Shown: in pieces, positions 1-64,000 of the stretch
How the letters are laid out: every line of letters starts with the position of its first letter
Position numbering within the stretch: position 1 is the stretch's first letter
Source of the DNA: a phage
Direction: 5' to 3' (one strand)
NCBI GenBank assembly: GCA_012813795.1
Contig: GCA_012813795.1_4087.1
DNA: 64,000 bases
Notes under the pieces: model-generated
The model's input: the letters and a program-made list of their open reading frames with translations, nothing else
What the model was told of the DNA's origin: nothing
Databases searched by the model: none
Made by a program: the position numbers and the translations under genes

Positions 1-172
1 ATATAACGTTGTGTCTTTGTTGTATTGAACTTTGTCAGGTCATTTAACAGTAAAGAGAGTACATGGGCTACATCGCGACCCCTAACATACATCGTGCGTT
101 CACTCATGACCTTTTCATAGCCACGAATGTTATCAAATTCAGATATACCCACGTATTCAATCACGTATCTGT

Positions 173-679
173 TCATTTATCATCCACTTGTATGTCAAAG
201 GCTTTACAGAAATTATCTACTCTTTTACCAGGAACTGACATGTATATGTTATATGGCAATTCACATACCTTATTGGAAATTGCCAGTACTTTAGGAATAT
301 CAGGATCGTGTAGTTCAAAGTTGTATAGCAATGAACTTTGGAATACACCCTCTTCAGTACTGTAATCTACAATGAACAGTTCGTGTGATGATGGTATATC
401 ATATTCTACAATGTTTTTGTGATTCGGTCTATTATGAAAGTGAATTTCATATGTATCACGCACCGTTGGTTTAGATAGATAAACCGCAGATTCAAAAAGA
501 TCACCAATACCGAATGTAACATCACACAGCTTATCACCGTTTGTATCATACAAATAGAACATTGTACTATCAAATACTTTATCAGATACAATATTCATAG
601 TATTGTACGTACCATTGTAGCTCTCATTGAAGTTGATAAACTCTATGAACTTTACAAACTTATCAGTACTAAGATTCAC
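173..679 (-). CDS. EE-x-FQ family paralog (C-terminal STEEGVFQSSL...D motif)
   Basis: 168-aa ORF; C-terminal motif shared with ~20 other small proteins in this window. Confidence 0.6.
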   Translation of the reverse strand: MNLSTDKFVKFIEFINFNESYNGTYNTMNIVSDKVFDSTMFYLYDTNGDKLCDVTFGIGDLFESAVYLSKPTVRDTYEIHFHNRPNHKNIVEYDIPSSHELFIVDYSTEEGVFQSSLLYNFELHDPDIPKVLAISNKVCELPYNIYMSVPGKRVDNFCKAFDIQVDDK

Positions 680-879
680 TACTTCACCTCAATGACCTTA
701 AGGTTAACAAAGTCACCTTTGACCTTCATACATTTGTATTCGGTACGAGTTTCTTCACCAGCATCACGAGGCCAGTGTGTCGCAGAATAACACTGCTCAG
801 GTGTTTTATATACACCGTCACCGAATGTATGTGTGATTTCACCATTTGTTAGTACTACGGCTAGATATAAAGTAAACAT
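679..879 (-). CDS. hypothetical protein
   Basis: 66-aa ORF in the minus-strand gene chain; abuts the upstream gene. Confidence 0.45.
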   Translation of the reverse strand: MFTLYLAVVLTNGEITHTFGDGVYKTPEQCYSATHWPRDAGEETRTEYKCMKVKGDFVNLKVIEVK

Positions 880-888
880 GTGTATTCC

Positions 889-1203
889 TCAAAAAAACTT
901 ATTAATGATAACTGCAAACAGTCCCAGTACTGCAATAATTACAGATACCCACATTACCGCATTCACTGTACCAGTTAGTTCTTTATCAAACTCCCTGCAC
1001 TTCTTGCGGTACTCTTCCCATTCTTTGTTGTTCACCTTATGCTCCCAATAAATCAGTTGCTTTCTTGAGAACAACGTCAATTGTTTCCAGTACTGCACCT
1101 TTGTGTTCAATTGATACAATATTATTATAAGTATCAAGGTCCAAGTATTCCATGTATTCAGTTTTGAATACACGAACATCAGTACTAGTGATTTTAAGAT
1201 CAC
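889..1203 (-). CDS. hypothetical tail-anchored membrane protein; N-terminus probably shorter
   Basis: C-terminal hydrophobic helix (VMWVSVIIAVLGLFAVIINKFF); non-ATG (GTG) start; overlaps 1037..1246 in another frame, so true start is probably the internal GTG near 1051. Confidence 0.3.
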   Translation of the reverse strand: MILKSLVLMFVYSKLNTWNTWTLILIIILYQLNTKVQYWKQLTLFSRKQLIYWEHKVNNKEWEEYRKKCREFDKELTGTVNAVMWVSVIIAVLGLFAVIINKFF

Positions 1204-1246
1204 AACCTTTATTCCAGATAACCTGCATCATTTCATTGGTAGTCAT
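1037..1246 (-). CDS. hypothetical protein
   Basis: 69-aa ORF; ATG overlaps the upstream stop (ATGA coupling). Confidence 0.5.
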   Translation of the reverse strand: MTTNEMMQVIWNKGCDLKITSTDVRVFKTEYMEYLDLDTYNNIVSIEHKGAVLETIDVVLKKATDLLGA

Positions 1247-1521
1247 TATTCAACCTTATCATAAACAAGTTTGTGAGTGCTTATTACTTTGTTGAGTTGC
1301 CCAGGACATTCATATACGTATAATCTCTCCTGACGTTTTTCCCAACCACCACAAATACGTCCTGCTTGTGTACATATTTCATATTCGTTAATAAAAGACT
1401 TACCTGTGAATGTACAATCATAACGAACTAAGTCTTTTGCACTAAACCTGCCGTAATCATTACATGCTGTAAGAAACATTGTACAGAATACAACAAACAC
1501 AGTCAATAGTTTTTTAATCAT
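1246..1521 (-). CDS. putative lipoprotein
   Basis: N-terminal signal peptide with lipobox (FLTAC); Cys-rich mature part. Confidence 0.55.
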   Translation of the reverse strand: MIKKLLTVFVVFCTMFLTACNDYGRFSAKDLVRYDCTFTGKSFINEYEICTQAGRICGGWEKRQERLYVYECPGQLNKVISTHKLVYDKVE

Positions 1522-1886
1522 TTAAGATCTCCCCAACGGCAACCCTTCATATGATTCAAATTCACCTCAACTATTTCATGTGTGTCAGTGCACAATATCG
1601 ACAGTTTTTTTGTAAAATCACCTGGTGAACTTTCATATTTCACACAATAGCCCTCGATACGGAGAACCGAGTGGGTCCATGATTCCCACTCAATCCAAAT
1701 TTCATTTGGGTGATATACAATATCTTCGTTTAACTTGTGATATTCATCCAGTGGAAGCTGTGTAGTGATATCAATATATTTTACATTTCGACTGAGTTTT
1801 TCAAGCTGATATCGTGTATTAGCTAGATATTCTTCGTCATTCAAACGTTTTAAGATATTTGCCGAACGAGTAGTATCAAGACTCAT
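1518..1886 (-). CDS. hypothetical protein
   Basis: 122-aa ORF with overlapping stop/start. Confidence 0.55.
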   Translation of the reverse strand: MSLDTTRSANILKRLNDEEYLANTRYQLEKLSRNVKYIDITTQLPLDEYHKLNEDIVYHPNEIWIEWESWTHSVLRIEGYCVKYESSPGDFTKKLSILCTDTHEIVEVNLNHMKGCRWGDLK

Positions 1887-1888
1887 TG

Positions 1889-2134
1889 TTATTCTCCATG
1901 AACCACAGATGTATCCACGCGAACTTTACCACTCATATAAGACGTAGTAGTGTTTGCATTAGGACAGTACACAGTGTACAAAGATGCACCAGCACCGTCT
2001 TGTTGCATACGATAAATCTTACACCCTGCTTCTTTGAGTTCAGTTGGTAAAACAAACTCACTAGTTCGTTCTTTGGTTGAAGCATCACATGCAGTGAGTA
2101 GGAAAGCAATTAGTACTGCTACAATATATTTCAT
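1889..2134 (-). CDS. putative lipoprotein
   Basis: Signal peptide + lipobox (LLTAC). Confidence 0.55.
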   Translation of the reverse strand: MKYIVAVLIAFLLTACDASTKERTSEFVLPTELKEAGCKIYRMQQDGAGASLYTVYCPNANTTTSYMSGKVRVDTSVVHGE

Positions 2135-2442
2135 TAACGAACCTCCACTTCTTGAGAAAGAGCATGAGTCAGTGCATTTGAATTCGAACCATTCATTTCA
2201 CGCTGACATACAAACATAATGGCATCTTGTACTGAACCTGCGATTTCATACTCACGACCTTCTGGATCAGTTACCAGATGTTCAACGATACAACCACCAC
2301 GCAGTACAGAAGCACCAGTACTTACACTAATCCTGTAACCTAAAAAATCAAACTGCATACATGCGTCAGTAGGTTTCATCCAATAACCGCTGTTTTGATT
2401 CAAATCGATGATTACAAAACCTTGAGTGTTAGTTTGAAACAT
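2134..2442 (-). CDS. hypothetical protein
   Basis: 102-aa ORF; N-terminal MFQTNT resembles the start of 3011..3211; consensus promoter just upstream. Confidence 0.55.
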   Translation of the reverse strand: MFQTNTQGFVIIDLNQNSGYWMKPTDACMQFDFLGYRISVSTGASVLRGGCIVEHLVTDPEGREYEIAGSVQDAIMFVCQREMNGSNSNALTHALSQEVEVR

Positions 2443-2535
2443 AGTTAATTCCTCATTTAATTTAAAAGGGTGGAAACGCAGTGACGAGTACGATTATGCT
2501 GTCTTTCCTTTCACTGCATTCCCTTTGATATAAAC

Positions 2536-2564
2536 ATTATACTGCTATTATTCAGTACTGTCAA
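2536..2564 (-). promoter_or_regulatory. sigma70-like early promoter (-35 TTGACA, 17 nt, -10 TATAAT)
   Basis: plus-strand attata 2536-2541 and tgtcaa 2559-2564 (read on minus); palindrome CAGTACTG in spacer. Confidence 0.55.
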
Positions 2565-2839
2565 TCGATATAAGTACCTTTTTTAACATCACAGACTTCT
2601 TCCATCCAATGTGGATTTTCGTTTTTATCAGTGAAGATTTGTTCTGCTTCTTCTTTTGTTTCAGCTAGGACGATACGGTCCCCATCATCCAAAACACGGA
2701 TACGATAAACTTTCAGTTCTTGTTTCTGCTCAAGGATATTACACAGTTCACGTGCTTTTTCTTCATCGCACTCCCCTTCATTAGCATAAAACCAGATTGC
2801 TTTTTTAATAAGGTCACGTTCTTCTTTGGTAAAAGACAT
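2561..2839 (-). CDS. hypothetical acidic protein
   Basis: 92-aa ORF; SD AGGAAAT upstream. Confidence 0.55.
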   Translation of the reverse strand: MSFTKEERDLIKKAIWFYANEGECDEEKARELCNILEQKQELKVYRIRVLDDGDRIVLAETKEEAEQIFTDKNENPHWMEEVCDVKKGTYID

Positions 2840-2884
2840 AATATTTCCTATTATTTGTTAAAGTGGGTGTCGTTTGATATAAAC

Positions 2885-2912
2885 ATTATACAGTACTGAT
2901 ATCTTCTGTCAA
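2885..2912 (-). promoter_or_regulatory. sigma70-like early promoter (TTGACA, 16 nt with CAGTACTG, TATAAT)
   Basis: attata 2885-2890, tgtcaa 2907-2912 on plus = consensus boxes on minus. Confidence 0.6.
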
Positions 2913-3010
2913 GTATTAATCACCAAAAATCATCATATACCCAAACCAACAAACACAGATGACTAAAACTAACAATACCAACGATAATCTCTAAAGTCAC
3001 GTTTGCATCC

Positions 3011-3211
3011 TTAATCAATGATTTTATATTCACGATGACCATAGAAGCCAGCCTCAAGGATGTGATTACCATCAGCATCTTCCAAGTCCCAGCCACGGGA
3101 TGTTTCGGCAATAATAGTCATGATGTGACCTTTAGTGAAGGTTCCACTCATAGTAGATACGTCTTCAAGTAATTGAACCTGCTTACCAACATTTGTATTC
3201 GATTGAAACAT
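3011..3211 (-). CDS. hypothetical protein
   Basis: 66-aa ORF, MFQSNT N-terminus paralogous to 2134..2442; competing ORF 2920..3111 overlaps. Confidence 0.45.
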   Translation of the reverse strand: MFQSNTNVGKQVQLLEDVSTMSGTFTKGHIMTIIAETSRGWDLEDADGNHILEAGFYGHREYKIID

Positions 3212-3303
3212 TTATTTTTCCTTTAAGGTTGGATATATGCCAGTGCACCAATACCGATAACAACTACAGTGAATACAACCAGAAATATATTAAGTTTCAT
3301 CAT

Positions 3304-3471
3304 TGTTTAATCACCTCGATTACTTTATCGATCTTAGTTCCAATACTTTCAGTACTTTCAGTTTTAGATGTACAGTAATCTGGACGGGTGTCAGGAAACT
3401 TCTCAGTTACCCATGAATGTCCATAGATGCCTAAACCGATACCAACGATTAAGATAATGATTTGCATGATA
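3304..3471 (-). CDS. small membrane protein (55 aa)
   Basis: MQIIILIVGIGLGIY...; not in ORF track (<60 aa); stop overlaps next ATG. Confidence 0.35.
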
Positions 3472-3481
3472 GTTCCTCTAA

Positions 3482-4294
3482 TTAAATTACATAGGGTTTA
3501 TAGTAATGAATCTCATTTGCTATTGCAGTGAAAACTTTCTTATTAAATCTTTCACCATAATCACGAAGTGATTCACCTTCTACGCTTTCAATAAAGTAAT
3601 TATATACTGGTAGTCGTGCACTGTCAATACCTATAAACGATTTCATGTAAATTTGTACTAAACGATTCATACCTGAATTTAAACATTCAACATCAAAGTG
3701 CTTGATACCTTTGTCTAAGTGCTTGAATGCATTGATGATACCACGCTTGAAATCACGCTCCATAGTACTGAATAGATTCTCAGGAAACACTGTAATCGGA
3801 GACATGGATTTAAGAATGTATGTATCTTTTGCATTCTTGATGTACTCAATGAAGCAGTAGTTTACATTAGGCTCAATTGAACGGTCTGCATTATGATACC
3901 AGTACTTAAACTCGCTGTACTCTGCGAACTTATGCTGGCGTAAGGCATTACAATCCTCACACAGTGCAGTCATGTTCTCTTTATCATTACCACCCTGAAG
4001 ACAGTCAAGTACATTATGGTCTAACGTCATGCGTACAAGGCGTTTCCCTTTAAGTACATAAGGTCTGAATTTATAACGGTCTTTAGTACTGTGCTTATGT
4101 AAAGTGAATACTACATTGGATTCACCACAACAATCACATTTAAAGCCGTCACGAGACATTACATGAATGAGTTTGCGAGTATTAGGTCCAAACTCAGATT
4201 TAGTAATATTATCCACAATTTCTGATGGTTGGTAATATTTTGAATTCAGTCGAATCAATTCATCGATAGTACTCATTTTAGATTTCCTCTTCAC
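3482..4294 (-). CDS. HNH-family homing endonuclease-like protein
   Basis: CDCCG...TLDHNV...N...CEDCN HNH/zinc motif. Confidence 0.65.
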   Translation of the reverse strand: MKRKSKMSTIDELIRLNSKYYQPSEIVDNITKSEFGPNTRKLIHVMSRDGFKCDCCGESNVVFTLHKHSTKDRYKFRPYVLKGKRLVRMTLDHNVLDCLQGGNDKENMTALCEDCNALRQHKFAEYSEFKYWYHNADRSIEPNVNYCFIEYIKNAKDTYILKSMSPITVFPENLFSTMERDFKRGIINAFKHLDKGIKHFDVECLNSGMNRLVQIYMKSFIGIDSARLPVYNYFIESVEGESLRDYGERFNKKVFTAIANEIHYYKPYVI

Positions 4295-4502
4295 TGCATT
4301 CGGTGATTACTTTTTTAACCTCTATAACTCTTACTAAATGATACCCGCACCTATGGTTGAAATTAAACATGTTTACTAATGCATCAGCTTCTGTTTTTGC
4401 CCTAAATTGGAGATTATATATGTGCATAGTTTCATCGAGTGAGGCTTCACCTTTGCTATTGAAAACAATTTTACAAACTTCAAACCTTACTCGATAAATC
4501 AT
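4278..4502 (-). CDS. hypothetical protein
   Basis: 74-aa ORF. Confidence 0.45.
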   Translation of the reverse strand: MIYRVRFEVCKIVFNSKGEASLDETMHIYNLQFRAKTEADALVNMFNFNHRCGYHLVRVIEVKKVITECSEEEI

Positions 4503-4708
4503 TGAGTTTGTCCTACAATAAATTTCGCTTTAATATCACTTTTGTAACACCACATTTGTTCTTCACTAACTGTCATCCAAGAATTTTTGTTTACTTGTTC
4601 GTATGTACTATCACGTACAGAAAAACATTGGTTTAATGAATTCATAGGGGTAATTTGTACACCGGATTGCATTGAAAGAGCAACAATTAAAAAGATTGTA
4701 GTATTCAT
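4499..4708 (-). CDS. hypothetical secreted protein
   Basis: N-terminal signal-peptide-like segment. Confidence 0.45.
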   Translation of the reverse strand: MNTTIFLIVALSMQSGVQITPMNSLNQCFSVRDSTYEQVNKNSWMTVSEEQMWCYKSDIKAKFIVGQTQ

Positions 4709-4789
4709 TGAATGTTCCTTAATAGTTAGTCATCCATCTCTTCGAGATGTCTGTTCGCTTCTAATACTACGTATTCTACGCGAATGATT

Positions 4790-5320
4790 AATAACTGTCA
4801 AGGACTTTTAATATTGACGGGATTTGAGGAAGGGATTTTTCTTCCCCCCGCTGGGAGGGGAATTTGACGCTGATGGTATCAGAGCTATTGCATTGAAGAT
4901 TACTCTTAATGAGTACGAAAGCGGGTCATCCTGTTTCTCTCTACTTCAGTTTCATATGACGGTCTACACTTTTAAACATAGTGTATCTTCATTAAGTATC
5001 TATGCAATCAAATACTTAATGTGAGTACTCAAATTTTGGACGCAACTTTCCTGTACAAAATTTGATAACTCTCCCTTAGATAATTCGTAAGGTGTTATCC
5101 TTATATGTCTATCTAGGAACCACCAGCCATCCTAACGTGGTTCTTTATAGTGCCGCATTGCCGTGAGGGGTTCATAATATGCCCACATCTGACGGGTTTC
5201 TTCTGCACTTCGCACTGCTGGACTGCTCAACTGCCCTCTACATTTTCGAGTGGATCAGGTTCATGTCATCCATGCCAACAGAATTGTACAATATCATTGT
5301 ATCATGAACATCCATTTTGT
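4790..5320. ncRNA. GC-rich, ORF-poor, hairpin-rich block; candidate structured RNA or cis element
   Basis: Local GC clearly above flanks; multiple stem-loops (4826-4870, 5117-5144); no convincing ORF on either strand; closed by a bidirectional terminator. Confidence 0.3.
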
Positions 5321-5323
5321 CCC

Positions 5324-5358
5324 ATAAAAAAAGGGCTGACCTAAGTCAACCCTTTTTC
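5324..5358. terminator. bidirectional intrinsic terminator
   Basis: A-run, hairpin agggctgacc-taa-gtcaaccct, T-run. Confidence 0.6.
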
Positions 5359-5359
5359 T

Positions 5360-6322
5360 TTAGAAATCTTCGTATTCGTACCCTTTTTCAAGTACTATTT
5401 TTTTAAGCTTTTGAATAGCTTCACTATATTTTCGGTGCACAGATGAACGGGACTTAACAATGTTTCCTTTATCATCAACATATCCATTATCAGAAATTTC
5501 ACGAAGGGTTTCTGCTTTGTAATCCCCAAGACCATGAACACGCATGATAATTTCTCGTTCTTTAGTACTCAATTCGTCAATGATTTCTGTGATTGCATAA
5601 CGTAATGGATTACAAATGCTATCAACATTAAGGTTATAATCACGAGCAGATGAACTCAGAATATCCCCAAGGGTTCCGTCTGAATCTGAACCCAGTTGTG
5701 CATCAAGAGTCGTATATGCATTCTGGTATAACAAACAGTTCTTAACGTGCTGAAGCTCGATACCAGTACTCTCAGAGATTAATTCTGGTGTTGGTCGCTT
5801 ACCGTGTTCACGTTGATATGATTCATTAAATCGACGTACTTGGATGTTATGAACGCTCATATAACGTGGTAAGTACACCATGTAATTTGCATCTGAACTT
5901 TCATTATACATAGTCATATAAACGGACGTTGTTGCATATGTAATGAATTTGACATTCTTACTAAGATCAAAGGTTTTAAGTGCTCGCATAAAACCTTCTA
6001 CGCCATATGCAATTTTATCTTCAAACGGAATATAACATGTACACTTTGAAGCAACGTCAACAATCATACCATAGTTGTAACGAAGTAATAGGTCAGTATT
6101 CTTTTTTACATTAATCCCAGCACGAATCTCTTCTATGATAGATTCATTAGTTACACCTGCTGGACGTTTAATACTGATATTACTTTTACTACGAACTTTA
6201 TGTGGAATATCATCTTCAATAACTTCTGATGGTTCAATTGCTTCCAATGGATTGACTTCTTCATTCGCAAAACATTCATCCAGTACTTCTTCGGAAATTG
6301 CGTTTAAGTCTAGTTTCTTCAC
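5360..6322 (-). CDS. sigma-70 family RNA polymerase sigma factor
   Basis: Region 2-like (DLLLRYNYGMIVDVASK...) and region 4 HTH-like (ETLREISDNGYV...SRSSVHRKYSEAIQKLKK) segments; GTG start with AGGAG SD. Confidence 0.6.
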   Translation of the reverse strand: MKKLDLNAISEEVLDECFANEEVNPLEAIEPSEVIEDDIPHKVRSKSNISIKRPAGVTNESIIEEIRAGINVKKNTDLLLRYNYGMIVDVASKCTCYIPFEDKIAYGVEGFMRALKTFDLSKNVKFITYATTSVYMTMYNESSDANYMVYLPRYMSVHNIQVRRFNESYQREHGKRPTPELISESTGIELQHVKNCLLYQNAYTTLDAQLGSDSDGTLGDILSSSARDYNLNVDSICNPLRYAITEIIDELSTKEREIIMRVHGLGDYKAETLREISDNGYVDDKGNIVKSRSSVHRKYSEAIQKLKKIVLEKGYEYEDF

Positions 6323-6343
6323 TTACTTCTCCTAATGAAAAAA

Positions 6344-6841
6344 TCAAAATTGGTATACATTAATATTGTCGTCAGTATATTCATCGTGGTTTTTTACCTC
6401 TTTGAAAGTACTGAATATTTTTTGAAGTAGTGTGTCTTGGTTCTCATGCACAGCAGCATCAACCATGTACTCTCCACCACTTCCCATGAAGAATACATAT
6501 TCCTCATGCATGAACTCAAGGTACTTAAAAAACTTCCCGTTCTTTGTTCCTAAGTGAATACAATAATCTTTGGACAACAAGACACAATGGCAGTTCTCTT
6601 TTCTACTGGGCAGTACTATATCACCATATATCAAATACATCAAGACTTTATTGATTTCATTCACTGAACCTGCTGCACTAAACAGACGATCATGAATGTA
6701 TAATGATTTTTGAGTAACTACACCATATTGTTTTTTTGGTTTTAACGGGAATAATCCGAGAAAGTACCTCTCTGTAGAGGTTGTTACTCTTGAATCAGTG
6801 AGCAATAATCCAACACGCTTGTCAACATATACTGTAGTCAT
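6344..6841 (-). CDS. hypothetical protein
   Basis: 165-aa ORF. Confidence 0.55.
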   Translation of the reverse strand: MTTVYVDKRVGLLLTDSRVTTSTERYFLGLFPLKPKKQYGVVTQKSLYIHDRLFSAAGSVNEINKVLMYLIYGDIVLPSRKENCHCVLLSKDYCIHLGTKNGKFFKYLEFMHEEYVFFMGSGGEYMVDAAVHENQDTLLQKIFSTFKEVKNHDEYTDDNINVYQF

Positions 6842-6842
6842 T

Positions 6843-7268
6843 CTACACCTTATCTAAGAATGCGGAATATATATCAATTTCTCTTCCTTTCAATACCTTA
6901 TCAAATGGGAAGGGATCTTTACTTCCAGTTAATATACCAAGTTTTGTGAAAAAATACAAGGCAATGAATTCAGTTATTTTGATGTTTTTCTTACTCTTAA
7001 CCAATTCTGCATAAGCAGAATTATAATCAAATTTTGTAGATGAACCATCAAATCCAAAATAGTGAATGTTGTAATTTTTTGAAAAGTTACTAACTGTCAT
7101 TCTTTCACATATCAAATCAATGGCTACTTTGGACCTACAATGCTTATTGAGTAAATCATAATTACAATTATTCAATGCCTCGTATATATCAAAAGACTCT
7201 TGAGCCAGTGTATGTACTTTAGGCTTAATTAGTTTACTTAGTAAGTACCTTATCTTTTTCAGAATCAT
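6843..7268 (-). CDS. hypothetical protein
   Basis: 141-aa ORF. Confidence 0.55.
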   Translation of the reverse strand: MILKKIRYLLSKLIKPKVHTLAQESFDIYEALNNCNYDLLNKHCRSKVAIDLICERMTVSNFSKNYNIHYFGFDGSSTKFDYNSAYAELVKSKKNIKITEFIALYFFTKLGILTGSKDPFPFDKVLKGREIDIYSAFLDKV

Positions 7269-7701
7269 AATAGTACTGCATCTCCGAAAGTAACATTACC
7301 TTATCAATATCAGGGAATGAATCAATAAGTAATGCTTTGATTTCATCCTTTAGCTCTTTGGCTTTTACAGACCATCCTTTGTAATAAGCTTGGAGGATGG
7401 GATCTTTCTTATGCATAGTATCTAATGCATTAACAGCGTAATCCACATGAAATGCAAGTACACCACATAGTTCTTCAATGTACTTCATCTTCATGTTATG
7501 AATATCGCGTTTAGCAGCGTTTGCAAGCACTGTGAACGCAGAATGCATATCACTAAGAGTATGTACTTCAAGTTTATAAAGGTCTTCACAAATGGCTACA
7601 ACGCGTTTTTCTGCCTTGGCTTGCTTAGAGTCTGCTTGGAAAAACAATTCAGACGGTGGATAGACCTTAGTTTTTTCTACCCATTGAACTAATTTATTCA
7701 C
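7234..7701 (-). CDS. hypothetical protein
   Basis: 155-aa ORF. Confidence 0.55.
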   Translation of the reverse strand: MNKLVQWVEKTKVYPPSELFFQADSKQAKAEKRVVAICEDLYKLEVHTLSDMHSAFTVLANAAKRDIHNMKMKYIEELCGVLAFHVDYAVNALDTMHKKDPILQAYYKGWSVKAKELKDEIKALLIDSFPDIDKVMLLSEMQYYYDSEKDKVLTK

Positions 7702-7973
7702 AGTACACCCTCTTCAAAAGATTCAGAAATGATCAGAGCATCATCGTAGTCGTCAGCAACAGAACGTACTACATCTAAATTAGTTTTACCTTGAACACTC
7801 TTAACATCGTTCATGAGATAATTAAGATCTACTTTAGTAACTTTTTCAGAATCGAATACACAAAAAGTAAGTTCAGTATCAGGGCAAATGTTTTTAAGAT
7901 TATTAGAAATAACTTTTTTAAAATCAAAAGACGGAGAAGCAACCAGGTTTACTGCTACTAGAATAGAGTTCAT
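7698..7973 (-). CDS. hypothetical protein
   Basis: 91-aa ORF, ATGA overlap. Confidence 0.5.
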   Translation of the reverse strand: MNSILVAVNLVASPSFDFKKVISNNLKNICPDTELTFCVFDSEKVTKVDLNYLMNDVKSVQGKTNLDVVRSVADDYDDALIISESFEEGVL

Positions 7974-7999
7974 TGTGTTTTTCCTTTTTGGTTTTCAAT

Positions 8000-8025
8000 T
8001 AAAGTAGGAGTACATTGTACTCCTA
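8000..8025 (-). terminator. intrinsic terminator hairpin (ggagtacattgtactcc)
   Basis: Perfect stem downstream of 8047..8298; overlaps a promoter-like TTGACA at 8037-8042. Confidence 0.45.
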
Positions 8026-8046
8026 TATTTCAGTACTGTCAAGTAC

Positions 8047-8298
8047 TTAGATACCTAAAACTGCATTTAGTTCTTTGCGTTTGTTAAAAGAATCTGATTC
8101 AATCTTACTTTTCTTATTGAACATTGATTCGATATCTTTGTAGATACCTTCGATGCTTTTAGTAACTACCCATTCTGATTCTTGTAACATACCTTGAAGT
8201 CTAGCGTATTCAACCTTAATAGTGTCACGTAGTTCTTGACATTGGACTTCATTTTTCTGTAAAGCTTCAGTTAATGATTTCACCACATCGAGATTCAT
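8047..8298 (-). CDS. hypothetical coiled-coil protein
   Basis: 83 aa; strong SD AAGGAGGG. Confidence 0.5.
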   Translation of the reverse strand: MNLDVVKSLTEALQKNEVQCQELRDTIKVEYARLQGMLQESEWVVTKSIEGIYKDIESMFNKKSKIESDSFNKRKELNAVLGI

Positions 8299-8352
8299 AT
8301 GTGTCCCTCCTTTGTTTTGATAAAATAATTATATCCCTTAACACATTTTATG

Positions 8353-8778
8353 TCAAGATGTTTTTGTTCCTTCCCTTGCCTCTCGTTCAAGAAACTCTTG
8401 GATTATTGAATTTTGTCGTGAACGAACAACTATTGTCATTAACAAAAGTATTGATGATGCAACACCAGGAATGATCTCACCCATTTGAATGAAATAAACT
8501 GTCAGTAATGCAAATGGTACAATAGTTACTGAACTGATCGTTTTCCACCCAAAGTCATTCGCAAAGTTGTTTTTATCTTTCTCGTCATTATCCATTGCAA
8601 TTGTTAGTAACGTAATAAGAGCAGCCAAACCCGCACACAGGCAGTATCCAACAATAGCAATAGTAAACCACGCTGGATTAAGTACTGTACCAATCGAATA
8701 CTTTGTGCATAATACGTCAATTAGACATAAAATACCAAATGAAAAGGGAGCGAGTAATAGTTTATAGTATGTTCTCAT
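8353..8778 (-). CDS. integral membrane protein
   Basis: Several predicted TM helices. Confidence 0.55.
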   Translation of the reverse strand: MRTYYKLLLAPFSFGILCLIDVLCTKYSIGTVLNPAWFTIAIVGYCLCAGLAALITLLTIAMDNDEKDKNNFANDFGWKTISSVTIVPFALLTVYFIQMGEIIPGVASSILLLMTIVVRSRQNSIIQEFLEREAREGTKTS

Positions 8779-9233
8779 TATAAATCTACCTTTGTTGTTG
8801 GAATTGACTTCCTACGTATCTCTTCCGCAGTTTGCATGTCTTCGTACTCCTGTGCAAACTTGTTTTGAACCGTTCGCATACGTTCAAGGACAATAAACAA
8901 AATCATTGCCATGCCCATATATGAATAGTATTCATAGTTCAAAGCATAAATGATACATGGAATGAACGGGAGTGTTAGATACCACCCATAGTGTTTAAAT
9001 TCAAAAACTACTGCATAGAAACGTCTTGCATCGTCTTCATCACTAAAGATCATAAAAGCACTAGAAAAAAAGACACCAAGAAAAAATAAAAGTGAAAACA
9101 CTGAAACTACTGTTTGGTACTTGTTATCATCTGTGACTTGAAAGAAGTCCAGTACTGGTAATGAAAACCAAGACAAAATACCAAGAAGATAAATGTATTT
9201 TACGGATTTGATAGAAATCATTTTAAACCCCAT
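8778..9233 (-). CDS. integral membrane protein
   Basis: Several predicted TM helices; ATGA overlap. Confidence 0.55.
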   Translation of the reverse strand: MGFKMISIKSVKYIYLLGILSWFSLPVLDFFQVTDDNKYQTVVSVFSLLFFLGVFFSSAFMIFSDEDDARRFYAVVFEFKHYGWYLTLPFIPCIIYALNYEYYSYMGMAMILFIVLERMRTVQNKFAQEYEDMQTAEEIRRKSIPTTKVDL

Positions 9234-9676
9234 GCTTGTTTGATTAAGTTAATTTGACTTTGATTTACAACTTCTTTTTTAGCTGCCGCTTTTTCTACCT
9301 TATCCATCACATAAACTTGTGCATCTTTATCCAACATAAACTTACCATCAATCAAGTTACCAAATACTTTAGAATTTCGTGCTGGGTAAGGACCAATCTC
9401 ATCAATGGTTCGTACTTGTTTATCTACAATGGTCGCTTTAATGAATCCAGTTTCCAGTACTGTTGTCATTACTGTCATTTCAATTGCAACAGGTGAATCT
9501 TCCCAGTAAGCCACCCACTTGGTAAAGCCACGATCTTTATCAGATTTTGTCGCTTTTAATTTAATAGAAGCATTGAAAATGTACTGTTTGAAGTTTCCTT
9601 CAACCACTTCACTGATACTCAAGTACCCTTCACGTTGCTCGGTATTGCGTTTAAATTGGGTAGCTAATACTGTCAT
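9218..9676 (-). CDS. hypothetical protein
   Basis: 152-aa ORF. Confidence 0.55.
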   Translation of the reverse strand: MTVLATQFKRNTEQREGYLSISEVVEGNFKQYIFNASIKLKATKSDKDRGFTKWVAYWEDSPVAIEMTVMTTVLETGFIKATIVDKQVRTIDEIGPYPARNSKVFGNLIDGKFMLDKDAQVYVMDKVEKAAAKKEVVNQSQINLIKQAWGLK

Positions 9677-9740
9677 GGTTGGTTCCTCATTAGATTATAA
9701 ATTAGTGTTGTGTTTCATTGGTAGTATCTTATCACTTCAC

Positions 9741-10205
9741 CTATAGCCTGTCAAGAACATCTGTAGTTTTATTTTGTAGTGCTTTTAGGATCAAACGAAT
9801 ATAGTACGGTGGTAAAACGAATCTTTCCATTGAGTTATATGAAAGATACATATCACTAAGTTTTAGTTCAGAACTGCTGTTACCTGGTTCTATAAAATGG
9901 ATCACCCCAGGATTTTTCATCACAACTTTGTATCCATTAACATTGTTGATAGCATTTCGACAAACCAGTTCAATGTTTGCTAAATCACTAATACTATAGT
10001 TTAGATTATATGATGAATGATATGAAGACACAACTAAAAATTCTTTGGGTAACAAATATGTCCAAAATAATGATTTAAAAAAAGCAAGATTTCCCTCAAA
10101 CTTAGATATAGATTTACTATATGCAATATGTTCAACATCATCAATGATAGAAAAAATCAATTGATATACAATAACAAATAGACTAATACATATCAGTGCT
10201 GTCAT
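9741..10205 (-). CDS. hypothetical protein with N-terminal TM helix
   Basis: 154-aa ORF. Confidence 0.5.
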   Translation of the reverse strand: MTALICISLFVIVYQLIFSIIDDVEHIAYSKSISKFEGNLAFFKSLFWTYLLPKEFLVVSSYHSSYNLNYSISDLANIELVCRNAINNVNGYKVVMKNPGVIHFIEPGNSSSELKLSDMYLSYNSMERFVLPPYYIRLILKALQNKTTDVLDRL

Positions 10206-10528
10206 TCATCAAACCCTCGTATGTAATTAAAAACTTCTACGCATTCTAATGTTTTTTCATCATCATTCATGTCATAGCCTTGAAGGAAATCTTCACGATC
10301 AACTCTCTTTGCCATCAAGTCAGTTTCTGAAATCATGGAATTGTAAAATGAAAACATATCCTTATAGTACTGCTTATTGTGTTGTTCATCCTTTACCTTA
10401 GCATAACCAGCACAATATGATGGGGATTTAACATCCTTCCATCGCACTTTATCAGCATAAACTGGATTGATGAAGCACGTAGTTAAGAATAGTACTGCTA
10501 CTATAGCCATGAAGCTCTTTAGCATCAT
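10202..10528 (-). CDS. hypothetical secreted protein
   Basis: Signal peptide (MMLKSFMAIVAVLFLTTCFINPVYA). Confidence 0.5.
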   Translation of the reverse strand: MMLKSFMAIVAVLFLTTCFINPVYADKVRWKDVKSPSYCAGYAKVKDEQHNKQYYKDMFSFYNSMISETDLMAKRVDREDFLQGYDMNDDEKTLECVEVFNYIRGFDE

Positions 10529-10767
10529 TATACCTCTTCGACAATAATATAGATTTCAACATCTTCACTGGAACTAAGATTTACTCTGTACTCAATATCA
10601 AGGATCTCGTACTGGGTATCATATGTATTTGTGATTGTCAGTACTGAACCAATAGATGGAAGTACTGGGAAATTCAATACATGTTGTACTGAACTAAATG
10701 AAAACTCTTTCTCACCGTTATATTGATTAGTAGTGTATTCATTTACTTCAATGTTACATTTAATCAT
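10528..10767 (-). CDS. hypothetical protein
   Basis: 79-aa ORF. Confidence 0.45.
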   Translation of the reverse strand: MIKCNIEVNEYTTNQYNGEKEFSFSSVQHVLNFPVLPSIGSVLTITNTYDTQYEILDIEYRVNLSSSEDVEIYIIVEEV

Positions 10768-11429
10768 AGTGGTAGCTCCTGTAGTGGTTTAAGAATACTC
10801 ATAACTGGATGGTTCTCAATTAATGGACGACCTGGTACACCTGTTAATACTACTGGAATAGAACTAATGTCTTTTACGTAATTGAATCCCTCAAACGTAA
10901 ATTCTTGTTTTTTCTCATTATACAAGACCCACAGAATAACATCAGCTTTTTTCTGAATGTTTTTCAATTGTCTAGTACTGACACATGGACCAAAGTCTTT
11001 CCATGATTTATACTTAATACCTTTTACTTCTATACGCAACCCATTTACTTTAATGTCACATTCACCATCACGTCCATCACATTGGAATGCTGGATCAATG
11101 TTTAACTTAATACCAGTACTGGCTTCAATTTCAGAGAACAATACAAACGATGCGTGTTCACAAACCATTCCAACAAAATGACTATGAGCGTGATTAAACC
11201 CATAAGGTGATTTGTTTTCAGGTGCAAGAACTTGATATCGCTCAGACTTTTCGATTGCCTTCGCCATGAAAGAATCTGCTTCATCAGAGTATAGTTTCAC
11301 AGTCATCTTGCCATTTTTAACAATTAAACGATTTTCTAATACATTCATAAAATACTCCTTTTCACTATTAATGTACATTATACTCAAAAATACAGGTCTG
11401 TCAAGGCCGATTTTCACCCTCATTATCAT
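10764..11429 (-). CDS. hypothetical protein
   Basis: 221-aa ORF. Confidence 0.55.
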   Translation of the reverse strand: MIMRVKIGLDRPVFLSIMYINSEKEYFMNVLENRLIVKNGKMTVKLYSDEADSFMAKAIEKSERYQVLAPENKSPYGFNHAHSHFVGMVCEHASFVLFSEIEASTGIKLNIDPAFQCDGRDGECDIKVNGLRIEVKGIKYKSWKDFGPCVSTRQLKNIQKKADVILWVLYNEKKQEFTFEGFNYVKDISSIPVVLTGVPGRPLIENHPVMSILKPLQELPL

Positions 11430-11434
11430 AAATA
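11427..11434 (+). promoter_or_regulatory. possible T4-late-like promoter element (CATAAATA)
   Basis: 7/8 match to TATAAATA, 36 nt upstream of the plus-strand ATG. Confidence 0.3.
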
Positions 11435-11469
11435 TTTTATAAGCATTTCAACAATGAGGGGTTTGTTTT

Positions 11470-12627
11470 ATGTCTAGAACCATAGCTGATACCGGTGAAT
11501 ACAAGTTCGGTGAATGTGGTTATATCGTGGATGGTGCTTTACTAATCGATGGAACCAAATTAAAAAATATAAGAATTTACAGGCAGCGTAGTTATAAACT
11601 ATTTGATATTATAGATCCTGTAACAAACAAAATATATAGACGCGTACAAATTACTTCTTATGATAAGGTAGGAAATTTACTTAACTATAAAAAATCCGAT
11701 GATGAATTATTGGATGTTATTGCAAAGAATACTTTCTTTGTTCGTGGATACACTAATCATTTGAAACCTACAGATCCAACAGGGTTTGTAACTAAATTCC
11801 AATTACACAAAACGATATTTGGAAACTCCGATGTTACTTTTGATATGTACACACCAACTTGTTCAATTATTGATCGTGATATAGATAATATTTTAGTTAA
11901 TCCAGTTCATGTTGGGGATACTGAAATATCGGGTAAACTGTTCAATGCTGGACAAACCATCAACACAACAGGAATGACAATTACTGTAAAATTTTCAGAT
12001 GGGTCCGAGTATTCAACGAGTACAATAGTCAATGATGAATTCATTATAACAGTACCGGAAATTATGTCAACCGGAACTGCAACTATAACTCTTACGTCTG
12101 ATTTTTATAATACAAAAAGCGTTGATTTTAATATATTAGATGTTGGTGAGGATGACGGCTTAACCACTACTGTATCAGTAACTACATTCAGTACTGGGCC
12201 TGGTGATGTGTATAGTGCAAGAATCCCTGCTGATGTACATGGGCGTGGTAATAACTTAGCTATTCAGGTATATGATAATCATAATAATTTGGTATCTGCT
12301 GGCATTAATGTTAGCTCTACTGGTGATATTACAGTAACAATATATGATAATACACCTATAAAACTAAGTATATTGGGTAGTACATTACAAACATCTCCAT
12401 ATGTACAAAATGTCTCTTCTTCTGAATGGACACGCAATGGTGAAATGTATGAAATTAATATATCCAGTACTGGACACTTAAAAGAATTTGTTTTTGTTCA
12501 AGTATATGATAATAACAATGATGCAGTTCAATGTGAAATTCAGCTTGATGATGATGAGAATGTTACAATTACTTCTGTCGAAGCATTTGATGCAAAGATT
12601 GTAGTGTTTGGTTATAACAAACAATAA
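11470..12627 (+). CDS. Ig-like (Big-type) repeat protein, possibly virion-associated
   Basis: Only long plus-strand ORF; internal repeats of ~90-aa beta-rich modules (…IQVYDNHNNLVSAG… / …VQVYDNNNDAVQCE…). Confidence 0.6.
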   Translation: MSRTIADTGEYKFGECGYIVDGALLIDGTKLKNIRIYRQRSYKLFDIIDPVTNKIYRRVQITSYDKVGNLLNYKKSDDELLDVIAKNTFFVRGYTNHLKPTDPTGFVTKFQLHKTIFGNSDVTFDMYTPTCSIIDRDIDNILVNPVHVGDTEISGKLFNAGQTINTTGMTITVKFSDGSEYSTSTIVNDEFIITVPEIMSTGTATITLTSDFYNTKSVDFNILDVGEDDGLTTTVSVTTFSTGPGDVYSARIPADVHGRGNNLAIQVYDNHNNLVSAGINVSSTGDITVTIYDNTPIKLSILGSTLQTSPYVQNVSSSEWTRNGEMYEINISSTGHLKEFVFVQVYDNNNDAVQCEIQLDDDENVTITSVEAFDAKIVVFGYNKQ

Positions 12628-12656
12628 AAAAAAGCCTCCATATGGAGGCTTTTTCG
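12626..12656. terminator. bidirectional intrinsic terminator
   Basis: aaaaaaaa-gcctccatatggaggc-ttttt between convergent genes. Confidence 0.7.
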
Positions 12657-12662
12657 TTCTCA

Positions 12663-13586
12663 TTACATAAAGTAATTGCGAATCACATATTCTAATGTTT
12701 TATCTTGGTGCTGCACTGCAACGGAATAAATTAGATTTTTAAATCCATCAATAGCAGCTTTCGATTCTTCTTCACCAAAATTCTTACTGATACTTTCGAA
12801 CATATCTTGTGCACGTTCAGAACTAACAACACTGTCAACGAATGCTGAAATTTCAGCACGCAACTGACGATCAAGCATATCACCAATCAGAATATCATCT
12901 GACTGTGAATCATCGTCGGTTTGTGCTGTGGTATCAGAATATCCAAAGATATCTTCAGATAGACCAAATTTCTTTTTAGCACCAGTAAATGCGGATTTCA
13001 CTTTAGATTTTACATCTTCTTTTTTGGAAGGTTGTTCTTGGGATTCAGGTTCTTCAGTTTCATATTCTTTTGTGAACATATGAGACAGCACTTGGTCAAG
13101 ATTATTAATCATACCATTTAACTTAGATTCTGCTGCGGCCCCCACGACTTTAAATGCTTCTTCATAAAGCTTATCTTCAGCCTTAGATTTTGCAGTACTA
13201 ACAGTTTCAGTGATTTTATCAGTACAATTTTTAAGAAGTTCAACAATTTCAGAAGATTTGCCATTTAGGATCTTATTGACCAACATATCCAACCCATCAG
13301 TTGGTTTGGATTTGTTTACTGGTTCACCATTTAATACCATTGCTAGTTCTTTTAGTGCAGCGTTAGATTCAAGACTAGAATCGAATTCTACCGATAACGT
13401 TGCCCCATTTGTCAACTCAATGACGAGATTATTGATAGACACATAAGAATGAGAATAAAGATCTTTATTGAATGATACAGTTTTGAATACGATAATGTTT
13501 GACATTTGAACTCCATTAATTCCCAGACGCGGGAAAGTTTTTAAACATATAGTGACATTGTACCAGATTTTCGAAAGTAAGTCCAA
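12663..13586 (-). CDS. hypothetical acidic protein (start probably at internal Met)
   Basis: 307-aa ORF; first ~27 codons overlap 13516..13905. Confidence 0.5.
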   Translation of the reverse strand: MDLLSKIWYNVTICLKTFPRLGINGVQMSNIIVFKTVSFNKDLYSHSYVSINNLVIELTNGATLSVEFDSSLESNAALKELAMVLNGEPVNKSKPTDGLDMLVNKILNGKSSEIVELLKNCTDKITETVSTAKSKAEDKLYEEAFKVVGAAAESKLNGMINNLDQVLSHMFTKEYETEEPESQEQPSKKEDVKSKVKSAFTGAKKKFGLSEDIFGYSDTTAQTDDDSQSDDILIGDMLDRQLRAEISAFVDSVVSSERAQDMFESISKNFGEEESKAAIDGFKNLIYSVAVQHQDKTLEYVIRNYFM

Positions 13587-13905
13587 AATCTAGAGTAACC
13601 ATCAGAGTTTGATATAAGTAATGACCAATCTCATTAGTTTCCGCATCTTTAAGATAGATTCCGAATTCAGTACAGCAAAATTGAACAACTTCATTATAAT
13701 CGATAAATTGTGATATTACAAGTACTTGGTCATATGAATTTGCATCAAAGCGAACCATGAACATTTCATTTGTTACAGGGTGGATAATAATACCACCCCT
13801 TGATATGACCTTTTCGTAATTATCACTCAAAAAATTAATTGTTGAGCTTAAATCCATATTATGCCTCGTTATAGAGTTTTCGTCCCGTGAGATGCTCATC
13901 TGCAC
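13516..13905 (-). CDS. divergent EE-x-FQ family member
   Basis: C-terminal HYLYQTLMVTLDFGLTFENLVQ resembles FFQYCLVNNTLGLTFEDISAIL of 18689..19114. Confidence 0.5.
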   Translation of the reverse strand: MQMSISRDENSITRHNMDLSSTINFLSDNYEKVISRGGIIIHPVTNEMFMVRFDANSYDQVLVISQFIDYNEVVQFCCTEFGIYLKDAETNEIGHYLYQTLMVTLDFGLTFENLVQCHYMFKNFPASGN

Positions 13906-14071
13906 AGAACTTCATTAAAAATGCTTTTTGTGAAAATCTCTGAAGCATTGAAACAGTTTCTTTTTTCATGTAAGCAATCTTATTGTCTACATCTAGCATT
14001 ATATCATGCTTTACGTTTAATTCCTGAATTGTTTTGTAAATTTCAAAATTTCGTTCTTTCATAGCCACCAA
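13859..14071 (-). CDS. hypothetical protein
   Basis: 70-aa ORF. Confidence 0.45.
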   Translation of the reverse strand: MVAMKERNFEIYKTIQELNVKHDIMLDVDNKIAYMKKETVSMLQRFSQKAFLMKFCADEHLTGRKLYNEA

Positions 14072-14372
14072 GATCCTCTAGTTCCCAAACAAGTTCTTTT
14101 GCTTCATCAATGTTATGGATGATTTGATAATGTCCAGAACTTGATGTTAGACGACTACCGTTTTGAGTAATGCAATAACCCCATGTTTTTGACTCATTAT
14201 GCATATCTCTCTGAAGTTTATATGGAGATTGTGGTTTCTTTTCTGCTATGTTTTCAGTATATAGGTCTTTTTCAATTTCCATACCACGAATGTGTGCATT
14301 CTTTTCAATACAACGGCAGATGATTATAGTAGCACAACATATTACAGTGATAATTATAGCATACATTTTCAA
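14043..14372 (-). CDS. hypothetical protein, N-terminal TM
   Basis: 109-aa ORF. Confidence 0.5.
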   Translation of the reverse strand: MKMYAIIITVICCATIIICRCIEKNAHIRGMEIEKDLYTENIAEKKPQSPYKLQRDMHNESKTWGYCITQNGSRLTSSSGHYQIIHNIDEAKELVWELEDLGGYERTKF

Positions 14373-14797
14373 TAACCTCTACTCTTACTAGTATGTTCAT
14401 TTATTGCATCTACCAGGTCATAACCCTGATAGTTAATACCATCAATTATAACTTTGTACTTATTACGTACCTTTGTGCCATCAGTTTTGGTCCAAATTGT
14501 GTTGTCTGGTGTAATAGATACAGTGTGATTTAAAATGAAATCAAACATCTGTTCCTTTGATAGTACTGTGACATTTTCAGTAATCATATCTACATTGATA
14601 CATTCACGAGTATGCTCAACACCTTCAAAAATGGCAACACCTTCGGTTTCTTTCAGTTTCTGTGCTTGAGCTTTAGCCGTTCCCATATCATCGGCATGAA
14701 CTGTTTCTGTACTGTATTCTACATTTAGTACGTTACCAGTATCTACGTCTTTCCATGTGTCACGAAAATGAACTTTAATCTTTGCTGTATTAGACAC
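14369..14797 (-). CDS. hypothetical protein
   Basis: 142-aa ORF. Confidence 0.55.
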   Translation of the reverse strand: MSNTAKIKVHFRDTWKDVDTGNVLNVEYSTETVHADDMGTAKAQAQKLKETEGVAIFEGVEHTRECINVDMITENVTVLSKEQMFDFILNHTVSITPDNTIWTKTDGTKVRNKYKVIIDGINYQGYDLVDAINEHTSKSRGY

Positions 14798-15254
14798 GAC
14801 CGCTTACCTCATTTTCTTTCAATTTAGAACATACATAGAGAATAGCACCCAATTCGTCACGTGTCAAGTCCTGTAGGTCATATGCCACCTGCATCTGAAA
14901 GTAACTTTCATCACTAAGGTCAGTGAATTGGTCAACATTTTCTACATGCACAAAGAAGTTTTTGGGATCATCATTGTAATGTGAATTATAAGGTCTTATT
15001 GAAAACCCATGACTGTATATATCCAATACGAATTTAGCATTTAAATAGCCCTCTAAATCAAGAGATGCAAGAATCGAATTGGATCTTTCAAAAATGTCCA
15101 TGAAATTATTACGATAAGATCTTGCACAAATCAGTACATCACCGAGTTGGATATCAACTTTCTGTCCAGTCTTGGATTCAGCTAACCCAATGATGTACTC
15201 CATAAACCCAGGAAAATATTTCCTGGATTTAATATCTTTCAGTACTGGACGCAT
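14790..15254 (-). CDS. EE-x-FQ family paralog
   Basis: C-terminal SDESYFQMQVAYDLQDLTRDELGAIL. Confidence 0.6.
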   Translation of the reverse strand: MRPVLKDIKSRKYFPGFMEYIIGLAESKTGQKVDIQLGDVLICARSYRNNFMDIFERSNSILASLDLEGYLNAKFVLDIYSHGFSIRPYNSHYNDDPKNFFVHVENVDQFTDLSDESYFQMQVAYDLQDLTRDELGAILYVCSKLKENEVSGRV

Positions 15255-15769
15255 TACATGTACCTCGCAAAAGAATCAATCTCTTCTGCATCAATCTTAA
15301 TCATATCTTCTGTACTGCTTGTGAAGATGATATGTCCATCAGGTGTAAATTGCAACCTCTGATTGATTGAGTACTGCATATTACATGAATCATATTCACC
15401 CCAGTCAATGACATATGATGCCATTTTGTCATTTGCACCGAAGAACACAACATGAGTAACATCACGCTCTGACAGGCGATCTACCAATGAAGTTCCGTTG
15501 TAAAAATCAGCCTCCGTGTCTTTCTTAAAGACAATAGCAAACTTCTTCAGTACTGATTCAATTGACAAACCATTAGCATAACGATATGCACGTTGCGATT
15601 CATCACCAACATACATGTACAGAATGTCAGTGAACTTGAAGTTTTGAACTTCACAGTTTTCAAATACTAGTTGTACTTCTTCAATGTTACCAAATGCCAT
15701 TTTATATCTCCGTGTACTCATATGTAATTCGATTACATATAGAAACAATTTAAATGTCAACCCATTCAA
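15254..15769 (-). CDS. hypothetical protein
   Basis: 171-aa ORF inside the paralog array. Confidence 0.55.
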   Translation of the reverse strand: MNGLTFKLFLYVIELHMSTRRYKMAFGNIEEVQLVFENCEVQNFKFTDILYMYVGDESQRAYRYANGLSIESVLKKFAIVFKKDTEADFYNGTSLVDRLSERDVTHVVFFGANDKMASYVIDWGEYDSCNMQYSINQRLQFTPDGHIIFTSSTEDMIKIDAEEIDSFARYM

Positions 15770-15790
15770 ATCAGACAGTTATGTGGTCGT

Positions 15791-16258
15791 TCACACTGTA
15801 CCCTTATTTGGAATCATTGCACTTAATCTTATTAAATCACGAATTTCTTCATATGTCAAGTCATGGATATCATGTAGAGTTTGAATCTGGAAGTACTGTT
15901 CTTCGGTTAATGGATGATAATTAGCACCAACTTCAATGTGACAGATTTCTGTGCTCTCAATAACTGAACTTAAATCCAAATTAACAGCATTAAATGGTGT
16001 TAAATGTAATGTAACACCACCGGAATTCACAATTACAGTGTATGTACGTTCGGTTCCCCTGTACATGTGTAGCCTCAGTGAGTGAATTTTCTCAAATGAA
16101 GTTGCAGCCCCATGAAGTTTATATGCATATATCTCAATGCTATATGAAGCATTCCATTGTGATGGATGATAACGGCACATCTTTTTTACCATCATGTCAA
16201 TTGCAGCACCCACCATACGACCCAAGTACTCACGATTAACTACTTGATCAAATCGCAT
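15791..16258 (-). CDS. EE-x-FQ family paralog
   Basis: LTEEQYFQIQTLHDIHDLTYEEIRDLI. Confidence 0.6.
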   Translation of the reverse strand: MRFDQVVNREYLGRMVGAAIDMMVKKMCRYHPSQWNASYSIEIYAYKLHGAATSFEKIHSLRLHMYRGTERTYTVIVNSGGVTLHLTPFNAVNLDLSSVIESTEICHIEVGANYHPLTEEQYFQIQTLHDIHDLTYEEIRDLIRLSAMIPNKGTV

Positions 16259-16659
16259 CTGAAATCCTCAATAAATTTCTGTACTGAAACCATCAACTCA
16301 TAAGGAATTCGCATATCTTTCACAGTGCTATCCTGAAAGTACTCTTCTTCAGTAGTATACAACTTACTAGCTGCCATTTTAACATCTTCAAAATCATCAT
16401 GAAAGAATTCGTTCTCATTGACAATAACATTAATACGTGCGTCATTAACCAATGTACCAGGAACTAGGTGAATTCCAAATGATAGACCACTTTTAATATC
16501 CTGAATATGGATAGTCAGAACACCATTATTCAGATAGCACCAGTTTTCATCTCCGAAGTAAACGTTCAATCCTTCACCTGGATAACGAAACTCACCATGA
16601 TTATCAAGTGCATTGATGATCATTTCATTGTATTCTGTACTTAACTTATAATTTTTCAT
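16240..16659 (-). CDS. EE-x-FQ family paralog
   Basis: TTEEEYFQDSTVKDM... Confidence 0.6.
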   Translation of the reverse strand: MKNYKLSTEYNEMIINALDNHGEFRYPGEGLNVYFGDENWCYLNNGVLTIHIQDIKSGLSFGIHLVPGTLVNDARINVIVNENEFFHDDFEDVKMAASKLYTTEEEYFQDSTVKDMRIPYELMVSVQKFIEDFRCDLIK

Positions 16660-17129
16660 TCGTCCTCTTCCTCATATAGTTTGATACATTCAACGAAGTT
16701 TTTTGATAGTGCTTTATAAAAGTTATAATCAAAAACTAAATCATTGATTAAACTTTCCTGAAAGTATTCTTCTTCTGATTTATAATCTAACTTTAAATTA
16801 TCATCAGATGACAAAACTCGAACAAAGTGTGAGGCTCCATCTTCAGTACTAATATCGTAATAGATATTAATACTAATCACTATCTTGTTCTTGGTTCTTG
16901 GTTTCGTTAACTCAATTGTACAGTGCCATCCTTTGAGTTTGATTTCTTCAATGATAACATATTCATCCATGTATTCAAAGTAAATTAATGAACAGGAACG
17001 ATTAATATAAACACCCGGATAATGGTGTCTATCAAACATAAATTCTATCTTAGAGTTTTTAATAATTTCATCTGAAAGCATTTCAGTACTGATACCGTAC
17101 TGCATTAATACATCACGTATATTTGTCAT
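16656..17129 (-). CDS. EE-x-FQ family paralog
   Basis: SEEEYFQESLINDLVFD... Confidence 0.6.
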   Translation of the reverse strand: MTNIRDVLMQYGISTEMLSDEIIKNSKIEFMFDRHHYPGVYINRSCSLIYFEYMDEYVIIEEIKLKGWHCTIELTKPRTKNKIVISINIYYDISTEDGASHFVRVLSSDDNLKLDYKSEEEYFQESLINDLVFDYNFYKALSKNFVECIKLYEEEDE

Positions 17130-17590
17130 AACTTACCTACGACGTAACAGATTCTGCGTAAGTCAAAGAATGAAATTTTACTCAAATCATACACAAAGCA
17201 TAATTGCTCATACATTTCTTCTTGTAACTCATACATTACAGGATCAATATCGATGGCAATCATCTTGTCTATATCAATTTCAATATGATCTTTGAATAAA
17301 TCAATGGATATGTCATTAGTCGTAGTGATGTTATCAATGGTTATAAAAATGTTATCACAATTGTAAAACTCGGTTAAGTATCCATTATTGTATGCACCAA
17401 CAGTAATAATCCCATCCTTATGTGTCAATGTATGACGTTGTACAAATTCATTAAGTCTAACAAGATTGTACATATACTCAATAGCATCGGAAAAGATATC
17501 GTCTTCTACAACCAAATTCATGGTGTTCTCCTTAAAAAGAAAAAAGGCCGATTCAATTTGAATCAGCCTTAAGTATAACATTTGTGGCAT
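17126..17590 (-). CDS. divergent EE-x-FQ family paralog
   Basis: ELQEEMYEQLCFVYDLSKISFFDLRRI. Confidence 0.5.
   Translation of the reverse strand: MPQMLYLRLIQIESAFFLFKENTMNLVVEDDIFSDAIEYMYNLVRLNEFVQRHTLTHKDGIITVGAYNNGYLTEFYNCDNIFITIDNITTTNDISIDLFKDHIEIDIDKMIAIDIDPVMYELQEEMYEQLCFVYDLSKISFFDLRRICYVVGKL
17533..17571 (-). terminator. intrinsic terminator
   Basis: Hairpin aaggccgattcaa/ttgaatcagcctt followed on the minus strand by a T-run. Confidence 0.6.
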
Positions 17591-17850
17591 TGAAAGTCAA
17601 TACCAAAATCAAAAGTAATAACCTAGAGGGAGGGTAGTTATTACTCGTTTAGTGACATATATAATGATAAACAGGAGGTAAAAAACATTATACATGTTAT
17701 ATCTCTCCAGAACTACAATGATAGGTACTGGACCTGGAGAGAATGGAAAGACAAACCACTCACAGTACCATTTTACGACAAAATATGTGATAGCTTCTGA
17801 AAGAAAAAGGAGGATTCAGTACTGCTCCAGAAGCTATCGGTATAACATTT

Positions 17851-18129
17851 TCAGTACTGAATGTTTAGTTTAGGATGAGTATGTCCATCTTCGATTTGTT
17901 TTAGAATCGAGTCACGAATTTCTACTGCCCCTTGATAACTATATTTATCTCGTGGGATCACCCATGTATATTCACCATCAGTGGTTTTAAAATCAATACA
18001 CGGGTTATCTTTATATTCAGATGCAACCATTGCAATTACATGAATAGAATTCAAAGAATGATTAGAATACGGATAATTATCTTTGAACTTAAAGGTCTTG
18101 AGTTCTTCAGGAGCTACAATGAATTCCAT
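17851..18129 (-). CDS. hypothetical protein
   Basis: 92-aa ORF. Confidence 0.5.
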   Translation of the reverse strand: MEFIVAPEELKTFKFKDNYPYSNHSLNSIHVIAMVASEYKDNPCIDFKTTDGEYTWVIPRDKYSYQGAVEIRDSILKQIEDGHTHPKLNIQY

Positions 18130-18344
18130 TATTCATCCTCGTACTTCTTAAATGGTGGTACTGTTACATTGAAGTCTTTGCACATTTTAGTGGAACGAAC
18201 TTCAGTGTTGTTGTGGTAATTCTTCTTAAATTCATAAGAAACAAAATTACGAATACCTGGTGTATGAATAATTGCAAGAACAAAGGTACGACCAAAAAGA
18301 CATAACAAATTCCAGAACATATTAATCTCCAAATTAGTAGGCAT
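18129..18344 (-). CDS. small membrane protein
   Basis: 71-aa ORF, hydrophobic core. Confidence 0.4.
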   Translation of the reverse strand: MPTNLEINMFWNLLCLFGRTFVLAIIHTPGIRNFVSYEFKKNYHNNTEVRSTKMCKDFNVTVPPFKKYEDE

Positions 18345-18688
18345 TAATCAAACGTGATACATCTAGTATAGCGTTAATCTCTTCTAATGTCAAGTCACCA
18401 ATGTCATTTATCATTGAGTACTGAAACAGTGATTCTTCAGTGTAATTGCATTCTGGTACAGCGATAAGGATAGGCTGCTTGGATACGTCCAAAGTTATTT
18501 TAGCCATTGTGCTATATATATCAAATTGATATAATTGATTTTTGGAAGTATATGATATGTATATATTATTTGATTCAGATGGATGTACCAAGGTAAAACC
18601 ATCGTAACATAATAGTTTAATGTTCGGATCGTCAAAATTGCCTGTATAAAGGTTCTTTCGAACATCTTGTATTATACGTACTATTAGA

Positions 18689-18696
<8 letters not shown>
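18334..18696 (-). CDS. EE-x-FQ family paralog
   Basis: TEESLFQYSMINDIGDLTLEEINAIL. Confidence 0.6.
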
Positions 18697-19465
<769 letters not shown>

Positions 19466-19468
19466 ACA

Positions 19469-19601
<133 letters not shown>

Positions 19602-19602
19602 A

Positions 19603-19702
<100 letters not shown>

Positions 19703-19746
19703 ATAGGCACATACGGGTCTGCTTTTAAGCTACTGATTCGGGAATC

Positions 19747-19792
<46 letters not shown>

Positions 19793-19799
19793 CGTTCTT

Positions 19800-20018
<219 letters not shown>

Positions 20019-20027
20019 TAATACCCT

Positions 20028-20429
20028 TTAGTAGTTTAAGTCAGCGGCGTTGAACACACCGAGTGAAGTCTTACCACGTAGTTTAGGGGAAATGACATAT
20101 TTTGTCAATGTCTTTTTACCGTACCAGTACTCGAAATCTTTTTCTTCTACATACGGATTAGGGAAATCCCATTTGCGTTCTTTATGAATTTGCTTGGCCT
20201 GGACTTGAAGCTTTTCAACTTCATCTGGTGGTACAGTATCTACATTATTAAACTGCATGTACATACCTTTTAACCCATCAAGAATTAATTTTTCAGTTTC
20301 TTTAACTAATGTAATCTTTTCGATTCCAGTACTGATATTCATGTAGTCATCTACATAACCATTCCAGATAACAATCTCTGGATTACCTTCGATTCCCTGA
20401 AGCATCTTGATCAAGTCATTCTTTTTCAT
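20028..20429 (-). CDS. hypothetical protein
   Basis: 133-aa ORF. Confidence 0.55.
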   Translation of the reverse strand: MKKNDLIKMLQGIEGNPEIVIWNGYVDDYMNISTGIEKITLVKETEKLILDGLKGMYMQFNNVDTVPPDEVEKLQVQAKQIHKERKWDFPNPYVEEKDFEYWYGKKTLTKYVISPKLRGKTSLGVFNAADLNY

Positions 20430-20437
20430 TTGAATTC

Positions 20438-22078
<1,641 letters not shown>

Positions 22079-22263
22079 ATCACCAACTTTAATTAAAAAA
22101 ATGGATGGTGACGCTTTTAAACGCCGCTGTTAATTCAGCTTTATAACCACCCGTTTTAACTTGCCTTTCGGCTACCTTGACGTGGGGCGTACAGGCTACT
22201 AAAAGCAACTTCTGTAAACATATTTCCACGCCTTACCATTTTCATTATATCAGTACTTTTATC

Positions 22264-23385
<1,122 letters not shown>

Positions 23386-23386
23386 C

Positions 23387-23570
<184 letters not shown>

Positions 23571-23574
<4 letters not shown>

Positions 23575-24074
23575 TTACGTTGCATCCAATGTGAGCCAGT
23601 CCATACTTTTTTCTTTTCACGTTCTATCTGTCGTTTTTTTAATTCTTCATCCCACAGGATATTGTCATTCAAGAAATAGTCATATAGTTCTTTTAATTTC
23701 AAATTATCAGAAAATGCGGGAAAGTACTTATTATCGCATACCAAGCTCTCTTGGAAATGTGCATCTTCATCTGTGATGTATCGATATGTAAAAATTCTAT
23801 TCGGGTTTGGATAGATACCATTTGTTTCAGAGAAACATTTTCTAAGTAGACTTTTACCAAAATCACAGATAATAGTGTCTTTACGAACAAAATTCCAGCG
23901 AGTAACCATTGTAATTGTTAGAGTTTGATAATTCTGATCTAAGCTTATTCGATGTTCACCATCTTTGTGCTTATAGTGATAAGTGCCCTGTTTTCGAACT
24001 GTTCGTTCAAACTCATTAATATTAATTTTACTTAAAATTTCAGTAATACTTTCCGGTACATGCGTAATGAGCAT
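23571..24074 (-). CDS. hypothetical protein with internal EE-x-FQ-like motif
   Basis: 167 aa; contains TDEDAHFQESLV. Confidence 0.5.
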
Positions 24075-24119
24075 TATTGATCTCCTGTTTAAAACAAAAG
24101 AATAGCATATATATCAGTA

Positions 24120-24302
24120 CTAGTCAATTTTTTTACCTCTAACCGCAAGCTCATAGATGAACCAGCGATTACTATCCTCATCCAAGACAAATGATTTGAA
24201 CTTGTTCTTATCTTTTAAAATATCATAATGACCCTGGCGTACACCAAAGCCAAAATGATCATGTTTGAATTTTAATTCATCTAACCATTCTTGATGTGTC
24301 AT
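24120..24302 (-). CDS. MTHEEW mini-protein family member (MTHQEW...; 60 aa)
   Basis: Paralog of 23398..23574 (…YELAVRGKK); internal Met of track ORF 24120..24350. Confidence 0.5.
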   Translation of the reverse strand: MTHQEWLDELKFKHDHFGFGVRQGHYDILKDKNKFKSFVLDEDSNRWFIYELAVRGKKID

Positions 24303-24484
24303 GTGTAACATCCAGTTGTTCGTGCTATAGCGTACATAGTCCCATAGCAATCATAATAGCTAATGATCGAATTGAAATAATCATCACTATCACGTAAAAT
24401 ACTTCCAAGACCACCGAATGCGAAGAAGAAAATATCATTTTCATACAGTTTATCGTTTCTTTTATGCCATTCATCTAGTGTCAT
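24299..24484 (-). CDS. MTHEEW-like mini-protein (MTLDEW...)
   Basis: 61 aa; stop overlaps the ATG of the next copy. Confidence 0.45.
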   Translation of the reverse strand: MTLDEWHKRNDKLYENDIFFFAFGGLGSILRDSDDYFNSIISYYDCYGTMYAIARTTGCYT

Positions 24485-24485
24485 T

Positions 24486-24776
24486 TTATTTGTCCAGTAC
24501 TATCAAGTGTTTCATCTCTTCTTCGGTAAAGAATGCACTGTCGTGTACAATAGAACCATTTTCATCTATTACATAGTACAGGTTGCCATATCGTTGGACT
24601 TCAATTCCGTCGATTTCAATTCGTGGAAAATTATGCACAATACTGTCTGCACCGAAAACCTCACCAAAAAAGTTTGATGCTGGATTAATAATAACTTTCA
24701 TATGTACCTCGGAGTAAAAAAAATGAGTACTGCAAGCAGTACTCATAAATAGTTTTATTTTTTGTAAAACAACCAA
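24486..24776 (-). CDS. hypothetical protein
   Basis: 96-aa ORF. Confidence 0.5.
   Translation of the reverse strand: MVVLQKIKLFMSTACSTHFFYSEVHMKVIINPASNFFGEVFGADSIVHNFPRIEIDGIEVQRYGNLYYVIDENGSIVHDSAFFTEEEMKHLIVLDK
24715..24747 (-). terminator. intrinsic terminator (atgagtactgcaagcagtactcat + T8)
   Basis: 10-bp perfect stem followed on the minus strand by TTTTTTTT. Confidence 0.65.
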
Positions 24777-25105
24777 CCGAATGCACGAACACCAGCATAC
24801 ATAATCATACTACGTGGCTTACCAACTTCAGTAGTACGTAGAGCCTGTAGTAGCACCTTATCACTATCTTTACGGGATAGCATACCAGTACTATACAAGT
24901 AGTCATGTATTGTTGCTGCGGCGTGACCCATATTACCGACTAGTTCAAATATACCACGAATACGTGGGACGCTTGCAAAATCAGTTTTGAAACCTGCGGG
25001 AACAACAATTTTAATACCGTTATACTCGTATTCTAGATCTTCTAGAACTTTCCAACGTTGACCTTCGTTATTAATTAATTCTACTTTAAGATTACTTTTA
25101 AACAT
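24755..25105 (-). CDS. DUF1353-like protein
   Basis: PAGFKTDFASVPR...HDYLY motif. Confidence 0.5.
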   Translation of the reverse strand: MFKSNLKVELINNEGQRWKVLEDLEYEYNGIKIVVPAGFKTDFASVPRIRGIFELVGNMGHAAATIHDYLYSTGMLSRKDSDKVLLQALRTTEVGKPRSMIMYAGVRAFGWLFYKK

Positions 25106-25156
25106 AGTTACTCCTTAGATTAATCTATAGGTAACTATTTATTTTTTTTGAGAGTA

Positions 25157-25726
25157 TTAATATTCCTCAATTACTTCTAAGAAGGTATCCCATCCAGTAT
25201 AAGTAAAGTGGTCAAAATATTGTTTCTCACCACCGACCATATAAACTTCAATTGTACCATGATCAAATGCATCTTTTGGTTTACGTACAGCAGTTACAAT
25301 TGCTTTATGAGTGAAGTTATTGTAATCAGTGTACAGTACAATATCATTTACTTTAATCGTATCAGGTGTATAGATGGAAGCATTACGATTTAGGTTGTGC
25401 AGATAATGCTCAGCATACTCTTTGTTCTCAATAACACCATATACGTTACCAGGGAAAACCCTGCTACCATTACGTGTTAAGGCCCAGCCAGCCCCAACTT
25501 CTTGCAGTTCGTACACAAAATGTGTACACACTTTATCAACTTCGTGCAGTTCCCAAAAGTCACCATCGAGGTTTGAGAATTTGTAGATAGTATTAAGTTT
25601 TTCTCCTTCAAACGCAAGAAGAGCCACACCAATTTGAACTGTACCATCGTTTAACATAATGTTAAAGAGGTTGTTTGTGTTGAACATACGTTCAGCATTT
25701 TTTGGATTAAACTTCACTAAATTCAT
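25157..25726 (-). CDS. hypothetical protein
   Basis: 189-aa ORF. Confidence 0.55.
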   Translation of the reverse strand: MNLVKFNPKNAERMFNTNNLFNIMLNDGTVQIGVALLAFEGEKLNTIYKFSNLDGDFWELHEVDKVCTHFVYELQEVGAGWALTRNGSRVFPGNVYGVIENKEYAEHYLHNLNRNASIYTPDTIKVNDIVLYTDYNNFTHKAIVTAVRKPKDAFDHGTIEVYMVGGEKQYFDHFTYTGWDTFLEVIEEY

Positions 25727-25753
25727 TTTATATTCTCCAGTGTTATTGGAACT

Positions 25754-25782
25754 ATTATATCAGTACTGGATAGTACTGTCAA
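25754..25782 (-). promoter_or_regulatory. sigma70-like early promoter (TTGACA, 17 nt, TATAAT)
   Basis: attata 25754-25759; tgtcaa 25777-25782; two AGTACTG copies in spacer. Confidence 0.55.
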
Positions 25783-26171
25783 ATGTTTTTCATAACTTCT
25801 ACAATGAAATCAATTTTATCTTTGAGTTTATAAGGGATACATCCCGCATCACGCTCTAAAGAAGTAATTTTTTGGAACTCGTCTTCGTCTGATTCGGATA
25901 CATAGAATGGACTAGGTATAAATGATTCATCATCTGGAAGCTTCTTTGTTCGGTCAAACAATACTGCTGGGTTCACAAAATAAAATGCATTGATATCTGG
26001 GCGATAATACACACAATCAACCTTATAGTACTGATGTAACCACAAAGACAAAGAATATGTCCTTACATTTCCAATTGGTTTTGAGCCGGAAGCTATGTAA
26101 TTTATATTGTTTTTATCTTGAACCATTTCATAGATGTAATCAATGAGTTTTTGTAAGTCAGTATCAGACAT
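25779..26171 (-). CDS. hypothetical protein
   Basis: 130-aa ORF. Confidence 0.5.
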   Translation of the reverse strand: MSDTDLQKLIDYIYEMVQDKNNINYIASGSKPIGNVRTYSLSLWLHQYYKVDCVYYRPDINAFYFVNPAVLFDRTKKLPDDESFIPSPFYVSESDEDEFQKITSLERDAGCIPYKLKDKIDFIVEVMKNI

Positions 26172-26182
26172 GAATTTTCCTT

Positions 26183-26213
26183 AAAAAAATACCCAGTATC
26201 TAATTACTGGGTA
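26183..26213 (-). terminator. intrinsic terminator (acccagtatctaattactgggt)
   Basis: Stem-loop followed on the minus strand by T-run. Confidence 0.6.
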
Positions 26214-26224
26214 ATATATTTTAT

Positions 26225-26366
26225 TTCTTTTCTGCTTCAGCAAACACTACTAAAATAGATGCACTGAGGTCGTCTACCATTTTAGTACTTTTTTCATCGA
26301 GATTTTTTGCAAGTGCTTGAATCTCTTGAAGTTTTAAAACCAAATCAACTTTCTGTGAACTCATTT
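26225..26366 (-). CDS. small hypothetical protein (47 aa)
   Basis: Hand-translated MSSQKVDLVLKLQEIQALAKNLDEK...; followed by terminator. Confidence 0.35.
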
Positions 26367-26663
26367 TTAATCTCCTAAGTCTAGATTGATATCACTAATA
26401 TCAAGGATTGTTTTTTGTTTAACAACTTGTGTTACCTGAACTTCTTCAGGGATTTCTCGTTCTTCTGTTACATCTTTCTTCAGAACTTCAGGGATAATTC
26501 CGTGTTGAACATCACAATACATCGAGACTACGGTTTCAGCACAAGAAAGCATTTCGCGAACCTTGTACTGATATCCTTGTGGTAAATCTTTTACTGCGTC
26601 CATTACGTGTAGAAGTCGATTTTGAACTTCAACGAGGACTTTACTTGCTTCATCTGGTAACAT
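26367..26663 (-). CDS. hypothetical protein
   Basis: 98-aa ORF. Confidence 0.5.
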   Translation of the reverse strand: MLPDEASKVLVEVQNRLLHVMDAVKDLPQGYQYKVREMLSCAETVVSMYCDVQHGIIPEVLKKDVTEEREIPEEVQVTQVVKQKTILDISDINLDLGD

Positions 26664-27241
26664 TATAACTCCACGATATCACTATCACGCTTATGCACAT
26701 GATTTGGTGCTGCGTTTTCTGAACTTGGTTTCTTTAACTCGTGTTCAAGTTTTAGAATACGTTTAAATGTATTTAAACTTGGACGTTTCTTATAAAATTC
26801 TTCCTTTCGTTGACCGTAGTAACGATGGATATATCCATAAGCATAGTATTTAGAACCAATCCAGATTTCACCTTCTGAATTAAGAACTTTAACATAACGT
26901 GGATCTGCATGACTAGTGCGATATTGATTTGCTACAAGTGTTGTTTCTTCATCGTTAGGATTGACAAACATAATCGTGTCATCAGATGGTGATAATTTCG
27001 CAATAAGTATTCCAGCTTCAGTCTTATCTAGTAATAGATTAATGGCTGTATCAGCTTCTTTATTATATGACATAGCTGACATAAGAAACTGGAAAGAACG
27101 AAAATATTTAGAACCACTTATGCATGTATTAATAATTAATCCTACCGTTATCAACACCAGAACACTAAGGCATCCAAATAAAAAATAATATTCTACACCC
27201 ATTTTCTTTTTTCCTCTATACTTTTGATTAAAAAGCCCCAT
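26663..27241 (-). CDS. membrane-anchored hypothetical protein
   Basis: N-terminal TM helix. Confidence 0.55.
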   Translation of the reverse strand: MGLFNQKYRGKKKMGVEYYFLFGCLSVLVLITVGLIINTCISGSKYFRSFQFLMSAMSYNKEADTAINLLLDKTEAGILIAKLSPSDDTIMFVNPNDEETTLVANQYRTSHADPRYVKVLNSEGEIWIGSKYYAYGYIHRYYGQRKEEFYKKRPSLNTFKRILKLEHELKKPSSENAAPNHVHKRDSDIVEL

Positions 27242-27267
27242 CCATATGGACAGGGCATAAACCCTAA

Positions 27268-27477
27268 TTACTTACGATTTGCTTTACGCAGTTCGTGTAG
27301 TTCTTCTTGGAGATTTTTCTTCCAAGTGATGAGATGAGCGAACATGATTGGCTTAGCACCAGTACCGTGGAATTGAGCAAGTGCTTCTTCCGCTTGGTGA
27401 ATTTGGAACTGAATGTAGTTTACAGTGCGGTCAAAATCAGTTACGTCTAGTACTTGTGCTTTAATTTCTTGTGCCAT
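27268..27477 (-). CDS. hypothetical protein
   Basis: 69-aa ORF. Confidence 0.45.
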   Translation of the reverse strand: MAQEIKAQVLDVTDFDRTVNYIQFQIHQAEEALAQFHGTGAKPIMFAHLITWKKNLQEELHELRKANRK

Positions 27478-27596
27478 TGTTAATACCCTTTTATTTCTTT
27501 TTTATAGAACCCTCAATCATTGAGGAAGTGATTTGCATTTTAACATCTGCCGATGAAAACATTATATCATTGGATTCGAAATTGTTCCACAACTTC

Positions 27597-27893
27597 TTAA
27601 GAATTTTTTAGAACAATCTCAACTACAGGTAAATCAGTGTTATTTGATTCTTGTTCATTGTAACCGTTACTGATAAGAACGTCAATAACTTTTTTAGAAT
27701 CAATTGTGAAACTTTCCAACTCAGTATAACGGTAATACCCGATAGTCTGGCTGAACTCGTACTCACCTGGACGTTGACGGCAACACGTTTGGGTTGCTGA
27801 CATGATATTATTAATTAGATAATATGATTCAGTACTTTCACATGTTGGTACATAGAACTTATTATCAAAAACTAGAACTTCATGTTTATTCAT
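27597..27893 (-). CDS. hypothetical protein
   Basis: 98-aa ORF. Confidence 0.5.
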   Translation of the reverse strand: MNKHEVLVFDNKFYVPTCESTESYYLINNIMSATQTCCRQRPGEYEFSQTIGYYRYTELESFTIDSKKVIDVLISNGYNEQESNNTDLPVVEIVLKNS

Positions 27894-28164
27894 ACATTGA
27901 TCTCAGTTCAGATAGTAAACGCTCAGTGATTTCTTTTTGAATTCCAGTAATCTCACTATTCAGACATGATAGACGCTTGGACAGTGCTGAAAATTGTTTA
28001 GCATCTTCTTTAGAACGTTCGTTACGAACTTTATCTGAACTCCAGTTGGCATAGGATTGTTCATCCTTGCGGTTAAGAATATCCCAATCCAGACGAACAA
28101 TGCGGCGTTCTTCACGGAGTTTAGATAGGCGTTCTTTCAGTACTTCTGTTGATTCGGTCATTCG
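27886..28164 (-). CDS. hypothetical coiled-coil protein
   Basis: Track ORF 27886..28299 trimmed to the internal Met (MTESTEV...) because the upstream part overlaps 28172..28435. Confidence 0.45.
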   Translation of the reverse strand, partial: RMTESTEVLKERLSKLREERRIVRLDWDILNRKDEQSYANWSSDKVRNERSKEDAKQFSALSKRLSCLNSEITGIQKEITERLLSELRSMYE

Positions 28165-28171
28165 CTTTCCC

Positions 28172-28435
28172 TTATTGAAGATTGACGATGTGAGGATTAT
28201 ACTCAACATAACCATTCTTTGCAAGAAGTTTTTTAATATCAGCATCTGTGGTAATATATTCTTCTGGATTGCGTGATTGAACGTCAACACGCTTAACAAA
28301 CGGTTCCTTAGTACTGATATCTCTCTTCAACCCTTGAATGCGTTGTAACATATCCAGAGGGTCTGGACTGAATTCATTACCAACATAAAGAGTGCTTTGA
28401 TGTTCACTGCCATATACGTATTCTAAAATTTTCAT
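28172..28435 (-). CDS. hypothetical protein
   Basis: 87-aa ORF. Confidence 0.45.
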   Translation of the reverse strand: MKILEYVYGSEHQSTLYVGNEFSPDPLDMLQRIQGLKRDISTKEPFVKRVDVQSRNPEEYITTDADIKKLLAKNGYVEYNPHIVNLQ

Positions 28436-29250
28436 CGCTTATCCTCGTCAGTTACACCTTGTACTGGGAAGTACAAATCACAGTCATCTTTAGGGTTGAT
28501 TACTCTATATTGTTTAACGAGTATATCATTTACACCGCTGTTGTCAATGATTAAATCCATCACCTGATTCCATTTCTGTAGATCAACCACTGATATGTTT
28601 TTACGGTACAAATCATGCCCTTTACAATGAACAAACCCAATAACTTCACTGTTGTATTTGATACATACTGTGATTTCACCTTCAACTATGTTATTAAAAT
28701 TATAATACGATTTATCATATATAAGGTAACTTTCAAGGGCCGTACATTCAGATACAGCATCAGCAAGCATGTCTGCTATTTCAATTGAAATCTCACGATC
28801 CAAATGTTCTTCTACACAGTACTGTATTGTACCAAATACATCCTCCCCGACAGATGGTGCATTGATAGCGACTTTAAGTGGTGCTGGCTTTATATAAAGT
28901 TTTGGAAACTCATCAGTACTAATGAATACAGCATCACATATGTTATGTACAATCTCTGCATATGGAGTATACAGATAGAAAACATTAGTCTCATGTACAT
29001 CTGTTTCAATCCATACGTCCGAATCAGACAATTCACTTTTATTCAGTACACGATTTGTGAATCCAATGTGAAGACAATCGTGTTCTTCCTCGTTATTAAT
29101 TTTAATAGGACAAAACATGATGTAAGGATAACGTTTTAAGTACCCGTTAAATTTACGGCGTACATCACGGTCGCAATTCATCAAGTACTTTGTTAAGTTA
29201 TCTTTTAATATCTTTTCAATACTCATTATCCGATTTCTCATCTTGCTCAT
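28432..29250 (-). CDS. hypothetical protein
   Basis: 272-aa ORF. Confidence 0.55.
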   Translation of the reverse strand: MSKMRNRIMSIEKILKDNLTKYLMNCDRDVRRKFNGYLKRYPYIMFCPIKINNEEEHDCLHIGFTNRVLNKSELSDSDVWIETDVHETNVFYLYTPYAEIVHNICDAVFISTDEFPKLYIKPAPLKVAINAPSVGEDVFGTIQYCVEEHLDREISIEIADMLADAVSECTALESYLIYDKSYYNFNNIVEGEITVCIKYNSEVIGFVHCKGHDLYRKNISVVDLQKWNQVMDLIIDNSGVNDILVKQYRVINPKDDCDLYFPVQGVTDEDKR

Positions 29251-29470
29251 ATGGACTTTTGCGGTTCATCACCCAAACAACAAATAGTAACCAAATCACA
29301 AAACCTAATATACGCAATGCAAAGTCAATATCAGTGTTAGTTCCACCATTATATTGGTAAATGATGGATGGAATCAAAGCAACTACAATTGTGATTAAGG
29401 TCATAAGAGCGAATACAACACCTTCAACGATGATTTTCACTTGTTCCCATATAGTTTTAAGATGTTCCAT
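29216..29470 (-). CDS. small membrane protein (2 TM)
   Basis: 84-aa ORF. Confidence 0.5.
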   Translation of the reverse strand: MEHLKTIWEQVKIIVEGVVFALMTLITIVVALIPSIIYQYNGGTNTDIDFALRILGFVIWLLFVVWVMNRKSPYEQDEKSDNEY

Positions 29471-30036
29471 TACATGTCCTCTGAACCGATTCTAACCAAT
29501 TTCTGTTCATTATAGAAATCGCAGAAATCACCTTTCATGTATTTGATTTTAAGATTGCGTGTGCCTACCAGACGACGCAAACGACGCTTAACTGCACTCA
29601 GATCAGTTGAGAAGTTAAGATACATACCACCGACTTTACCTGGTACATCTGGTACGTACAGGTAATATGCATATTCCATTACCAGTCGTTGCTGGAACTG
29701 TTTCAGTGCAGCTTTGTATTCATCGAGGTTTTCAAAAAACACAGCATAGCATTCGGATTTACCCCACGGTGTACGTTTAAACATGCGGAAGTATTCATAA
29801 TTATCCCAATTCTCTTCTGTTGGATTGGGATTCACACATTCCAATGATGCGTCGGATTGACCACCTGATTTCCAAACTTCTTTCAAACCATTTTCAAAAA
29901 CAAAAAGAGTTGCCTCTTTACCACGGAAATGTTTTCTGTGCTTAGATAGTACTTGAATATGATTGCGTTTATGGTGATACATTTCATGTCCAATGTATTC
30001 ATCACTGTATTCACAAATCTTTTCACATCCAGCCAT
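29470..30036 (-). CDS. hypothetical protein
   Basis: 188-aa ORF. Confidence 0.55.
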   Translation of the reverse strand: MAGCEKICEYSDEYIGHEMYHHKRNHIQVLSKHRKHFRGKEATLFVFENGLKEVWKSGGQSDASLECVNPNPTEENWDNYEYFRMFKRTPWGKSECYAVFFENLDEYKAALKQFQQRLVMEYAYYLYVPDVPGKVGGMYLNFSTDLSAVKRRLRRLVGTRNLKIKYMKGDFCDFYNEQKLVRIGSEDM

Positions 30037-30059
30037 TTTTATTTTACCTTTTTGTTTAA

Positions 30060-30260
30060 TTAAAAGACGAGAGTATTATCACACACTCTCGATATATTGT
30101 CAATCTTCTTTTTTGACTTCTTCATGTAACCCGTATCGTGGGTCATATCGGTCATAAGTAGTACCGTTAGTACTGGCCTTAATGCTTTCAGTACGATTGA
30201 TTGGTTCAATCGATACACCACGATAACCAATCTCTTCTTTGAACTGTTTCCAGGATTCAC
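30060..30260 (-). CDS. hypothetical protein
   Basis: 66 aa; SD AAGGGGA. Confidence 0.4.
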   Translation of the reverse strand: MNPGNSSKKRLVIVVYRLNQSIVLKALRPVLTVLLMTDMTHDTGYMKKSKKKIDNISRVCDNTLVF

Positions 30261-30282
30261 TCAGACTCATTTTGTCCCCTTA

Positions 30283-30428
30283 TTATTTCATACACTCGCG
30301 TAGATCAATCTTTTCAACTGAACCACCAAGTACTAGATAGTAAAAATTAGAATCTTTATTAGCCATATTCAGAAGATCTGCTTTCTGTTGAAGTGTAAAG
30401 CGTGATGTACTGTTACGCACTGGCATAG
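30283..30428 (-). CDS. small hypothetical protein (48 aa)
   Basis: Hand-translated; SD AAGGAG 6 nt upstream of ATG. Confidence 0.35.
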
Positions 30429-30868
30429 TTACTCCTTAAAGTAGATATCACGAATTTGTTTAATCATCTCTAACTCTTGAAGTCCTATCATACCAAAGTC
30501 TTCTTGTATTGTCAACTGCTGAAAGTACATTTCTTCTAAATTATTGTACGGAATCCCAACAAGATTCAAAGGCTCACTTTCCACACGATATATTGTATCT
30601 TCTACGTCATGCTTTTCAATGTGAATACTAAATGTATCTTTTTGAATTCTAAATTTATAAAATGTTTGATTTGATGTAAACAATCCAACTTTAGGATGGA
30701 ATCCCATTTGAATACACAAACAATCTTCATCGTTATATTTCAGGTATATAGTTTTTGACGTTGCCAGTACTTTAGACTTTGGGTAGTAAAAGTCCCCCAT
30801 CTCCTTCTGGCGTAGCCAATCATTATAAACTACCGGATGTTTAACTTTCTTTAATTGGTGCAGTACTG

Positions 30869-30884
<16 letters not shown>
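30429..30884 (-). CDS. EE-x-FQ family paralog
   Basis: NLEEMYFQQLTIQEDFGMIGLQELEMI. Confidence 0.6.
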
Positions 30885-32257
<1,373 letters not shown>

Positions 32258-32272
32258 TTGTGCCTCTGATGG

Positions 32273-34171
32273 TTAAAAGAATATATCACGTAGTAAATGT
32301 TCTATAACAGGTGCTGTCCAGCCATTACCAAGCATTTTGTACGCTTGTGTTGAACTACTAACTTTGAAGTAGTTTACATCAATTCCTTGCAACATGCAAC
32401 ACTCTTGTACTGTTAAATGACGATAGTCCACATTTCGTTTACCCTTCTCAATCAGGAAGTTCCTGTTGATATCAGGGTCTTTGAAAACGATTTGTCTTCT
32501 TGACTTATTGAAGTACTGATTCGGATCTCCACCCTTGAAGTAGTTTGCGTCAATGCAATATGATTTATCACGATCAGTATACCAATTACCAGTTAGTATA
32601 TCTTGTAATTTTGGTGCTAAAATAAGAGGTTTTGGAATAAACAACTTATCCGAGCTATACCAGTAGTAACGTTGGCGATAATGTGCTGTATAATTTTGTG
32701 AATTTATCAAAATTGGTGTCATTTCCAACACGCCATTGATATAATCCTTGAAATCTTCCTTCATCTTAACATTCTCAAAAAGAACTTTCAAGTTAGGATT
32801 GAGACTTTTTATGTGCTGGTAAATATCAACCATTGTATGGAATAACATACCACGAGGATCATTCACACCGCCTTGTTTCCCAGCAACTGACCACGCTTGG
32901 CAGTTATGAACTACAATATTGTTCGCCGTATATGTGTTATCTACTGCAACTTCAATATTGTAAACGGTTTTCCATTCTCCGGTTGTGGTGTTCGATTTAA
33001 CACCTTTTACCCATGAATATGACCCATCATCATAGAATGCTTCATCTTTTCGGTGCTTTTCTTTTTTGTATGTTAATACGTAATACGGCTTCTGATTAAC
33101 AACACGTTCTTCTATAACTTTTGTTTCAGACGGTTTAAAGTATGTTATGTTAGAATGACGACCATACACATTCATAATTAGTTGTTGTATACCAAGAATA
33201 ACATTCTTTGATGTTGATGTAAATTTTAAACAATCATCTTTCTTGTCATGGTGACCATCTGCGTCAAAATAACCATCAATGAATGCTTTCTGATTAGCGA
33301 TACTTTCAGTGAAAAGTGTGGGGTGTACTTGTTTATTTGAAGCACCCTTACCCATTTGTTCACAAAATTCAACTAGTTCTTTTGAACAAATATAGAATTT
33401 ATAAGATGTTCTTTCTTTAACAAAATTATATTTCATATTCATACCATCAAAACATGAAACCAATTCATCAAATTCATCATGAGCACAGCAAATAAAAACA
33501 CGATATTGATAACTATTTTTTCTATTTTGTCGTTTTACTTTGTAAGTCCATCCATCACCCATAAATCTACCCATGAAATACCAAAAGCTTTCACTCTTGT
33601 TATGTTGAAAATTCACATTACAACGAACATTACATATAGCATGTTCTTCTGTGAGTTCATGTGCATCGATCCATGTAGGTTCTGTATATTCACGAACATA
33701 TTGTCGTTTTTCATTATCCCACTTCTTGCTCATTTTTCTCGCATAAAATGGATGATTATCAGTGCATTCAATTGGTATATGTCCCTGACCTGTGATGATT
33801 CTTGTTGGTGCAATCTTGCTACCAATACTCAATACTTTTTGGTATTGTCCAGTGTGTGTAAGAACCATATCACCAATTTTTATATCTTTTATATCTTTAT
33901 GACCTTCATTTGTCATGATCATGGTTCCTGCTGGGAAGCAAGGAAAACCACCCATCAGAAGATCTATCTTGTCCCATTCGATATCCCATTCTTTCCATCT
34001 AGTTACATCACCCAATTGGATGATATCAGGAAAGTTAGCCTGGGATTCAGCTATAGCAAATTTATCAATTTCAGATGAGTAGTACTTTTCAACTGGTATT
34101 CCTGCACTTTGCAAGGCCATATACCCAACACTCATCCCATTGAATAGTGATAGTACACGTATCGGTTCCAT
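32273..34171 (-). CDS. DNA (cytosine-5)-methyltransferase (Dcm-type) interrupted by an in-frame intein
   Basis: Motif I (LFNGMSVG), motif IV GGFP|C...CQAWSVAG split exactly at the PCQ catalytic Cys, ENV motif, C-terminal GNGWTAPV motif. Confidence 0.75.
   Translation of the reverse strand: MEPIRVLSLFNGMSVGYMALQSAGIPVEKYYSSEIDKFAIAESQANFPDIIQLGDVTRWKEWDIEWDKIDLLMGGFPCFPAGTMIMTNEGHKDIKDIKIGDMVLTHTGQYQKVLSIGSKIAPTRIITGQGHIPIECTDNHPFYARKMSKKWDNEKRQYVREYTEPTWIDAHELTEEHAICNVRCNVNFQHNKSESFWYFMGRFMGDGWTYKVKRQNRKNSYQYRVFICCAHDEFDELVSCFDGMNMKYNFVKERTSYKFYICSKELVEFCEQMGKGASNKQVHPTLFTESIANQKAFIDGYFDADGHHDKKDDCLKFTSTSKNVILGIQQLIMNVYGRHSNITYFKPSETKVIEERVVNQKPYYVLTYKKEKHRKDEAFYDDGSYSWVKGVKSNTTTGEWKTVYNIEVAVDNTYTANNIVVHNCQAWSVAGKQGGVNDPRGMLFHTMVDIYQHIKSLNPNLKVLFENVKMKEDFKDYINGVLEMTPILINSQNYTAHYRQRYYWYSSDKLFIPKPLILAPKLQDILTGNWYTDRDKSYCIDANYFKGGDPNQYFNKSRRQIVFKDPDINRNFLIEKGKRNVDYRHLTVQECCMLQGIDVNYFKVSSSTQAYKMLGNGWTAPVIEHLLRDIFF
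32903..33940 (-). mobile_element. intein with LAGLIDADG homing-endonuclease domain (346 aa, residues 78-423 of the MTase ORF)
   Basis: Starts CFPAGTMI (block A), ends VVHN followed by extein Cys; two LAGLIDADG motifs (MGRFMGDGW, IDGYFDADG). Confidence 0.65.
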
Positions 34172-34370
34172 CTATAATCCTTTATAAAATAAAATACTGG
34201 ACGAATATTCGCCCAGTATTGTCCTTTTTAATACTATTTAAAACTTATGTGGATTTCTCTTTTTAAGACCATCCAGTACATCAGTAGGTAGAATTTCACG
34301 GAATGACCCCACTGGGATAAGGATCATTACATATTTCAATTGGAGTTTCCTCGTTGTATAAGATTGATTA

Positions 34371-34399
34371 ATTGTATAATATTATTGCTCCATTGTCAA
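34371..34399 (-). promoter_or_regulatory. promoter-like element upstream of the MTase gene (TTGACA, 17 nt, TACAAT)
   Basis: tgtcaa 34394-34399; attgta 34371-34376. Confidence 0.35.
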
Positions 34400-34457
34400 G
34401 CAAAATATAATTCCTTATACATTCTTTCTCTCTGATACAAACATTATATCTCCTAAT

Positions 34458-34748
34458 TTAGAAATCGTCAATACTTTTTTCTTGACACCATCGGGCAGTA
34501 CAGATGATTGCCGATGCAAGGATTGAAGCACTAGCACGACCACCGCCTAATATGTACTGACTGACCACACCAATCATATTGAACACTTTATCACTCTCGG
34601 ACAGTTGTTCAAAATCCTTTTTCCAAAATTCATATTCTTCGTCTGAAACTTCAAATTCACTACCCATATCATTTAAAATCTTTTTTAGTACTGCACTATG
34701 TTCACTCATCTTTATCACCATAACGTTCGTCGTAGTAATCATCATCAC
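34458..34748 (-). CDS. hypothetical protein
   Basis: 96-aa ORF. Confidence 0.5.
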   Translation of the reverse strand: MMMITTTNVMVIKMSEHSAVLKKILNDMGSEFEVSDEEYEFWKKDFEQLSESDKVFNMIGVVSQYILGGGRASASILASAIICTARWCQEKSIDDF

Positions 34749-34785
34749 GGTCTAATGGTTCTTTTGGTTTTTCGCTCATATTTCC

Positions 34786-35046
34786 TCACATGGTAAACGT
34801 GTTATCACCATCCATGTCTTCATCAGTTGCTTCTGCTAAGGTCTTGATAGTTAATAATCCACGCTTCACATACAACATGAAAACCTTTTCATAATTACCA
34901 AACATGATTTCCGGTGACATGTAATTTTCTGTTACAATGACAATTGGTCGCCCCTGTGTCAGCATACGAAACATAGTGCGATATTTGTCAAATGTACGGA
35001 ATTCATCCATGTTCATCATGTGGCGTTTACGAACTACTGTAGTCAC
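34786..35046 (-). CDS. hypothetical protein
   Basis: 86-aa ORF. Confidence 0.5.
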   Translation of the reverse strand: MTTVVRKRHMMNMDEFRTFDKYRTMFRMLTQGRPIVIVTENYMSPEIMFGNYEKVFMLYVKRGLLTIKTLAEATDEDMDGDNTFTM

Positions 35047-35050
35047 TGTG

Positions 35051-35473
35051 TTACCCTTTCAATTGTTTCTCGATATGGAATGTATTGTATATCTTGTTGT
35101 ACACAGTGTCAATAATTTTCTTAACGTCTGCTAACTCTTCGACAGTTGTGCACACATCACTGATAGTACTTAACTGAAACAACTCTTCTTCAGTACTGTA
35201 CAGTGTTATATCAAATTTGTTGCGAAGTTCATCTTCGATAACGTATTGATTTGTGACAGTATATGATGCAATTTCAACATCCAACAACTTATCACCTTCA
35301 AAAACATTATAAATGAACACAAATGTTAGTTCTTCACTCTCATCATCACTGTAGCTTATATATACATTGTAATTTTCACCATGAAAATCAAGATTGTGCT
35401 CAAACCTATTATCAGGTACTAGTGAATCTATAGGCATTCCCTTTAACAAATCAAAACAATCTCTTGGGTTCAT
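35051..35473 (-). CDS. EE-x-FQ family paralog
   Basis: STEEELFQLSTISDV... Confidence 0.6.
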   Translation of the reverse strand: MNPRDCFDLLKGMPIDSLVPDNRFEHNLDFHGENYNVYISYSDDESEELTFVFIYNVFEGDKLLDVEIASYTVTNQYVIEDELRNKFDITLYSTEEELFQLSTISDVCTTVEELADVKKIIDTVYNKIYNTFHIEKQLKG

Positions 35474-35910
35474 TTTACATCCATTTGTCGCTGTTCATCA
35501 ATAAAAAAGATGTTAAAGATAGCTGAACGCATTTTTGTTAGCGTACTCATGAGATATTTTAAATCCTTGAAATCAATATTAAATGTTTGAACCAGTGATT
35601 CCTGGAAATACCCCTCTTCAGTAGTGCATTCACTTACATTTTGTACCTGATATATTTTGATAATATTATCATCACGAAGCATAATTTCTAAGTTATTGTT
35701 ATTAACATTGTGCACGATATACATCTGATCACCATATACCAGATTATTAACTGATAATGATAATACATTATTTTCAATAATAATCTTAAAGCAATTCTGA
35801 CCTACGTATGTGGTATTTTTAATTTGTTCTTCAGGATCAGTCAAACCATCGTTGATAAATTTAATTTTATTAAAAGTACTGATATATTTTTTAACTAATT
35901 TAATGTTCAT
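35470..35910 (-). CDS. EE-x-FQ family paralog
   Basis: TTEEGYFQESLVQTF... Confidence 0.6.
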   Translation of the reverse strand: MNIKLVKKYISTFNKIKFINDGLTDPEEQIKNTTYVGQNCFKIIIENNVLSLSVNNLVYGDQMYIVHNVNNNNLEIMLRDDNIIKIYQVQNVSECTTEEGYFQESLVQTFNIDFKDLKYLMSTLTKMRSAIFNIFFIDEQRQMDVK

Positions 35911-36287
35911 TGCTTTACCTTAGATAGAGCATAATTCATTATTGACTTGATTTTTTGTAAATTGTCATATGACATTACATGTTTTTCAATTAATGATAGT
36001 TGAAATAATTCTTCTTCAGTTGAATTCAAGTAAACTTCTGAACCATCATAATTTTCAAAATCATAAAGGTATGAAAGACGGTCATCTATATACCAACCAA
36101 TCCATTCAATGGTGTTTCTTTCTTTGAAAACACAAGTATATGGATTATCTCTTGAATCTAAGGTTATGGTTAAACGTAAACATGAATTTGATTGTTGTAC
36201 ACTCTGTCTCCCATAATATACAGTAACCTCATCGGTTTCAATTGATTTATACAAAGCATCAATTTTTCTATCCAATTCATCTACCAT
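35907..36287 (-). CDS. EE-x-FQ family paralog
   Basis: STEEELFQLSLIEKH... Confidence 0.6.
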   Translation of the reverse strand: MVDELDRKIDALYKSIETDEVTVYYGRQSVQQSNSCLRLTITLDSRDNPYTCVFKERNTIEWIGWYIDDRLSYLYDFENYDGSEVYLNSTEEELFQLSLIEKHVMSYDNLQKIKSIMNYALSKVKQ

Positions 36288-36691
36288 AATCTTACCCTTT
36301 TCAATGCTTTAACTTCGTCAGTGCACGGGAACACAACGAATCCAGTTAATGTTAGACCATCAAAATGGTTGAATCCATAATCATGAATCTTAGTTGCAGT
36401 GAATCCTTCAGCTTTCACTTTATCGAATAGATTAAGCATCTGTTCTTCAGATTTAGCCTTTAAGATAATCTTGCGGCGACCGTCCTGTACCCAAGTACTG
36501 AAATCGTTCAGGATCTTTTCATCTTCATCTCTTGGGTTCTCACCAACAGCATTACAACCACGAATTGATGTACCAGCAACTGTAACCGTGGACCAGATAG
36601 AATCAACCGCATGACCCGCCTGAGCAGCAAGCTTCCCAACTGGCATATCTAAGTCTTCACGAATGATTATGTAACATTTACTTACTGTCAT
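36281..36691 (-). CDS. peptidyl-tRNA hydrolase, PTH2 family
   Basis: KCYIIIREDLDMPVGKLAAQAGHA... and C-terminal ...LTGFVVFP..EVKALKRVRLW match the PTH2 fold signature (archaeal/eukaryotic-type Pth). Confidence 0.6.
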   Translation of the reverse strand: MTVSKCYIIIREDLDMPVGKLAAQAGHAVDSIWSTVTVAGTSIRGCNAVGENPRDEDEKILNDFSTWVQDGRRKIILKAKSEEQMLNLFDKVKAEGFTATKIHDYGFNHFDGLTLTGFVVFPCTDEVKALKRVRLW

Positions 36692-37103
36692 CTACAATCT
36701 CCTTTTCATATTGCTCAAGTATCGAATAGATCTTATTGGAAATGTCCAATGTTTTAACATAATCACAGTACCTGATACACCCAAAATCATACAAAGTACT
36801 AACCATAAAGAATTCTTCTTCAGAGTACTTCTTTTCATTGAATGTAATGGTATTTGTAATTTTTCCAGATTCTGAATATTTTACATAGATAATACTACCA
36901 TTACTTATGTAATCTAATGTCTCTGAATACTTTTCAATACTAGAACTATGTCTAAATTGAATTCCTACAGATTTATCATACCAAAGAGATTTATTTCCGT
37001 CAGTAAGTATAGCATAATCAATCTTACGTTTATCATTGACACACATACCACAATCGGTAATTTTTAGTTTAGTGATATCAATATTCAACAGATCACTTAT
37101 CAT
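36678..37103 (-). CDS. EE-x-FQ family paralog (variant SEEEFFMVS)
   Basis: C-terminal motif variant. Confidence 0.55.
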   Translation of the reverse strand: MISDLLNIDITKLKITDCGMCVNDKRKIDYAILTDGNKSLWYDKSVGIQFRHSSSIEKYSETLDYISNGSIIYVKYSESGKITNTITFNEKKYSEEEFFMVSTLYDFGCIRYCDYVKTLDISNKIYSILEQYEKEIVDDSK

Positions 37104-37527
37104 CCAATTCTCCGAATTTGGTTAGAGCAAACACTTTTGCCTCATCATGCAGTTTGTGAATTAGTATGATATTATCATATGTTAAATCTAGTACATTGTC
37201 AACAAGTGAACGTTGAAATAGTATCTCTTCAGATGTGATTTCATGGATGTTTTCTATCTTAATTTCATTGAATGTATCAGTTTCATTTTCTCGCGTACTC
37301 ATGATCAACGTACCACTCGTTGAAATGTATGATATCTTGGTATCCACACCATCAATGGTTGCGTACAGGCGAATTATTTCATATGAATCAGTTAATCTTA
37401 CATTAACCTTAATTTCATCCTCTGTACAAAACCACACACTTTTAGCAAAGAAATTGACACGTACTTTCATATCTTTAAGTTTATTATTTTGGAAATATTT
37501 TAGTACTTTTTTGAATGATATAATCAT
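37093..37527 (-). CDS. EE-x-FQ family paralog
   Basis: TSEEILFQRSLVDNVLDLTYDNI. Confidence 0.6.
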   Translation of the reverse strand: MIISFKKVLKYFQNNKLKDMKVRVNFFAKSVWFCTEDEIKVNVRLTDSYEIIRLYATIDGVDTKISYISTSGTLIMSTRENETDTFNEIKIENIHEITSEEILFQRSLVDNVLDLTYDNIILIHKLHDEAKVFALTKFGELDDK

Positions 37528-37544
37528 ATGTATCTCCTTTAGTA

Positions 37545-37940
37545 CTATATCGCATAGTACTTAAATAATGTTTTTAGATCATCAATAGTGAATGGTAAAT
37601 CCTCCAAAAGCAACTGTTGAAAGTAATGCTCTTCGTCAAGATACTTATGTATATTGATGAATGATTTTCTATGATAATCCGCTTTCCATGTAGGTCTTGT
37701 ACCCTTAGTATATTCAGTGAATACAATTTTGTCCATACCATAATCATACACGAATTCATTCTTTTCTGCAACCCCCTGATACTTTAGTTTTACCGGTTCT
37801 TTGCTGATAGAAAATTTATGCTCAGATGATTCATAATAGAATGATGATTGCTGATATTTTGATAAATCAATCTTTGAAAAATCATTTAGATAATAAGAAA
37901 GTTTAATTGTGACGATGCTGCCTATTCGACGACCCAACAT
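37545..37940 (-). CDS. EE-x-FQ family paralog
   Basis: LDEEHYFQQLLLEDLPFTIDDLKTL. Confidence 0.6.
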   Translation of the reverse strand: MLGRRIGSIVTIKLSYYLNDFSKIDLSKYQQSSFYYESSEHKFSISKEPVKLKYQGVAEKNEFVYDYGMDKIVFTEYTKGTRPTWKADYHRKSFINIHKYLDEEHYFQQLLLEDLPFTIDDLKTLFKYYAI

Positions 37941-37955
37941 ACTTTTATCCTAATA

Positions 37956-37980
37956 TAAAAAATGCCCCTGGGAGGGGCAG
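37956..37980 (-). terminator. intrinsic terminator (gcccctgggaggggc)
   Basis: GC-rich hairpin followed on the minus strand by TTTTTTAT. Confidence 0.55.
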
Positions 37981-38089
37981 TACGAAAAGATATAAAATGT
38001 ACAATAAGAAATGGAAAATATAATAAATTAATTTTATTATAGAAGGGAGGAAAAATAACATAATAATATGTTAGCCATTACTGGCATAA

Positions 38090-38641
38090 TTATTTATCAT
38101 TAAGCTCTTTTAATTTAGTCTGAACATCTAGTGTTAATTTTCTTAGTTTCTTAAAGACAAAAGCACTGTCATCTAGTTCAAGTTTCATACCATGTGTAAT
38201 GGCATAAAGAACTTCAGCTTTAGCCAAATCATGACGCATCCAATTACCATTCTTATAGAGAGTCATTACACAAAAAGGGCAAACACTTTCAGATGTTTGA
38301 TGACCAATAAAAACGGATTGTATCGTATCATGTTGGAAATTAATAAATGACTCGTTAATTTTTTGAATTTCTGCAATTACATCAAGTTTAGCATCCGTAT
38401 TAATAGCAAAAATATTGTTCCCGTTGTCATCAGTATTGATGTTTAGCTCTATATCAGAACCTATTTTGCGTACTGCCATTGTATAAAGCAATAACTCATA
38501 CATGTCATATGACGTTACATCACCGCTTGGTGCAGTAACGTTAAGGTTAACACCGTGATGTGTAACTTCAGTACTGAATCCTTCTTTATCTGCTAGGAAA
38601 TTTACAATTTGGTTCGTGAATTTTTGAATTTGTTCGATCAT
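38090..38641 (-). CDS. hypothetical protein
   Basis: 183-aa ORF. Confidence 0.55.
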   Translation of the reverse strand: MIEQIQKFTNQIVNFLADKEGFSTEVTHHGVNLNVTAPSGDVTSYDMYELLLYTMAVRKIGSDIELNINTDDNGNNIFAINTDAKLDVIAEIQKINESFINFQHDTIQSVFIGHQTSESVCPFCVMTLYKNGNWMRHDLAKAEVLYAITHGMKLELDDSAFVFKKLRKLTLDVQTKLKELNDK

Positions 38642-38718
38642 ATTAAGTACTCCTTTACTTTGTCTTATTTAACAAATGAATATAAGGCTCCCGATTGAGA
38701 GCCTTATTTCTTTTTATA

Positions 38719-39156
38719 TTATGCGGTTTCTTCTTCGAACTTAGCGACGATATCAACCATTTCATTGATTAGTTTGATATGGTCATAAGTTACTGAACGG
38801 AAATCTACAACAAGTGACTGTTGGAAGAATTCTTCTTCTGGCAACCCACCATCAAAGTTGAGATCAACATTCTCATCATCATTAGTTGGTGCAACCTTGA
38901 TGTTGAAACTATTTTCATCAACAACCAGTTTAACTACACAACCCAAGCAGATAGATAGTACATATGCTGGTTTCTTAGCTGCTTCTTTACGGAAAGGTGC
39001 ACGAAGAGCACATACTACGCTACTAATTTCATCACCTTCTTCTTTATATTTGACGGTAATCATTAGCTCTTCAACTTTAATCGCTTCAATTACACGAGAA
39101 GGGTTTTCTGCGAAGAATGGGTTGTTACGGATTACTTGTTCAAGATTCATATTCAT
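38719..39156 (-). CDS. EE-x-FQ family paralog
   Basis: LPEEEFFQQSLVVDFRSVTYDHIKLI. Confidence 0.6.
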   Translation of the reverse strand: MNMNLEQVIRNNPFFAENPSRVIEAIKVEELMITVKYKEEGDEISSVVCALRAPFRKEAAKKPAYVLSICLGCVVKLVVDENSFNIKVAPTNDDENVDLNFDGGLPEEEFFQQSLVVDFRSVTYDHIKLINEMVDIVAKFEEETA

Positions 39157-39347
39157 TCCTTATTCATATCACTAAAGTTACGGAGATTGCGATTAGCTTT
39201 GAATTGTTTCAAATCACTGAATCGGTCATCAACCAAAAATGTTGCTGTTTCTGTTGCCTGACATGTTGTACAAACTAACATACCTTGTATTGTATACGCT
39301 GTATTGCAATTTGTACAGTACTTTTTTTCAATCAACTCGACGTTCAT
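39153..39347 (-). CDS. small zinc-ribbon protein
   Basis: CTNCN...CTTCQ (two CxxC pairs). Confidence 0.5.
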   Translation of the reverse strand: MNVELIEKKYCTNCNTAYTIQGMLVCTTCQATETATFLVDDRFSDLKQFKANRNLRNFSDMNKE

Positions 39348-39679
39348 AAAACCTTCACATCACTACGTTTATTTCGTGCGTCTTTCTTTTCCTCATCAGT
39401 TCGTGTATCATCTAATTGTAACACAACTTCTTTAAGAATGTCAACATCAATTTCAGCTTCTACGTAATGAAAGTCATTGCGACCAAAAACATACTTCACT
39501 GCAACCCATACACGCTTGTACCATTTAAGAAAAGGATTCAAACGCATACTGACTGTACATTGACCAAGTTTATCATCACCGTGTTCTTCTGTCAAGTCAA
39601 ATTGTGCAATGTGAACACAATGTTCATTTTTATCACCACAAGTACAACGCAACATAAACTCTTTGCTATCTTTACTCAT
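39344..39679 (-). CDS. small Cys/His-rich protein
   Basis: CTCGDKNEHCVH motif. Confidence 0.5.
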   Translation of the reverse strand: MSKDSKEFMLRCTCGDKNEHCVHIAQFDLTEEHGDDKLGQCTVSMRLNPFLKWYKRVWVAVKYVFGRNDFHYVEAEIDVDILKEVVLQLDDTRTDEEKKDARNKRSDVKVL

Positions 39680-40137
39680 ACTGGATATGCCTTTTCAAAC
39701 GATTTCAGAACACCAAACTTAGCAGCATCGTAATCAAATTGATAACTCAATTCACGATTTTCATTCATACGATATACCATATGAAAGTTTGGATAACCAA
39801 TTCTAACAGGTTTATTAGAATTAGCAAGGAGAATTGCCCATTCTTTTACAGGGAACACATTTTCCTGTAACATTTTAAGATTACGTTCAAAGTACTTCAT
39901 AGCTTGTGTGCCAATCTTGTATTCTTGTTCAGTAATCTCATCAATCTCTACACTTTTGGATTCTAAATCAAAAACCCAATTGTTATCTTCGTAGTATAAA
40001 TCTTTTACATCATCGATGGTATATGAATCTGGAAGATCATAAAAAATCCACGCTGATGCCCCTGAACTGGTAATGATACGAATTTTATAATACTTCATCA
40101 CGATCCTCATTACTGTTAATGTAATAGTAACAGACAA
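39676..40137 (-). CDS. hypothetical protein
   Basis: 153-aa ORF. Confidence 0.55.
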   Translation of the reverse strand: MSVTITLTVMRIVMKYYKIRIITSSGASAWIFYDLPDSYTIDDVKDLYYEDNNWVFDLESKSVEIDEITEQEYKIGTQAMKYFERNLKMLQENVFPVKEWAILLANSNKPVRIGYPNFHMVYRMNENRELSYQFDYDAAKFGVLKSFEKAYPV

Positions 40138-40263
40138 TACAGTGTATTACCAATAAAATTAGTTCTATGATGTTAAGCATAACCACATGTGATTGTGGGA
40201 ACACCAGAGCCAATATCAACATTATAGTTGGAATGACGAATATTGTCAACTCTTTTTTCATGT

Positions 40264-40545
40264 TTATTCCTTAATATATGCATACGGCATAAAAACAACT
40301 TCAGCACCATCTACAGTATCAGCTATCACCTTAACAATACTTTCATTTTTGTTACATTGCCATACTTTTGTTATTTTATGCCTGAATACATTTCCATCTT
40401 TGACAATCCAGTACATGTTCATTTTAACAGTGCTTTCTTCACTTGGCACTAAAAGTTCATTTATTGGGGTTGCATCAAATGTTAGTTTGTTCATTTTTAT
40501 ATAAATCCAAAACATATTGTCCAAAATAAAGCTCAATAGCATCAT
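40264..40545 (-). CDS. hypothetical protein
   Basis: 93-aa ORF. Confidence 0.5.
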   Translation of the reverse strand: MMLLSFILDNMFWIYIKMNKLTFDATPINELLVPSEESTVKMNMYWIVKDGNVFRHKITKVWQCNKNESIVKVIADTVDGAEVVFMPYAYIKE

Positions 40546-40822
40546 TTACCATTTGAACCTCATTGCGATATATACCATTTCCACCACACACAGAACACAA
40601 ACACTGATACTGTGGTGTTTTTATTATAACACGACCAGCAGAAAATGACCTTATATCTTTTGCATAGTTCATCTCCATATATTCAAGTTCAAGAGTATGA
40701 TCTACATCCTTATTGTAACATATCCAACAAGTTCTTGAATGATTCATATCAGTTGAACCCCCATAAATGTGCAAATGAACTGTCATTTCTAACCAATTCT
40801 TTTGCATACGAACTAATTGCAT
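40475..40822 (-). CDS. small zinc-finger protein
   Basis: CWICYN...CSVCGGNG. Confidence 0.5.
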   Translation of the reverse strand: MQLVRMQKNWLEMTVHLHIYGGSTDMNHSRTCWICYNKDVDHTLELEYMEMNYAKDIRSFSAGRVIIKTPQYQCLCSVCGGNGIYRNEVQMVNDAIELYFGQYVLDLYKNEQTNI

Positions 40823-41024
40823 TCACAACCATAATATTAACACAATTCAACTCATGAAGAACAAGTTCATTACCACATAATGAACAAGATGTACTATAAA
40901 ATGGTGTTGGTAATTTTATATAGCCACCTCTTAATGGAAAGACTTGTTCCTCTATTGTCAACATTGTATCAGACGGAGTGACAAACATCTCACATTCAAG
41001 ACAACAAATTTTCACTTTATCCAT
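40749..41024 (-). CDS. small zinc-finger protein
   Basis: CCLECEMF...CSLCGNEL. Confidence 0.5.
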   Translation of the reverse strand: MDKVKICCLECEMFVTPSDTMLTIEEQVFPLRGGYIKLPTPFYSTSCSLCGNELVLHELNCVNIMVVNAISSYAKELVRNDSSFAHLWGFN

Positions 41025-41511
41025 TATTCATCTCCTTCAGTACAGTTCTGATATCCTCAAAGGTCTGAACAAACCAGCGGTGTTCATCACTAACATCAAT
41101 GATCTTACCACTATACAAATAATAATGCTCAAACTTCAGAGTACTTTTACGCAATCGTTCAGCAAGTTCAGGATTCTGCATTATTTTAGCACATATCGCA
41201 TCCTGGATTACATTTAATCGCTCAGGTGTCATCTCTATACGGTCATGCATATATGTGTTTGCAGCGGCTTTCGCTGCGGCTCCTGACACCTTTCTAAGTT
41301 CTTCATGCTGTTGTCCAGTGAGGAACCAGAAATAAAAAGACTCAACCGAAGGAAACCATCCATATGGTTCTAGTGTAAAGCTATGGGGAGAAAAATTAGA
41401 TAAATCTCTCCCTAGCTTAGTTTTCCCTTTACTGTAGATATTGATATGCGTGTATCCATCTTCAGTACAGTCAATGTAGTTTTTTGGTTGTTCATCAGGA
41501 AATTCAAACAT
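41017..41511 (-). CDS. NADAR-domain (YbiA-like) protein
   Basis: INIYSKG...LSNFSP...FPSVESFYFWF...RLRKSTLKF pattern fits the NADAR/DUF1768 family. Confidence 0.6.
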   Translation of the reverse strand: MFEFPDEQPKNYIDCTEDGYTHINIYSKGKTKLGRDLSNFSPHSFTLEPYGWFPSVESFYFWFLTGQQHEELRKVSGAAAKAAANTYMHDRIEMTPERLNVIQDAICAKIMQNPELAERLRKSTLKFEHYYLYSGKIIDVSDEHRWFVQTFEDIRTVLKEMNNG

Positions 41512-41864
41512 TATTCTTCATCACCTGATGGTGTTCCGCGTAGTTTATCAAAATCTACCCAAATACCATGCTCATTTTTAAAACGACACTTACCATAGTA
41601 CCAGCTATAGTCAGTTTCGACACCTTGTGAATATGAGCGAACGCTACAATCATACATACCATAGAGATGGCCTTTTACACAGTATGTTCCAAATAACATA
41701 ACAACAAAAACAACGGCTGCACTGATTTTAGGAAAATCCATAACTAAATCGATAACAGAATTTTCTTGATGATTATCAATTTTAGAACGAATAGTTGAAA
41801 TAGTTTTCAGTACTAATACTGCTACAACCAATGAAACCAAAAGCACACATAAGTAAATCAACAT
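41511..41864 (-). CDS. hypothetical protein with N-terminal TM helices
   Basis: 117-aa ORF. Confidence 0.5.
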   Translation of the reverse strand: MLIYLCVLLVSLVVAVLVLKTISTIRSKIDNHQENSVIDLVMDFPKISAAVVFVVMLFGTYCVKGHLYGMYDCSVRSYSQGVETDYSWYYGKCRFKNEHGIWVDFDKLRGTPSGDEE

Positions 41865-41865
41865 A

Positions 41866-42414
41866 TTATTCTCCTAACATTCTTAATACATTAGAAATAA
41901 AGAACACATCAAATGGTTCTTTTGGATTTGCTACAGAATGCTGAAATGCATATTCATGAAAATTTTCACGGTCTAACCAATCTTCATTATTAACTAACAT
42001 TTTTTTCTCACCAAGAATCACACTATGTATAGATGTGAAAGATTCTGTTGATATGGTATATCCAACCAATGTACCTTTTTTAGTGAAATCGAAAGTACCA
42101 AAATAATTTCGGGTATATTGTCTTGTTCTATTTTCAAACATTCTTGCAATATTTTCTTTGTATGGATCAGAATATGGCTGACGATATATGGGGTCTAAAG
42201 ATCCAAACATTTCTATTTTAGATTGCAGGGTTATTAAATTATCCGTGATAAAAAAATGAACGCCTTTATATTCGAAATCCTTCTTACGATTATATGAAAA
42301 TACTGATACATCCCACTCTGATATTACCTGAACGAACTCATTAACACCTCTTTCCAGATCGGGGAGATATGGTAGATCTTTATTATCGTATTGCATGTTT
42401 ATAATCCTTTTCAA
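41866..42414 (-). CDS. hypothetical protein
   Basis: 182-aa ORF. Confidence 0.55.
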   Translation of the reverse strand: MKRIINMQYDNKDLPYLPDLERGVNEFVQVISEWDVSVFSYNRKKDFEYKGVHFFITDNLITLQSKIEMFGSLDPIYRQPYSDPYKENIARMFENRTRQYTRNYFGTFDFTKKGTLVGYTISTESFTSIHSVILGEKKMLVNNEDWLDRENFHEYAFQHSVANPKEPFDVFFISNVLRMLGE

Positions 42415-42964
42415 GATTTAATACTTCTAAAATACTAAATTTATTGGAACCCTCAATGTCTTTAATAAATGCATCTGGATTGTCTTCTAATGAATATATT
42501 TCACCATTGATAAGCGTTTTTTCATGTAGAATCATAGCTGACATAATCTTATTACCCATAGATTCTTTCTCAGGCGTTGTACCATTACTATTGGTGAAGT
42601 AAATGAAGTTACTTGGTAGTTCACTCCACTCAACTGATATGATATTTTTCATAGCTGTTGTTGTACAAACTTTAATATAACGCTCAATAATCGTATTGGA
42701 TGAAGTTGCCGCAATTGTCATTGGATGACCGTGGGCAATATTTACACCGCTTGGAACTGCGATAGATGATGATATATTTGGAACATTGGATTCAATTTTA
42801 GGTTCTTTTATCCCTAAAATAAATTCATAATGACGAGCATGATGCTTCATTTTAAAAATTATAGTATCTGATTCAAAACTATAAGGAAGAATTATATTAT
42901 CATATGCACGCTTTTTGATTTCTGCTATACGCTCGAACAACTTAAGAGTTTCATTATAAAACAT
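42383..42964 (-). CDS. hypothetical protein
   Basis: 193-aa ORF. Confidence 0.55.
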   Translation of the reverse strand: MFYNETLKLFERIAEIKKRAYDNIILPYSFESDTIIFKMKHHARHYEFILGIKEPKIESNVPNISSSIAVPSGVNIAHGHPMTIAATSSNTIIERYIKVCTTTAMKNIISVEWSELPSNFIYFTNSNGTTPEKESMGNKIMSAMILHEKTLINGEIYSLEDNPDAFIKDIEGSNKFSILEVLNLEKDYKHAIR

Positions 42965-42978
42965 AGTTTATATCCTAT

Positions 42979-43007
42979 TAAAAAGGGAGTACATTATTGT
43001 ACTCCCC
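42979..43007 (-). terminator. intrinsic terminator (gggagtacattattgtactccc)
   Basis: Perfect stem followed on the minus strand by TTTTTAAT. Confidence 0.6.
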
Positions 43008-43013
43008 AAATAC

Positions 43014-43568
43014 TTACAATTTAATTACTTCCTGAATACCAGTTTCCATTGCTTTCTTAGTGCGAGTATCAGAAACGACAGTACACAAATGTTCAATATC
43101 TTTACTTGGGAATGTATTAGAATCGATGATTTTTGAGTTCCAGAATCCTTTACGGAATTTCTCATAATCAGTACATTGTTCAATTTTCATTTTCTGCAAG
43201 TTATTGAACTTCTCACGCCCTGCATCAATTGTAACCATCAACTCTTGATAAATCTTAGGATCAAGATTTGGAACTTGTTGTTGAATCTGTGACATTACAA
43301 ATTTCTGATCAACTCCTTCACGTCCCTTAAAGTACGCTTCGATTGTCTCTTTCAATGCATCCTTATATTTGTCCGATACTTGAACCTTTTCTTGAATAGT
43401 TAGTGTATAACTACTCAGTTGACTTTCAGATGCATCGTAGTACTTTTTAATATTACCTTCAAAATTCACTGCACTATCATGTACTGAACTATACATACTT
43501 ACAGTTGCAAACACACCAATAACAAAAATCACCAACATACCAACCAACAAAATCATAGGCTTATTCAT
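43014..43568 (-). CDS. membrane-anchored hypothetical protein
   Basis: N-terminal TM helix. Confidence 0.55.
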   Translation of the reverse strand: MNKPMILLVGMLVIFVIGVFATVSMYSSVHDSAVNFEGNIKKYYDASESQLSSYTLTIQEKVQVSDKYKDALKETIEAYFKGREGVDQKFVMSQIQQQVPNLDPKIYQELMVTIDAGREKFNNLQKMKIEQCTDYEKFRKGFWNSKIIDSNTFPSKDIEHLCTVVSDTRTKKAMETGIQEVIKL

Positions 43569-44701
43569 ACATTATTTTCCTTCATATAAAGACCAACAAC
43601 AATCGACAGTACAATGAGAATCAAAGATGCAGCAATCATAACATCTTTTCGTGGTTCCATTTTAACTGCCATGTATTCAAACTCTTTATTAGACAGACGT
43701 TCAAACTTAGTCTGTATATTATGAACCTGAACTTTAAGTAAGTCAAGTGTTAATACTTCATTTAACGCATCCATTCGCATTTTAGAATGCAATTCTTCAT
43801 TATTCATACCTTTAGCGAATGACGTACTATTGAATGATTTAACGACACCATCATTACTGATACCAAAGAACATAATCACATCGTTCTTCTTGCCACCACG
43901 CCAGATTGAGGTTACTGCATCAACAAAATTCACGTCATGATAATCATATACTAGTACTTGAATGTTTACTTGCTTTTGTGCACCTAATGTTTTTAACACT
44001 TCACGTAAATATTCATCATACCCACTCACATCGTAATCAGTTTTATTAATAACGTGGTGTGTTTTATAATAATCACTAATACTTGGATATTCAGGTAAAG
44101 ATTCCAGATATTCTTTATCATACATAGAAATCAAATCTTCAGTACTGAATAATGAGTGTTTATCTGCAAATAGATAATTTATGTATGTGTTTTCTGCTGC
44201 TGCATAATCACCATTTTTCACTTCTTGCCAGCGTGGTGGAGTTTGTGTTCCTTGTCTATTGACCCTTTCAATCTCAAACTTACCAACAGTGCTTTTAACG
44301 TACCAATCAATCTCATACGGATAGTCGAATACCTTATAAGATTCACATTCACGTTGTGAGCGACCTTTAGAATCATAGGTAGTCCAGCAACGCTCATGCC
44401 AAGTATAGTGTTTACAAGAACTTGATTGTGATGTGCAGTTCTCACGTTGGCTGTATTTCTCTGTAACCTGACCATTTAGAATTTCAACATCACGAAGTTG
44501 GCTGTAGTTTATCAAGTATGATGTTCCCAATACCAACACCGCTGCAAGAAAGCAAATTCCAGTATGAATTAGCAATTCCTTTGTTGTTATGGCAGTATGG
44601 TATTTGAACTTCATGATTAGAACAACTATCAAACTTGGTATTAGAAGAATTGCTAAGTTCATTGTGTTACCTTTAATAGTTCCCGCGTTCGTTGATTGCA
44701 T
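43565..44701 (-). CDS. membrane protein (N- and C-terminal TM segments)
   Basis: 378-aa ORF. Confidence 0.55.
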   Translation of the reverse strand: MQSTNAGTIKGNTMNLAILLIPSLIVVLIMKFKYHTAITTKELLIHTGICFLAAVLVLGTSYLINYSQLRDVEILNGQVTEKYSQRENCTSQSSSCKHYTWHERCWTTYDSKGRSQRECESYKVFDYPYEIDWYVKSTVGKFEIERVNRQGTQTPPRWQEVKNGDYAAAENTYINYLFADKHSLFSTEDLISMYDKEYLESLPEYPSISDYYKTHHVINKTDYDVSGYDEYLREVLKTLGAQKQVNIQVLVYDYHDVNFVDAVTSIWRGGKKNDVIMFFGISNDGVVKSFNSTSFAKGMNNEELHSKMRMDALNEVLTLDLLKVQVHNIQTKFERLSNKEFEYMAVKMEPRKDVMIAASLILIVLSIVVGLYMKENNV

Positions 44702-45374
44702 TTAAGCAATATGAAACCTGGATAGCTTCACGTGCTGCATCGAATAATGGGTGGTGAAGTTCTAGACCATAAAGACCATGATCAGCAACCATCTCCACAA
44801 ACTTTTTCAATTGTACATCAACAATGGAATCCATGTCAAATTTTTCATCTTCAGTTAGGCGATTCTTAACACTTCGGGCATTCTGTGGTGCATTATATTT
44901 CCACAATTCGCCCACACCAAACATTTTACGATGGTTTGCTTGAAGAATACTACAATCGAAGTGGCAGCCATTACCCCAAATTTCAATATTGTTCTCATTT
45001 CCATTAAGATCATAACGAAGTGAATTCCACAAATCAAGTACATTTTTTGTTTTATACAAATTGTTCTGACTACCGGAAATAATCTCAGGATCTGTCAACG
45101 TGAGTGTGCTAACTACTTCTTCATATGCACCTTTATGATCATTTTGACACATATTCATCCAAAAGTTCATTGAACCTGCATCAACTTTAAGACCAGCATC
45201 AATTTGTTTTTGGAATGGTAGTTTAACATATGCATAACGTGAGATATCTTTCATTGGGTTAGTTGGAACTAAAACAATTGCGTAATTTGGAATGATAATA
45301 TCATAACCACTACGTTCTGGAGTTCCGAAAGATTCAATATCAACTGCATAGTGTGTAACTTTATCTGCCATCAT
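44673..45374 (-). CDS. dexA: DEDD-family 3'-5' exonuclease, T4 DexA-like
   Basis: AVDIESFG (Exo I D-x-E), central WGNGCHFD, HHPLFDAAREA (Exo III H-x4-D); size matches T4 DexA. Confidence 0.6.
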   Translation of the reverse strand: MMADKVTHYAVDIESFGTPERSGYDIIIPNYAIVLVPTNPMKDISRYAYVKLPFQKQIDAGLKVDAGSMNFWMNMCQNDHKGAYEEVVSTLTLTDPEIISGSQNNLYKTKNVLDLWNSLRYDLNGNENNIEIWGNGCHFDCSILQANHRKMFGVGELWKYNAPQNARSVKNRLTEDEKFDMDSIVDVQLKKFVEMVADHGLYGLELHHPLFDAAREAIQVSYCLNAINERGNY

Positions 45375-45439
45375 ATTATCCTTAGATAATTAATAAAATA
45401 TGTGCCCATTATACAATGGGCACATTTATATGTCAACTA

Positions 45440-46567
45440 TTACTTGTTAGCTTTGTCAGCAATTTCGCGAAGAGTTTCTTCAAGTTCGTAGGACAACTGT
45501 GCAATTTCATGTTTAGCACGTTCACGTTCTTCCTTACCTTTCTTCTCTTCAATCAGTACTGCTTCGATGCTATCAATCATTGTTTTGTGTACGTTACGCA
45601 ATGTTTTAATATCCACAATACCACGGTTATTAGCTTTAGCAGCATCTAACATATTAGTTGCTACCATTTTGGAGTTCACTTCAAGTAAACGGTTAGTTTC
45701 ATTATCAATCAAATTACCCAACTCGTTATCTTTGCGTTGGCGTTCAGAAATCAATTGTTCTGCTAGTTGTGATTTCCATGCAGGGATGACAACAGATTTC
45801 AGATCTTCAAATTTAGATACAGTGTTTAGATTCACTTTCTTCATACTCATCAGACGAGGGCCACTAAGCTCACACATCATGATAAGACGGCGAATCTTAT
45901 CTTCCTGTTTAGACAATGCTTCACAAATCATCTTCTGCTCTTGGATTGCGAAAGAATCCACATCAGGGTTCGCTTGCATTTCTTCCAGTTTAGCATCTTG
46001 AGTTTTTGTGACTTGTTCCAATTCAACCAGCGTATCGCGTAATTCAAATAGATAGGCTTTATTCTCATTGTAAGCAGTATCCAACCACTCACATTCACTA
46101 TGTTGGCGATTGATACCAACCTGGAGTGTGTTCATGATTTCATCAATCTGCTCTTTACTATTCTTGTACTGATCACCAACTTTCTGTTTTGCATTGACAA
46201 AGAGTTTTTTGACCCAACCTACAATTGATTTATCATCTTGTAGACTGTCAATATCAACAGCACGGGTTAGGGATAAAATTGTGGTAATTGATTTACCAAA
46301 TTCAGTATTGTCATCAGTGACGTTCACTTTTGACATGATTTCATCAGCCAAACGTCCTACACCTGCACCAGCAGTTGTTCCAATGGTGTTAATGTTCTGA
46401 ACAGTTAAAGACATAGTGTTACCTTTTGTATCTTTCAGTACAGGTAACGTTTTAGCCTGTTGGTCGAAAATATCACTCGCATCAAAAGTATTACCTTTGG
46501 TTTTGGTTGTAGTACGCTTAGTAGTTTTGGTAGTTGCTTTTTTTGGGTTGATTTCTTTCTCGGACAT
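45440..46567 (-). CDS. coiled-coil protein with K/T-rich N-terminus (possibly TelA-like)
   Basis: 375 aa, long heptad-rich regions; TelA assignment is a guess. Confidence 0.5.
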   Translation of the reverse strand: MSEKEINPKKATTKTTKRTTTKTKGNTFDASDIFDQQAKTLPVLKDTKGNTMSLTVQNINTIGTTAGAGVGRLADEIMSKVNVTDDNTEFGKSITTILSLTRAVDIDSLQDDKSIVGWVKKLFVNAKQKVGDQYKNSKEQIDEIMNTLQVGINRQHSECEWLDTAYNENKAYLFELRDTLVELEQVTKTQDAKLEEMQANPDVDSFAIQEQKMICEALSKQEDKIRRLIMMCELSGPRLMSMKKVNLNTVSKFEDLKSVVIPAWKSQLAEQLISERQRKDNELGNLIDNETNRLLEVNSKMVATNMLDAAKANNRGIVDIKTLRNVHKTMIDSIEAVLIEEKKGKEERERAKHEIAQLSYELEETLREIADKANK

Positions 46568-46615
46568 TAGGTTAATTCCTCATTTAATTTAAGATAGTGT
46601 TGCTCTGTGATAAAC

Positions 46616-46644
46616 ATTATACGAGCAACACACATTCATGTCAA
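46616..46644 (-). promoter_or_regulatory. sigma70-like early promoter (TTGACA, 17 nt, TATAAT)
   Basis: attata 46616-46621; tgtcaa 46639-46644. Confidence 0.5.
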
Positions 46645-46653
46645 CAACTATTT

Positions 46654-47775
46654 TTACTCTTTATCACCGTAAGCTAAGTTGCGAATGATAGCTGCGGTAT
46701 CAGCGTCTACTGCTTTTCCAACTTGTGTCTGTAATCGATTGATAATCAACGGAATAGTAATAGTTTGGATATCTACCATTCTATTCATGTCAATCTGATA
46801 CTGTTTACTCACATTAACTATACTAGCTTCAGTCATTGCGGCGGTAATGCTCATTTTCATGATACGTTCAAGAGTCAGTTCATATTCAAATGCATCATCC
46901 AAACGACGAATAGCATACTCACACCCAATTTTTCCGTATTCTAATTCATCTTTAATATCACGAACTTCAGTTCGAATTTCATTAAACAATGAAGTTAAAC
47001 CACTAAACTTATTCGTATCATATTTCACTGCATCATTCAATGCTTTCATTACTTTCGGTAAATCGGCCTGTTGAACCTTTATATCCGCTTTACCAAACAG
47101 TTTTTGTGTAAATGTTGGTTTCAATGGGAATAACGATTCAAGTGCAGTGGTTAAGTTATTCATTAATGTTCTAACATAATCACTATGCTTATGTAATGCA
47201 TCATTAAGATCCAATTGACGCTCTGAAATTTTTTGAATCTTCACACCAACTTCCTGTGCACATACTGGTAAGTTTACGAACCAATCCAGTACTTTTACAG
47301 AATCCTTTTTAATAGTTTCAGGAAATTCCATCCATTGTTCGATATCCGCAATGCGTTCATCTTCTGGATCAATTGGTGTTTTAGTCAGAACAATTGGTGC
47401 TGGCACTTCAACCACTGCAAGTTCTGGACGTGGTTTAAGACGACCTTCTTTCCATGCTTCGTATTCACGCTCAAGTGGAGGTACTGGCAAATCACGAATC
47501 TGAATATTTTTAAAATGAATTTCATCTTTCATGAGATCTAACATATTCAAACGTGTGTTTGAATAGTAAATTTTTGATAGTTCTAAATTACGAACATCAA
47601 ATTCGGGATTTCCCATTGAATCATAAGTACGTTTTACGATTACATTATAAAAGTACTTTTTATTGTCGCGACGATCATACTTTTTCAGTAATGAATTCAA
47701 CACAAACTGGTAATCAAACTCTTGGATTTCAATTTCTTGTTTGTTCTCAATGAAAAAATATTTTCCTTTCATCAT
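46654..47775 (-). CDS. hypothetical protein
   Basis: 373-aa ORF. Confidence 0.55.
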   Translation of the reverse strand: MMKGKYFFIENKQEIEIQEFDYQFVLNSLLKKYDRRDNKKYFYNVIVKRTYDSMGNPEFDVRNLELSKIYYSNTRLNMLDLMKDEIHFKNIQIRDLPVPPLEREYEAWKEGRLKPRPELAVVEVPAPIVLTKTPIDPEDERIADIEQWMEFPETIKKDSVKVLDWFVNLPVCAQEVGVKIQKISERQLDLNDALHKHSDYVRTLMNNLTTALESLFPLKPTFTQKLFGKADIKVQQADLPKVMKALNDAVKYDTNKFSGLTSLFNEIRTEVRDIKDELEYGKIGCEYAIRRLDDAFEYELTLERIMKMSITAAMTEASIVNVSKQYQIDMNRMVDIQTITIPLIINRLQTQVGKAVDADTAAIIRNLAYGDKE

Positions 47776-47849
47776 CAGCCTCTTTTTAATTAATAGTAAA
47801 TCAATAATGCTATTCTATCTAACTTGATTAGTATTGTCAACACCTAAAT

Positions 47850-47878
47850 GAAAAAAAGGACGCACCTTAGCACGTCCC
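47850..47878 (-). terminator. intrinsic terminator (ggacgtgctaaggtgcgtcc + T7)
   Basis: Overlaps the last codons of 47867..48685. Confidence 0.5.
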
Positions 47879-48685
47879 TTTGTTGTTCTTCTCTCTGTAC
47901 CAGTTGAAACCCTTAACTGGTGGGTACTTCTCATCTTTAGGTGGCTCCGGCATATCATACACCGTTGCATTCCTAAATTTTAAAATGTAAACTTCCATAA
48001 GACGTATGATAGCATAGTTTAAACATTTCTGTGCTCTTTCTTTCCAAAAATGTTTATATGGTTCTGGACAGTTTAGATAGTCCAGTTTATACATACCCAT
48101 TGCTGCTTGTACAAATCTCTGTGCTGAAAATTTACGTTTGTCAACCTTACTGGCTCTGTACTGATCAGATGTCCAGCTTTGTACCCCAGGTAAATGACAA
48201 AACAAATCAAACTCTACCATAGAACTAAAATATTCATTATGACCGTGTAGTTCACCATAGAACAATGCCTCATTGACAGTCTCATATAATGAAAAATTCA
48301 TATGTATATGTTCATTATCAAAGATGTTCTTTAGTTCTTTGTACGTCTCTGGTACTGGTGGTTCAGGTAACAACTCACCAAATGTCTCAATGCACCAGAT
48401 TTTCCACAATCCTTTTGTGAATTGTACTTCACGTTCTCTATCACTGTCAATATAAAATGTTTTTTCATTAATGAAAACCTTTCGTGCCATATATGCTTTA
48501 AAGATTGCATCGGGATCGATATCATCACGTTTAATGTCATCCCATCCCTTACCAATCCTTGAAATCTCAAATCTACGCATATACATTCTACAAGCTAAAT
48601 CTTTTGTAGTACTGCGACGATACTTTTCATCCTGAACCAATTTAGTACTTTCATGTAGAGATTTCAACATATTTAAAATTCTCAT
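47867..48685 (-). CDS. hypothetical protein
   Basis: 272-aa ORF. Confidence 0.55.
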   Translation of the reverse strand: MRILNMLKSLHESTKLVQDEKYRRSTTKDLACRMYMRRFEISRIGKGWDDIKRDDIDPDAIFKAYMARKVFINEKTFYIDSDREREVQFTKGLWKIWCIETFGELLPEPPVPETYKELKNIFDNEHIHMNFSLYETVNEALFYGELHGHNEYFSSMVEFDLFCHLPGVQSWTSDQYRASKVDKRKFSAQRFVQAAMGMYKLDYLNCPEPYKHFWKERAQKCLNYAIIRLMEVYILKFRNATVYDMPEPPKDEKYPPVKGFNWYREKNNKGTC

Positions 48686-49362
48686 CTTAGCACCAGATAC
48701 TTCCCATCTCTACCAACTATATACTGATTACCACTACGTAGTACTGTATAGTTTTCACCTAATATAGAACTAAGTCTTGATGTATCTAATTTGGTTTCAG
48801 TTTTCAGCATAGATTTGATGTATTCCTCAGATGCAAAACCACTACCAGTGCTATAACATAAATCACCATACACGGTTTGTAGTTTTAGGTTATTACCCTC
48901 TTTGAGTACAGTTATACCAGCATAATCCAAAAACTCGCTTAGTGCATCTGGAGTTCCTAATTCTACACGTTGTTGAACTTCATCAAAGTCTACATCAATT
49001 GGATCATTAACACCATAAAGCTGAATTTTCCATCCAGGATTTGGACAAATGTTTTCAATAGTCTTAATTAGAGTTAGTAATTTTTCTGGAAACTCTGCAT
49101 TACGTTCCATTTCAACAAATACTTGATATCTACCATCTAGGTTAGGTGTTTCAGCAGCTTCAGTATCTACCGCAGTGATTGGTGATTTCTCAATGAAAGA
49201 GGACAAATCATATGCAGCATCAAAATTATTCAATACCTGAAACATAACAACGATATTACCATCTTCAATCTTGGGTGTATATTCATCAACACTGATAATA
49301 GGGTAAATCAGATCTTTAAGTACTTCAGGACGTAATCCCTGTTCATTTAATTGTTTAGACAT
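48682..49362 (-). CDS. hypothetical protein
   Basis: 226-aa ORF. Confidence 0.55.
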   Translation of the reverse strand: MSKQLNEQGLRPEVLKDLIYPIISVDEYTPKIEDGNIVVMFQVLNNFDAAYDLSSFIEKSPITAVDTEAAETPNLDGRYQVFVEMERNAEFPEKLLTLIKTIENICPNPGWKIQLYGVNDPIDVDFDEVQQRVELGTPDALSEFLDYAGITVLKEGNNLKLQTVYGDLCYSTGSGFASEEYIKSMLKTETKLDTSRLSSILGENYTVLRSGNQYIVGRDGKYLVLR

Positions 49363-50066
49363 TACATTCCTCCTTTTTGTTCATCAGGTGCACCAAATTC
49401 TGCATCTAATTCTTGAACATCCTGCTCATCTTCCATACTCATATCAGGTGTATTTTGATCTAAGTTCATTGGATTACTATTAAATTCAGATGCCATTAGT
49501 TTGTATTCATCAAAGCTTTCTGGATTAATTAGATTTCGAGGTATTTGAAAACGAACTAGTAGTACTGGTACTCTTTCGGTTCTTGGTACATTCACTGATC
49601 CATGTTGAGTTGCTTGTGTTTTCATATCATTACGACTACGAGGCTTCGCAATTGGTCGTATTTCGTAATCAGCTTTAACTTGAACTTTAGTGCCGTGTTT
49701 TTCTAAAACTGTGAATGCTGTTGGATCTGGAAAGTTTTCTCTATAATATTTGAATGTAACAGTACACCAGTACTTAGTAACATTTGGTCCCTCAACTAGT
49801 TCACCTTCAATTACACCAGTATAGGCATATAAATCATTGTCATCAAAATATTTTTCAACCGCCAGAAGAATGTCTAATATTCCAGAATTATCATATAATT
49901 GCTGGATAGCATTGTCTGTTGTATTCATATCTTCCATGTTTTTTATTCCCTTAAAAACTTGAACATTTATATTATTTACTACTTTGAAAACAATGAAAGG
50001 GGAATCAAGTTCCCCTATTGTTATTTTTTCATTAGTTCGTAAATTTTTAGACGAAGTTCGCTCCAA
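49362..50066 (-). CDS. hypothetical protein with acidic C-terminal tail
   Basis: 234-aa ORF. Confidence 0.55.
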   Translation of the reverse strand: MERTSSKNLRTNEKITIGELDSPFIVFKVVNNINVQVFKGIKNMEDMNTTDNAIQQLYDNSGILDILLAVEKYFDDNDLYAYTGVIEGELVEGPNVTKYWCTVTFKYYRENFPDPTAFTVLEKHGTKVQVKADYEIRPIAKPRSRNDMKTQATQHGSVNVPRTERVPVLLVRFQIPRNLINPESFDEYKLMASEFNSNPMNLDQNTPDMSMEDEQDVQELDAEFGAPDEQKGGM

Positions 50067-50659
50067 TTATTAACATAATCAAAGCCGTTGTTATGCTTGT
50101 ATTCATGGTTATGACACGCACACATCATAACAGCAGGTATATCCAACTCTATAGCCGTTTCTATATTTTTAATATAATCGTCAATCAAAAATTTAACGTC
50201 ATATTGAGCTTTTAATTTCATTAGTGCTGATTTTTTGGATTCATACATTTCAATGATAATGATATCATCAAAAATACCCTCACCAAAGACATTAATGAGA
50301 TTCACATTACGGAGAACTTCTCCGTGTCCGAATGTACCCGATTTAGTCAGTACTACAAATTTATCATATGGGAACTTATCACGTAATTCTTGCATAATTC
50401 CAACCGTGTTATGTTCTACTGGGTCAAGTAGACCAAACTCATAAGAACGATGGTTGAAGTGTTTTAGAATCTCTTGCACTTCAGGTTGAGTAATTCCACC
50501 CAACCACTGACACAAATCATATTTTTCTGGATATGGTGTTTCTGGATGAATATCATAATGTTCTTTAACAAAATTATATAGACCACCAATGTGGTCCAAT
50601 AGCACTTCATCACAATCCCATACTACACAACGTTGTTTCATTACATATTTCCTGAACAA
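50021..50659 (-). CDS. HAD-superfamily 5'(3')-deoxyribonucleotidase-like (NT5C-like)
   Basis: N-terminal VVWDCDEVLLD (HAD motif I DxDxV). Confidence 0.55.
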   Translation of the reverse strand: MFRKYVMKQRCVVWDCDEVLLDHIGGLYNFVKEHYDIHPETPYPEKYDLCQWLGGITQPEVQEILKHFNHRSYEFGLLDPVEHNTVGIMQELRDKFPYDKFVVLTKSGTFGHGEVLRNVNLINVFGEGIFDDIIIIEMYESKKSALMKLKAQYDVKFLIDDYIKNIETAIELDIPAVMMCACHNHEYKHNNGFDYVNNWSELRLKIYELMKK

Positions 50660-51594
50660 ATCAAGTCAATTTCACATAGTAATGCACTCAGGTTCATCTC
50701 ACGATCAGAAACTGTTGATTGTTTGACAACTGCATCACGGATTTTAACCTTGATTTTCATTAGTGTGATTTCATCAGTACTGAACATTTCTGCATTACGA
50801 TACAGATACGAGAAAAACGCATCCATTTCGTCATCAGGGATATTTTGAACAATCTGCTCACGCATCTGACGAATGTTTCCCGCCTTTAATGCATCAACGA
50901 TTGCCGTGCGATACCCAGCAGAATTCTCAATACTGTCTTCTAGTTTTACTAGTTTACCATCAACTACTGAACTCTGCAATACGTTTAATGTTTTGCGGAA
51001 GTCAGGGTACGATGCATTGATGTATTGCTGCACTTGATCAATACTTTCTTCTGATGATAAATCTACACCCTCAGCTAACAGTACGTTGATGATACGGGTC
51101 ATAAACTGTTCCATATCATGCTTCTCGATTGTAATTACTTGCACACGAGAAATAATAGGTTTCAAAATTTTATGTGGCTCATTACTGGTTAGAATAAAAC
51201 GAGCATTCTCGTGATAATCTTCCATGACACGCTTCAGGCTACCTTGTGCTTTGTGGTTCATCTGTTCCATTTCTTCCAGAACAAATACACGATAACGTCC
51301 AAAACATGATAGTTTTGCGGCAGCGTCAATCTTATCACGCACAGCATCAATACCCTCATCTGACATGTTTAGAGTTGTTACATCACTTGGGTCCAGGTGA
51401 CCATTAGCTTCAAGTCCATTTAGTAGTACTTTAATCGCTGAAGTTTTTCCTGTACCAGCGGGACCAAAGAATCCAATATGTGGAATATTGCCAGTACAAA
51501 TCCATTCTTCCATCTTTTTACGAAGAGCATCATTTTTGAAAACGTAATCTTCTAGGGTTTGTGGGCGATATTTTTCAGTCCATAGTGTAGTCAT
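50641..51594 (-). CDS. 44: clamp-loader ATPase large subunit (T4 gp44-like, AAA+)
   Basis: Walker A GPAGTGKTS, Walker B VLEEME, SRC-like ISRV motif; ~T4 gp44 size. Confidence 0.75.
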   Translation of the reverse strand: MTTLWTEKYRPQTLEDYVFKNDALRKKMEEWICTGNIPHIGFFGPAGTGKTSAIKVLLNGLEANGHLDPSDVTTLNMSDEGIDAVRDKIDAAAKLSCFGRYRVFVLEEMEQMNHKAQGSLKRVMEDYHENARFILTSNEPHKILKPIISRVQVITIEKHDMEQFMTRIINVLLAEGVDLSSEESIDQVQQYINASYPDFRKTLNVLQSSVVDGKLVKLEDSIENSAGYRTAIVDALKAGNIRQMREQIVQNIPDDEMDAFFSYLYRNAEMFSTDEITLMKIKVKIRDAVVKQSTVSDREMNLSALLCEIDLICSGNM

Positions 51595-51613
51595 TTATTA
51601 TTCCTCATGTAAA

Positions 51614-51883
51614 TTAGTGAGTCCAATCTGATAGATGGTATAGTAGTGCGGTGAATAGGTCTTCTGTCATCTCCAACTGATTAAAGAGATAGTCAAAAGA
51701 ATTTACTTTATTGTCAATGCCCCTGGCTTTTGCATTCGCAGCAACCACAAGTAAGTGCTTAAATACATCGTGAGATACTTCATAAACATATTTGGTATTC
51801 TTCCTATCTTCAAACAAAAATCTATTATTCTTTGAAACAAGTTGAACATCCGAAAAGCTAAACTTATCATTATCTGTAATCAT
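51614..51883 (-). CDS. hypothetical protein
   Basis: 89-aa ORF. Confidence 0.5.
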   Translation of the reverse strand: MITDNDKFSFSDVQLVSKNNRFLFEDRKNTKYVYEVSHDVFKHLLVVAANAKARGIDNKVNSFDYLFNQLEMTEDLFTALLYHLSDWTH

Positions 51884-51937
51884 ATTATATAACCAAATAA
51901 AAAGCCCAGAATATATATTCCGAGCTTACTTTTATAA

Positions 51938-52261
51938 TTAACGTCCAAATGTTTGTACTGAAGTACGTGGGTCTTCATCGGAAACCAAAGATACTGCGGC
52001 TGGGTAATCAACTAAGTTTAATTGAACACCATCAACCTCAATAGTTCTGGACCAGCGACCGTGGTCAATAAGAATCCATTGACCTTCTTTGATATCAGTT
52101 ATATCTTCACCAACTGAATAAACTTTAGCCCAACGACAACGAATACCACGAATTTTACCGTCATCATTTGTTAAAACAATTCCACCAGCAGTTTTTCGTT
52201 CGCCATGTTCTAAATCAGTAACCAGTACTTTTCCCTTACATGCTGTCATAACTTTAGACAT
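51938..52261 (-). CDS. co-chaperonin GroES/Cpn10-like (T4 gp31 analog)
   Basis: KVLVTDLEHGERKTAGGIVL...GDKV-like mobile-loop and beta-barrel pattern of Cpn10. Confidence 0.6.
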   Translation of the reverse strand: MSKVMTACKGKVLVTDLEHGERKTAGGIVLTNDDGKIRGIRCRWAKVYSVGEDITDIKEGQWILIDHGRWSRTIEVDGVQLNLVDYPAAVSLVSDEDPRTSVQTFGR

Positions 52262-52266
52262 TTGTA

Positions 52267-52629
52267 TTACTCCTGATCTTTAGTTTTTGCTCTGCGTGGT
52301 GCTTTCTTCTCTTCAGGTGAAACTGAAGGATCAACTGTTTCTTCGTTTTGTACAACGACATGCTCAACTTCAAAGCTTGCATCATCCCAACCATCATCAG
52401 AATAATCAGTGCTTTGTGCCTGATGTTCTGGAATATAGTCAGGAATTTGCATTTCACGTTCTTTCTCTTGAAGTAGTTCTTCACGAGTTTTAATTACAGT
52501 TCCACCAGAACCAATTTTATCACCACGAGCATTTAGTTTAGCATTACCCAATGCAACCTGATGTTGGTTCTGATATTTTAGCATATCCATATCAATGATA
52601 GTGCCACGATAAGTAGTATGTTTTGACAT
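52267..52629 (-). CDS. hypothetical protein
   Basis: 120 aa; extended -10 TGTGATATAAT upstream. Confidence 0.5.
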   Translation of the reverse strand: MSKHTTYRGTIIDMDMLKYQNQHQVALGNAKLNARGDKIGSGGTVIKTREELLQEKEREMQIPDYIPEHQAQSTDYSDDGWDDASFEVEHVVVQNEETVDPSVSPEEKKAPRRAKTKDQE

Positions 52630-52688
52630 ATAAAAATCCCTTTTCTAAGTGCTATAACGTCACAACAACCATTATATCACATGTTTCG

Positions 52689-53231
52689 TTACCATTTCAG
52701 AAATTCGTTCACATCGAGATCATACTTCAATGAGTCAACCATATGCAAACCAATCAGAAACAGACAATATGAGGCTACAGAACTACCACGCCCTAAGCCC
52801 CAGAAGATGTTGTGCTCTTCCATATAATCTACCAACCATATCATACAACGCAATAGCTTTGTCATATTATATTGTTCGTATAAATCAATTTCGTATTCCA
52901 CACGCTGTTTTGCTTCAGGTGTGGAACACTTTTGTAAAAAGAATTCTCTTAGATTGATATTGTCATACATTGGATCATAACGCCATAACTCATGATTACT
53001 ATCATGGTCAATTGTATAATCCAACATACGTTGCTCTAGTCCAAATTTTTTACAGTTATCGTTAAACTTCAAACGCTCTTGTTCATCTATATCTTGTAAT
53101 TGTAAGTACTGAATATCTGAACCACAATTCATAGCATAAACTACAGCATTTAAATTACATTTAACATCACCATTGGGACTTATATATCTGTTTCCTTGAA
53201 CTTTCATTTGTCTTTTTACTATCCTCTTCAT
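52689..53231 (-). CDS. stand-alone DnaE (Pol III alpha)-like palm-domain fragment
   Basis: RVEYEIDLYEQ...WGLGRGSSVASYCLFLIGLHMVDSLKYDLDVNEFL parallels DnaE RLEYELDVI...GPGRGSGAGSLVAYAL.ITD.DPL.FDLLFERFL; ends just before where the catalytic aspartates would be. Confidence 0.55.
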   Translation of the reverse strand: MKRIVKRQMKVQGNRYISPNGDVKCNLNAVVYAMNCGSDIQYLQLQDIDEQERLKFNDNCKKFGLEQRMLDYTIDHDSNHELWRYDPMYDNINLREFFLQKCSTPEAKQRVEYEIDLYEQYNMTKLLRCMIWLVDYMEEHNIFWGLGRGSSVASYCLFLIGLHMVDSLKYDLDVNEFLKW

Positions 53232-53475
53232 CTGATAGATAAGAATTCATATCAAAAATACATGGATCAGCTTCCTCGTATGTATCTTTCTCTTTTCTAC
53301 CTTGTCGTAAAGTCATTTCTTCATAGCACTGATTCAGTACTATCTGCATGTTACCAATGATAGAATCACTCATACCAGCGGCACGAGCGGAACTAATACG
53401 TAAACTTTGATCATTAATCTTTTGTTGGAGTTCTTTATCACTCATACCAGAAGGGTCATAAAATGGATTAAACAT
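53167..53475 (-). CDS. hypothetical protein
   Basis: 102-aa ORF. Confidence 0.45.
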   Translation of the reverse strand: MFNPFYDPSGMSDKELQQKINDQSLRISSARAAGMSDSIIGNMQIVLNQCYEEMTLRQGRKEKDTYEEADPCIFDMNSYLSDEEDSKKTNESSRKQIYKSQW

Positions 53476-53487
53476 ATTTTTCTCCTA

Positions 53488-55875
53488 TTATATTATGTCA
53501 TTCTGTAAAGCAATTCTAAATGTATCATGTACATAACGTTCATGGTCCTGTGCAAAGTATCCAAATTCAACAGCAGTTACTTCGAATTCAGTACTAACCA
53601 TAGAACTATGCTCATTGTTTTGTAACAACATTTGGAAAAATGCTTCACCCTTACCAGGCAAACAGTATGCTACTGGAATGATAGGCATGAATTTCTTCTC
53701 AATACCATCTTCGATATATGGATGGTTCATGAAGCGTGGAACTGTGTCAATCATCTCATCACTTATGCCTGGTATAGCATCCACATATAGACCACGATTG
53801 ACTAAATCAGTTGGGTCTTTAACCAAGTTTGTTGTATCTTCACCAACAGCCTTATAGATGTTTTGGCGTAAACCAAACAACTCAGCAAGTAAACCATTAT
53901 CTACATTAGTGTAAATTCGAGGGTTGGTGGATACTACAACTTGTGTTCCTTCTGGATGAAGTTCTCTAAACACCAAATCATACAGAAGATTCCCTTTGTT
54001 GTCAAGTGCTGACATGATTTTATAATTACCAATAACCATCTTGAATTTACCATTGGGAATAGTAGCCCCTGATGGATCTATAATATTCTCACGGAGAACT
54101 TTTTTCAAATCACTTAAGTTGGTGTAATTATAGTTCTGATTTACAAAGTTTTCTTTCAATAGAATTCTAGGAACTTTCTGTAACCCATATCTATCATCAG
54201 ATTGACGATGGAATCCAAAATTAGCAAATGTTTGAGTACTGATGCATTTAAACCAATCACGCTCAAACTGTACCGATGGTACAATATGTGAACTCAAATG
54301 ATTTTGTCCCAACCCACGAACGATTTTTAATTTGAAATCACCAATAACACTACTACCCTCGGTGTCATACACTTCAACCTTGAAATTCAATTTTATATCA
54401 TCATTGGCACTAAAATCAGTACTTAATGCATATGCAGTTCCTACAAGATAACCGTCAGGGGTAAGGTCCAATCCATATTTAGTTATATCATCACCACCTG
54501 CCAATACACAAGATACTTGATTCTTACTATTAGTGAGTATTCGTGGGTATACCGTATGTCCGAAATATTCACCAACATGGATGGTTCCCAAGTCTGGATC
54601 GGTGATTATCTGTATAGATGAACCTTCTGCGGCGTTTTCCAAAAATCGGAACATACGTTTCTCACCAATAATACCACTACCTAAAGATACGTCATAATAA
54701 CCTAAATCATTCCAATCTGAACTTTTGAATAATGGTTTTATCATACCTTCATCATATTCACCACTAATAACATATGGATAAACAACGTTATCCCTTAACT
54801 GGTATAAATGGTTAGGTTTGGGTTTTTCATCAGTTGCAGCAATAGTAGATACATCATTTGGACATACCCACATTTGATATGCTTTGAAACGTTGGTCGAT
54901 TGCAAAACGTTCAGCGAGTGTAATGTATGTTTTAAGAATATCTACAATTTCAATCTTAAAGTAAACATCCGTTGGTTCGGATTCATGTAAGAATGTTTGT
55001 AAGAATTGCCCATTAGGGTTAAAGGAAAGACCACTTTTTGTTATCTTCCCAGTGTCATCAACTATGTTAACTTTAACTTCTTTATTAATTCCATCAACTG
55101 GAAATGCTAAATCATCAGGGCGTAGGTAAGCTGCTTTACCTGTAACGTGTCTTGTTGGTAAATCCTGTTCAGTTATATCCAGTAGGCGATACGCTGGAAA
55201 GAACACACGAGGACTAGTATCGGTCGCACTATCTACATTTGGCTGGTATGGACGTTTACGACCGAAGCCTTGAATGAACAAAGTACTGTCAGAACCATAT
55301 TCAATATCACCAATGCAATATAATCGATCGTCATCTGTGATAGTTAATCCAGGGGTTACCCATATTTCTTTACTATCAAAAGTTACTGTTGCTTTGTTTG
55401 CACGCAACAAACCAGATGGTGAAATGTTCCCAAAATGCATAACATTAACTGCCTGTAAATTGAAAACAACACTCTCAACGTTGTTAAATGTACCATCACG
55501 CTTACAATGCAACTTTAGATAATAAACATCTTCACTGATTATAGTACTTGGAAGATAAAAATTATTCTTTTGTATTCTACACTTATGTCTTCCATTTAAA
55601 AACTGGTTTCCAGTGGTTCCGTCCGATAGTGGGACTAAATTTCGTGGGTCATTACCAACAAATAATGAATAATGGTTTTCAGCGTTAAAAACATTACCAA
55701 CATTATCTAAACATTGTATAGTGAAAATCATCTCTAAGTATTCGTTTTCACTTAGTGTATAGCTATCACCTGTAGTTCCTTCTTTATTGATACTTAATCT
55801 AATAAGAATGTCAGATCCTTCTTGAATATATTGAGTATCAGCCTTTAAATCCCAATACGGGGTAAAAGATGCCAT
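53488..55875 (-). CDS. large hypothetical protein (795 aa), possibly late/structural
   Basis: Long beta-rich ORF; TATAAATA late-promoter-like box ~34 nt upstream. Confidence 0.6.
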   Translation of the reverse strand: MASFTPYWDLKADTQYIQEGSDILIRLSINKEGTTGDSYTLSENEYLEMIFTIQCLDNVGNVFNAENHYSLFVGNDPRNLVPLSDGTTGNQFLNGRHKCRIQKNNFYLPSTIISEDVYYLKLHCKRDGTFNNVESVVFNLQAVNVMHFGNISPSGLLRANKATVTFDSKEIWVTPGLTITDDDRLYCIGDIEYGSDSTLFIQGFGRKRPYQPNVDSATDTSPRVFFPAYRLLDITEQDLPTRHVTGKAAYLRPDDLAFPVDGINKEVKVNIVDDTGKITKSGLSFNPNGQFLQTFLHESEPTDVYFKIEIVDILKTYITLAERFAIDQRFKAYQMWVCPNDVSTIAATDEKPKPNHLYQLRDNVVYPYVISGEYDEGMIKPLFKSSDWNDLGYYDVSLGSGIIGEKRMFRFLENAAEGSSIQIITDPDLGTIHVGEYFGHTVYPRILTNSKNQVSCVLAGGDDITKYGLDLTPDGYLVGTAYALSTDFSANDDIKLNFKVEVYDTEGSSVIGDFKLKIVRGLGQNHLSSHIVPSVQFERDWFKCISTQTFANFGFHRQSDDRYGLQKVPRILLKENFVNQNYNYTNLSDLKKVLRENIIDPSGATIPNGKFKMVIGNYKIMSALDNKGNLLYDLVFRELHPEGTQVVVSTNPRIYTNVDNGLLAELFGLRQNIYKAVGEDTTNLVKDPTDLVNRGLYVDAIPGISDEMIDTVPRFMNHPYIEDGIEKKFMPIIPVAYCLPGKGEAFFQMLLQNNEHSSMVSTEFEVTAVEFGYFAQDHERYVHDTFRIALQNDII

Positions 55876-55908
55876 TTTATTTCTCCATAGCTACTAATAT
55901 CTATAGAT

Positions 55909-55916
55909 TATTTATA
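55909..55916 (-). promoter_or_regulatory. T4-late-promoter-like TATAAATA box
   Basis: Exact TATAAATA on minus strand upstream of 53488..55875. Confidence 0.4.
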
Positions 55917-55925
55917 TAAAGGAGG

Positions 55926-55948
55926 AAGGAAGACCCATAGGGTCTTCC
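55926..55948 (-). terminator. intrinsic terminator (ggaagaccctatgggtcttcc)
   Basis: Hairpin downstream of the gp52-like gene. Confidence 0.5.
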
Positions 55949-55956
55949 ATTATATA

Positions 55957-57369
55957 TTAATCTTCAGACTTAGGTGTAAAGTCCATTTTTAGTAATTCTT
56001 GTAGTTCTTCTTTATAGATATTCCAGATTTTATCTTGGTTATTAAGTAAATCATTATAACTATCCATTAGATCTAGATTATCTTGAATGTCTTTCAGTAC
56101 TACATCGTAATTATCTTTCGTCCAGCGATAAGATGGGAAGTTTACAATACTCTGGATATTCTCAGATGTAGCTTCGATTTCAGTATTAAGCGAAGTTACA
56201 AATTCAACCATTTCAGCACGGTTTGCAAAGCCTTTTACTTTACCAATCATGTCATTATCAAAACACTCTTTGATGAGAATCTTATAACGAACTTCGGCTG
56301 CACAGTCTTCCAGTTTCTTCTCATATCGCTTCACATAGTATTTGAAACGGAAATTTACGAAATCTTTAATCAGGTCAAGTGTACTGTCATATACACGAAC
56401 TTTACCATTTTCACCAAGAACAGTTAACAATTGAGTCATTTTCTTATTCAATCCAAAATACTCAATTACATCAGCTTCGGTCCATTTTTGAGAAATTCCG
56501 CGTGGTAGTTTGATCGTGATATCAATAACATCAGTACTATCATTATCGTAATCACGAATATCACCATCATCACTCATCTTGATTAGTTTTTCGATAAACT
56601 TTTCAATACTATAATTGGGTGGAAGACCTGTCACTTTAACAGTACTTGCGTCAATTACCTGTGCTTTACCATAAAATTCATATTTGTTTTCGTCTAGTTT
56701 AGTTACTATATCACTAGCACCAACCGATGCATAATATGGTGTCATTTCTTTAAGGGGTTTCCCTTCAATTGCACGAATACAGTTCTTTATTACATCCTCA
56801 ATCTTATGTGGAAGAATTGTACTCTTATACCCTACTGACATACTATCATTACCAAACAATGCTAATGGGATGATAGGTAGGAAGTGTACTGGTTCCATTG
56901 TAGTACCATCATAGTTCTCTTTCATTGGAATTATATCCATATCACGTAGAACTAATGCTTCAGTCGTTTTTGTCTTTTTGACGTAGGTATAACGAGCAGA
57001 TGCCGGAGTACTGTTAACTTGTGTCCCGAAACCACCACGCTTACCAATCAGTGGGTAGTTGTTAGCAACTGGACTAGCTAGGTTTTGTAATGTTCCTGAT
57101 GCAGATGTGTCACCATGAACGTAAATCCCATCACTGATCATACGACCTGCACATGAAACAGTTTTAATCTCCCCACTGATTTTGGATAATGTGAAGATTG
57201 CTTTACGTTGAGAACTCTTGAGTCCGTCAATCCCTGGGATAGCACGGTCAAGTGTGTACATTGAGTATTCTAATGATGTAGTATTGACATAATCTGAACT
57301 TTTATAATCAAGTAAAGTTAGAGTTAATTCATCAACATTTGTATTAGTGTTTTTCTTACTTTTAGCCAT
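55957..57369 (-). CDS. 52: DNA topoisomerase II medium subunit (T4 gp52-like, GyrA-type)
   Basis: DRAIPGIDGLKSSQRKAIF... GyrA/ParC N-terminal signature; 470 aa. Confidence 0.75.
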   Translation of the reverse strand: MAKSKKNTNTNVDELTLTLLDYKSSDYVNTTSLEYSMYTLDRAIPGIDGLKSSQRKAIFTLSKISGEIKTVSCAGRMISDGIYVHGDTSASGTLQNLASPVANNYPLIGKRGGFGTQVNSTPASARYTYVKKTKTTEALVLRDMDIIPMKENYDGTTMEPVHFLPIIPLALFGNDSMSVGYKSTILPHKIEDVIKNCIRAIEGKPLKEMTPYYASVGASDIVTKLDENKYEFYGKAQVIDASTVKVTGLPPNYSIEKFIEKLIKMSDDGDIRDYDNDSTDVIDITIKLPRGISQKWTEADVIEYFGLNKKMTQLLTVLGENGKVRVYDSTLDLIKDFVNFRFKYYVKRYEKKLEDCAAEVRYKILIKECFDNDMIGKVKGFANRAEMVEFVTSLNTEIEATSENIQSIVNFPSYRWTKDNYDVVLKDIQDNLDLMDSYNDLLNNQDKIWNIYKEELQELLKMDFTPKSED

Positions 57370-57417
57370 TCCATTGTCTCTTTGTTAAGCGGGGAACACC
57401 ATGTCCCCCTTATTACA

Positions 57418-59382
57418 TTATTCCATCCAGTTTTTACGATCATCAGCACGTTTCTTGTTGAAAATCAAATCTAATGTTTCACCAAGACGACCGTCATCAG
57501 TAATTGCTACTGCAACACTATTCGTAAATGCATCGCGGAAGTTACTTTTTTCGAGTGTTCCTAAACCTTTCGCACGAGTTGCTTTCCACCCTTTCCAATC
57601 TTCAGGAATATATTCATGGACGTTATGACCATAAAAATACTTAGATTCCTTACCTTTCTCCAAGATAATAAATGGAGTTTTGAATACGTATACAAACGGA
57701 TTATCAGGATCTTGGAATAATTCGGGCCAGAATTTGTACAAGAAGTTACAAACTAGTGCACCAATGTTCTTACCATCCTCATCTTCGTCCGCACAGATAT
57801 ATAGCTTACCGTAATTCAAATCAGCACGGTCAGCTTTAACTCCAGGGACCAAGTTGATGCTTGCCATTATATCATGCAATGCCATAGAATCCATTAATTC
57901 TTTGGTTTTCTCATTCCCACTAACGTTCATAATCTTACCACGCAATGGGAGGATACCATGAATACTAGGAATACGAGCACTTGCCATGTTGGAAATAGCA
58001 GAGTCACCTTCCGCAACCAATAGAATACATTGTGAACGGTCAGTTCCAGTACTATCAAGTAGTTTTGCAACTTTACCTTTCAAAAGTTTCTTGGCAAGGC
58101 GACGGTCTTCTTCTGCGTCTTTCTTATTAGTACGGGCAGCACAACGTTCAAAAATCTCATCAACCCATTCTTTATTTTTCTTGACCAATTCATCAAACCA
58201 GTCAGTACTCATAGCTTGCTGAATAGGACGAATTACATTTTCATTAGTCAACTTAGATTTAATCTGTGAGTTGAATGATGGTGCTTTCATTGTAGTTACA
58301 TTGTAAATCAACAAACCTTCTTCAATATCAGAACGGTTTGGTTTCATCTTACGCTTCTTCGCTTCTTTCTCTAATGCAGTTCCTACCCCTAAAGAGAAGA
58401 ATTTCTTGAAGGTATCTAGATGTGTACCACCATCAAATGCTGGAGCATTATTCACAAGACCATGCATATGGAAGTTTGTGTTCATACCAGATACAGCATT
58501 AGGTACAATATAAAACGTACTATTGAAATTGAATGATTCATCTTTAACATTCAATGACATTAGTTTTGAAGCATTAAAGAGTGCCTTTTCTGTGCTTCCT
58601 TTAATTGCAATACGTTTACCATTCAAGAAGATTTTGTATGTTGGGTTCGCTGCTGCCATTTCTTTTAGAATACTATAAAGTAATTCAGTTGGTAGCTTGC
58701 GATTAGGAAATACTTCTTTACTTAGGGTAAAGCGAATAGTTGTACCAGTTTTATCGGATTGTACTTTTCGAATAGTTGGTTCATGTACATGAAGTTCAGG
58801 GAACATAATTGTACCTTCTTCAAACTTCTGTGTATATTTGTACATACCATCATAACCGTCATTACTGGATTGCGTTTTATATGGACGTCCGGTTCGGTGA
58901 ATTTCAAGTTCTGCTTTAGAGCTAACAATCATAGCCACAGAACCACCTAGACCGTTTTGACCGATTGTTTCATCACGCTTAGAATCATCAAAGTTACGAC
59001 CAGTTTTAGTTTCAGTCATTACCATCGTACAGAGGTTTTTCTCATACTCTGGGACATAATCAATCGGAATACCACGACCATTATCACTGATTTCGAAGGA
59101 AAGGTCTTCTTCATTGAAATCAACTTTCAGTACTGGTTCTTTCGTACCAGCTTTTTTGAATTCATCAAGACTGTTATCAATAATTTCACGAGTTGCAGTA
59201 AGAATTGCAGGAACCCATTCCATATTTTTTACAGCATAATCATTTTCACCAAAAATCAGTACTTGACTTTCGTGAATAGAACGAGAACCAAGATACATCT
59301 CAGTACGTAGACGAGCATGTTGATAATCGTTTAGACGTTGAACGTCATGTTCTTGTAGAACAGCACTTTCTTTCTTAGCCAT
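57418..59382 (-). CDS. 39: DNA topoisomerase II large subunit (GyrB-type ATPase + TOPRIM; fused gp39/gp60-like)
   Basis: GHKL ATPase motifs (EIIDNSLDE, ISDNGRGIP, GLGGSVAMIVS), TOPRIM (LLVAEGDSA, CADEDEDG); 654 aa. Confidence 0.8.
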   Translation of the reverse strand: MAKKESAVLQEHDVQRLNDYQHARLRTEMYLGSRSIHESQVLIFGENDYAVKNMEWVPAILTATREIIDNSLDEFKKAGTKEPVLKVDFNEEDLSFEISDNGRGIPIDYVPEYEKNLCTMVMTETKTGRNFDDSKRDETIGQNGLGGSVAMIVSSKAELEIHRTGRPYKTQSSNDGYDGMYKYTQKFEEGTIMFPELHVHEPTIRKVQSDKTGTTIRFTLSKEVFPNRKLPTELLYSILKEMAAANPTYKIFLNGKRIAIKGSTEKALFNASKLMSLNVKDESFNFNSTFYIVPNAVSGMNTNFHMHGLVNNAPAFDGGTHLDTFKKFFSLGVGTALEKEAKKRKMKPNRSDIEEGLLIYNVTTMKAPSFNSQIKSKLTNENVIRPIQQAMSTDWFDELVKKNKEWVDEIFERCAARTNKKDAEEDRRLAKKLLKGKVAKLLDSTGTDRSQCILLVAEGDSAISNMASARIPSIHGILPLRGKIMNVSGNEKTKELMDSMALHDIMASINLVPGVKADRADLNYGKLYICADEDEDGKNIGALVCNFLYKFWPELFQDPDNPFVYVFKTPFIILEKGKESKYFYGHNVHEYIPEDWKGWKATRAKGLGTLEKSNFRDAFTNSVAVAITDDGRLGETLDLIFNKKRADDRKNWME

Positions 59383-59482
59383 TTTAATTCCTTTTAGTGT
59401 CTCTGTGTCTTGTGATATTGTATCACGAAAAGTTTATTTGTCTCAAAAAGAATTCGGAGAGCATAAAGCCCCCCGAATATAA

Positions 59483-59869
59483 TTACAAAAGAAGTAATCC
59501 AAAAATGATAACATAATGGGTAAAATGATGAATCATTTGATCATACCCTAACCACCACCAAAATTCAGCATCTTGTGGTGTGTGTTGTTTAGAGCCAACA
59601 ACTTTAACTCGGTCCATTACAAAATGAACAACTGCATCAATTGCAAGAAGCATGAAAAACACCTTCCACGTTGTTCCAATATAACAAGCAAAAATTGCAA
59701 TAATTATTGCAGTTCCTAATACATGAACAGCAACGTGTGCTGCCAATGGTAGAAACCACCCATGCTCTTTAAATTTACCAAGCATGTATTTGCCTTGGAA
59801 TATATAATCACACAGAAAATGTTTTATTTGAAATAATGCCAATAGCCCAAAAACTAAAAGTATACTCAT
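59483..59869 (-). CDS. DUF3307-like membrane protein
   Basis: N-terminal IKHFLCDYIFQ motif, 3-4 TM. Confidence 0.5.
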   Translation of the reverse strand: MSILLVFGLLALFQIKHFLCDYIFQGKYMLGKFKEHGWFLPLAAHVAVHVLGTAIIIAIFACYIGTTWKVFFMLLAIDAVVHFVMDRVKVVGSKQHTPQDAEFWWWLGYDQMIHHFTHYVIIFGLLLL

Positions 59870-59878
59870 ATAGTATCC

Positions 59879-60733
59879 TTATTTAACAAGGAGTAATTGT
59901 AACTCAGCACTTGGGCTTGTCTCATCATCACTCCAATATTTGTGAACTTTTTCTGGTGTTGCCTTTGCTAAAACTTCACCACCACCAACAATGTACACTT
60001 GATGTGATCCAATTAGTCTAGTCCAAAATTTAATTGCATCATCAGTGTGTAAACTATCACTAAGTATAGCGTAGCCGTGCTTTAGCATATCCATAAAGAT
60101 AGTGTAAATGATACCTTTTGTGCCTGTTTTAGATGCAGTTGCTGCGATTTCGAAAACATTCTGAACACCTAGTACTGCATCATTAGAAGTATAACCACTA
60201 ACAATAGCTAGTTGTTTACCGCTCTTATCATATGCGATAAAACCAGTACCATTCTTATTCTGATAAACGTCATAATCATTGTGCTTAGCAAAGATTACCA
60301 TGTTATGCTTACCTGTCATTTCTGCTGTCTTATCTACAAACTCATCACGGTCTTGGCCCTGAAAACTATCAAAGCGTTGTGGCATTTCTTCCAACTTCTC
60401 AGTATTTTCATAGAAGTGATGTTCTTTATTTTGACAACACTGTTCACACTCACAATCATCTGCGTGTACATCCATTGTATCATCAATTTCAGGATTGTCC
60501 TGTGCAATTTCTGCATCTTGAATGATATCCACCCAACCTTTCATTGAAGATTCAGTAGTTTTCTTTTTAACGTGTTGGGGCAACTTCGCCCCCTTTTTAA
60601 GATTTCCAGCTTTTTCATCAGCATGATTCCATTCCTTAGCAGTATCTGTTGATACACCATGTGATTTTGCAATCTCTGGGTCATGTGCCATAGCAGCAAA
60701 TAGTCTTGCTTGACTCTTAGATTTAGATGGCAT
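59879..60733 (-). CDS. hypothetical protein (DUF3008-like N-terminus)
   Basis: KSKSQARLFAAMAH... Confidence 0.5.
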   Translation of the reverse strand: MPSKSKSQARLFAAMAHDPEIAKSHGVSTDTAKEWNHADEKAGNLKKGAKLPQHVKKKTTESSMKGWVDIIQDAEIAQDNPEIDDTMDVHADDCECEQCCQNKEHHFYENTEKLEEMPQRFDSFQGQDRDEFVDKTAEMTGKHNMVIFAKHNDYDVYQNKNGTGFIAYDKSGKQLAIVSGYTSNDAVLGVQNVFEIAATASKTGTKGIIYTIFMDMLKHGYAILSDSLHTDDAIKFWTRLIGSHQVYIVGGGEVLAKATPEKVHKYWSDDETSPSAELQLLLVK

Positions 60734-61658
60734 TTTTAATATCTCCTATTAAGTTCTCTAATATAGTTCGGTGATTTTGTTTATAATTTATTCGTATCAA
60801 ATTGATATTGTTAATATTACAAAAATTAGTTTTTATCAAATCACGTTTTTTAATATTAATCAATTCGTCAACACCACCCCAATGTTCCTTTTCGACGTAA
60901 TGCTGTTCACCATCATATTCTATACATATATTATAATCTGGTAAATAAAAATCAAAAGGTAATGGGTTTATATTCTTACAATCATCAAACTTATATTCTG
61001 TTATGTATTTAATTTTATTAATAGTGAGTATGTGACTAATATCTTGAACAGCTTTGGATATTTTATTATTACATAAGGAACAACCTTTTCCAGCTTGATG
61101 GTCAGAAAGTCTTTGGAAATAATAACCATGATTTGGGCAACCAATTTCAACAATATCATTCATATATTCATAATCTAATTTAGAATAATCATACTTATTA
61201 TTATGTATAAAATTACATTTATTAATAACTTTTTCTTTAGATTTTTTTCTTTTATTACCAATTACCACATTAGCACATTTTTTACATCCCTTCCCATCCA
61301 AATGAGAATTAACGGTTTGATAAAACATACCATGATTTTCACATGGACAAAATATTTTGATGGTTGTGGAATGTGATATTTTTTCGCAATATTCATATAT
61401 ATACTTATTGTTATGTATAACATTTGAACGTTCTATAAATTTATCATATGTTAATTTCGCATTACCTGAACACTCTGGACAACCGCCACCATTTCTATGA
61501 TAATAAGCATCTTGTACAAATTCACCATGAAAAGGACATATTATAATTATATTTGATTTTATTTTTATCAAATCAGTTTGAGTGTAATCATAAAAGAAAT
61601 TATGTTTTAAATGACATGAAATTATATATTCTTTCAATGTTATTTTAGGTCGCCCCAT
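60723..61658 (-). CDS. zinc-ribbon-repeat protein with C-terminal Vsr/DUF559-like endonuclease fold (homing-endonuclease-like)
   Basis: Three C-x2-C...C-x2-C ribbons; C-terminal FDFYLPDYNICIEYDGEQH resembles the ADF-x-L-IE-DG-x-H core. Confidence 0.55.
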   Translation of the reverse strand: MGRPKITLKEYIISCHLKHNFFYDYTQTDLIKIKSNIIIICPFHGEFVQDAYYHRNGGGCPECSGNAKLTYDKFIERSNVIHNNKYIYEYCEKISHSTTIKIFCPCENHGMFYQTVNSHLDGKGCKKCANVVIGNKRKKSKEKVINKCNFIHNNKYDYSKLDYEYMNDIVEIGCPNHGYYFQRLSDHQAGKGCSLCNNKISKAVQDISHILTINKIKYITEYKFDDCKNINPLPFDFYLPDYNICIEYDGEQHYVEKEHWGGVDELINIKKRDLIKTNFCNINNINLIRINYKQNHRTILENLIGDIKNAI

Positions 61659-61661
61659 GAA

Positions 61662-64000
<2,339 letters not shown>

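Follow-up and report, generated by a model that had tools for sequence, protein, structure and literature searches.

A palm fragment that ends before the catalytic aspartates

In the stretch of phage DNA analysed here (64,000 nucleotides, referred to as the window), one open reading frame (ORF) encodes a short protein resembling part of the palm of DnaE, the alpha subunit of DNA polymerase III (Pol III alpha), and stops just ahead of the catalytic aspartates. What does a phage do with such a fragment? The sequence-only reading of this DNA had proposed either a domesticated DnaE module, for example a decoy, or a decaying remnant of a gene. We refer to the product of the ORF and to its orthologues as the N-unit, whose features are the following:

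52689..53231, minus strand: N-unit ORF in its longest reading, 180 aa, stop codon included
52935..53207, minus strand: N-terminal region of about 90-95 residues, predicted to form a small alpha/beta domain
52695..52934, minus strand: palm segment, residues 100-179, equivalent to about 319-397 of E. coli DnaE
52779..52799, minus strand: GS loop G-L-G-R-G-S-S, residues 145-151, codons read directly

Translation probably starts at the ATG at 53207, which gives a protein of 172 aa, since the internal methionine of MKVQGNRY is the start in most N-unit orthologues as well as in the annotation of Escherichia phage A4. A further argument for this start is provided by an ORF of 102 aa (53167-53475, minus strand; phrog_15348, E=2e-48), which overlaps the 5' end of the 180-aa reading by 65 nt. 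This small ORF carries no annotation in phage A4, which has a gap between A4_83 and A4_84.

The likeness to the DnaE palm was confirmed by profile searches, which gave significant matches. The Pfam profile DNA_pol3_alpha (PF07733) matched residues 100-179 over its positions 16-95 of 260, with E=8.5e-10 and 39.1 bits, the curated cutoff being 23.9 bits. The single sequence was only weakly similar to solved Pol III alpha chains (E~0.35, placed on residues 318-392 of E. coli DnaE), and a profile of 50 homologues matched the Taq and E. coli Pol III alpha chains of the PDB with E=0.009-0.05. When the family profile was aligned to residues 319-397 of E. coli DnaE, hhalign returned E=3.3e-6. The aligned blocks are RVEYEIDLY, GLGRGSSVASYCLFLIG and DSLKYDLDVNEFL in the N-unit, which correspond to RLETELQVI, GPGRGSGAGSLVAYALK and DPLEFDLLFERFL in DnaE, respectively. 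Moreover, the N-unit belongs to PHROG 11127 (full-length match, E=2.4e-86) and is 98.9% identical to A4_84 of phage A4, annotated as 'DNA polymerase III alpha subunit'.

The palm segment is made up of two helices, a strand with the GS loop, and two further helices. GLGRGSS (145-151) aligns with GPGRGSG of E. coli DnaE and, as judged from this sequence match, is the hG[GS] triphosphate-binding loop of the Pol-beta-type nucleotidyltransferase fold. The position of the stop codon had also been read correctly: the C-terminal end of the N-unit corresponds to N393/P394 of DnaE, seven residues short of D401 and ahead of the D401/D403 pair, and the catalytic aspartates (D401, D403 and D555 in E. coli) are missing from the polypeptide. 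When modelled alone, the N-unit reached a moderate confidence (pLDDT 72), the lowest values (54-62) being those of its most conserved 40 residues; the low confidence of this motif region fits the need for a partner. No sequence relative was detectable for the N-terminal ~95 residues, which are less conserved than the remainder, W83 being invariant there.

Conservation and genomic setting of the N-unit

The N-unit was found by tblastn in 95 phage records, with hosts including Escherichia, Klebsiella, Salmonella, Erwinia, Yersinia, Xanthomonas and Vibrio, as well as Pseudomonas (PA5oct), Agrobacterium (Atu_ph07), Sinorhizobium, Salicola and Stenotrophomonas. In a collection of 5.8 billion proteins, the 120 closest listed clusters at 90% identity were 112-187 aa long, mostly 172 aa. 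An exhaustive search of 1.84 billion representatives (50% identity clusters) with the family profile gave 2686 matches, of which 466 had E<=1e-30; the best 150 of the 2686 were 156-196 aa long, and nearly all of these reached, at their own C-terminus, the final profile position or the one before it. When 50 diverse homologues were aligned, nearly every member ended at EFLK plus 0-3 residues. Eighteen residues of this alignment are invariant, and the invariant pattern includes W83, R110, E114, L127 and the string G-x-G-R-G-S-S-V-x-S-Y-x-L-x-L-x-G-x-H...S, in which the loop residues G145, G147, R148, G149, S150 and S151 are all contained. Compared to its phage A4 orthologue, the N-unit gene of the window differs silently in five codons and by replacement in two, and there is no frameshift. 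This pattern of conservation indicates, at the sequence level, purifying selection on a protein of fixed length.

These observations bear directly on the proposal that the ORF is a decaying pseudogene, the remnant of a full-length dnaE once taken from a host. The N-unit indeed spans only about 7% of cellular DnaE, is devoid of the catalytic aspartates and has been labelled 'truncated' in the CBB genome paper. A decaying gene would, however, hardly keep the same length and end point from Escherichia phages to those of Agrobacterium, Salicola and Vibrio and across hundreds of metagenomic clusters, together with 18 invariant residues and, relative to phage A4, only two replacement changes beside five silent ones. 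The conservation pattern of the family excludes this reading, to which we assign a negligible probability.

The segment 52000-54000 of the window is 95.8% identical to phage A4 (ON286972) over the 2 kb compared. Phage A4 is a 355-kb Asteriusvirus, a Rak2-like jumbo phage; placed from this match, the window corresponds approximately to 262.8-326.8 kb of its genome, in reverse orientation. The N-unit gene lies between a gene for a 795-aa virion protein and a chaperonin gene, and its flanks suit a T4-related replication and morphogenesis region, with topoisomerase II subunits among the flanking genes according to the annotation of the A4 orthologues. Its neighbours in the window are:

52267..52629, minus strand: downstream neighbour of 120 aa, function not assigned (phrog_14844, E=1.5e-54)
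51938..52261, minus strand: GroES-like co-chaperonin gene (Pfam Cpn10, E=6.9e-5)
50641..51594, minus strand: RFC/gp44-type clamp loader large subunit (DNA_pol3_delta2, E=1.3e-13; AAA, E=1.4e-10; Gp44_lid, E=8.7e-4)

The 120-aa protein, whose C-terminal half is acidic, belongs to a family whose member in the distant Pseudomonas phage PA5oct (gp195, E=3e-11) likewise lies immediately downstream of the N-unit, and a gene of similar size takes this position in XacN1. There might be a functional link between this neighbour and the N-unit. Both phage A4 and XacN1 have the N-unit, the small ORF, a chaperonin-like gene and, further on, the clamp loader in this order, and the neighbourhood is kept at least partly in PA5oct, where the last gene (gp193) is annotated only as hypothetical. 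The main text of the PA5oct transcriptomics paper gives no per-gene timing. The downstream gene had been described as unrelated to DnaE and equipped with its own promoter. The first half of this description stands; as to the second, a sigma-70-like site (10/12) is present at 52700-52671, ahead of 52267-52629, but promoter-like sites in this region are not above chance frequency.

The T4-type replisome that the sequence-only reading ascribed to this phage is indeed represented, by the clamp loader in the window and, in the relative A4, by the family-B polymerase A4_18 (DNA_pol_B, E=7e-21; exonuclease domain, E=4e-22). Several other genes were recorded in passing. Phage A4 is annotated with two GroES-like co-chaperonin genes, A4_23 (segment L008, 30162-30461) and A4_86; the copy beside the N-unit is the counterpart of A4_86, and the Cpn10 match (E=7e-5) was checked for this window copy only. 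The window also carries a cluster of five tRNA genes (19131-23260, minus strand: Thr-TGT, Asn-GTT, Met-CAT, Ser-ACT and Ser-TGA), among which the tRNA-Ser with anticodon ACT (20972-21063) is unusual for a bacterial system, and a TelA-like toxic anion resistance protein (45440-46567, minus strand; PF05816, E=4.9e-38), an unusual phage gene.

The complementary half and the junction

The remaining parts of DnaE, which the sequence-only reading had suggested seeking elsewhere in the genome, were found outside the window, in the relative phage A4, by a partner search that covered most of the A4 genome. We refer to this protein and its homologues as the C-unit:

ON286972, 242008-242646: C-unit A4_42, 212 aa, annotated 'hypothetical protein', in the helicase/primase/DnaQ-exonuclease cluster of phage A4

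A4_42 lies about 31 kb (31.5 kb) from the N-unit gene of phage A4. No C-unit was found by tblastn within the 64-kb window, which stops ~20 kb before the position expected from the A4 alignment. Other candidates for the missing half were rejected. The only ORF of the window matching a regular expression for DxD/KxDxLG (48682-49362, minus strand, 226 aa, DPIDVDFDE) had no Pfam match, and the annotation of its A4 orthologue reads 'structural protein'; the resemblance of this ORF to PDFDVDF was judged to be due to chance. The 'putative nucleotidyltransferase' A4_502 is an RlaP RNA-repair transferase, and A4_450 and other hypothetical proteins of phage A4 gave no DnaE signal.

The match of A4_42 to the Pfam profile DNA_pol3_finger is faint (E=0.19), and its full-length match to PHROG 11778, 'DNA polymerase', reaches E=3e-106. 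Its motifs correspond to those of E. coli DnaE as follows:

RTDIDIDF: MPDFDVDF of E. coli (D401/D403)
AHNSGVHF: KHAGGVVI of E. coli
YQKVDILSQ: LVKFDFLGL of E. coli (D555)
AMIRPGK: ALFRPGP of E. coli
FKKPHAYAYS: FNKSHSAAYA of E. coli

Among 45 homologues of 190-220 aa, residues D16, D18, D20, H48, G51, K80, D82, R149, P150, K152, H190 and Y194 are invariant. The C-unit profile matched only DnaE chains in the PDB, with four colinear motif alignments (E=0.055), and hhalign placed it on residues 544-641 of E. coli DnaE with E=0.0056. Its sequence significance against single DnaE sequences is marginal, and the case is carried by the colinear motifs together with the fold match. The AlphaFold2 model of the C-unit was confident (pLDDT 93, pTM 0.79), and the top 12 Foldseek matches in the PDB were all Pol III alpha (Taq, M. 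tuberculosis and E. coli), 8 of the 12 with a probability of 1.00 and E=2e-3 to 9e-3; the next match stood at E~2. In this model, a tight beta-hairpin is predicted at the position of the thumb, along with a mini-fingers domain of ~125 aa. No match to the Pfam domains PHP, HHH_6 or OB was found in either unit.

When the two units were concatenated, a single hhalign match to residues 319-419 of E. coli DnaE ran across the junction (E=1.1e-6), in an alignment where eleven pairs were inferred from equal-sized metagenomic contigs or from phage names and the remainder were paired by rank. It puts TDIDIDF on PDFDVDF (D401/D403), the only insertion being the first seven residues of the C-unit. Given that the match is continuous across the junction, this alignment puts the split point in the loop that follows the last helix of the nucleotide-binding half and precedes the DxD strand, without loss or duplication.

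The two units also occur together, the C-unit in 96 phage records and the N-unit in 95. The tallies per host genus in the two sets are almost identical: Escherichia 34/34, Pseudomonas 11/11, Klebsiella 11/10, Salmonella 8/8, Erwinia 8/8, Xanthomonas 4/4 and Yersinia 4/4; in addition, seven metagenomic N/C pairs lie on contigs of equal size. The genes belong to different gene blocks. In the comparison of seven phages, which cover the range of the family, they are never adjacent and never fused, and they lie 14-224 kb apart: 14 kb in Stenotrophomonas phages CM1 and RAS14, 31 kb in A4, 34 kb in RaK2, 44 kb in PA5oct, 116 kb in SCTP-2, 182 kb in Atu_ph07 and 224 kb in Phosso. As they are apart and unfused in all phages compared, the split is old and stable.

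A third protein may be relevant. The replication cluster also holds A4_35 (segment L008, 40862-41680), located some 4 kb upstream from the C-unit, a DnaQ-like 3'-5' exonuclease (RNase_T, E=6e-14) that is extended at its C-terminus. We regard it as a candidate proofreader in trans for the minimal Pol III alpha, itself devoid of a PHP domain.

A proposed two-gene minimal C-family enzyme, its rivals and its relatives

We consider it likely that the product of the ORF is the N-terminal subunit of a minimal nucleotidyltransferase of the C family (Pol III alpha-type) that is encoded by two genes and found in the Rak2-like ('group 2.2') jumbo phages. Both halves are homologous to Pol III alpha, they meet in a seamless junction, every catalytic motif is conserved and the two genes co-occur. 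From these we infer the following physical assembly, catalytic activity and biological role. The N-unit would give the first half of a Pol-beta-fold palm, namely two helices and the first strand together with the invariant G-R-G-S-S loop. In ternary complexes of Pol III alpha, the GS loop grips the triphosphate of the incoming nucleotide, and by homology the GRGSS loop of the N-unit would bind the triphosphate of the incoming dNTP. Without metal-binding carboxylates, the N-unit would be non-catalytic on its own. The C-unit would bring the DxD strand (D16, D18), the third aspartate (K80-x-D82) and the mini-fingers with RPxK and KKxHxxxY, whose residues would touch nucleotide and template. The two units most likely associate non-covalently and complete one beta-sheet, with the active site at their interface. 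The resulting complex of ~385 aa would extend a primer on a template beside the T4-type family-B replicase, possibly as an auxiliary, lagging-strand or repair polymerase. The pair has none of the thumb, PHP, clamp-binding, (HhH)2, OB and tau-binding domains that cellular Pol III alpha possesses, and given that the thumb, clamp-binding, HhH and OB modules are lacking, templated polymerase activity is not assured and another kind of nucleotidyl transfer is possible.

This proposal has to be weighed against the domesticated module, that is, an N-unit acting independently of any partner as a decoy, inhibitor or adaptor on a component of the host or phage replisome. The separate gene, which never adjoins that of the C-unit, its own conserved neighbourhood (phrog_14844, the GroES-like gene and the clamp loader) and the ~95-residue N-terminal region, for which no DnaE counterpart can be detected by sequence, would all suit such a protein. 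The invariant residues, however, are those of an active-site GS loop and its flanking helices and not of a surface patch, and the conserved segment is predicted with low confidence when modelled alone. In the E. coli holoenzyme, residues 319-397 of Pol III alpha are not known to contain a binding site for any partner. The claim of a stand-alone decoy is also disfavoured by a partner with exactly the complementary, missing catalytic part of the fold, present in the same phage genera and essentially the same phages, and we hold it to be improbable.

A partnership of the two units leaves room for different chemistry. The Pol-beta fold superfamily includes many transferases that are not polymerases, and the pair could be a primer-independent synthase, a tailing enzyme or a nucleotide-signal synthase instead of a templated polymerase. 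The absence of all thumb, clamp-binding, HhH and OB modules speaks for this, as does the complete family-B replicase with its exonuclease domain that the phage already possesses. Yet RPxK and KKxHxxxY, the counterparts of FRPGP and FNKSHxxxY, are invariant and C-family-specific polymerase motifs, the fold of the C-unit matches only Pol III alpha and no other nucleotidyltransferase, and its gene is located in the replication gene cluster, all of which makes a non-polymerase quite improbable. Split DnaE genes whose products are joined by trans-splicing exist in cyanobacteria, which could suggest that the phage halves are likewise joined post-translationally by a split intein, or else at the RNA level. 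But the N-unit stops right at the DnaE-homologous EFLK(W), leaving no intein N-fragment of ~100 aa, and the C-unit begins 8-15 residues before DIDIDF, with neither an intein C-fragment nor an HN/Cys junction; no Hint/intein Pfam domain was found in either unit. Joining of the halves is, on these grounds, highly improbable.

The two-chain enzyme that we favour resembles several known systems to different degrees. It shares with bacterial Pol III alpha (DnaE/PolC; PF07733 and PF17657) the GS loop, the DxD plus D carboxylates, FRPGP and FNKSHxxxY; the bacterial protein, however, is a single chain of 1160 aa, whereas the phage version has ~385 aa in two chains and an extra, unrelated N-terminal region of ~95 aa. 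As in the cyanobacterial split DnaE, a Pol III alpha catalytic subunit is derived from two distant genes, but the cyanobacterial split point is another one and has intein fragments at the junction, while the phage halves are intein-free and presumably remain two chains. Two-piece family-B polymerases (split gp43), with adjacent genes, have reportedly been described by Petrov, Karam and colleagues in some T4-related phages. They are a precedent for a phage polymerase made of two polypeptides, although their fold is unrelated (family B) and the genes discussed here are spaced by 14-224 kb.

The system itself is known. Iyer, Anantharaman, Krishnan, Burroughs & Aravind 2021 (Viruses 13:63; PMC7824862) described a phage-specific minimal Pol III alpha split into distant genes, one for an N-terminal NTP-binding protein and one for a C-terminal protein that binds Mg2+ and the template. 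The phages concerned possess a family-B polymerase as well, and the authors suggested that the minimal Pol III alpha synthesizes one strand, or serves in repair, alongside the family-B enzyme. The ORF of the window is an ordinary orthologue of their N-terminal unit, with nothing essential different, and that work (PMC7824862) had already presented the family together with its split architecture and phyletic distribution. Added here are the identification of A4_42 as the partner in phage A4, the seamless junction against E. coli DnaE, the apparent replacement of the thumb by a beta-hairpin, the models in which a confidently predicted C-unit contrasts with a partner-dependent motif of the N-unit, and the conserved neighbourhood of the N-unit. 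In PHROGs and in several GenBank records, both halves already carry the label DNA polymerase or Pol III alpha, and annotations across the system are inconsistent, ranging over 'hypothetical', 'truncated', 'membrane protein' and 'DNA polymerase'. The split minimal Pol III alpha has so far been predicted from sequence analysis only (2021), and our literature search found no experimental paper on this system.

All bacteria rely on C-family polymerases as their replicases, and these are normally large proteins with many domains in a single chain. A two-chain version of ~385 aa, kept in hundreds of jumbo-phage lineages beside a full T4-type replisome, defines a minimal C-family core and raises the question of why a phage with a full family-B replicase needs a minimal Pol III alpha. 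We also entertain the rather unlikely possibility that the two-piece enzyme is not an ordinary second polymerase, the separate location and separate regulation of the genes for the nucleotide-binding and the metal-binding half acting as an assembly switch, or the product of the stripped-down enzyme being something else, such as primers, tails on modified DNA or a nucleotide signal. If this were true, the phage enzyme would preserve, in present-day phages, the minimal catalytic core that cellular Pol III alpha was built from.
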